Shown here piece by piece: positions 1 through 64,000 of a DNA stretch of 64,000 bases; the stretch's first letter is position 1; each line of letters begins with the position of its first letter. Source of the DNA: Anolis carolinensis (taxonomy: Eukaryota); contig NC_085846.1 in NCBI RefSeq assembly GCF_035594765.1, positions 12,635,190-12,699,189 on the forward strand. Reading direction: 5' to 3'. The translations under genes and the position numbers were made by a program. Below the pieces are notes generated by a model that made no database searches, was not told the origin of the DNA, and saw only the letters and a program-made list of their open reading frames with translations.

Positions 1-21
1 CCAACTTACAAATGACTCATA

Positions 22-278
22 ATTTTTTTTATTATGTCAGAAGCAACTTGTGAACACATTGCAAGTCACTTCTGGTGTGAGAAAATTGGCTGTCTACAGA
101 GATGTTGCCCCTGGGATGCCTGGATATGTTAGCTGGGAGGCTTCTCTCATGTCCCTGCAAGCTAGAGCTGACAGACGGGAGCTCACACCATTTCATGGAT
201 TCGAACCGCCAACCTTCAGGTCAGCAACTCAACCCTCAGGTCAGCAGTTCAGCCGGCACAAGGGTTCAGCCAACACCA
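22..278 (-). mobile_element. Short tRNA-derived A-tailed SINE (family also at 2333-2541 +, 27687-27951 -, 30938-31189 -, 54093-54432 +)
   Basis: Shared GGTTCGAATCC, GTGAGCTCCC.TCTGTCAGCTCTAGC, CCAATT.TCTCACACCAGAAG and oligo-A end. Confidence 0.8.
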
Positions 279-759
279 GAGAATTCAAAAGGCCCTGCCC
301 TAAACTACATTTCCCAGACTGCATTGGCATCAGAAAGCACCAATCAGGATAGTCGAGAGAGAGAGAGGTCTGTCCCTCCCTAAAACTTTGAAAACTCACC
401 AAAACTCCGTGGATAAGTGAAACATTCTGAAATTTGGTGGGCTAACAGTGGTAAATGTGTTCTACCATTGCAGCAAGTTTCACCCCAATAGCTTTAAAAA
501 TGAGGGAGATAGTAGCCCCGGACTTTTCCCCAATTATAGTCATTTAATTATGCACAATTACTATAATGAAATAGTAACGAAATTTAATTATTTTAATTAT
601 AGTAACAAATTTTTCACTAAGAATGCTTTAGTAACTAGAAATGAAGCAACAGTGCCGCCAAGTTTTGTAATGGCTTTTGAACCATTTTTAAAATGGATCG
701 CACATCCCTAGTGCTTTCATATTGTTCTTCAGATGCATCTGACATCTTTATATTAATTT

Positions 760-1170
760 TAACATTGTTCTTCTGTGTGTTGTTTCTACTTAGTTATTAC
801 ACGAGTTCCCTTGCTGGTCTTAGAGCATCCCCACTCTTGGTTCAAATTTCCCTTTGATTTGCAGGCTCTTATGGAAGAGTTCTCTTGTTCTTTTTTACTG
901 TCCATCTCCATTTCTCTGCATTCATTATTATAGATGTTTATTTTGTCCCTGAGCACAAGTCATTGAGCGATTGCATTCTGGATTCTGGTTCTATTTCCAT
1001 CACCTTTTACTCTTGCTTCTTTTCTTTCCTTGATTGCTTAAAGAGTTTCATCTGTCATCCTGTGAAGCTTATCTTTCCTTTTGGCGACAGACAATATCTT
1101 TCTGCATTCTTCCCTGACAATGTCCCTGGCTTCAGTCCAGAGTATATCTTAGACTTAATAGCAGTTGTTT
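760..1170 (-). mobile_element. Degraded RTE/BovB-like ORF fragment
   Basis: Minus-strand translation with stops and shifts: LWTEARDIVREEC..EARVKGD..RDK..C.EME...TRELF..IKGKF.PRVGML, typical of the BovB inter-domain region. Confidence 0.65.
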
Positions 1171-1499
1171 AGGGATGTTTATCAGGTTGCATTTTGGCAC
1201 AATGATTAGTTTAGTGCGCCTGTAACATATGCAAACTGATGTTTCTTATGATAACTAATACTTTTGTCACATCAAGAACCACATTAATTTCAAGAAACAT
1301 GTATACACAAAGCTGCTTGTTTTTTTACTTCATTTATCTGCTCTATCAAAGTTTTCCCTTTGGAACTGTTAAGTCATTAATTTCATGGCATAGCAGTTTC
1401 TTCTCAACTATTCCCTTTTCTAGGAAGGAAAGAGGAAGGTGCTCTGTCCAGGGAAACCATAGCAAATATGTTTTCGACTCCACGTTTATGTCTTCTTCT

Positions 1500-1823
1500 A
1501 GGTAAAGGTAAAGGTTTTCCCTTGACATTAAGTCCAGTCATGTCCGACTCTTGGGGTTGGTGCTCATCTCCATTTCTAAGCCAAAGAGCCGGCGTTGTCC
1601 ATAGACACCTCCCAGGTCATGTGGCTGGTATGACTGCATGGAGCACTGTTACCTTCCTGCCAGAGTGGTACCTATTGATCTACTCACATTTGCATGTTTT
1701 TGAACTGCTAGGTTGGCAGAAGCTGGGGCTAAGAGTGAGTGCTCACTCTGCTCCCCGGATTTGAACCTGCGACCTTTTGGTCAGCAAGTTCAGCAGCTCA
1801 GTGCTTTAACAAGTTGTGCCACC
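1500..1823 (-). mobile_element. Sauria SINE, near full length
   Basis: tRNA-like head (GGTTCAAATCC B box), body GTGAGTAGATCAATAGGTAC, (ACCTTT)n tail. Confidence 0.9.
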
Positions 1824-3894
1824 TTATTATTCCTATGCGCCACTTCTATTATCCCGAACTTTTCCTCTTTTTCTTACCTCTCTTCCAAAGCATCCCAGTG
1901 CCAGATCAGGGGAGATTTGGCATCTCTGATACAATGCTAAGCCGATTCTTGCATTATTAATTTCCATGGCATGTTGAGTGCTAAATAATGTATCAGCATG
2001 TTAATTACATGGAGGAGAAAGAACAAGAATACAACAGGAGCAAGGTGACGACAGAAAAATTATCCAGACTCAGAGGGAGCCCAACACATAAGCAAAAAGC
2101 TATCATCCATCACATGGAAAGAGACCTTCTGAATCACAGATAAACAATGAGCTGCCATTGGAAGAATTGAAAGAATCCAGGCTCCAGCCAGGGCTGATGT
2201 GAGAACGGACAGTGACAGCCCTATTAAACTAGGTTTGCTCTGTAAGGTATCGGCCTATGTCTTTTTAAACTGTTCAAAAGTTAAGGTATAGGTGTCAAAC
2301 TCACATCAGTCTTATGGTTCCCTTCAAACTATTGCTGACCTGAAGGTTGCCGGTTTGAATCTGCGAGATGGGGTGAGCTCCCATCTGTCAGCTCTAGCTT
2401 GCGGGGGCATGAGAGAAGCTTCTCAGCAGGATGGTACCACATCCAGGCATTCTCGGGCAACGTCTCTGCAGACAGCCAATTCTCTCACACCAGACGCGAC
2501 TTGCAGTGTGTTCTCAAGTCACTTCTAACACGATTAAAAAATTCACATAATGTTATGATTTACATTACAGTGATCAATGTTAATACATTATTGTCAAACA
2601 TTAACTTCAGTGCTAATGTTTCCAAATTTGAAGGTTATTTGGTGCTCAGTTATGCCTACAGATTAATACTGATCATTCTTTCTCAGCTTCATTCATGATA
2701 TAAGCCTTTCTTGCCTCAAGACTGAAGACAACATTCGGTTTCAGCCCCAGACTGGAGACTGTTTCTGGAGGACAACACTTTAAAGCTTGTCAAAGTAGGA
2801 GAAGATTAACCACGCTTGGGACTCTGAACCCAAACATTCAGGAATTCCCAAAGACACATACTCATCAAAAGGAAATGCTGATGTATTAAGTATCATAGTA
2901 TTCTTGGCATGTGTAATCAAGCACCCAGATAGACAAGTGGGAATCTGCCGATAACTTCCACGAAATTAAATGTGTCTTCAGGCACATGATAGGTTTGCCC
3001 GATTGAAAACCAGAAGGGGATTCTATGCTTTAATGGTTCTGTAGAAGAGTAAATTTTAGCAGGTGTTGCTTGTCATATGACCAGGAAAAAACACAGAAGC
3101 TCTCTCCAGATTTCTTTCTTGATTCAAACAGAAGCATGTCCTCTTCCTCGCCTTCTCAATTGTGTTACCCTCCTCCATAGGTTTTCCCGATTGCAAAACC
3201 TCTGGTTCAACCAGCAATTTCAGACATTTCCAAAGTTATTGCTGGTGGTGTTCAAGCTAAAAAGCCACCCATCAGTGTGTACTCATAAAGTATTTTGCTG
3301 ACTATTATTTCGGTTTTTCTGTTGCCTGATTTTCTGCCTTAATTAGGAAAACATATTTTTTGGCTTACACTCCCCAGAATCCCCCAGAAATTGCCTTTTT
3401 TGAATGTCATTTCCCCCCACCTGTGTTTTAAATGTTTCATTGTTTCTTGATTGCTATCACAGTTTTATGGTTTTAATGGTTTTATTCTATTGTTTATGTT
3501 ATTGATTTGATGTTTGATGTTTACATATCTGAGGCATTGAATGTTGCCATTGAGTACGCTGTGAACCGCTTTGAGTCCTCCCCCCCTTCCCCAGGGGTGA
3601 GAAAAGCAGTATATAAATGAAATAAATAAATATATTCTTCACTTTCTGAATTTTATTTTCACATTCATACGATTGCTTGCAGATGGAACTGTTAATAAGT
3701 AATTATGCACCAATCTTTAAGTTAAATGACTGCACACAGTACCATGACTGGAAGTAATGAGCAAACAGCACCCACTGGTGGTGACATTTGTGTAATGTAG
3801 AATATACATCAGAGACCTGAAGTCTATCAGAGGTCTTTTATTCATAGGATTGCTATAAGTCATCAGAGATACGTTTCAAAACCCCCATGGATAC

Positions 3895-4277
3895 CTAGCT
3901 TCTGCCAACCTACCAGTTAGAAAGCATGCAATGTGAGTAGATCAATAGATACCGCCTTGGCAGGAAGGTAAAAGGGTACCCATGCAAATATGCAAAATAT
4001 GCAGGCAACAGATTGGAGAATCTATGGATAACAGGCTCCTAGGCATGGAAAAATGAAACGAGCACCTCTTCATGGCCGGAAGTTAAACATCGTCTCCAGA
4101 CACCAAAGATGAAAAAAGGGGAAGTCCTTTACCTTTACCTCTGTCTGTGTATTATATGTCATTGTGTTCAAAGGCATTGAATATTTGCCTCATATGTGTT
4201 CTGTAATCCACTCTGAGTCCCTCCGGGGAGATAGAGCAGAATATAAATAAAGTGTATTATTATTATTATTATTATTG
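3895..4277 (+). mobile_element. Chimeric SINE: Sauria body, internal ACCTTT tail, then L2-type tail
   Basis: GTGAGTAGATCAATAG body, CCTTTACCTTTACCT at ~4126-4140, then GGCATTGAAT..TCTGAGTCCCTCCGGGGAGA..AATAAA(TTA)n. Confidence 0.75.
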
Positions 4278-4333
4278 TGCATTAACTAGCAACTACCATT
4301 CAAAAAGCATCTTGTTCAAAGACATGTAGACAA

Positions 4334-4884
4334 TAGACATGTCCAAAAAATCGTTTTGAATCGTATATCGGAATTATTTTGGATTGTTCTCGCTTTTTGA
4401 TACGCATTCCGAGACATTGTCTCACAGCGCAACCAGCAATGTAATTCAAACCATTGTTGGACCATTCTCTAATTGTCTCTTAATGTTTTGTTAATTCCCC
4501 CCCCCCCAAAAAAAGTTTTAAAATATATTTTTAAAAATATTTTTTTTTAAAAAATTTTTTGTTTCTGCAACCTACCTTGAATGGGAGCTTAGCGCAGCAT
4601 AAAAGGCTGCCGTTCTCCGGCTAATCAGAAGCTTCCACGATGGATGCAAAGGTGGGGGCTAACGTCCTCTGCATCCACATGGAAGATTGCCATACAAGCC
4701 CGGTGTATAGCGATTGCGCATGCGCGTCCGCCATTTTAGAAACATTTAGAATCATTACGAATTTTCGGAAATATCCAAAATTTTTGGGTGAAAAAATCCG
4801 AAATACTTTCTATATCGAAGCGCCAGCACCCCCTACTTTAGAAACGAGAATTGAAACATTTTTTTCATTGATCGGACAAGCCTA
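4334..4884. mobile_element. CpG-rich non-autonomous hAT element
   Basis: Imperfect TIR TAGACATGTCC / GGACAAGCCTA with perfect 8-bp TSD GTAGACAA (4326-4333, 4885-4892); a related end GATCGCACATCCCTA occurs near 709. Confidence 0.8.
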
Positions 4885-5535
4885 GTAGACAAAGAATGTA
4901 TTTCCTTTAAAAAAAAAATTAAACCAGAAATCAGAGCGGGTGGAGTTGTTCTCAAATCATGGTGAAACAAGGGGCTGTTCCATCTTACTTTGGGAGAAAT
5001 GTTTAATTAACCCTACCTAGTGCTAGTCAGAAGATAGATGCAGTGCAGAGGGCGAGCACTGGTACCACAAGGAGGAAGTTCAGTAAATAAATCCATAGAC
5101 ACACAAACCAGAGTCATTGCAAGCTGCAACAACAAAGCTAAGTTTACTGCTGGCTCTTCTAGGTCAGCTGGTGACTTGCACACAGTCATGTTTTCTTACC
5201 CAGAGCTGAACCCCCTAAAACAGTGTTTCTCAAACTGTGTTCCTCTAGGTGTTTTGGGCTTCAGCTCCCAGAAATCCCAGCCAGCTTCCCAGCTGTGGGA
5301 ATTATGGAAGCTGAAGTCCAAAACATCTGGAGGAGCAAATTAAAGACTCAGCTCCTTCTGCCTCCAAGATCTGGAGATGGAGCTTGAAGGAATAAAGTTG
5401 AGTTGATCAGAACCTGATAAGGATTTTTGATGCACTGAAAGAAATGCCAAGCTGGACTCATGGCTCAGAAAGGAGGCCTGAGAAACATGGGGAAGATCTA
5501 ATCCCTTTCTTGGTCATACTGATATCTTAATCTTT

Positions 5536-5680
5536 GGCCCCTTCCACACAGGTGTGTACAATCCCGCATTATCTGAACTGGGATATATGGCAATGTGGAC
5601 TCAGATACTCCAGTTCAAAATAGATGTTGTGGGTTATTCTGCCTTGATATTCTGGGTTACACGGCTGTGAGGAAGGGCCC
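5536..5680. mobile_element. PIF/Harbinger-like MITE (cluster also at 8660-9006)
   Basis: GGCCCCTTCCACACAG / CTGTGAGGAAGGGCCC TIRs; superfamily is an inference from GGGCC termini. Confidence 0.65.
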
Positions 5681-6012
5681 TTTGTTTCACCTGAAGATCC
5701 TAAGAAGGGAGCCAAACTGACAGAACTGGCCATAATGGGCAAAGGTTTGTGAAAATGCTTTCGGGCACTATTTTCTTAATTATGACAGACAACCTGGAAG
5801 CTTCCTATGTTTAAGGGACCTGAGTGTGGTGGAGCATAATTCAAACTTGAATTCACCTTAACATCTGTTTGATCTATGCCTATCTATCTAGACCAGGCAT
5901 GGACAAACTTCAGCCCTCCAGGTGTTTTGGACTTCAACTCCCACAATTCCTAACAGCCTCAGGCCCTTTCCTTTTCCATGGGCCAACATTGGCCCATGCC
6001 TGGTCTAGACTA

Positions 6013-6331
6013 CAGTAGAGTCTCAGTTATCCAAGCTAAACGGGACAGCAGAAGCTTGGATAAGCAAATATCTTGGATAATGAGGGATTAAGGAAAAGCC
6101 TATTAAACATCAAATTAGGTTATGATTTTACAAATTAAGCATCAAAACATCATGTTATACATAAATTTGACAGAAAAAGTAGTTCAATACGCAGTCATGT
6201 TATGTTGTAATTACTGTATTTACGAATTTAGCAGCAAAATATCACGATATATTGAAAACATTGACTACAAGAATTGCTTGGATAATCCAGAAGCTTGGAT
6301 AAGTGAAGCTTGGATAAGTGAGACTCTGCTG
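6013..6331. mobile_element. Tc1/mariner MITE
   Basis: TIR CAGTAGAGTCTCA.TTATCCAAG flanked by TA; partial copy at 13070-13137. Confidence 0.85.
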
Positions 6332-6657
6332 TAGTTAACTTACGGCTAATTTCTTCCCCTAAGGTTAGCTTTAACAGGAAGACCTTATACTGGCACCATG
6401 AGAAGAACATGTGAGCATGTGTAGGCTAAAAACCAACGCTTCTCTGATCATAGAGTGATTGTAAGTGGTCTACCTGTTAATGCCTATTACACAACTACTC
6501 ATAGGCAGTTGATGTCCGCTGAAAAGGAAGTGTCCACTTAAACTAGGATTAACAGAAATTGCTCCCTCTGACACCACCCTGTGCCCTCCTTTCCCCACCT
6601 AAACCTTCGTGTTACGTACACCACAAGTTAATCGTACACCCAACTGGTCCCGACTGA

Positions 6658-6671
6658 GTTTGTCATTAACC
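6658..6671 (-). promoter_or_regulatory. Candidate HNF1 site in the SLC5A2 proximal promoter
   Basis: Reverse complement GGTTAATGACAAAC matches GGTTAATNATTAAC at 12/14 positions, about 85 nt upstream of the ATG; mammalian SGLT2 is an HNF1A target. Confidence 0.6.
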
Positions 6672-6755
6672 CACCGGTGCCTACGTGCCTCTGCTCTTGA
6701 GGAGCAGGACCACAGAACTCCTTGACTATAGAGAAGATTCGGACTTGGAGGAACC

Positions 6756-21563
<14,808 letters not shown>

Positions 21564-22136
21564 GTACCACCCGTTGTGGTATCTCATCATAAACTATGAT
21601 CCCTTCCCAACAATTCTTCTGGCATATTGCAGACTTCAGCCTTCAGGGGACTGTGGAGGTCCCAACATAAACTGTGACTTCCCATGATTTACAGATAGAG
21701 CATTGGATAGAGATGATCAAGGTTCAAGTCTCCACTCTGGCACAAAACTCACTGGGTTATCCTGTCTCCCTTCTAAATCTGGCCTACCTCACAGGGTTAT
21801 TGTTACCATAAAATGAAAAGGAAGAGTCCCATGTACTTGACCTTTTCAGAAGAGATGCAGAAAAATAAAGGCAACTAATACAAGCAATAATAAAATTATA
21901 ACTGGAATCAAAGTGCACTGGATTAGCTGATGTCCACAACATGAAATAATCTAAGGAGAAACTTTTACTTATGACACCTAGGCCAAAGTGTGTCATTATT
22001 CATTCTAAGGGTGTAAGTGCTCTATTTTAATGCTTTTTAAAGTTCCCATATGTCACCACCTAATCATCTGATCCAAAGCTGTTATGCCATTCTTTTTTAT
22101 ATGAATTCCCGGATTTCCATTCCTGAATCACATGAC

Positions 22137-22142
22137 AATAAA
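22137..22142 (+). terminator. Candidate SLC5A2 polyadenylation signal
   Basis: AATAAA followed by GT/T-rich sequence about 575 nt after the stop; further AATAAA near 21864 and 21889. Confidence 0.4.
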
Positions 22143-22574
22143 AATGCTGTCATTTGTTCAGTACTTTACAGAATGCTTCAATGCAGTTCCTTGAATAATA
22201 CAGTGATATAAAAATGCATGTATCAGGGGGAAATGCCAATTTTATAAAAGAGCATTATATTAAAAGCACCATATCTGTAATCTATGGCAAAAAAATATAG
22301 GATATAAAGACAGTAACAAACATAGCAGGAAAATGTGCACAGAATTTTTCATGTGGGCTTTGAGTAAATAATTCTATGCTTAAGGGAAATGGAACAGAAT
22401 GAATAATTGCAATCTGGGAGAAAGTTATATTGATCCTTTAATGCTACAGGCAAGCCACCCAAACAATACTGTGGAAGAGATAAACCAACCAAAGTTACTA
22501 GCATTGGGATTGCAAATGTCATATCCAGACTTTTACGAACTCTAGTACTTCATGTAATGATATCTGCACTGAGA

Positions 22575-23152
22575 TGCTGAGTTTTCTAGGCTGTATGGCC
22601 ATGTTCCAGAAGCATTCTCTCCTGACGTTTGCCCACATCTATGGCAGGCATCCTCAAAAGCTGTTGGAAACTAAGGAAATTGGGTTTGAATATCTGTGGA
22701 ATGTCCAGGATGGGAGAAAGAACTCTTGTCTGCTTGAGGTAAGTGTGAATGTTGCAATTGGCCACCTTGATTAGCACTGAATGGCCTTTCAGCTTCAAAG
22801 CTTGTCTCCTTCCTGCCTAGGGAATCCTTTGTTGGGATGTGTTAGCTGGCCCTGATCGTTTCATGCCTGGAATTCCTGTTTTCTGAGTGTTGTTCTTTAT
22901 TTACTGTCCTGGTTTTAGAGTTTTTAATACTGCTAGCCACATTTTGTTCATTTTCATGGTTTCCTCCTTTCTGTTGAAATTGTCCACATTTGGCCAGCTA
23001 ACACCTCACTTGCCTAGTTTCCAAGAGACCTCACAACCTCTGAGGATGCCTGCCATAGAAGTGAGCTAAACATCAGGAGAGAATGCTTCTGGAACATGGC
23101 CATACAGCCTGGAAAACTCACAGGAACCCAGTGATTCTGGCCATGAAAGCCG
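22575..23152. mobile_element. Penelope-like element, inverted pair of 3' ends
   Basis: Minus strand 22990-22920 encodes VDNFNRKEETMKMNKMWLAVLK (GIY-YIG ORF end); hammerhead-like cores in both arms; TATCTGCAC repeated at 22561-22569 and 23162-23170. Confidence 0.85.
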
Positions 23153-23407
23153 ATAATATGTTATCTGCACCGTCTTGAAAGACCTCATATAAAATCTATA
23201 TAAAATGTTTGTTTTTTTTCTGCCCTGCTAGCAAATCACATTCTTTGAGAAAGAGGGAGCACGTACACAGTCTGCACCTTACCTCCCTTTTGGCATTACA
23301 GTTTAGCCCCGCTCTAAAGAGGCGAAGACAGACTCAGCGCCAACCATCCAGTCTCGGTTTGAACAAGCCATAGCTTTGATACTCCAATGTCCAACAGTCT
23401 CCTAGAG

Positions 23408-26400
23408 TCAAAATGCTTTCTTCCCAGCAACGGTCCAATCCACGCGCCACTCTTCTGGGCCCAAAAGGTTCCGCTCTGTCACCCATCCTGCTGCCATCAA
23501 ACCTTAAAAGACATAAATGGATGGAAAATGAAAGAACAAGAGTGTGGTATCTCCAAATAGAACATCTTGATCGGGCCTGGCCAAACATTGGATCTCCAGG
23601 GGTTTTGGGCTGCAACTCCCACCATTCCTAACAGCCTCATGCTCCTTCCTTTTCCCCCTCAGCCGCTTAAGCCTTGGAGGTGTCTACGGACAATGCCGGC
23701 TCTTCGGCTTTGAAATGGAGATGAGCACCAACCCCGAGTCAGACATAACTAGACTTAATGTCAGGGGGTAATCTTTACCTTTACCTTAGATGCCAACTTG
23801 TTCGATTTGCCTAACACACTCATGTAGTGAAATCTGATTATGGATCCAAATGTTTAAAGTAAATGGTCTCAGTATTTACACCTACATGACATACCTGCCA
23901 GAAATTTAGGAAATATCCTGTCCAGTATCCTATGTGTCTCGGAAACCACACCACAATGCTTGCTCTTCGATCCTGGATGGTACAAAAAGGAAAAAAAGAT
24001 GGACTATCCTGCAGGATCACCCAATGCACTGTCATCTACTTGGTTTAGGAAGTGCTCTCCCATGCCTGTTCTGCGTCCTACAGGTTTCTATGTATCTTCC
24101 CATTCATACTACCTATGTGCCCCATATTAGGACTTCCCCAGATGCACTTCTGGGTTCATCACCTTCACGTAGCTGCTTCTGCACAGCCAAGAGGGATTCT
24201 TTTTCCAAGACCAGCGAGGCCACATCCCAGGACAGCAGGGCTTCCAGGAGAAGGGCATGGCTGCAGGCTTTAATCACATCCACACTCCTTCTCTGTTGGT
24301 GAAGGAGGATGGAGACAGTCCCTGTGGAAGACGACCAAGGGACATAGATGGTGATGGAAAAGTCAACTAGAAAATACATCAAGAGAACCACTGACCGCAT
24401 AGGAAAGCTGATGAAGAAACACCATGAAAACAGAGGAATCCCAGGTATATATATCAATCAGCTAACACCTCCCAACAAATTATTCCCCCAGGCAGAAAGA
24501 AGCCAGGCTGTGAAGCTGGTAAAGCCATTAATGCTAATCAAGGTGATTAATTTACAGTATGCACACTGGCCTCCAACGGACAAGAGTTCTTTCTCCCACC
24601 TTGGACACTCCACAGATATATAAACCTTCCTTGCTTAGTTTCCAATAGACCTCACACACTCTGAGGATGTGGATAAAACATCAGGACAGACTGCTTCTGG
24701 AACATGGACATACAGCCCAGAAAACTCACAACAACCCAGTGATTCTGGCCATGAAAGCCTTCGACAACACATTCAACTAGAAAATGTTTCTCAGAGCTTG
24801 CAATTTTTGCTTTTGTTTTGTTTTGCACTATGATTTTATGAACCCATCAGCTAGCTGCTTTGAGTCTCCTTTAAGAGAGAAAACTGGGATATAATAAAAA
24901 TAATAAATAACAATAACAACAAGCCATCAGTATTTTTTAATTCAAAGAAGAAAACTGTCTTTCAGCTCCTAGATGCAGTCGCAGAAAACCATTGATTTCA
25001 AAACACCTTTGGAAAATCCCTTAATGCCGATGCAAGAAATTGTTACAAACTGTCCCCAGAAAGGGAGAATATTATGTTCTGATTAAAAGAAGCAGATATT
25101 GATGATGGGTGATGGAAGGCTACCCCCAAAAACATTGGTTAGGTTCAGCACCCTTGTACTCCAGTCTCAAGAGTGTGGTTGAGTCTTCTTCCCTGGAAGC
25201 TTTTACAGAAGCCGGTTTGCCATCTGTCAGGAGTGCTTTGATTGTGTATTCTTGCATAGCAGAATGGGGTTGGACTGGATGGCCCTTGGGATCTCTTCCA
25301 ACTATGATTGCATTCTATTTTATAGTATTCTAGCCCTGTGCCAAATTTGATACAAACCCTCACCCTCTTTCCACATTCCCAAAATGTCTTGCCACCTAAA
25401 CACTTCTTACACATCACTTTCTCATATACCCACCTGCTGCTTGGTTGAAGAAGATTAAGTACTTTGTGGAATTCCCTTCCAGAGCTCTCTGGAATTCAGC
25501 AACACTGTTAGGGATTGAAGGAAAATGTATGAAAGCCATGAATGAAGGAGGTGCTCCAAAGGTGACGTGGGAATTGCAAACTAAATGGGTAATATTCCAA
25601 CTCCTCTGCTTTTGTCATGAAGTCAGCATGGTATCAAAGTCTGAGCATTGGGACAGGATTCAAATCCCTATTTGGCTATGGTGACCTCGGGCAAGTCACA
25701 CACTCACAGCCTCAGAGGAGGGCAACCCCCCCTTCTGAAAAAGTTTTGCCAAGAAAACCCTGCAATAGGTTCGCTTTAGGGTTACCAGAAGCTGGAAATG
25801 ACTTGAAGACAAACAACAACAACAATCACATCTATAAATGTCCCATTTAATAGAATATTACTATTATTTACTTTTAAAAATATCAGTAAACACCTTCCCA
25901 GGGAAAACAAATAAGTTAACAATTTCATTTTTTTTAAACTGGGTACATATACACAGGCCTTTGTAAACAAATCAAACATTGTTGGGTTGAAAGGGATTTC
26001 AAAGTCATCTAGTCCAAACCCTTGCTAACACTTGAACCACATTTATTCAACCTCTGCCTTAGGGCATCCAACAAATGCACATATATGCACAATCATATAG
26101 GGTGGTATGTTGGGAAGGCAAGGAACGAGTTGCAACTCACTTGGAAGTTACTGAGTGAAGTGGAGCTCCGAGAGTCATCTTGAGTTGATGTCTGAACCCT
26201 AGTCAAGAGAGATACATTCAAGGTTTCTATGTGCACAACTCTTATGCTCAAAGTATAGCAACTGACAGATTTTGGGATTTGACAGAAGCCCTATTACATA
26301 TGTGACATATGCAATGTAGTGTTTACACCAGAGGTAGAAACAGTGCAGTTCAACGGATCAAATATACCCAGAAACATAACTAACATTTAAGGTGCCAAAA

Positions 26401-29400
26401 TGTGTTTTGCCAAGTGTAACATACGTATATGCATATGTATGTATGTGGACCAGGCATAGGCAAACTTCGACCTATTGTGAGAGTTGAAGTCCAAAACACC
26501 TGGAAGGTCGAAATTTGCTCATGTCTGATGTAGATATATTACAATTACAAGAAGGGTTGGAATATTAGGGAGCCTCAAGGATCACAAGCATAGCATCAGA
26601 CCACAACACAGCAGCAACTCCAGAGTATGGAGAAAATAATCGAGTGGGCAGTTACCTAGTAGTAAAGGCTCTTGAGGGTTGGTGACATCTGGGCCTGGTA
26701 CTTCTCCCGACTTCAAGAAAGATTGCAAGACCAGGCAAAGCCGCGCACGGTTGAGGGTCTCCATGCAGACAGCCCTCACAGCTCGGTAGTTGGCATAGAG
26801 GTGCAGAATGGTGAAGAGGCCATAGAGAGAGTAGGTGAGGCTAAAGGGAAATATATTTTTTTAAAAAATATATATTTAAAATGCCTCAATACTTTCAGTT
26901 GACTTTCCAGTGCAATAAAGACTTCTCTTGAATCTAAAACAACCCCCAATAGGAGGAGCTGGTGAAATTGCCCTTCACCACCTATGGAAAATGTGGTCAT
27001 TTGACCCTCAAAATATTTCAAACAAAAAGTACAGTAACCACTGATAAAAGCGACCACTATTAATTTACTTGATTTCTGGTGTAGCATAGCATAGAGCAGT
27101 CCTGATGGAATTAGCGATTTCTAGACAAGTATCATATCTAAGAATTTGCTTGGTCCTCCAGAGTGACTCTGTGCCATCTTCCAGAGGAAGCATACCATGG
27201 AATCACATGCAAGACATAGTAAATTCATAGAGAGACCTTTTTTTCAGTGACACTGGTCAGTAAAATTACAAATGTGTGTTCTCCGGTTATTGGGTTTTTC
27301 CTATGTATAATTTGTTTACAAAAGTAGGACACAGTAGAAATGTACATGGAAGGCAGGCTGGAGCACAACCCAGTCACCCATCTCTGCCTTAAATTCTTGT
27401 AAGTCCTGCCTCATCTTCAACTTATCCTGGCAACCATTCACTCACCGGAGATTGTCAGCTACCAGAGGGATGAGGAGAAGGCTGAAAAGTAAGCCGGCTA
27501 AGTTCACCAATGTCTCCTAAGAGAGAGAAAAGCAAAAAAGAGAGCCAGGTAACACCTTTAGTTGTGGTTGCTGCATTATGCCTTCCAGTCGGGTATGGTA
27601 ACACTGACACATATAATTTGTTCATATGGGATTTGCCATCGCTTCCTTTTGGGGTTGAGAGCATGTGACTTGCTCAAAGTCAATTAATTTTTCTTCTGAG
27701 ATAGGAGCGACTTGAGAAGCTGCAAGTTGCTTCTGGTGTGAGAGAATTGGCCTTCTGCAAGGACATTGCCCAGGGGACGCCTGGATGTTTTGATGTTTTA
27801 CCATCCTGTGAAAGGCTTCTCTCATGTCCCTGCATGGGAAGCTAGAGCTGACAGATGAGAGCTCACCCGCTCTCCCCAGATTTGAACCACCAACCTTTTG
27901 GTCAGCAGTTCAGCCGGCACAAGGGTTTAACCCATTGCGCCACTGGGGGCTCAGTTAATGGGCTTCTGTGACTCAGGCCAGCATTGGACTAGAACTCCAG
28001 GAGACCATGGGAACCCAGTCACACTCTCTCAGCCTCAGAAGAAGGCAATGGAAAACCACCTTGCCAGGAAAACCCCCAAAATAAAGCACAAAATAAAACC
28101 CTGCAAAGAGCTCCCCAGAACTCTCCACCAAGGAAGATAATACAAATATGAAATGCAAAAAATGTGGCCACGCTGTGTCTCTGAATTGCAACATGAAGCA
28201 TGCATCTTAGGAAATCAGGAGAGGGTCAGTTTTAATTCCCAGGCCTTTCATGCCCCTTGCCCAGCCATCCCAAGGACTGCCTCAGCTGCTCTCACCTGGC
28301 TTCCATCTTTGGCGGAAACGTCTGCCATGTTGTCCCTTCGGGCCTGGTGCATGGTAAGGGCTGCCCGGGTGGCGCCTCCAGCAACTCCCACAATGCACTA
28401 CAAAAGAGAACAAGAGAGGAAAGCAAACCAAAGGGGAAAAAAGCTTTGTTGAACATACACAGAAAGCTGTTTAATGCCTCCAAGTCCAGAGTGGAAATTC
28501 ACATCGAGAACACAGAATCCCATAATTGCCAGGAATCAAGATGAAACATTCTACTAAACTCTTTCCAGACATCAAACCAATGCTTCTTCCCAAGAAGAGC
28601 TCAAATGAGGAGTTTCACAAAGTGTGCGACTTCCATTTCTACCAAACACCAAAGACTCTCTTATTGCTCTTTGCATTACTGACCAAATATTACAAAGCCA
28701 ACTCCCATCACCATAAAGTCGTTGTGTTGTTGAAGGCTCTCATGGCCGGAATCACTGGGTTGCTATGAGTTTTCTGGGCTGTATGGCCATGTTCCAGAAG
28801 CATTCTCTCCGGATGTTTTGCCTGCATCTATGGCAGACATCCTCAAAGGTTATGAGGTATGTTGGAAACCAGTCAAGCAGGGTTTATATATCTGTGGAAT
28901 GTCCAGGGTGCGGAAAAGACTCTTGGGCTGTTTGAGGCAGGTGTGAATGTTGCAATTGGCCACCTTGATTAGCACTGAATAGCCTTGCAGCTTCAAGATC
29001 TGTCTGCTTACTTCCTGGGGGAATCCTTTGTTGGGAGGTATTAGCTGCCCCTAAAGTCCTTGCTTACTTACTTTGAAAAAGCCACTGATGCACACAATGA
29101 GGGTGAAACATGCTGGGAATGCTGGTGCCAGGATCTCCATTAAGATGGCCACATCGTTGAGCACATCGGCAAAGAGTCTAAAGGGTAAAGTGAAAGGTGA
29201 AAAGCTTAATCAGCGATGGTCAAAGTGAAAACATGTACCCTACCAGTATACTTCTGTACTTGCATCATTCACGACACAGTTATTCAATTTTGTTAGCAAA
29301 CCATATTTTTAAACCCACCTCTTATAAGAGATAGGAATGCTGAAGCTTTTATGTTAAGCCGCTTTGAGTCTCCTGCAGGAGAACTAAAAGTGGGGTATAA

Positions 29401-29404
29401 ATAA

Positions 29405-29483
<79 letters not shown>

Positions 29484-32400
29484 AAGCCACACATTAATTG
29501 TAATAACAAAATGTATGGGGATGCAACATATCTAATTAAAACCTTTCATATATATTTTTGAAAATATTTTATGTTTCAAATAGACTTAGATATTTCTTCT
29601 TGCGTTTGTGCAACACACCTACACACTGCAGTTGCCACGCTTATGCATCACAACACAGTCTGGAAAGCTCTGATCCTAAACCAATTGGGTGTTAATATAT
29701 AGAATCATGACATCCAGGTTGGAAATGATCTCGAAGGCCATCCAGTCCAACCCACTGCCATGTGGGAATTCACAGCTGAAGCATCATCCATCCAGACTTG
29801 TAGCTAACAGTAGATCATGGAATAAAGAAGGAAGAGACTTATAATTTAAGACAAAAACAGAAGGGAGTGAGTTCTCCTCGTTACCTCCATTGCTTAGCAT
29901 CACAGTCCAGTTTGCTCCTGAGGATGAAGAAGGAAAAAGAAGAGGCTTTAAGGATCACACAAAAGACAGTGTAGCGTAGCAGTTAGATCAGGCATGGGCA
30001 AACTTCAGCCCTCCAAGTGTTTTGGACTTCAATCTATCAACTGCTAGGAATTGTGGGAGGTGAAGTCCAAAACATCTGGAAGGCTGACATTTGTCCATGC
30101 CTGGGTTAGAACTAAGGGAGGCTGGATTCAAATCCCCATTCGAATCACAAAATTCACTAAGAAATCAGACCCATCTCTCAGTCTAGCCTATCCTGAAAGG
30201 TTATTGCATAAAAACTACAGAAGAGGCAAAAACCACAATGACTTTGTTGGAAAAATGGTGGATATGCCTAAATTAAAATATGTGCCTTCCAACATTTATT
30301 TCACCAGACTCATCAGCTTCAAAGTGGAAATGGAAACTGGGCTCACCCCTTACTCCAGGCAAAGAGAATTCTCCCCAGCATTCCCGTTCCATCTGTAACA
30401 GAAAGGATGAGTAACTTTCATAAGGAGGGAAGGGGGGGCCATGGAAGGCTTTGCAAGGGGCTATTTTAAGACACACTCTGGACAATCAAGCAATATATTT
30501 TGGGGAAGTAGTGGAAGGTGTAAGACTGAGAATGCAAGTTGCCAAAGAGCTAGAAGAGGAATGATCTAGGATACTGTTTCCAACTGTGGGTCCTGATCCC
30601 AAATTGGGTTCCTTTTAGCCCAATGTGGGGTCATGAAAAATCTGGAAATAGTAAAAGGTTTCTCAATGTCACCTAGTATCTATTTTAGACATGTACACAA
30701 ATCTATTTGCAAGAACGTGCAGTGTTTACAGTGGACTCTGCAGCAAATGCTTCAGTTGTACTTCACAAAAAGAAAAATCAACCTGTTTTTAGCATGCCTT
30801 GCAGATGCTGATTTTTTATCAGTGATTGTTTGAGTTTATACCTATTTTATATACCAATGTAACTGGGCTCGCATAAAAATTTCTCAGGCAGAAAGGGGCC
30901 ACAAGTGTAAAAAGTTTCAAAAGTCCTGCTTTATGGAGTTTTTTTTGTGTGAGGAGTGACTTGAGAAACTGCAAGTTGCTTCTGGTGTGAGAGAATTGGC
31001 CATCTGCAAGGACGTTGCCCAGGGACGCCCTAGATGTTTGATGTTTCACAATCCTGTGGGATGATTCTCTCATGTCCCTGCATGGGGAGATAGAGATGAC
31101 AGACCCGCTCCCCAGATTCAAACCACGGACCTTTTGGTCAGCAGTCCTGCTGGCACAAAGTTTTAACTGATTGCACCACCGGGGGCTCCATCAATTATAG
31201 AGCTGAGGAGCTAGAAACCAAGTGTGGTTATCAGATATATAAACCCCACTTGCCCAGTTTCCAAGAGACCTCACAAACTCTGAGGATGACGGCCATAGAT
31301 GTGGGCAAAACGTCAGGAGATAATGCTTCTGGAACATGGCCATACAGTCCGGAAAACTCACAGCAACCCTTGGTTATCTTGTTAGTAGATTTTTGTTTGA
31401 TTTACAAATATTTTTAGATAAAAAATGATTTTTCAAAGTACCATATAGTAAGACCCCGATATATGCAGTATCAACTGTGTCCACACCATGGGGGAAATGG
31501 TCTTCATAGGAATATGCTAGGTTCTCTAGGTATACTTTCCCCAAAAGTTACCAAAAAAATTAAAACAACTTTCCATTTTTACAGGGGTTTTGCAGCCCAA
31601 ACCCCTAAGAAAATGGAGAAGCTAGTGTATTTTTCTCTAGGAATGATTTTGGTGACAAGGAAACACGTATGCATTAACAGACTAAAGACAAGTGAGGAAG
31701 TCTGAAGCCAGGAGACACTTAGGATTGTTTGTAGAGCCCAGAATTTAATCTATGAGTTTCAAGCAATTATCTCTGGATATACTGATCATTAAAAGGAGAA
31801 GAGAAGAGAAGAGAAGAGAAGAGAAGAGAAGAGAAGAGAAGAGAAGAGAAGAGAAGAGAAGAGAAGAGAAGAGAAGGAAAGACACAATGGAGAAACTGAG
31901 GCCAGGTCCCACCTTTAAGTATCCAAGTGACAGTGGCGGCTGTAACGGTGGAGGTCTTGTCCCCGACTCCCACCCCCTTCAGCACCGCCTGGGTGGCCAG
32001 GGTCCCCGTGATACTACTAGCAAAGGCCTGGGGAATTGGGGGAGACAGAGGGGGAGAGTCAGGGGAGTACATGGTCTTGCATTGACCTTCATTGCTCTAT
32101 CCCCACCTCATTCTCTCTATCCATCTTGCTCATTCACCCACATTGACTCATAGACATACTTTGCAGAGTGAAGAACCTCTTCAAAACAGATCAACTCATG
32201 AGGATTAAAACAAGGATAGTTTCCTATGTTCTAGAGCACAGCTTCTTAAACTGTGGGTCCCTGTCCCCAAATGGGGTCACCTTAGCTCAATGTTGGGGTC
32301 ACGGAAAATATGGCAAAAGATTTCTGAACATCACCCATTTACACAAATGTGTTGGCAATAACATTTAGAGTAGACTCTGCAGGAAAATACTTAAGCTGTA

Positions 32401-32988
32401 CTCCACAAAAAAGGAGAATCAGCCTGTTTAGCAAGCCTTGCAAATACTGGTACATTTTCAATAAATGCCTAATTTTTATGCCTGTTTTATATACTTATAT
32501 ACCTGGGGTCATGTAAAAGAAATATCTGGATGGAAAGGGGTCGGAAAAGGTTTAAGAAGGCCTGCTCTAGAAGAAGGGGAAGGTGTTATCATCCCACCAT
32601 CTTTTTAAAAAAGGAATTCCATCCCATTCCCCCAAAATCATAATAATAATAAAAAGCTTACACGATTTGAGGATTTAAAGATTGAACTGCAAAGACTCTT
32701 GCACAAGCCAGTAAAGATGGTCCCAGTGGTGATCAGCACACTGGGTGCAGTGCCTAAAGACCTTGGCCAGCACTAAAAAAACAATCAGCGCTGACAAAAT
32801 TACTGTCAGCTACAAAAGGCCACCCTACTCAGATCTGCATGCATTATTTGCCAATACATCACATAGTCCTAGACACTTGGGAAGTGTCTGACGTGTGATC
32901 CAATACAACATCCAGCATAGTGATCTTGTTTGCAGTGTACTAATCTTGTTGTGTATCAAATAATCATAATTTTATATTAACATAAATA

Positions 32989-33038
<50 letters not shown>

Positions 33039-33684
33039 TGTTATCTGTCTCTCCTCACGGCTTGAGGCAGGATACGACACAGTCAAAACACATCAGCATA
33101 AAATACACACAACAAAATACATACATATATCAAAACATGCCACTATAAAATACATACACCAAAACTCATGGTATATACACGACTCTCCCACCTGCACAGT
33201 GTCCCAAATCTGGTATGCAAGGTAGTCTGGGCTCACGCTTTCGGGATAACCTTGGGGCAGGAAAACTGCCTGCAGAAAAGAGAACCCAACCAATGTCACA
33301 GAAGTCCTGTTATTTCAACTGGTAGGAGAGCTTAGGATTATACTTTAATTGATAATAATACTACCAATAGGCTACCCATTAAGAAACCTCATCGAAGCTG
33401 GCCTGTTTCTGAATGAGCCTTAAGGGAAGGCATTAAAGCAACCCAGGCTTGAATAGCAATGTAAAAAGTATAGATGATGACAAATTGATACATAAAATAA
33501 GAATGCAAAAGGAACAACTTCAAAACTGACTCACCGTGAAGAAATCCCGTATGGAACGATAGCCCTCATCTTCAAGTCTATCCAAGACACAACTCAATCT
33601 CCCATCGGGCAATGACTTGTAGTGACAGGTTTTGCGAGAGCCATAGCTTTCTGTGCAAACAACTTGTCCCCGTAAATCGGTCAT
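23408..33684 (-). CDS. RUSF1: RUS family member 1 (C16orf58, DUF647), 14 coding exons, 448 aa
   Basis: Exons 5'->3': 33684-33535, 33269-33192, 32027-31913, 30392-30347, 29917-29885, 29177-29072, 28397-28296, 27516-27446, 26840-26656, 26198-26141, 25504-25434, 24321-24163, 23972-23895, 23502-23408; phases close to 1347 nt. Motifs AVFLPQGYPESVSPDY, KLDCDAKQWRLFAD, GGATRAALTMHQARRDNMADVSAKDGSQETLVNL, HLYANYRAVRAV. The start ATG is the least certain part. Confidence 0.93.
23672..23787 (+). mobile_element. Sauria SINE 3' fragment fused to half of a hAT MITE (23575-23671)
   Basis: Matches the 3' third of 43718-44044; ends TTTACCTTTACCTT. Confidence 0.8.
27687..27951 (-). mobile_element. Short tRNA-derived SINE, full length
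   Basis: Head GAGCCCCCAGTGGCGCAATGGGTTAAACCC on the minus strand; same family as 22-278. Confidence 0.85.
29409..29486. repeat. Compound (AAT)n(AAG)n microsatellite after an L2 tail
   Basis: Direct reading. Confidence 0.95.
30938..31189 (-). mobile_element. Short tRNA-derived SINE, full length
   Basis: Same family; head GGAGCCCCCGGTGGTGCA, oligo-A tail. Confidence 0.85.
31797..31876. repeat. (GAGAA)n pentanucleotide repeat
   Basis: Direct reading; about 35 nt from a RUSF1 donor site. Confidence 0.95.
32237..32564. mobile_element. hAT-type MITE, ~330 bp (also 30572-30928, 45573-45893)
   Basis: CA..GCTTCTTAAAC / TTTAAGAAG.CCTG termini, degenerate 8-bp TSD TTCTAGAG/CTCTAGAA, three collinear copies. 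Confidence 0.75.
32640..32970 (+). mobile_element. R4/Dong-clade non-LTR 3' fragment
   Basis: Collinear with 33907-34230; preceded by (TAA)3. Confidence 0.75.
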
Positions 33685-33906
33685 GTCTGAAGCAGGACTG
33701 AACTCCAAAAGGCACCAAAAGGAATTGAATGTTATCCTTACCATTAAGAAACAGCAAACCTCATTTTAGTGGGATAACGGCATTTTGTGGGTTTCCAAGA
33801 CAGACTCCTTTCTTTCAAGGATGCCATTCACTCAACAGTCTCATGCATTGAAAAAGTTACTATTTTGGACTACAATGCCTAGACAGTTTCTGGTCACTGG
33901 AGTCAC

Positions 33907-34198
33907 ATAATAATGATGAACTTCAAAGACTCTGGCAGAAACCAGTACAGGTGGTCCCGGTGGTGATGGGCACACTGGGTGCCGTGCCAAAAGATCTCAG
34001 ACGGCATTTGAAAACAATAGACATTGACAAAATTACGATCTGCCAACTGCAAAAGGCCACCCTACTGGGATCTGCACGCATCATCCAAAAATACATCACA
34101 CAGTCCTAGACACTTGGGAAGTGTTCGACTTGAGATTTTGTGATACGAAATCCAGCATATCTATCTTGTTTGCTGTTTCATACAACATCGTTGTGTCA

Positions 34199-34230
<32 letters not shown>
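33907..34230 (+). mobile_element. R4/Dong-clade non-LTR 3' fragment
   Basis: ELQRLWQKPVQVVPVVMGTLGAVP..LQKATLLGSARII (restriction-like endonuclease C-terminus); TAA repeats on both sides. Confidence 0.8.
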
Positions 34231-34232
<2 letters not shown>

Positions 34233-34282
34233 TGCTTTTCCTGGATGGCTAGGGGTTGAACTGGATGTTCAATGTGGTCAAT

Positions 34283-34738
34283 GTGTTGTCGAAGGCTTTC
34301 ATGGCTGGAATTACTGGGCTGCGGTGAGTTTTCCGGGTTGTATGGCCATGTTCCAGAAGCATTCTCTCCTGACCCTTCACCCACATCTATAGCAGGCATG
34401 AAGAACACTTAGACAACAGGAATTCCAGACAGGAAACAATCAAGGCCAGCTAACACCTCCCAACAAAGGATTCCCCCCAAGAAGGAAGCAGCCAGGCTTT
34501 GAAACTGCAAGACTTGTCAATGCTAATCAAGGTGATTAATTGCAATATCCACACTTGACTCCAACAGACAAGAGTTCTTTCTCCCACCCTGGAAATTCCA
34601 CACACATATAAACCACATTTGCCTAGTTTCCAGCAAACCTCACAACCTCTGCCTCTGCCTGCCATAGATGTGGGAGAAACGTCAGGAGAGAATGCTTCTG
34701 GAACATGACCATACAGCCCGGAAAACTCACAGCAACTT
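34283..34738. mobile_element. Penelope-like inverted pair
   Basis: GAAGGCTTTCATGGC..CATTCTCTCCTGAC on the left and its reverse complement on the right. Confidence 0.85.
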
Positions 34739-35186
34739 GGTGAAGTTGTTAATCCTCAAAGCTACCCATAAAATATACTTAAACTTGCAATGAAAAATTG
34801 CTCTTATCTACTATGCAGTTATAATAAGATTTGCACACTAGAACGCTCCTAGAACATGGCCATACAGCACGGAAAACTCAAAGCAATTCAATATGGTCTC
34901 TTCCAACTCTATATCCTTGTGATTCTATAACTCTATATTCTATGACAATGATGATTATGAAGGTAATATCTGTCATAATTTGCCATAGCACTTTGAGCCC
35001 TTTCTACAAAGTTTTAAATGCTAGGAGTCCACTTCTAATTGTCATAATTCCCATCCCATAAAATTATGGGATTTCTATATATAGCCAGGAAACTCCAGCG
35101 CCTCCCCAAACTACAACTCCCAGAATCCCACAGCAATGACTTTGACACAAAGTGGTATCAAACTGCATTAATTCTACACTGTAGAT

Positions 35187-35319
35187 AAGGCATGGGCAAA
35201 CTTGGGCCCTCCAGGTGTTTTGGACTCCAACTCCCACAATTCCTAACAGCCTACGGCTGTTAGGAATTGTGGGAGTTGGAGTCCAAAACACCTGGAGGGC
35301 CCAAGTTTGCCCATACCTG
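35187..35319. mobile_element. Palindromic hAT MITE (others at 5894-6002, 7005-7138, 26451-26527, 29989-30103; halves near 36485 and 40321)
   Basis: Perfect TSD CTGTAGAT. Confidence 0.9.
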
Positions 35320-35599
35320 CTGTAGATGCACCTTTAGTCCTATAGCATTGCATGCATATGGTCAAATGCTAAGCTGGAGGCACTAAGGAGGATCTGATCA
35401 TCAAGGTTAAGACAAATGCTTACAGAAATGAATGAATGGTCCTTGAAATGCCTGCAGTCTTTTCTGCCTCTCTCTCAGTTTGGTCTTTGTTAATGCAATT
35501 TAGAAAACAGCAAATTCAATCACGCTGAGCTTTTTGCCAAGTGGCAGTTCTCTGCTTTCATATCAGTGTGGGTTGAGCTACAGAGGATACTGGGAAATA

Positions 35600-35780
35600 A
35601 TGAGCAATGGGTTGTGGGGAATGTAGTTTTTTTAGCTTGGGAAATACCTCTTTCGTCCCCTTGTTATGTTTTGCACAGAGAAGCAACAAAGAGACACAAT
35701 TGCACAGCAAATCCGGGCTTCCTTTTTACAATCGTCTTCCTCTTCGGTTGAATTCTGGGAAATGTAGTCTTTTGGCACCT
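35600..35780 (-). promoter_or_regulatory. Possible RUSF1 promoter with two ZNF143/Staf-like motifs
   Basis: Minus strand reads ACTACATTCCCCACAA (~35612-35627) and GACTACATTTCCCAGAA (~35753-35769) in non-repeat DNA with several CpGs; candidate UTR-exon donor GTAAG at 35423-35419. Confidence 0.35.
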
Positions 35781-36554
35781 CTCTCCTTCCTTTTCATCTA
35801 TTGTTGGGAGTCCAAAAAAGAAGTGTGCAAATCCTATTATAACTGCATAGTAAATAAGAGCAATTTTTCCGTTGCATGTTTAAGTGTGTTTTATGGGTAG
35901 CTTTGAGGATTAACAACTTCTCCAGGTTGCTGTGAGTTTTCCGGGCTGCATGGACATGTCCCAGAAGTATTCTCTCCTGATGTTTCGCCCACATCTCTGG
36001 CAGGCACCCTCACTAGACAAGTGTGGTTTATATATCTGTGGAATAATGTCCAGGGTGGGAGAAAGAACTCTTGTCTGCTTGAGGCAAGTGTGAATGTTGC
36101 AATTAGACACTTTGATTAGCATTGAATGACCTTGCAGCTTCAAAGCCTGCCTGCGTCCTGCCTGGGGGGAATCCTTTGTTAGGAAGCATTTACACAGGCC
36201 TTGGATCCCTATCTTGGAAGAAATGCGAGTATAAAATTAAATTATTGTTGTTGTTGTTGTTCTAGTGATTATTGCTAATGCTTCAACACGGTAATGTATC
36301 AATACATCAGTGCTTGATCCTTTTCACATCATGTTCCGTTTCACGTTTAAATGTATTTTATTATTTGCATGCTCCATGTCATTAAATATATTTTTTAATT
36401 TTTATATTCATATTTTAATGCATTTGCTTAGTTTTTAATTGTACTGTCAGGTTTGCGCTTAGCCACCTTTAATCCCTATATGGCAGGCATGGGCAAATTT
36501 GGGCCCTCCAGGTGTGTTGGACTTCAGCTCCCACAATTCCTAACAGCCTACCTC

Positions 36555-36860
36555 TCAACCTTCCCTTCTGCAGGCTAAACAATTGGACACAGTATTCAAG
36601 ATGAAGTCTAACCAAAGCTGAATAAAGAGGCACCATGACTTCCTTCGATCTAGATACCATACTTCTTTTGATGCAGCCCATATCCCCATTGGCTTTTTAA
36701 GCTGCTGCATCACACTGTTGGCTCATGTTCAATTTGTTATCCACAAAGACTCCTGATCTTTCTCGCATGGACTGCTGTCAAGCCAGGCATCACCCATTCT
36801 GTATCTTTGCATTTCCTTTTTTTCTGTCTAAATGTAGTATCGTACATTTGTCCTTGTAAA
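36555..36860 (-). mobile_element. CR1 ORF2 fragment
   Basis: [32 protein letters not shown]. Confidence 0.85.
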
Positions 36861-37314
36861 TATTTCAATGCATATTAATAATATGCTCTGCTTAGGTGTG
36901 GTTCGCACCAACCTCCAACAAGAGCAGACTAAATGTGCATCTGCACTGTAGAATTAATGCCTTTTGACACCAGGTTAACTGCCATGGAATCACGGGAGTT
37001 GTAGTTTTATAAGGCCTTTAGCCTTCTATGGCAAAGATTGCTGGGAACTCTCCAAACCACGGCTCCAAGGATTTCATAACATTGAGCCATAGAAGTTAAA
37101 GTTGTATCAAATTGCATTAATTCTACAGTGTAGATAACTTCTAATACAGGCCGAGGCCCTGTGATACATTGCATTTAAGGGGCTTGGTAGCCATGCCCTC
37201 CCCTTTGAACTGTTTTATGGAAAGCTAGGATTTTTTGTAATTGAATCTTTTCATGAGTTAAAGCCCAAAGCTGTAGCACAGCTTGTGCATAACAGTGGCT
37301 TTACTCCTCCAAAC

Positions 37315-37861
37315 ATCATAGAATCATAGAGATGGAAGAGACCTCCTGGGCCATACAGTCCAACCCCGTGCCAAGAAGCAGGAAAATAGCATTGAAAGCA
37401 CCCCGACAGATGGCCATCCAGCCTCTGCTTAAAAGCCTCCAAAGAAGGAGCCTCCACCACGCTCCAGGGCAGAGAGTTCCATTGCTGAACAGCTCTCACA
37501 GTGAGGAAGTTCTTACTAATGTTCAGGTGGAATCTCCTTTCTTGTAGTTTGTAGCCATTATTCTGCGTCCTAGTCTCCAGGGCAGCAGAAAACAAGCTTG
37601 CTCCCTCCTCCCTATGACTTCCCCTCACATATTTATACATGGCTATCATGTCTCCTCAGCCTTCTCTTCTGCAACTTAAACATGCCCAACTCTTTAAGCC
37701 GCTCCTCATAGAGCTTGTTCTCCAGACCCTTGATCATTTTAGTCGCCCTCCTCTGGACACATTCCAGCTTGTCAACATCTCCCTTCAATTGCAGTGCCCA
37801 GAATTGGACGCTGTGATTCCAGGTGTGGTCTGACCAAGGCAGACTAGAAGGGTAGCATGAC
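37315..37861 (-). mobile_element. CR1 LINE 3' fragment
   Basis: [31 protein letters not shown]; QWNSLP..FKQRLD; ATTCTATG terminal repeat. Confidence 0.92.
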
Positions 37862-38423
37862 CGATTTATCACTGCCCACAGTCTTCCCAGTTTCACCAGA
37901 ACAAAGAGACAGACACTGCCTTCTGAGGAACAGAGAAATATCTCCAGCTTTTACTTCCAAAAACACTGAAAGCAATCCTTAAAATAACTGATAAAAGAAA
38001 AAAGCCCCTCTTTGTAAGAGAGCATTGGAACTGCATGACAGCTGCCTGCAGTGAACTTGTGCCATGGAAGTTTTCAAAATGGCTTAAGAAGAGAAGAAAA
38101 AAAAAAAAACAAAGCAGCCCAAAGGCAATTTGAAGAGGGAAGAAGAACAGGAGGAAAAATAATTTGGGATACCAAGGGAGGGAAGAGGAGGGGTATCCAG
38201 TGAAGAGACCCAGGAAGACGAAAGGTACAGAAGGGAGGAAACAAAAACAACCGAGAAACAGATCCACTGAAAAGAAGCCTCACAGAACAGATTTTAAACA
38301 GAAAGGAGAGCCAGAGAACAGATGGGAATGCGACTTGGAGGCGCTCAAGACAGGTCTTTAACCAAGAGATCCAGGCAGTCTGTGAAAGGAATCCCCTTGG
38401 ATAGGAAAACAGAGGCCAGCAAT

Positions 38424-41400
38424 TCAGCTGATGTAGATGCGGTGGAAATCGTGGGCTCCGAAGGCCGAGTTGCACTTGGGACATTTCCGTTGGCGGGTGT
38501 CATAGCGGGTCTTGACGCAATCGAAGCAGAAGACATGGAAGCATTTGGTGAGGACAGCATCCTTCTTGCGGGTGTTGCAGCAGGGGCAGGTGAGCTTGGC
38601 CTGCAGAGGCAGGAGGGGACACATAGGAGGTGGGAACAGCCCAACAGGAACTGGCATTCCCCATTTGCCAGCACATCTCTACTCCCTGGCACATCCAACC
38701 CTTCCTCTTCCCATCACTCACCTTGTACTCTTTGATCTCCTCCTGCAGGATCTCATCCGCATCCGCATACACCTCCACCTTGCGCTGCTTCTCCAGTTTG
38801 CGCCTCAAGCGAGAGATGTCCTCCTGGGAAAAGGAGGCAAGTCAGTGAGCTCAAAGGCTGGGCAGCATGAAAGAGAATGCCTCTTTATCTGGAAATGTTT
38901 CCCTATAGACATTAACTCTAGTAACATCCTACAGTAGTGGTTCTTTAGCCATGGACCCACTTTTAAATACCTTTTGTGGCGGTGGACCCCCAAGACTTAA
39001 GATTTAAGGCTCTAGACTGCATCGAATAATTACTTAAATTTTCTCATGAAAGCCCTTCAAATTTAGAGAGAAGGAGATGTAAGTCAATCTGTTAAGGCAC
39101 CCACTCCTGTTATAATAAAGTATTTTGTTTATAATTCCATATAATAATGATACTACTACTCCTTCCACTGGTACTAGTAATTATAATAACCACAATAGTA
39201 ATAATGATATTAGAATGAGGGCGGGTTAAAACGCCTTGCCTCCTGTGTCGTGAAAACGTTACTGAACATATAACAGCAGAAGTTGCTACAGATCATAGCC
39301 TGAAGTATCCTCTATACAAAACTACCGTTCAACATAGCCAACATCAATTTGTACACATTTGCACCATCATTTAACCCAGGCATCAAAACTATTTTGGAAA
39401 CATTCAGTGTCTTGCTTTGTAACCCAGTGTCTTGCTTTGACAACCTACGCAGTTTCAGATTCAATGACTTGAATGACGTTAAAATCATGAGTCATGAAAC
39501 AAGACCCCTGAAGTTTAAAAAAGTTTTATTATTTATTAGCAACATTTATATCCCACACTTCTCACCCCAAAGGGGACTCAGGGCGGTTTACAAGTATATA
39601 TACATAAAATATATTATATTATACGACTATATTGCAATACTATTAGTAATATTGCATGTAATATAAATATAATGAATCATAATTATTATTACATTGTATC
39701 AGATAGCATAGGAAGGGGTTAACATCCCTGTAACATCTGTTTTGCTCTGTGCTCCTGTTCAGAAGGTATGGCCTCACTTTCTGTCCCTGTGCTAAATGGT
39801 TTTTTGAAAAAAACTGGCTTGTTGTGGAAACAAGGATTGGTGATAAAGCTTCAGTGGAGACCCCTTTTCCCCATGAGTGAATCTCCCTTTCTAAAGGTAA
39901 ATTTCCTCTCACTTCCTGTTGTCCAACCCCCGTTTGAAAGTAGAAGTCGGATGAATGTTGGATGTTTGTAACCTGGGGACCGTCTGTGCTTACTATACAT
40001 ATTTCAGCAGGGCAGGACCTCCCCCATTGTACCTGAGCTCTTTTGAGGTTGAAGGACTCCTTCTCCTTGGCAGCCCGATTCTCAGCCATACAGGTCTGGA
40101 TTTCCTTCAGTTTGCACTGCACATGCTCCAGCTGCACCTTCAGGTCTTCTGCCAACTGGGCAGCTTCCACTGCCTGCAAGGAAAAAGTAGTGCAAATCTG
40201 TAGCCCTCTTTTCAAAGGCACACAACTTAAATTAGTGGCCAACTATGCCAAATTGAGATTGGGTCCTGAATTTAGGAACCTTCGCTTTTATTTCTCTTAT
40301 CGCGTTTCTACCCCCTAAGGCAGGTGTGGGCAAACTTGGGCCCTCCAGGTGTTTTGGACTTCAACTCCCACAATTCTTAACAGCCTCAGGCCCTTTCCTT
40401 TTCCCCCTCAGCTGCCTCCCAACAAAGGATCCCCTCAGGAAGGCATCAGCCAGGCTTTGAAGCTGCAAGGCTTTTCAATGCTAATCAAGGTGATTAATTG
40501 CAATATTAACACTTGCTTCCAACAGACAAGAGTTTTTTCTCCCACCCTGGACCTTCCACAGATATATAAACATCATTGACTTAGTTTCCAATACATCTCA
40601 CAACCTCAGAGGATGCCTGCCATAGATGTGGGCAAAACGTCAGGAGAAAATGCTTCTGGAACATGCCCTGAAAACTTACAGCAATCCAGTGATTCCGGCA
40701 ATGAAAGCCTTTGACAACATAACTCTAATGATGTCTAATAGTGAGGAGTACAGGAGTTGTAGTCCAGCATCTGGCAAACTACATAAAATGACATGGCAGG
40801 CCAGATTCAGAAATGGCCTTGTGTTTACATGTTATCTATGGCAGGATGTTCAGAAGAGCCATTCACCTGCAAAAACCTGGTTCTGCATATGTGTCATCTT
40901 TGGTGTTGTGGAGCACTACTGATTATGTCACTCAAATAACAATCCCATTTGTTCCCACACGAGTTCCCACAGCTTATCTTGTTTCTATCCCACCTAATTG
41001 GAAAGCCTCCTCACCTTCCTCTTGTTGAGCTCCAGGGCCTGGCTGCGCAGGGTGAGCTCCTTCTCGACTGTGGCCAGGTTCCCCTGCAGAACACGCTCCT
41101 TCTCCTCCAGCTTCTGCACCACCAGCAGCTGGGTGTCAACCTAAGCAAGGAAGCCAAGGCCACAAGCCTGAGGACAGGCACACCTCCAGCAATGAAGCCT
41201 TTGGAAATGAAGCTTTCTTTTTACAAAGGTTTTCCAGACACGAATGGGTATGGATTAGATTGAAGATGAACTACTTAGGTTGCTAACAGAAGGTTCACTG
41301 GAGCCAAAATAATACATATTTACAGCAGAGAGCAGATCAACTCTGCCAGTTTGGAGAGGGAGAGACAAAGGAAGTGGTTTCAAAGCTCACTCCAAACTCA

Positions 41401-44400
41401 GTAAGGTATTTATTCAGAATAGTTTGCTAAAGCATGTTTAACTTTCTCCATTTCTAGCAACCTGTTTTTTTCCTTCCATGTTATTTATGCCTCCCCTACC
41501 AAATGTTTCATTAAAGACGTAATCCCCAATCATATTTACTTCATTAACTAAGTATACAGTTGTCCCTCCACATTTGTGGGTTTGACTTTTGTGCATCTGA
41601 TTATTCACAGGTTTGATTAAAATATTCTCTCTAGGAATATCTAGGTCCTCTTGTGTGCCTCTAGGGTCAATTTCCACTGGAACCTGACCACAGTGCATGC
41701 TGGTAGACTGAGAGATTCCCAGAGAGGACAGTTCTCCAGACATTTTTTGGTCCTCCAGAGCAATTCTGTGATCAGCTTCAAGTAGAAGTTTACCTCAGTC
41801 AAATCAAAGGAACTAGATATTCCTAAAGCATTATTTAATTTGTGCATTTCACTCTAACCCCAAGTGAATGTGGAAGGCTGATTATACACGTAAATTCAAA
41901 ATGGCTATGACTAATCTTCAAAAGCATAATCTACCCTATTTTCTCCAATCACTCCCACAAAAAAACTCTGCAAATTCAGCACCAACCTGAGATTTGAGGG
42001 CCAGCACCTGTTCAGCTAGCTCATCTTTCTCTTCACGCAGCAGCTTGTGGATCTGATTGGACTTGATGCGCTCCGACATTAGCTTGAAGTTGGCATCATC
42101 CTTTTCACGCAGCTGCTGGTTCAGCCTCATGTTTTGCTCTTGCATATCCTCAAAAGCCTGGCCTGTGACGTCCATTTCGGACAAGAGCGCCTCTTCCTCC
42201 TGTCCCACAGACAAAAACAAGTGTTTATTTGGGCTTATGTGCACTGTGTTATGTATGGAGAGCACCAATCAGGTCCAAACCTACTGGCACCCACAAGGCA
42301 TCCTCTCACAGACAAAATACCTGCTTGGTTGCAGCCAACTTTTTCTGCAAGTGCTCAATTTGCTCCTCAGCCAACTTGATCTTTCGCAGAGCATCTTCGT
42401 CAGCCATTTTCTTGCTCTCCTTTTTTTCCTTCTCCTCCAGCTCACGGATCCTCACCCGCAGCTCCTCCACCTGCAAAGGCAATCATGTCAAGAAAAAGAA
42501 AAGATCTCTTTCATGCTTTCTCTCTTTCACACACATATACTATTAATATGGCTCCGCCCAGCCCACTATGTGATACTATAATCAAAAAGGCAAACTACAA
42601 ACCTAGTTTTAAAAAAGCAAAACAAGACATCTTCTGAGGGACCTGAGCTATTCTTAGTAAAGAACGACTTCATATTTCCCTTTCATGTCACCTGGCTCAA
42701 AGGTGGGCAAAGTACAGCCTTCCAAAGGCTTGATTTTACAATCTGCAATCCCCCTGCATTCATTTGACTGCCCTTTTTCTGGACCTTGAAAAGAGGAATA
42801 ATTATCACTCCTCAAAACTTTGAGCAGCAATTCGCCCTTTTAACTAGGTTGCAAGAGTCTTGTGCACTGTTTGACATCAGAAATACTTGTTTTTTTAAAA
42901 CTGAACACCTTTAAAACTTCCAACTTAATGCAGGGATATTGTGGGAAAACAGTATGGCCCTTTGAAGATCCCAGGAACACAGCTGCACACCCCTGGGCTA
43001 GAGCAATGGAAATGTAGAGTGCAGAAGAATTACAATTTTGGGCAGAAAGGCACCTCCTGTGCAAGCCTCCTCCTCCTCACCTCGGCCTTTGTCTTCTTTT
43101 CTGCTGCCATGAGCTGGACCTTGTCCCGCTGCTCTTTGGGGGCAGACTTGTACATATCCAGGAGGAGCTTCATCTCTTTCTGACTCTCCTGTGCCTTTCT
43201 GGGGAAGGAAGGAAGCAACAGCAGTATGAAGGAAAGCCCCTCTCAGCCCAGCATGCCAAGATTTTTCTCAATTCCAACCACTGGATCCCAAGTTGTAAGA
43301 ACTTACTTAGAAAGAATACGCAATGCAAGGGTTGCTTTGGGGCCCAAGAGAGCCATTAAAATTATGTGAATACAAGAAAAATTTGTAGCTATATGACAAG
43401 AGACATCTAAGAGTGATGAAAATGACATGGAAGTTCTAGTCCGTAATTGTATTTGAGACTTTTCTCACAAAAAACACTAATAGCCAAACCACTTTTAGAT
43501 CCTAAAATCTTCAACCTCTAGGGCAGAGCTATCAAAACTATGTGTAGCAACATGTTTATGTGTCGGATGTAGGGTGTAGGTGTGTGGCACAAATGTAATA
43601 AGAAACCGAAATAAGCAATAATATATTTTTTAAAATATAAATGAAAGGTTTTCATGCAACAAGTTGTATCCCCATTTTTTCGCTATTACAATTTATGTAT
43701 GTGTATGTTTCCAATCTCCCCCGGTGGCGAAGTGGATTAAACCGCTAAGCTGCTCAACTTGCTGACCGAAAGGTTGCCGGTTCGAATCCAGGGAGCAGGG
43801 TGAGCTCCCATATTAGCCCCAGCTTCTGCCAACCTAGCAGTTCGAAAACATGCAAATGTGAGTAGATCAATAGGTACTGCTCCAACAGGAAGGTAACAGC
43901 GCTCCATGCAGTCATGCCAGCCACATGACCTTGGAGGTGTCTACGGACAATACTGGTTCTTCAGCTTAGAAATGGAGATGAGCACCAACCCCTAGAGTCA
44001 GACATGACTAGACCTAATGTCAGGGAAAAACATTTACCTTCACCTATGTTTTGAAAGCTCTGCTCTAGGGAATATTTATCCTCAAACATCTTCCAAGAAT
44101 CCTCCACAACACTCACTTGAGTTCAGTCCGCAGCTGTTTCAGCAAATCTGAATCCTTCTTTTTGGCATCCTCACTACCCTTCTGTTTCTCCCGGTCCCGT
44201 GAGGATGAGGAGGAGGAAGATGACGATGATGAAGAGGCTTCTTTGTCTCGATCCCGGGACCTCTCACGATCCACGCTTCGGTCGCTACCCCGTCCCTTGG
44301 ACCTCTCAGGCTCCTTGATTCGGGGAGGCGGGGGCAGCTGTGGGGCGGGTGGTTGGGAGGCAGGGGGCTCCTCTTCCTCCTTTTTCACCCCCTCATGGCT

Positions 44401-47400
44401 CCCAAGTGGCTGAGTGACTGGCTCTTCTTTGGGCTCCTTCTTGATTTGAATCTCCTTGGGCTCCTTCTTCACTTCAGGATGGGCTGCCCCCTCTTCCTCT
44501 TTTATTGTGGCTCCCCCTGGGGGTCCGTGCATCCCTCCAGGGTCTTCATTTCCTGCTGTGGGGGGCGGAGGTGCTGAACTAGAAGAAAACCCACTCTGCT
44601 GCATCCGAACCTAAAGGCAGAAAGATTTAATATGGCTTACAGCTTTCCTTCATGGCACCTGTAAAATGCTCATTTCCTACTGAATTAAGGGTACTTAATG
44701 CTGACTGAAAGATAATGGGGAATTTTTCTGGTGAGAGTAAAAAAGGTTGGGAACCTTATCAGCCAAAAGGAGCGTCAACGCAAAAAAAGCCACAGCTGCT
44801 CCACACTCAGATCTATCATACACTGCCTGACATCCTATTGATAGCATATAGGTCAACCTTATGCCCAGAAGGCAGTGCAGAGGTTGGGATGTTTTTCTTT
44901 TCATGCACTGATCAAAATTTCCATACTTACAAACTCTTCCACCACAGCTATTTTGCGTGTATTGAAGAGTGGAAGGGGCATCTGCTATGACCTCATAATC
45001 AGATACAAAATGATAACATATTCTGCTGAAATCTCTGGAGAACCTCAGATGATGTAATTATTGGGCATCTAATTATAGAGATATAACTAGGAACAAAATG
45101 GTGGGAAGGAGGTGGGCTGCTAAGACTACCGTTAATCTGGGGTTGGTTAATGTCCAGCTGTAAGCATTACTACAATATACTGAGTCGCACAGGAAGCTCA
45201 GCATTATGTGCTTTTGTCAAAGTTACCTAATGTACTTTCTCAGGATTCATCTCAGCCTTTTAAAAAAAAATGGGAAAGAAGACTTTCTGGAGTCTCTCTC
45301 CATCCCAGACCCACCTTGTTGATCTCTGCCTGCACTTCCCGGAGCTTACGCTTGTAGCGCTGCACATCACCCTTCAGCTGGTGGTTGTGGTTCTGGAGGC
45401 TGCTGATCAGGTGACGCATCTCTCTATTGATGGGACCTCCAGTTCAAAATTGGAAGAGAGAAGAAAAGAGGAGAGACAAAGAAATGGAAGAACTTAGCAC
45501 GGCCATGGGAGCAAAAGTAGTGAACCCACCATAAATGGGAAAATTGAAAGAAGGGAGGGAGATTATTAAGATCAAGGCTTCTTAAACTGTGCATCCCGAG
45601 CCCAAATGGGGTCCCCTTAGCTCATTGTTGGGGTCCTGAAAAAGTTTTCTGAATGTCATCTAGTGGCTGCTTTCGACCTTTACACAAATTACCAGTGTTT
45701 ACAGTGGACCCTGCAGAAGATGATTCAGTTGTACTTTGTAAAAAGAAAAATCAGCCTGTTTAGCAAGCCTTGCAAATGCTGATTTGTTATCAGTGATTTT
45801 TTTTATACCTATTTAATACACTTTTATACCCCGGTCACCTAAAAATTTCTCAGGCCAAAAGGGGTCCCAAGAGGAAAAATTTAAGAAGCCCTGGTTTAGA
45901 TCATAAAAAGCAGCTGGTCTTTGCAGCTGCTAGGAGGTGGGAGGTGTTTGGATGGAATGCAAAGCCAAGAAAATAGCCCTCTGTACCTCATCTAAAAGGG
46001 ATGTTTGCATGTATAAGTCACTAAAAGATTGCCAGCATTTATGTTGTTCAATTCTCTTCTGTGTTTGTGTTCACAGCTAAAATGGGGCATTAACTCATCT
46101 CAAGGGACACAGAGGAGAGAGGGAAACTTGCCCAAAATAGATCATACTGTGACATACATATGGGATGAGGAAATACTTGTTCACATGTGTACCATTGAGC
46201 CCCAACAATAAGCTGTGCGCTCACCTGCTTGTTCATTGGCGGCCAGGTTCTGCTCAAACTCAATGCGCAGCATTTCATACTCTTTGCGCACCTGAGCCAG
46301 TGTGTCTTCTAGCTGGATCACCTCTGTCCGCAGCTTCTTCTGAAGGTTCAGCTCATCACTCTAATGCCACAAAGAAAGACAAAAGGTCACTAACATGGAG
46401 CTAGTCAACAGATGATCCCAGTATGTCTTTCGCCCTTGGAGCATCCAAGGAACTAATTTATATTCTCCTTTTCCTCCTCTAATTTTAAAATGGCGACACA
46501 TGACTTTCTTCCTCCCTACTTTATCCTCACAACAATCCTGCAAGATGGATCAAGTGGAGAGAGCAAGAAGATGCAACAAGTACAAGGACATGACTCATAT
46601 GGATTGGAACCAGGATTTTTCAAGACCTTATCCAGTACCCAATAATACCATACAATAAAACAGGCTTTTAAAAGGTTTGAAATCCTAAAGATAGCATGCC
46701 TTTCTTTCAGTACTCTGACAGGTGGAACACATATGTACACTACAGGTCCCCTCACCTCCATATGCTCAATGTGACGTAGGTGGCTGTTCTTGGTGGTGAG
46801 CAGAAGGGCCCGAGCCTCATCCAGCTGTGTTTTCACTTGCAGGCTCTCATTGTACAGCAGCGAGAACTGAGACTGCAGCACCTTGTACTCCAGCGTCTCT
46901 TTCACTGCCTCCTCGGGCAAACTTCGGAGCGCCACCTGCAGAAGAGGAAGTCAAACAAAAAAATCAACAAGAATTAAATTTGGGTCCATCCACAGTATCT
47001 CCCACTTCACACAAGAACTGAAAGTCTCTTGGACAGTCCCAACTAGTGTAGACCCACTGAATCTATTTTTGAATAGTGAATCAACATGTAGATAAATCTG
47101 ACAGACTCAATGAGTCTACTCAAGTTAGGAATAACAAAAGGATACTGTTAAGAGAGCCAGGAAGTTGTGTCGAATGTGCACATAAAATCACAGTGGCCAA
47201 CATATTCAAGTATATCAGTAAAACCCAACCTAAGAAATGTGTTTTTGCTCATTTTAAAAAACACTGAGATACTGGGTGCACCAGTACGAAGAAATAGAAA
47301 TGCTGTATTACTTATACTGGCTTACACTTTATACTAAGCATGGGAAAAGAATGCCCAATATGGAAATATTTGGACCGAAAGCAAGAGAACTCTGTTTTCA

Positions 47401-50400
47401 CATCTCTGCCAAGACATCCCATCCATCAGCACTACCTTGAGCTTTTCATTGGTCCTAACAGCTTGCTGCATTTCGTGCTGCAGCTTCTCCAACTCTGCCA
47501 TTCGACTATTGGCCAGTTCTTGGTTCTCTTCTAGCTCTGCATTCAACATTTCAAACTGCAAACCCAAACACAAAATAAGTCAGCAAAGGAACAGCAAGGG
47601 GAGCACCATGGAATCCCAAACCCAAGAAATGTCAATGTCTGCACTGTACTTCCTCTCCAGCCATTTTCTCCTGCTTACCTTCTGCATACTGAGTGTGATC
47701 TGCCCACCCTGGAACCCGCCAGAACTGCCAGATGCGTAATAACCAGAATTTAGCTGCCAAAGAAATAAAGAAATGTTTATAACTTTCCAGACCACAACTG
47801 TATTTCTTGAAAATGTTCAATATATATTTAAAACAGGCCTTTCACCACAAAACTAGTCAACAGGGGTCTTCAAACTTTTTAAGTGGAGGGCCGGACTATG
47901 GGGGACTGGACTACGATGAAATAATCCAAAATTAGGATTGTTGTTGTGAGCCTTGAAGTTGTTTCAGATTTAGGTCAACCCTAAGTCTAAATTTTAAGAC
48001 AAGGGCTAGGTAAATGGCCTTGGAGGGCCGCATCCGGCCCACAGGCCTTAGTTTGGGGACCCCTGGGTCACAGCAACAATAGTAAATTTGGCCTTCAGCA
48101 GCAAAAAAAAGCAAGTAAAAATCCCACAAGTATTAGTTTATCTAAACACCGTTCATTATGATGGGAAAGGGAAATGTCCTTGACGTGTCTGAACCAGATC
48201 TCCACTTATCTAAATCTCAGAAGTATTCTTTTAAAAGTCAGTTTTAAAATCTCTAGAGTAGGAGAGGGCAGGGTGCTGCTGATAGTTCCATGGTGTCCTT
48301 CAATGCTCATTTTGTTTCCCACAGGCAGGTCAGAAGACACAGAGCAACGGATTCATACTGCAGGAAAAAAAGATTCCATTTAAACATTAGGAAGAACTTC
48401 CTGACAGTGGAATGTGCTGCCTCAGAGTGTGATAGAGTCTCCTTCTCTGGAAACATTTAAGCAGAGACTGGATGGTCATCTGTCAGGGGTGCTTTGATTG
48501 GTTGGTTCAACTAGATGGCCCTGAATGCCCCTTTCGATCTCTTCCAACTCTATGATTCTAAAAGTATGAAAGCCATAGTCCTCAGAGTAACTTTCCCAAG
48601 TGCCATGTAAGAGCTGTTTTTAGCAAGACGAGTGTTTGTGTGGGTGAGACTGGAAGAGTTCAAGGGCCATCCCAGGCCTTAGCTTGCCTGCTCCAGTGCC
48701 TCAGCCAGGTGCTTGTTCAGCTTCTGTTCCCTCTTGCGCAGCTTCTCTATGTCCCACTGCAAGTCCTCAATTGTTGTTTCCATCTCCAACACTTTGGTTT
48801 CTGATGAAGTCACCTTGTCCTGCAACTCTGTGTACTGAAGAGGCAAAGAAAGAGGAGAGATAAACAGACAAGACCAACATCAGAGGAGTTCCTTCTTCCT
48901 GCCAGCAACAAGCACACAATGCCTCTGGTGATGTCTGAGCACTAGCACCTACCTCCAGGGAGATCTTATGGTGCTTCTCCTGCAGCTGAGTGGTCAGATC
49001 CTGCAGATGCCGGTTCTCTCTCGTCAGGTCCTTGTTGAGAGCCTTCACTGCTTCTTCTAGCTGGTCAAACTCTATTGGAAGGAGCAGGAAGAGATCACCT
49101 AGAATATCCAGCCCATCAATCTCCCTCTACAATTCCTTTCTTAATTCAACCACTGGAGAATAACAACTACTGTTATTCTGTCTTCTATGTAGCTATTCTT
49201 TCTCAGAGTTTAATGAATCATTGCATATTTCCCTTCCCCACATGATACCCAACATGGAGCCTCATATGGCAGGAAACAAAAGATGTGGGGAACACTGATC
49301 CCCTTCTCCAGCAAATGTAGTGCATGGCCTTCTCTAATTTAGCACAAAGAACTCATCCTTTAAAGGCCTGGTTGGCACCAACATTGGTGTCCTCCTGGCA
49401 CTAAGTAAAAACAAGGCACTTGATAAAAAAAACTTTTTGGCTTATCTGATTTCATATACATCTGCAAGTGTGTCTGCAAGTGTGTAGGCTCTTCAGATTC
49501 TCTAACATTGCTTTGACTAATTTTAATAAGTCAGGCAAATCAGTATGTTTTCTGTTTGTTTACATTATATTTTAATGTTCTAAACTGGTTAAATTCATTT
49601 GAGTTCCCACAGCAGAAAATGAGTATTTTAATAACTAAATAAATACTGCCTTTTCTCACCACGAGAATGGATTTTCTGGCAGAGTTCTTCAGTGCCCCGG
49701 TGGATCTTGTCAGAGACTTCCACAATACGTGAAACAGCTGCTTTGGAGAACTCCATGCGCTCTTGAAGCTCCAGCTCGATCTCTTCACTGCTGCTGCTGG
49801 CCAAGGCTGCCAGGAAGGAAAGGGCTGGCTCATTCAGCACAAGGTCCCCTCCTTTCCAAGGGGCAGGAGGAGTGATGGGGGACAGGACTGCCTCTGCAGA
49901 GATCAGAACAACCAGGTCAGTATTGGTCCACTTTCCCATTTCTATCACACTCCAAACAATTCAGAAAGATGGGCTTACCCCTTCTCTCTGATCCCTCTTG
50001 TCCCAGGCCTGAGGGATCCAGCTCCCCTCCTACAATTTCCAACTTGGGTTCTTCTTGGGTCTGTTCACAACTTCCATCATAACGTCTCAGGAGCACTTGC
50101 ACTGTCTCATCGAGCTAGACGAATAAGGAGGGACAAGGAAAGGGAAAGAAATTAACAATAAGAGGGATTCCAAAAGCAGATCTCAACATGGCATATGCCC
50201 CTCTTTTAAAAATGGGTTGAGCATCCCTTATTTGGAATTTCAAAATCCAAAACTGTCTACATGGTTGGCTGGGATACTGACATCTTTGCTTGTGGAATAT
50301 TTAGCACACAAAATTTTGTTTCATGCACACAATTATTTAAAATGTTGTATAAAATTGCCTTCAGGCTACGTGTATAAATCTTATTAAGCTCTTAAGATTT

Positions 50401-52087
50401 CACTGGGTGTTAAAATTACTTGTATCTGCAGACTGGACAAAAAGAAACTTTAGGTAGCAATAAAAAGATTACTCAGGAAGGCACACTGACCTGCTTCCAG
50501 TATCGGTTGACAATCAAGAGAGTGGCATCATCAGTAGCCTGCCTCTTCTCCAGCTTCTCTATGCGCTCGCGTAGTTCGTCCTCAAAGGCCTGCCGTTGCT
50601 CCAAGCGCTCAGCCAACTTCTTGTTCTTGAACTGAAGCACCTTCAGGTCCATCTCCTCCTGCACCCAAAAAGATCCACACACATGAAAATCTAGTATGTA
50701 ATGTAACTCTGCCTTTTCTATCAATCGTTTTATGTTTTATGGTATTTTATCCGCTCATAAGGCAATGCACAATTATGTATCTGAGGTGTGGTGTTTTAGT
50801 TGTTAAATGTTTAACTGCTTGTTGCAGAGAAGAGATTGTGATTCTACAGAACACTTTCTGAAAACATTAACATTTCTCAGGAGCATTTTAGATCAAGCAT
50901 GTGTCATTAGAAGCATAGTCATACAATCTAAGAACAGGTAATGAAATATATAATGACAGATACAAGCATACCATTACTAGAATAAAGTCCTCTCCCATCC
51001 ATAATGCATTCTAAATTTAAATGCGACAGGGCTTCCTTTAAAGAGACTCAGACCAACATGACCTGGCACAATTATTCCCAGCCAATACAATATAAATCAA
51101 TACTTATTTAACCCCATAAGGCACTGGAAGGGGTTGCCCTGCAATACTTATTTCTAAAAATGTCAAACATTTCAGGCTTCTAAACACCAGTGTACAACTA
51201 AATGGTCAGATCAAACACATAGTTTTGATATATGCATGTCAACATCCAGTTTTGAGGAATACTGGAGAACATTTGAGCTCCTGCAATAAGAATAAGTTAC
51301 AATCATCTTCCAGCTATCTTTAGACTATAACCACCATGAGCCCTAGTAGGTACAGCCAATGGTGAACTAGAAGGACAGTAAAAAAAGATATGGAGGACCC
51401 TGCTCTAAATTTTTGGACTACAACTATCACATTTCCTTACCATTGCTCAAGCTGGGAAAGGCTGATAGAAGCTTTAGACAAAACTGTCCCAAAAGTCAAA
51501 GTTCCACATCTCTATTCTAAACGTACCTGGGATTCTATTAATTTTGTCCTTTAATATTTTATATAATTTTGGTAGCATCTATTAAAAATTGATGGTCTTT
51601 TTTTAAGAACTCAGGGCATATTTATAGGAAAGACTTCCCAGTGTTTCTTTCCAGAATTTTGTTTAAAGTCAATTGTCATGGATCAGGGATGAGAATCAAA
51701 CAGCCTACCAGCACTACTCGGCATATCCAATAGTGCAGCAACTATCAATATTCCCTGCTGAAGACTTCACCACCTTCCACTACCTTCCACACATCACTCA
51801 GTACTCTACTCCTTGAATGTTTCCCAGGTTGACAGTATTTCTGAGGAGTGTAGCAAATATTTTTCTCACCTCTTTAGATTAGTGTTATGATTGCAGAACT
51901 GAGTGGTATACAGTCTGAGTGTTTCAAATAAAGTGCTCCACTCCTGAGTGCTCACCGTAGAAGAGATGCCTCCTAACCGGATGGGTTCAATCAAGGTTGT
52001 GGTGGTCTTCTCCTCCCTGTTGGCCTTCTTCTCAGGGGGCCCTGAGCCCCCATCTCCAGCTGCACGCTTACTTGTTGCCCCCGACAT
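38424..52087 (-). CDS. RNF40: E3 ubiquitin ligase BRE1B (H2B monoubiquitination), 19 coding exons, 1029 aa
   Basis: Exons 5'->3': 52087-51956, 50658-50491, 50114-49979, 49893-49660, 49071-48953, 48834-48688, 47753-47679, 47555-47436, 46935-46756, 46360-46225, 45436-45315, 44610-44117, 43198-43081, 42470-42321, 42199-41987, 41140-41015, 40173-40033, 38823-38722, 38600-38424 (3090 nt). N-terminus [37 protein letters not shown] is RNF40-type; long coiled coils; C-terminal [22 protein letters not shown]. Confidence 0.96.
41556..41886. mobile_element. Tigger/pogo-like MITE (older relatives near 12230-12435, 13533-13718, 17045-17377, 31465-31620)
   Basis: TA-CAGTTGTCCCTCCACATT / AATGTGGAAGGCTGATT-ATA imperfect TIR. 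Confidence 0.6.
43718..44044 (+). mobile_element. Sauria SINE, full length
   Basis: GGTGGCG A box, GGTTCGAATCC B box, same body as 1500-1823, TTTACCTT tail. Confidence 0.9.
48310..48560 (+). mobile_element. CR1 3' end (others at 25170-25310 and, interrupted, 7478-7820)
   Basis: TAAACATTAGGAAGAACTTCCTGACAGT..TCTTCCAACTCTATGATTCT. Confidence 0.8.
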
Positions 52088-52179
52088 GGTGACTTGAGCC
52101 ACGGAGTCAGAAGCAGAGAAATCAGCCAATCAGCCAAGGAATCAGTTCTTCAGCTAGAAAAGAAAACCAAAGATAATTA

Positions 52180-52759
52180 TTTATATATTTGTGGAATATC
52201 CAGGGTGGGAGAAAGAACTCTTATCTGTTTGAGACAAGTGTGAATGTAGCAGTTGGCTAGCTTGATTAGCATTAAATAGCCTTGCAGCTTCAACGCCTGG
52301 CTGCTTCCCACCTGGGGGAATCCTTTATTTGGAGGTGAATCAAGGCTAGCTAATCACCTCCCAACAAAGGATTCCCGCAGGCAGGAAGCAGCCAGGCTTT
52401 GAAGCTGCAAGGCTATTTAATGCTAATCAATCTGGCCAACTGCTACAAACACAGATAAGAGTTCTTTCTCCCATCCTGGACATTCCACAGATATATAAAC
52501 CCCACTTGCCTAGTTTCCAACAGACCTCACAACCTCTGAGGATGCCTGCCATAGATATGGGCGAAAGGTCAGGAGAGAATGCTTCTGGAACATGGCCATA
52601 CAGCCTGGAAAACTCGCAGCAACCCAATAATAATGATGATAACAATGATAACTGTTGTTGTTATTACTATAATTGTCTATTTTATGGATGGGGTTGATTG
52701 GGACCTATGAATTTATACTGACATTTTGTTGGCACAAATGATTTTAATGTGTTTTAAAT

Positions 52760-52791
<32 letters not shown>

Positions 52792-52968
52792 GTGTTGTAG
52801 AAGGCTTTCGTGGCCGGAATCACTGGGGGCTGGGCTGTGAGTTTTCTGGGCTATATGGCCATGTTCCAGAAGCATTCTCTCCTGACGTTTCGCCTGCATC
52901 TATGGATGCCTGCCAGGCGAGAATGCTTCTGGAACATGGCCATACAGCCCGGAAAACTCACAGTATCC
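52180..52968. mobile_element. Two Penelope-like inverted units in RNF40 intron 1 (52180-52626, 52793-52968)
   Basis: Same family. Unpaired copies at 24420-24770, 28724-29052, 31234-31370, 35925-36183, 40414-40720. Confidence 0.85.
52533..52573 (+). ncRNA. Minimal type I hammerhead ribozyme motif (Penelope-borne), best-preserved copy
   Basis: CCT-CTGAGGA-stem II (GCCTG..TGGGC)-GAAA-G-GTC-AGG: conserved CUGANGA, GAAA and GUC, with CCT/AGG closing stem I. Confidence 0.65.
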
Positions 52969-53174
52969 CAATATAACTAACCTGTAATATCTTGGTTTGT
53001 TTTGGGGGCGAGAATAAGAAGAACAATCCTCCTAACATGGCTATCAGGTACTTCTTAAAGAGACAGTGCCACAAAAAGGGTGTTGAAAGAGGAAGACGAG
53101 ACAAGGCCTGATAGAAAAGGCGAGGGAGCGGAGTGAGAAGGGACGAAGGGGAGAAACGGGCCCTGCAGGCTCAC

Positions 53175-53260
53175 CCCGCCATCGCCGCTTCTCTGCCTTC
53201 CCCTCCATACGACGCTTCGGACTAGAAGCCCCGCCGCAGCCACTGCGCATGCGCCCTAGG
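53175..53260 (-). other. RNF40: RNF40 non-coding exon 1 (5' boundary approximate)
   Basis: GTGAG donor (ctcac 53170-53174 on +) at the edge of the CpG-rich promoter; exon 2 acceptor at 52154-52156 lies upstream of the ATG at 52087. Confidence 0.65.
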
Positions 53261-53800
53261 AGCCATCTCTCGGCCTCCGCTCCAGACCCAAGCGAATCTT
53301 TCCTTCCTCTTCGGGTGGCGCATGCGCGAGCAGCTTCTGCAACTCGGGATGCGACGCGTTTTCCTATTGGCCGAAAGGACACCTGGAGGGGCGGGTTGTG
53401 TTTGTGTGTAGTGAGGGAAAAATAAAAGCAAACACATGATTGGTTGAACCGCGAAAAAGGTTGCCTGTGATTGAGCCGATGCTCCTTACGAAGAGGCGTG
53501 GCTTCCCTGCGATTGGCTCAAAGGTAAAACTCCTCCCATAGAGACAGGGAAAAGTAAGTCAAAACCAAACATTTCCTCTGTAATATTATTATTAGTAGTA
53601 GTAATAATAATAATTTTAAAAAGGAAAATATCTTTCTTTGCTTTTTATTAAGATGAGCATCTTCTCCGTATCTCTATTGGAAAGGCTCCACTTTGAAAGA
53701 AGACGACTGTGATTGGCTCGGTCCTGGCCTTGCTTGAACATTCCTTATTCTAATTGGAGGAGAACAGGCGGAGCCCAGAATACCATGGCAACGGTGGCTT
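53200..53800. promoter_or_regulatory. Bidirectional CpG-rich promoter of RNF40/CFAP119
   Basis: High CpG density; NRF1 GCGCATGCGC at 53245-53254 and 53318-53327; GC box 53388-53395; ATTGG (CCAAT) at 53366, 53439, 53512, 53676, 53712, 53753; RFX X-box-like ATACCATGGCAAC at 53780-53792. Confidence 0.85.
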
Positions 53801-56800
53801 CCTTCAGCCCTCCACCTGAAAGGCCTTTAATGGGGCCGGAATCCCTCAATAAGGTACCAGAGGAGGGCCTGCAATAACATCCATACATTAGTTAATGAAG
53901 AAAGCAGAGAAACGAATGGTTGAAGGAAGAGTTTTGTAGCTGATGGCTACCTCATGTAGGGCGCATCTGCACTGTAGAATTAATCCAGTTTAATACCACT
54001 CAATGCTCAATGTTATGGCGTTCAGGGAGTTGTAGTTTGGGAAGGCACCAGCCCTCTCTAGTAGAGAAGGAAACGGACCTTGTAAAACCGCAGCTGACCT
54101 GAAGGTTGCCGGTTCGAATCCACGAGACAAGACGGGGTGAGCTCCCATCTGTCAGCTCTAGCTTGCGGGGACATGAGAGAAGCCTCCCAGCAGGATGGTA
54201 AATAATAATAATAATAATAATAATAATACTAACTCAGGGTGGCTTACACAGGGACAAGCCCAAAACGACAACATAATATAACATTACACACAACGGAATT
54301 AAAACAGTAATTTAAAATATTATAACAAAAGATAAAAACAATTTAACACACATCCGGGCAACATCTCTGTAGACGGCCAATTCTCCCACACCAGAAGCAA
54401 CTTGCATTATGTTCTCAAGTCACTTGTGCTATGAATTTTTTTAAAAAAATCCATACAGTATTGAACCCAAATAGAGAGAAAGAGAAAACGTGGAGGCAGT
54501 GACAGAATTTGTATTTCTAGGCACAAAGATTGCTGCTGACGCAGACTGTAGCCAGGAAATCGGAAGATGTTTATTTCTTGGAAGGAGAGTGTTATCGATA
54601 ACAAGCGCAATGAGCAATCTCGATAAAATAGTGTAGAGTCATCACACTGGCAACAAAGATCCACATAGTTAAAGCATTCCCCATAGTTAAGGTTTTCCCC
54701 ATAGTAACCTATGGATGTGAGAACTGGACCATACTGAAGACTGAGCGAAGGAAGATAAACGCTTTTGAACTGTGATATTGAAGGAAAGTTCTTAGAGTGC
54801 CTTGGACTGCACGAAGATCCAGCCAGTCTATACTCCAGGAAATAATGCCCAACTACTTGCTGGAGGGAAGGATATTATGGGCAAAGGTGAAGTACTTTGG
54901 CCACATAATGAGAAGACAGGAAAACTTGGAGAAGGCAGTGATGCTGGGGAAAATGGAAGGAAAAAGGAAGAGGGGCCGACCAAGGGCAAGATGGATGGAT
55001 GGTATCCTTGAAGTGACTGGCTTGACCTTGAAGGAGCAGAAGGTGGTGACCGCTGACAGGGAGCTCTGGCGTGGATTGGTCCAGGAGGTCACGAAGAATC
55101 AGAAGCAACTGAAGGAATAAACAACATTAGCTACATTTCCCTGTTTCAACAGATGGCAGTCAAAGTGGTACCAAATTGAGTTACTTCTGCAGTTTAGATG
55201 CACTTATAGTCAACAACTCAGGTTTAGCAAACTCAGAACTGTGGTTTCTTTTAAAGGTACTTCACTATATTCTTTTTCTGCCCATTCAGCGTTTTAAAGC
55301 CAATCCAGTGAATTGTTGGACTTGAACTTGAGAGATCTAGACTCCTATTTCTGCTTACACTCTGTAACAGCATTTGAAAAATGATGCCTCATACAGTATA
55401 TGCCATTAGCAGCATATATGAGGGAAAATACTCCAGAAGATATTTTTCTTTCACTGAATTTTTTTTAAAAGAGTCAAAATGTATAATTTTATTTAATAAT
55501 AATTAACAATACTTTATTTTTATACCCCACCTCCATCTCTCCGAAGGGACTCGGGGCGGCTTACATGGGGCCATGCCTGGATAAAACAGCAAACCAAATA
55601 AAACATCAGAAAATACAGACACAGATTAAAATTCAACACAATAAACATAACAAGAGTATAAAATAATAGTCATACTAAAACATGGAATTGGCACCCAAGT
55701 AAAGGGGGTAAAAAACAAACTGGGCAAAGTGCAATGAGTGAGTATTATAACATGAGGTAGATTGATTCAGTGCAATTTCTAATTACATAGACTATAATTT
55801 ACCTAACAAATGTTAGTTTGTTAGCACAATCCTTTTAATTGGAATCAGTAGCCACTATGACAGGATAAAGTTGCAACATAGTGAATACTACTAAATTAGC
55901 ATTTAAATAATCTAAGATTAATTTAAAATATCACTATGGTGATCCGGATTCTACAAAATGTACTTCTCTTTCAGCCTCGATCACATAAAGCAAAGATATG
56001 TATGTGGTAAGTTGCTTTTTGTATCTTTAGGGGAAGCTGGTTATACCACTGATTAAATGCCTGGAACCAGTTTATATTGGTTCATAGCTTGAAGATGATT
56101 ATATTCTGGTGATGTCTGGTGACTGATTCTGTGACACTCAGAAAACTTTCAGAAATTACTGTATTGGCCATTTAGCTAAATACATCAAATTTCAAAATCC
56201 GCAAAACATCAATGCCTTCATTGGGCCAAATAAAATCATAATTATAGAGAGCCACTGATTTTTTCATCATGCAAAGATAATAACAATCAAACAGGAAAAG
56301 AAAAAATAATGGCAACATTTTGAATGTGAGATTGCACTTTTTGCTTCAGCTAAAGGGATGTCCAGCTGTTATACCTGTTTTTTCTTCATTGTCCTTTTTC
56401 AGGAAATATTTAGATGTTCACAGCATGGATCTCATCAATGCGGCTAAGACCACTGATAGTCTGAAGAGGTAATGGTGGTTTGGGGATTGAGAAACAAAAG
56501 CTAACTGTCATTGTATCTTAAATAAAAATGAAAGAATATATAGAATTGAATACAAAACATGAACTTCTGGTCATTTCCAATTTTGTTTTGAGGATTGACT
56601 GAATCATGATTTTTTCCCAGAGGCAGAAAATGCACCCAAGGATTATGTCATCCTTGATGTATAATAAATTTTAAGGTTGCTTGCTAATATCAAGAATCAT
56701 GCATAAAAACCAGACACTCGGTATAATATTGCACATCAAGATACTGTAGACACGTGATTGTTTTTCCAACTGTAATCCGCTATATTGAGTTTTAGGCATG

Positions 56801-59800
56801 GCAGGTATTGTATCCATATTAGAAATGTGTCAGTAGCAGAATGTGAGGAAATGACCTTTTTTATATTACAGCTTTTTATCCTGCAGCCATTTGCTGATTA
56901 GTGTGAGAAATTTGAATGTTAAAAGCTTTCACAGCATTGGATCAGTGTACCTAAAGAGCTGATTTACTCCATATGTACCCACTTGCACTGAAACTTGTTC
57001 CTGACAGGGTACATCTTAGGGTGCATCTTGAACTCACATAAATGGGGACATAGTGTGAGAGGATCCCTTGCTTAACCTTCTGCTGAAATCGAAAGCTGAC
57101 ATTGGCTACATTTCCCTGTTTCAACAGATCAATATCATTTTATTCCTTAGCATGTCTAATTAATTAAAGTACTATAGTACTTAATATTAGAAGCTCATAG
57201 TATGAAAAACCACTGAATTTTGAACTAGAAGTGCCATGAAAAATCCAGGAAAGTTTGGAGCTTGGGCATACTCCTTTCTGGATGACAACTCCAAGATCCC
57301 CCCTGCCTTCCCAATTTCTGCTACACAAAGAACGAAAATCATGAAACAGGCTGTGTAGATTGGATATCCCTATGTCTGCTCAGTATTCAAGTAAATGGTT
57401 GCAAGGCCATCATTTTCTATAAGTAAACTTCAAGACACAGATCTGCAATAAGCTGCCATTCTTTCCACGTTCCCTGCAGTAATTTGGCTGGCCTGGATTA
57501 GTCTACTGCAACAAAAATGGTTCAATGGATCTTCATGGATTTGGTTACTCACATTTTTGCAAGCTCCAGCTTGTTTCATTGGGTGCTTGAACTGGATAAC
57601 AATTGGTATCTCTGTGGAGGTGGGTTCTAATTGGTTTTGGTTTACCAGATGTGTCAAAAAGTGGATGCGCATTAACTTGGGAGTGAGTCTTTGAAGAGGT
57701 ATTGCTGAAAAACACCTCAGATCAGGCAATGTAAAGTTAAAAAACCAGTTTGAATAGAGTAAGAGGAATGTGGAAAAAGAGGAATGGTAAGACATGAAAA
57801 GCTATCAGTCAGTCGTTAGGGTATACTTAACTAGCCATGGTAAAAAGAGACTAATTAAACCAACACAGTTTGTATACTGTACATACTTCTGAGCACCGTC
57901 AAACCTCAAGAATCTGTCAGTGAAATCAATGACACCTAAAGCAAGCATGGAAGATGTGTTGCTCTCCAGATATTGTTCACCTTCAGGAACGTCCATCCTA
58001 CATTGCATATCCAGCAGTGAGGAATGGTGAGAGTTGCAGTCCTGCTTTAGGTTTCATTGAAGTACTCCCCTTTTCCACCCATCCCTACTCCCTCCTCCCT
58101 TCTCCTGTTGGACTGAATATCACCTGGGTCTCAGTGAGAGAAGGCAAGGGAGAAGTTACAGCGTTTCTGGAGGTGAGAGCTCCTTCCCACTCCCTCCTCC
58201 CTTCTCCTGTTGGACTGAATATCACCTGGGTCTCAGTGAGAGAAGGCAAGGGAGAAGTTACAGCGTTTCTGGAGGTGAGAGCTCCTTCCCACTCCCTCCT
58301 CCCTTCTCCTGTTGGACTGAATATCACCTGGGTCTCAGTAAGAGAAGGCAAGGGAGAAGTTACAGCGTTTCTGGAGGTGAGAGCTCCTTCCCACTCCCTC
58401 CTCCCTTCTCCTGTTGGACTGAATATCACCTGGGTCTCAGTGAGAGAAGGCAAGGGAGAAGTTACAGCGTTTCTGGAGGTGAGAGCTCCTTCCCACTCCC
58501 TCCTCCCTTCTCCTGTTGGACTGAATATCACCTGGGTCTCAGTGAGAGAAGGCAAGGGAGAAGTTACAGCGTTTCTGGAGGTGAGAGCTCCTTCCCACTC
58601 CCTCCTCCCTTCTCCTGTTGGACTGAATATCACCTGGGTCTCAGTGAGAGAAGGCAAGGGAGAAGCTGCATCCATTGGAGTCAGCACTTTTACCACCCTA
58701 GAAGATCCACTCGGAAAGTCTTCGCCAGTCCGGAGGCCTTCCATTGATTATTTTTTTCTGACTTTGTCATGGAACCTGTTGTCCTTGTATGAGTGTTTCC
58801 CTCATCAGACGAACCGGTTGCTGCCGCCACTTGGCCTTTTCTCCTCTTTTTTGTTCTCTCCCGTCCCTTTTAAAATTCTATGTTATTTTATTTTAGCTGT
58901 GTAAGTATATAGAGTATACTCAACCTACACTTTTTAATTGCTCTGGGCCATTAGTATTCTGTTTTTTGTTTTTGTTTTTTTTTACTACGGTTTTGATATT
59001 TTAGTGGAAAATGAATCAGCTGGATACATATGGGATCTGCGAACTGTCCCAGCTATGCCACCTTATGGGCAGATCTTTTAGCCTCGTTTTTTCACAGCTT
59101 GTAACTGTGAATGAGAAACTAGATCATCTCATCAAGGGAATTTCGCAACTGGCAAATGCCACTAGACATCAAGATGTTCCTGAGGATGAGAATAATATTG
59201 GATATAACTCGAGGGAATCCAGTTGGCATTTAGATTTTGGGGGGGAGAAAATACCTGGGTTTCAAAAGGGCAGCAAGGAGTTAATATTGGATAATGGGAG
59301 TATCGAGGGAATGGATGATATGTGTGCTGAACAAACTGGCCCGTGAAGGGTAGATATGGATATGGATATAGGTTTGGGAGTGGCGAAATCATCAACGAAG
59401 GCTCCATTGGAGGGGGATTTCTCTTCTCCTCATGTTGAGTGCCGCCATGGCCATACCTTGCAAACGAAACAACTGGCCTTTCTAATTAGAGACTCCACAT
59501 GGAATAGGGGTAGATGGACCTCGAAAAGAGCGATCCAGAGGTCCTTGGTTCAGATTTTATCAAGGAGCCTGACTACAGTCAAGATTAAGACCATTACGTG
59601 GCTCCAGAAGGACTATCAATCACACGATCGCTCTATACGCCTCATTTCCAACTTTGAGGATAAGTCTATTATAGAGGAGTTATGGGCCCTTAGGTCCTGG
59701 CTGCTATCATGGGGCATCACCATCAGAAAAGTAATAGTAGACCCCGTGATTCGTCCTCTTGTGGCCAACTTGTCTTTATATACTCAAGCACTAACTAGGC

Positions 59801-62800
59801 CCAATGATAATAGGATGTTCAATCCTCACTGTAGGTCCCCTTCCTCAGAAAAGTCGCATCTAGATGTTCTGGCCCAATCTTTCTCAGTCCCTTACCAGCA
59901 ATCGTTGCCTCCCCCTACTCCTCGAAGATTTTTCGGTAGGCCCCACTTGTCCCCTTTCTTGGAAGCTAGGCTAGTTGGAAATTCCAGCAGTCATTTGGAC
60001 TTGGGGAGTTGACTAGACTCTCCAAATGATGTTCCAACTGAGCCAGATTCCCTGGGGGATGGGAACCGGGTGGGGTTTGGTTCCATCGAGGTCGTGTGGG
60101 GGAGGAGAAATTGCGGTCGACGGATTCCCAGGGAGAAGCGCAACAGAGTTCTTGCGACCCTGGAGAAGGATAGGTGTGGTAGCCTCGATGGCAGACCCTC
60201 CGGGCTGAAGGTCCTGCTGCTCAATGCCAGATCCGTCAAGGGTAAATCATCTATTATCCAGGATTTAATCCTGGATGAGCAGGCGGATCTGGCTTGCATC
60301 ACCGAGACCTGGCTGGATGAACTGGGTGGAGTTAGTCTTTCCCAGCTTTGTCCTCCGGGTTTCGGGGTGCATCAGCAGGCCAGGCCGGGAGGGCGGGGAG
60401 GTGGGGTTGCGGTGGTCTTTCGGCAGTCCATCGCCCTGGTCAGATGCGCCGCTTTGCAACCTGCCGGGCTTGAGTGTCTCCACCTGAGGGTGGGTACCCG
60501 GGACAGTTTGGGGATTCTGCTGGTGTACCGTGTACCCCGCAACACAGCAGTCTCCCTGCCTGAGCTAGCAGAGGTGGTCTCTAGCGTGGTGCTGGGTTCC
60601 CACCGCCTGGTGGTGCTGGGAGATTTCAACATTCACGCTGAGGCCACCTTGACAGGTGCAGCTCAGGAATTCATGGCCGCCATGACGACCATGCGACTGT
60701 CCCAAGTGATATCCGGTCCCACTCATCAAGCTGGACATACACTCGACCTGGTTTTTGTTGCGGGCGACGGTTTGGTTGGAGTGGAAGAGCAAACTATCCT
60801 TCCATTGTCATGGTCCGACCATTATCTGATCAGTTTAAGACTCACCACACCAGTAAACCTCCGCAGGGGTGGTGGACCCATTAAGATGGTCCGCCCCAGG
60901 AGACTTATGGATCCTGAGGGATTCCTGAGGTCTCTTGGGGATCTGTCTGCCATGGAGCCTGACGATCCTGTCGATGCCTTGGTCGCTCACTATAACAGTG
61001 AGTTGTCCAGGGCTATAGACATGATCGCCCCCGAACGTCCACTCTCGCTACGTGGAGTTGCCCCAGCCCCCTGGTTTACTGGGGAGCTGACGGAGATGAA
61101 ACATGTGAGGAGGAGACTAGAGTGCCGCTGGCGGACAACTCGTGATGCATCTGACCGAGCACGGTCTAGAGCCGCTATTAGGGCCTATTCCGCGGCGTTG
61201 CGAGCAGCCAGGAAGGCTTTCTCGACTGCCCGCATCGCGTCTGCAACAACTAGATCCTCAGAGCTGTTTCGGGTTGTTGGGGAGCTCCTCCACCCTCCTC
61301 AGGCTGGGGGGGCACCTGACATCCCGGCAACTCGGTGTAGCGAGTTTGCTCACCATTTTGCAGACAAAGTCGCTCAGATTCGTTCCGACTTAGATGCTGG
61401 CCTTGTTGCAATGCCAGGTGAGGTAGCCGAGGCTTCTGTCTGTTCGATCTTGTGGGATTCGTTTCAGCTTGTGCAGCCTGATGATGTGGACAAGATTCTT
61501 GGAGCGGTGAGGGCGACCACCTGTGCCCTTGACCCTTGCCCATCTTGGCTCTTAAAACAGGCCAGTGGTGGGTTGGTTGATTGGTTTGTGAGAATAATTA
61601 ATGCCTCTTTGGAGCAGGGTAGATTTCCATCTAATCTAAAACAAGCGGTGGTGAGACCTATCTTAAAGAAGGCCTCCCTAGATTCGACCAACTTGCATAA
61701 CTACAGACCAATCTCCAACCTTCCATTTTTGGGCAAGGTCTTGGAGCGGGTGGTTGCCTCTCAGCTCCAGGGATTCTTGGATGATACGGATTCTCTGGAC
61801 CAATCGCAGTCTGGCTTCAGGCCTGGTTTCAGTACCGAGACGGCTTTGGTCGCCTTGGTGGATGACCTCCGCAGGGAGCTGGACAGGGGGAGTGTGACCC
61901 TGCTGGTTCTCTTGGATATCTCAGCGGCTTTCGATACCATCGACCATGGTATCCTTCTGGGACGTCTCTCCGGGATGGGCCTTGGGGGTAATGTTCTGCA
62001 CTGGCTTCAGTCCTTCCTAGAGGGGCGTTCCCAGATGGTGAAGCTGGGGGACACCTGCTCGGACCCCTGGCCATTGTCCTGTGGGGTCCCACAAGGTTCT
62101 ATTCTGTCCCCCATGCTTTTCAATATCTACATGAAACCGCTGGGCGAGGTCATCCGGGGTTTTGGAGTTCGGTGCCATCTCTACGTGGATGACACCCAAC
62201 TCTACTACTCTTTTCCACCAAAATCCAAGGAAGCCCCTCGGATACTGGACCAGTGTCTGGCCGCTGTATTGGCCTGGATGAGGGCAAACAAGCTGAAGCT
62301 CAATCCTGACAAGACAGAGGTCCTCCAGGTCAGTCGAAAGTCCGATCGGGGTATTGGGTGGCAACCTGTGCTTGACGGGGTTGCACTCCCCCTGAAGGCG
62401 CAGGTCCGCAGCTTGGGGGTCCTCCTGGATTCGGGGCTGACGCTTGAGGCTCAGGTGTTGGCCGTGGCCGGGAGGGCCTTTGCACAACTAAAACTTGTGC
62501 GCCAGCTGCGACCATACCTCGAGAAGTCTGATCTGACTACGGTGGTCCATGCCTTAGTTACCTCTAGACTGGACTATTGCAATGCGCTCTACGTGGGGCT
62601 GCCTTGAAGACGGCCCGGAAATTGCAATTAGTTCAGCGCTCGGCAGCCAGGCTTCTAACAGGAGCAAACTACAGGGCGCGTTCTACGCCTCTGTTTAAGG
62701 AGCTTCACTGGCTGCCGTTTGTTTTCCGGGCCCAATTCAAGGTGCAGGTTATCACCTACAAAGCCCTAAACGGTTTGGGACCCACCTACCTTAGAGACCG

Positions 62801-63638
62801 CATCTCCCCCTATGAACCTGCACAATCTCTTCGCTCTTCGGGGGAGGCCCTCCTCTCGCTCCCACCACCTTCGCAGTTGCGGCTGGTGGGGACGAGAGAG
62901 AGGGCCTTCTCCGCTGTGGCCCCCCGCCTCTGGAACTCACTCCCAAGGGAGATTAGACAGGCCCCCACCCTCCTTGCCTTTCGAAAAAGCCTTAAAACCT
63001 GGATTTTCCAGAGGGCCTTCGACGACTAATTTTTGGGGGTTGATTTGTCTGCCCATTTAATTTAATTAGAGAGTGTTCTGCCATGATTATTGATACCTTG
63101 CTGAGTACTTCTGCCACGAAGCTACAGAAGCCCTCTATTTCGGCCTAGAACTGTTTTATCTCCTTGTTTTTAACATGTGATGTATGTATTGATTGTATGA
63201 CTGCTTTTCATGTTTGATTTTACAATGTGTAATTTGTCACTGTTTTTATTATTGTTGTGAGCCGCCCCGAGTCCCCTCGGGGAGATGGGGCGGGATATAA
63301 GAATAAATTTATTATTATTATTATAATGTCCAGCTGTTTATCTTGTCGCATCCAATGTAACAAAATACCAGGAGTTAAACAAACAGAAAGCAGGACAATC
63401 ACAGTGGAAGACTCTGACAGGGTATTGGTTACCAGTCCTTCTTTATTCTTTCTCTCTCTCCTCCACAGCCTCCTTGCTGAACTCTTACATCTCCAGGACT
63501 TTGAATCCAATCCTCGCTCTGCCATCTTACTAGATCTGTACTTCTACACCATTCAGTTCAGTAGGGAGCAGGGTTTCAACCGGGAACAGACCTCGACCTT
63601 CTTCTCAATTGTGAAGGATGTACATGAGGCCTGCGTGG
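53785..63638 (+). CDS. CFAP119: Cilia- and flagella-associated protein 119 (CCDC189/C16orf93), 5' part; continues beyond the window
   Basis: Exons 53785-53853 (start uncertain; alternative in-frame ATG at 53830), 55975-56006, 56403-56468, 63469-63638 splice in frame to ..KAKICMWKYLDVHSMDL..SLLAELL..AILLDLYFYTIQFSREQGFNREQTS..VHEACV, resembling CFAP119 as I recall it (RICMWKYLDVHSM, QQGFSLEQTS). Head-to-head with RNF40 as in human. Confidence 0.85.
54670..55123 (+). mobile_element. RTE/BovB 3' fragment
   Basis: YGCENWT, RVPWTARRS, KYFGHIMRR, GKMEGKRKRGRPRARWMD. Confidence 0.9.
58087..58665. repeat. 102-bp tandem array, about 5.7 near-identical copies
   Basis: TCTCCTGTTGG recurs at 58101, 58203 and onward; the only internal variant I found is G>A at 58340. 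Confidence 0.97.
59011..60012 (+). pseudogene. Putative L2 ORF1 (333 codons, one internal TGA at 59344-59346)
   Basis: ORFs 59011-59346 and 59356-60012 share one frame; N-terminal heptad-like LVFSQLVTVNEKLDHLIKGISQL; lies directly upstream of ORF2. Confidence 0.65.
60013..63029 (+). pseudogene. L2 ORF2 (EN-RT), disrupted by a 1-nt frameshift near 62603
   Basis: Frame open 60013-62607; C-terminus continues in another frame to 63029 (YVGLP / LKTARKLQLVQ). YADD reads YVDD, consistent with GCG>GTG CpG decay. Confidence 0.9.
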
Positions 63639-64000
63639 GTAAGCCTTTTTGGTGGCAGGAAGAATTCGGTTAATGGATTTTTTTGCTTTCTACAAGAACT
63701 CCAGGGTTTTCCTACTGATGCTCAGAGCAATTTCACATGGGTGAGAATAAAATTGCAGAACATGGTATTTGTGAACATGCATTCAGGAATTTATTTTAGC
63801 ACTAACACTGGCATTTGCTTAGAGAACCTTTCAGACACAATTCATGACTGTCTCACTGTAGGAGTCTTGTTCTAGGAGGAGGAATTCTAAATACCTCATC
63901 CTAAACTATTGGTTCCGTGATTCCGCAGGAAGAAACCAGAACAGCTAAAGTGGAATCAAAGTGGTATTGCTGTGTTGTGTGAAAGGGCCCCTGTTCTACC

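Follow-up and report, generated by a model that had tools for sequence, protein, structure and literature searches.

Conserved in-frame UGA-CUA junction points to stop-codon readthrough as the probable route to the reverse transcriptase of a lizard L2-type LINE

We propose that ORF2p, the endonuclease-reverse transcriptase of an L2-type LINE family in Anolis carolinensis, is probably made by programmed readthrough of a UGA stop codon, which would yield a minor ORF1p-ORF2p fusion. A first-pass annotation of the window (the whole 64,000-nucleotide stretch of contig NC_085846.1 that was analyzed) had suggested such a fusion from a single copy. Comparison across the genome upholds its basis, in that the stop is nearly invariant and no family-wide indel separates the two frames, while the fusion protein itself is what we infer from these sequences.

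Results

The window element belongs to a lizard L2-type LINE family and is a mutated copy of nearly full length on the forward strand. An array of 102-bp monomers (58082–58665; 5.7 copies, 99% alike), also found in sister copies and likely the promoter region, is followed by a 5' untranslated region (58666–59010), ORF1 of 333 codons plus TGA (59011–60012), ORF2 in the same frame (60013–63029), and a 3' untranslated region (63030–63326) with a GC-rich tail at about 63260–63300 and a (TTA)n end. As first described, the ATGs at 59011 and 59356 and the codon at 60070 are in register, the TGA at 60010–60012 is followed by CTAG, and the first in-frame ATG past the stop lies at 60673, downstream of the endonuclease GDFN motif. 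The frame is indeed open from 60013 to 62607 (864 codons), but 62607 is not the true end of ORF2: compared with a sister copy, the window copy lacks one base near 62604, a private frameshift, and the C-terminus continues in another frame to 63029. Intact sister copies have 1004–1009 codons 3' of the stop. The premature stop at 59344–59346 is likewise private; it had been read as probable CGA>TGA decay, but the change is AGA>TGA, with AGA in the other covering loci and T>A in the contigs of 4/4 sequencing runs.

Pfam matched an APE-type endonuclease (PF03372; residues 73–270, 60229–60822) and then a reverse transcriptase (PF00078; residues 555–772, 61675–62328) in ORF2, and no domain in ORF1. 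The order of these domains within one ORF, together with dispersed, 5'-truncated copies, the simple-repeat (TTA)n 3' end and the lack of LTRs, is characteristic of APE-type non-LTR elements. The reverse transcriptase clusters with squamate and fish proteins (44–79% identical, in database rows that carry no L2 label), away from the second clade described below. A GC-rich ORF2, an AT-rich ORF1 in which Pfam detects no domain, and absence of RNase H match lizard L2 sub-clade I (10.1101/788562, partial text), for which ORF2 GC is about 55%, compared to 0.564 here, and ORF1 is AT-rich, as here (GC 0.456); many co-active families and unrelated ORF1s in basal families are further shared features. That study found no ORF1 domain, whereas we predict an RRM-like one and describe an in-frame UGA-CUA junction; the terms “stop codon”, “readthrough” and “in frame” do not occur in the available part of its text.

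The predicted ORF1 structure comprises a long N-terminal helix (residues 3–52), an RRM-like domain (residues 153–242, about 59467–59736) and a disordered Ser/Pro-rich tail, with a mean pLDDT of 52.6 overall and 75–89 across most of the RRM-like domain. In a structure comparison the central domain of human L1 ORF1p came top, level with other RRMs (Z 6.9, rmsd 3.1, 82 aligned); Foldseek with the model gave no match at E<=0.001. Purifying selection acts on both sides of the stop, with dN/dS of 0.18 in the RRM part (11 subfamily copies) and 0.30 in the conserved pre-endonuclease motif IEVVWGR...PREKRNRVLATLEK (60085–60168); constraint is weak in the 28 codons directly 3' of the stop (0.66).

The candidate readthrough signal is the junction AGT-TGA-CTA-G (60007–60016), made up of the last Ser codon, the stop and a conserved CTA. 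When the stop codon was left free in the query pattern, TGA was present in 443 of 448 genome-wide junctions, and no sense codon was found for the family at 60010; with the following bases left free, CTA was present in 768 of 781 matches. Among 63 rows retrieved with the ORF1 core as protein query, independently of the junction, 59 have TGACTA (two are deleted across the site and two carry single changes), compared to only 18–37 for the commonest hexamer at eight neighboring positions in the same rows. When 75 in-frame copies were placed on a tree (92 distinct sequences minus 17 with frameshifts, truncations or deletions), AG-TGA-CTA underwent no change, while all 66 flanking sites changed at least once (mean 4.2). 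Because 23 of these 75 copies (from L185–L223) were chosen via patterns that include the motif, the non-circular evidence is the three counts given before the tree. The endonuclease also has 19 unchanged sites among its 69 fourfold ones on this tree, which makes the constancy of the third CTA base weak evidence when taken alone.

Divergent subfamilies retain the signal as well. TGA-CTA is kept where ORF1 is only 38% identical and the flanks have diverged, in 16 of 20 loci of a more distant L2 family with a His or Asn codon before the stop (the other four are not scorable), and in at least 10 copies with both ORFs otherwise intact, some from near-identical young subfamilies. TGACTAG is present in all 29 site-spanning loci of 30 fetched, the thirtieth beginning inside the stop; one junction comparison excluded loci that lack an endonuclease match as well as 11 that were duplicates or truncated. 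Conservation of TGACTAG across sister families had been raised as a check, and it holds for the first six bases but not for the seventh, which differs between subfamilies (G, U or A). As judged from these alignments, what is conserved is UGA-CUA, the type II readthrough motif (UGA with CUA or CGG after it, conserved in its nucleotides), rather than strictly CUAG. All DNA evidence on conservation comes from one genome. Of two metagenome scans for other species, one returned nothing and the other a single distant locus without a clear ORF1; the ORF1 homologs P0130–P0133 from other assemblies are known as proteins only, without DNA context.

A second LINE clade of the same genome, putatively RTEX-like and shown here only to be far from the window family, has homologs without clade names and a reverse transcriptase about 27% identical to that of the window family. 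Its ORF1 is homologous to the window-family ORF1 (HHalign 99.2%) and likewise in frame with ORF2, and 17 of 19 loci have TGA-CAA-CTA or TGA-CAA-TTA at the junction. CAR-YYA after a stop is the TMV motif (PMC3159437). Another subfamily of this clade has TGA-CTG-TCA in 17 of 17 loci, and UGA-CUG is absent from the listed readthrough motifs.

No family-wide indel shifts the frame: in 24 representatives, selected for open frames, the distance from stop to endonuclease is 192–210 nt and always a multiple of three, and of the first 100 matches genome-wide, 87 have ORF1 and endonuclease in frame. Most subfamilies among the representatives have neither an AUG nor a common near-cognate start before the ORF2 motif. 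A start of its own for ORF2, the other feature sought, is thus missing from most subfamilies but not from all, as an in-frame AUG stands at codon +5 after the stop in the L207/L222 subfamily (15 of the first 100 genome-wide rows by visual count), which makes reinitiation possible there. Apart from this subfamily, conserved in-frame coding sequence follows the stop without its own start, as expected of type II readthrough. Readthrough would account for the fact that database annotations open ORF2 of these families at an internal Met (784–785 aa entries). Outgroup L2 families do have their own Met, upstream of the equivalent IEVVWGR-type motif; one is a single-ORF family, and in a basal one the upstream frame is unrelated and offset from ORF2. 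Podarcis and Varanus L2 proteins also start with Met near the motif, according to gene-model calls.

Discussion

We suggest that most ribosomes would terminate at the UGA and release ORF1p, while in a few per cent of cases a near-cognate tRNA would insert an amino acid and translation would proceed into the endonuclease and reverse transcriptase. Many ORF1p molecules would result per polymerase, in the style of gammaretroviral gag-pol. The fusion would retain the ORF1 helix and RRM, and a linker of about 150 residues, for the most part disordered and with little conservation, would connect them to the endonuclease.

In the Beier-Grimm classification UGA-CUA is a type II motif (PMC3159437; PMC13517186); CUAG, the context named earlier, is not strict, given the CUAU and CUAA subfamilies. 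Four vertebrate readthrough genes show universal conservation of the first six bases, and 1.5% readthrough is obtained with UGA-CUA alone (PMC4132726); the LINE junctions have the same pattern of six fixed bases and a variable seventh. In human reporters, 764 of 765 changes in CUAG reduced readthrough (10.64898/2026.07.14.738498), and we count the CUAU and CUAA subfamilies against our proposal. The gag-UGA-pol junction of Tca2 showed no readthrough in yeast reporters (PMC2194720, partial text). Alphavirus UGA-CUA readthrough is enhanced by 3' structure (PMC3159437). A 3' stem-loop or pseudoknot, frequent but not universal at type II sites, is not supported here, as no conserved structure was found (mean z +1.0 in 27 copies; consensus fold –5.5 kcal/mol, with 1 of 19 pairs compensated).

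The strongest alternative, although an unlikely one, is that translation ends at the UGA and begins again at a near-cognate codon or an AUG to give a separate ORF2p, with UGA-CUA kept because slow termination favors restarting. L1 ORF2 reportedly tolerates loss of its AUG, and codon +14 is CUG, UUG or GUG in nine of the 24 representatives (CTG in the window family), in addition to the AUG at +5 already described. Termination with reinitiation has been described in SART1 and put forward for L1 as well (PMC5972666, partial text). However, no candidate position is used by more than nine representatives, nine of the 24 lack any in-frame AUG, CUG, GUG, UUG or ACG upstream of the IEV motif, and in 15 an out-of-frame AUG lies no more than 65 nt from the stop and would compete. 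Reinitiation would not require ORF1 and ORF2 to share a frame, and the first endonuclease strand of the second clade begins two codons past a stop with a different known readthrough motif.

Considerably less probable is a separate ORF2 RNA, either spliced with the junction as branch point or transcribed from a start near the stop. AGYTGAC fits the yUnAy branch-point consensus; many representatives have an AG near +32 to +36; and five of 100 anchor matches start between +5 and +10, counted from the stop. A minor junction promoter is known in Tca2 (PMC2194720, partial text). Against this, no AG position is common to all 24 representatives, junction deletions are single-locus and not GT-AG with no splice products among them, the upstream DNA of 12 exceptions has no joined 5' UTR, and a short transcript would remain without a start codon. 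In three of four sequencing runs taken, as a guess, to be RNA, contigs extend across the junction and list neither a change nor a joint at 60010–60016, but contigs drop rare variants and therefore carry no weight on splicing, editing or expression.

It is highly improbable that the UGA is recoded by A-to-I editing (to UGG) or as selenocysteine, even though the fixed TGA is the sole stop accessible to either: no conserved duplex spans the stop, Rfam gave no match, SECIS included, in 58000–63500 (which counts against selenocysteine), and edited RNA would return to the genome as TGG, whereas no more than five of the 448 junctions are non-TGA. The earlier alternative of a single ORF of about 1340 codons with a decayed stop, like the idea of an inherited neutral feature, can be dismissed despite the other private lesions of the window copy, as it is refuted by the genome-wide TGA count and the unchanged stop among flanking sites that all changed, across divergent subfamilies and in young intact copies.

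Readthrough thus remains our preferred explanation, and it has parallels elsewhere. In MuLV, which encodes a protease, the structural and polymerase ORFs are also in frame with one stop between them, and a low set ratio is likewise expected. MuLV uses UAG-G with a pseudoknot (PMC13517186), whereas the lizard family has UGA-CUA, no conserved structure that we could find and no protease domain. Sindbis and chikungunya viruses (UGA-CUA), PSIV (AGC-UGA-CUA) and AQP4, MAPK10, OPRK1 and OPRL1 (UGA-CUAG) share the hexamer and the six-fixed pattern; in contrast to these, the LINE is a non-LTR retrotransposon whose extension is a 1005-residue enzyme and whose seventh base varies by subfamily. We found no report of readthrough in vertebrate LINEs, in keeping with the earlier remark that none was known for L2, although Novick 2009 and Repbase, outside our literature search, may mention the in-frame stop. 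A LINE precedent does exist in Paramecium, where Group 3 non-LTR elements have ORF1 and an APE-RT ORF2 in frame across a stop and readthrough was suggested from consensus sequences (PMC5405496, partial text). That clade is ciliate-specific and, in the portion of the paper available, is presented without motif analysis or test; ours is a vertebrate L2 clade with a recognizable motif.

Translation of LINE ORF2 has been described as an open question (PMC3894237, partial text). The known solutions, UAAUG coupling in SART1, reinitiation in L1 and 2A StopGo, also down-regulate ORF2p from one RNA, but through an AUG or 2A peptide that gives a free, separate ORF2p. The available parts of these sources (PMC5972666, PMC3894237) do not list readthrough as a mechanism. 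We suggest tentatively, with slightly more doubt than confidence, that in two distant vertebrate LINE clades the polymerase is a Gag-Pol-like ORF1p-ORF2p fusion made via programmed UGA readthrough (UGA-CUA, UGA-CAR-YYA), that the L2 lineage swapped its own AUG for the RRM-ORF1 and leaky-stop module common to both clades, possibly by exchange between them, and that co-assembly with ORF1p recruits the fused polymerase to its RNA. If readthrough is correct, an abundant vertebrate LINE clade would have a retrovirus-like solution with a set ratio of ORF1p to ORF2p, and its transposition would be coupled to the termination factors and tRNA pools of the host. The hundreds of natural junctions would then constitute an evolutionary scan of readthrough context, covering the pre-stop codon, the seventh base, and CUA compared to CAR-YYA.

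The window copy

The LINE in the window is near full-length (~58082-63326, + strand) and has a tandem array of 102-bp monomers at its 5′ end (58082-58665). Proteins recorded as Anolis carolinensis are 100% identical to sequences of this genome, which makes an anole the probable host. Such tandem 5′ monomers recall the promoter arrays of mouse L1; at the 5′ end of a single-ORF sister family (copies L167 and L176) the monomers are ~136 bp long, compared to 102 bp here. ORF1 extends on the + strand from the ATG at 59011 to the TGA at 60010-60012, which is followed by CTAG, and the same frame continues through the conserved pre-endonuclease motif IEVVWGR (60085) and the endonuclease and RT domains to 62607. 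The shared frame with its intervening TGA-CTAG, as described in the first-pass annotation, is borne out, as is its placement of the first in-frame ATG of ORF2 at 60673, beyond the endonuclease GDFN motif. The frame is indeed open to 62607, but this end reflects a base missing near 62604 in this copy alone. A second private lesion, the stop at 59344, which the first-pass annotation considered probable CGA>TGA decay, is instead AGA>TGA. Just 3′ of the LINE, a host exon (63449-63637, + strand) matches CLAMP (PF14769, flagellar C1a-32), and the element probably lies in sense orientation in an intron of the corresponding gene.

Conservation of the junction stop

The junction stop is a real, family-wide, selected feature. 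TGACTAG was present in 29 of 29 site-spanning loci (30 fetched), and a wider alignment has it in 96 of its 102 rows. Among loci fetched by an ORF1-core protein search, in which the junction was not part of the query, TGACTA was found in 59 of 63, compared to 18-37 of 63 for neighboring hexamers. Genome-wide patterns were anchored on the downstream IEVxWG codons, and reversed-pattern controls gave 0 matches. TGA-CTAG gave 443 matches and 448 when the stop codon was left free; TGA-CTA gave 768, and 781 when the bases after the stop were left free. Thus, the junction stop is TGA in 443/448 cases and CTA follows it in 768/781, with no family-level sense codon at the position of 60010. The first-pass annotation asked whether TGACTAG is conserved across sister families: TGA-CTA is, but the seventh base differs between subfamilies (G, T or A). 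The anchor alone matched 868 sites; among the first 100, the junction was missing in 12 (nine 5′-truncated, one deleted, one with a Ser-codon change and one of another family). At a single locus (L095, the same as L156), positions -68 to +280 relative to the stop are deleted in frame; the stop is lost and ORF1 is joined to a shortened endonuclease.

On a tree of 75 in-frame copies, part of which had been chosen by motif, AG-TGA-CTA had 0 changes and each of 66 flanking sites had at least one (mean 4.2), while 19 of 69 fourfold endonuclease sites were likewise unchanged. ORF1 is only 38% identical between subfamilies that share the junction. The junction-flanking sites in the ORF1 tail and linker (59980-60084) change at about twice the rate of endonuclease fourfold sites (4.2 vs 2.0 changes), which suggests that they evolve rapidly or that subfamilies have recombined. 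The ORF1 core has a dN/dS of 0.18, the 28 post-stop codons 0.66, the stretch running from the IEV motif up to the endonuclease 0.30 and the endonuclease itself 0.19. A distant L2 family, reached by ORF1 homology, has in-frame TGA-CTA-T at 16 of 20 loci, the other 4 not being scorable. Its stop is preceded by a His or Asn codon, so the hexamer TGA-CTA is universal and the preceding Ser is not.

The ORF1 protein

An AlphaFold2 prediction using 11 sequences gives a long helix at the N terminus and, at residues 153-242, a domain of beta-alpha-beta-beta-alpha-beta topology. The top structural match, the central domain of human L1 ORF1p, is middling (Z 6.9) and tied with other RRMs. The predicted fold fits an RNA-binding protein.

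Expression of ORF2

The start of ORF2p must precede the endonuclease and probably precedes the motif at 60085. No in-frame AUG, CUG, GUG, UUG or ACG lies between the stop and this motif in 9 of 24 subfamily representatives; the most-used candidate start position is shared by at most 9 of 24, and in 15 of 24 an AUG in another frame occurs within 65 nt of the stop. The outgroups are different. In the single-ORF sister family, 65% identical to the window family over the N-terminal part of ORF2, a Met lies 39 codons upstream of the motif (17 of the 18 stretches fetched were scored). In a basal family, an unrelated 377-codon frame occupies another phase, and a Met immediately precedes the motif.

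The mechanism best supported, and in our view likely, is readthrough of the UGA. Termination there would release ORF1p, and a small share of the ribosomes would continue past the stop to make a ~1340-residue fusion carrying the endonuclease and RT. UGA-CUA is a type II motif, used by alphaviruses and by a dicistrovirus with AGC-UGA-CUA (PMC13517186), and alone gives 1.5% readthrough (PMC4132726). The first-pass annotation considered UGA-CUAG a strong context. In a deep scan, readthrough required CU, was almost always highest with CUAG, and depended strongly on the pre-stop codon, one Ser codon giving up to 7.2% (10.64898/2026.07.14.738498). Six bases are universally conserved in four vertebrate readthrough genes (PMC4132726), the same pattern as here, where UGA-CUA is fixed and the seventh base varies. 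No conserved RNA structure 3′ of the stop was found across copies, and the example of Tca2 indicates that an in-frame UGA need not give readthrough in reporters (PMC2194720). Programmed readthrough at the junction is probable.

Termination at the UGA followed by reinitiation of ORF2 is an unlikely alternative. Its main support is the subfamily of L207 and L222, in which codon +5 is an in-frame AUG and TGA-CTA is still kept; a start codon belonging to ORF2 itself, which by the first-pass annotation would refute readthrough, is present here but absent from most subfamilies. This type made up 15 of the first 100 genome-wide junction matches, counted by eye, and the AUG is probably derived because the related copies L209 and L217 do not have it. 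Reinitiation also leaves hard to explain why two known readthrough motifs, UGA-CUA and UGA-CAR-YYA, occupy the same architectural position.

The second motif occurs in a distant clade of LINEs, tentatively called RTEX-like (L257-L302, L306), which was reached via remote ORF1 homologs (HHalign 99.2%) and whose RT is ~27% identical to that of the window family. ORF1 and ORF2 again share one frame. One group has TGA-CAA-CTA or TGA-CAA-TTA at 17 of 19 loci, the others being TAA-CAA-TTA and a decayed site; its first endonuclease strand begins two codons past the stop, and its first Met falls within the domain. Tobacco mosaic virus uses CAR-YYA as its readthrough motif (PMC3159437), and in the OPRL1 context this motif placed after UGA supports ~15% readthrough (PMC4132726). 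A young group of near-identical copies has AAT-TGA-CTG-TCA at 17 of 17 loci, with unbroken 486- and 1155-codon frames at 2. Because their ORF1s are homologous, the two clades do not count as fully independent, and an ORF1 module may have been exchanged between them. An isoform of a ras-GEF gene in a public gene model has incorporated a second-clade LINE (P0129, P0138).

Production of ORF2p from a separate or spliced RNA is highly improbable. The 5′ ends of copies cluster at the stop: five of the first 100 anchor matches begin at +5 to +10 (L225, L226, L228, L230 and L231; three placed against close references, two approximately), window-family copies L023, L026 and L027 begin at -16, -4 and +1, and none of 39 copies having a close relative begins in the 190 nt upstream. 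This cluster could reflect RNA cleavage at the terminating ribosome (NMD-type) or a short transcript. Recoding of UGA by editing or as selenocysteine is scarcely credible. Decay of one ~1340-codon ORF, the alternative in the first-pass annotation, has a negligible probability given TGA in 443/448 junctions and at least 10 copies in which ORF1 (321-342 codons) and ORF2 (1001-1006 codons) are separated by this TGA alone.

Relation to previous work

Lizard L2 families with a domainless ORF1 have been described, the stop going unmentioned in the text accessible to us (10.1101/788562). According to a 2026 survey (PMC13343379), lepidosaur L2s have no ORF1; its accessible text contains neither "stop codon" nor "readthrough". 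Reviews of LINE ORF2 translation discuss coupling, reinitiation, IRES and 2A (PMC5972666, PMC3894237, PMC5009743), and one study suggested that Paramecium Group 3 elements use readthrough (PMC5405496). The first-pass annotation knew of no such report for L2, and our search, conducted largely outside subscription papers and Repbase notes, found none for any vertebrate LINE. The junction would represent a novel form of an established mechanism, among elements for which readthrough has so far only been proposed.
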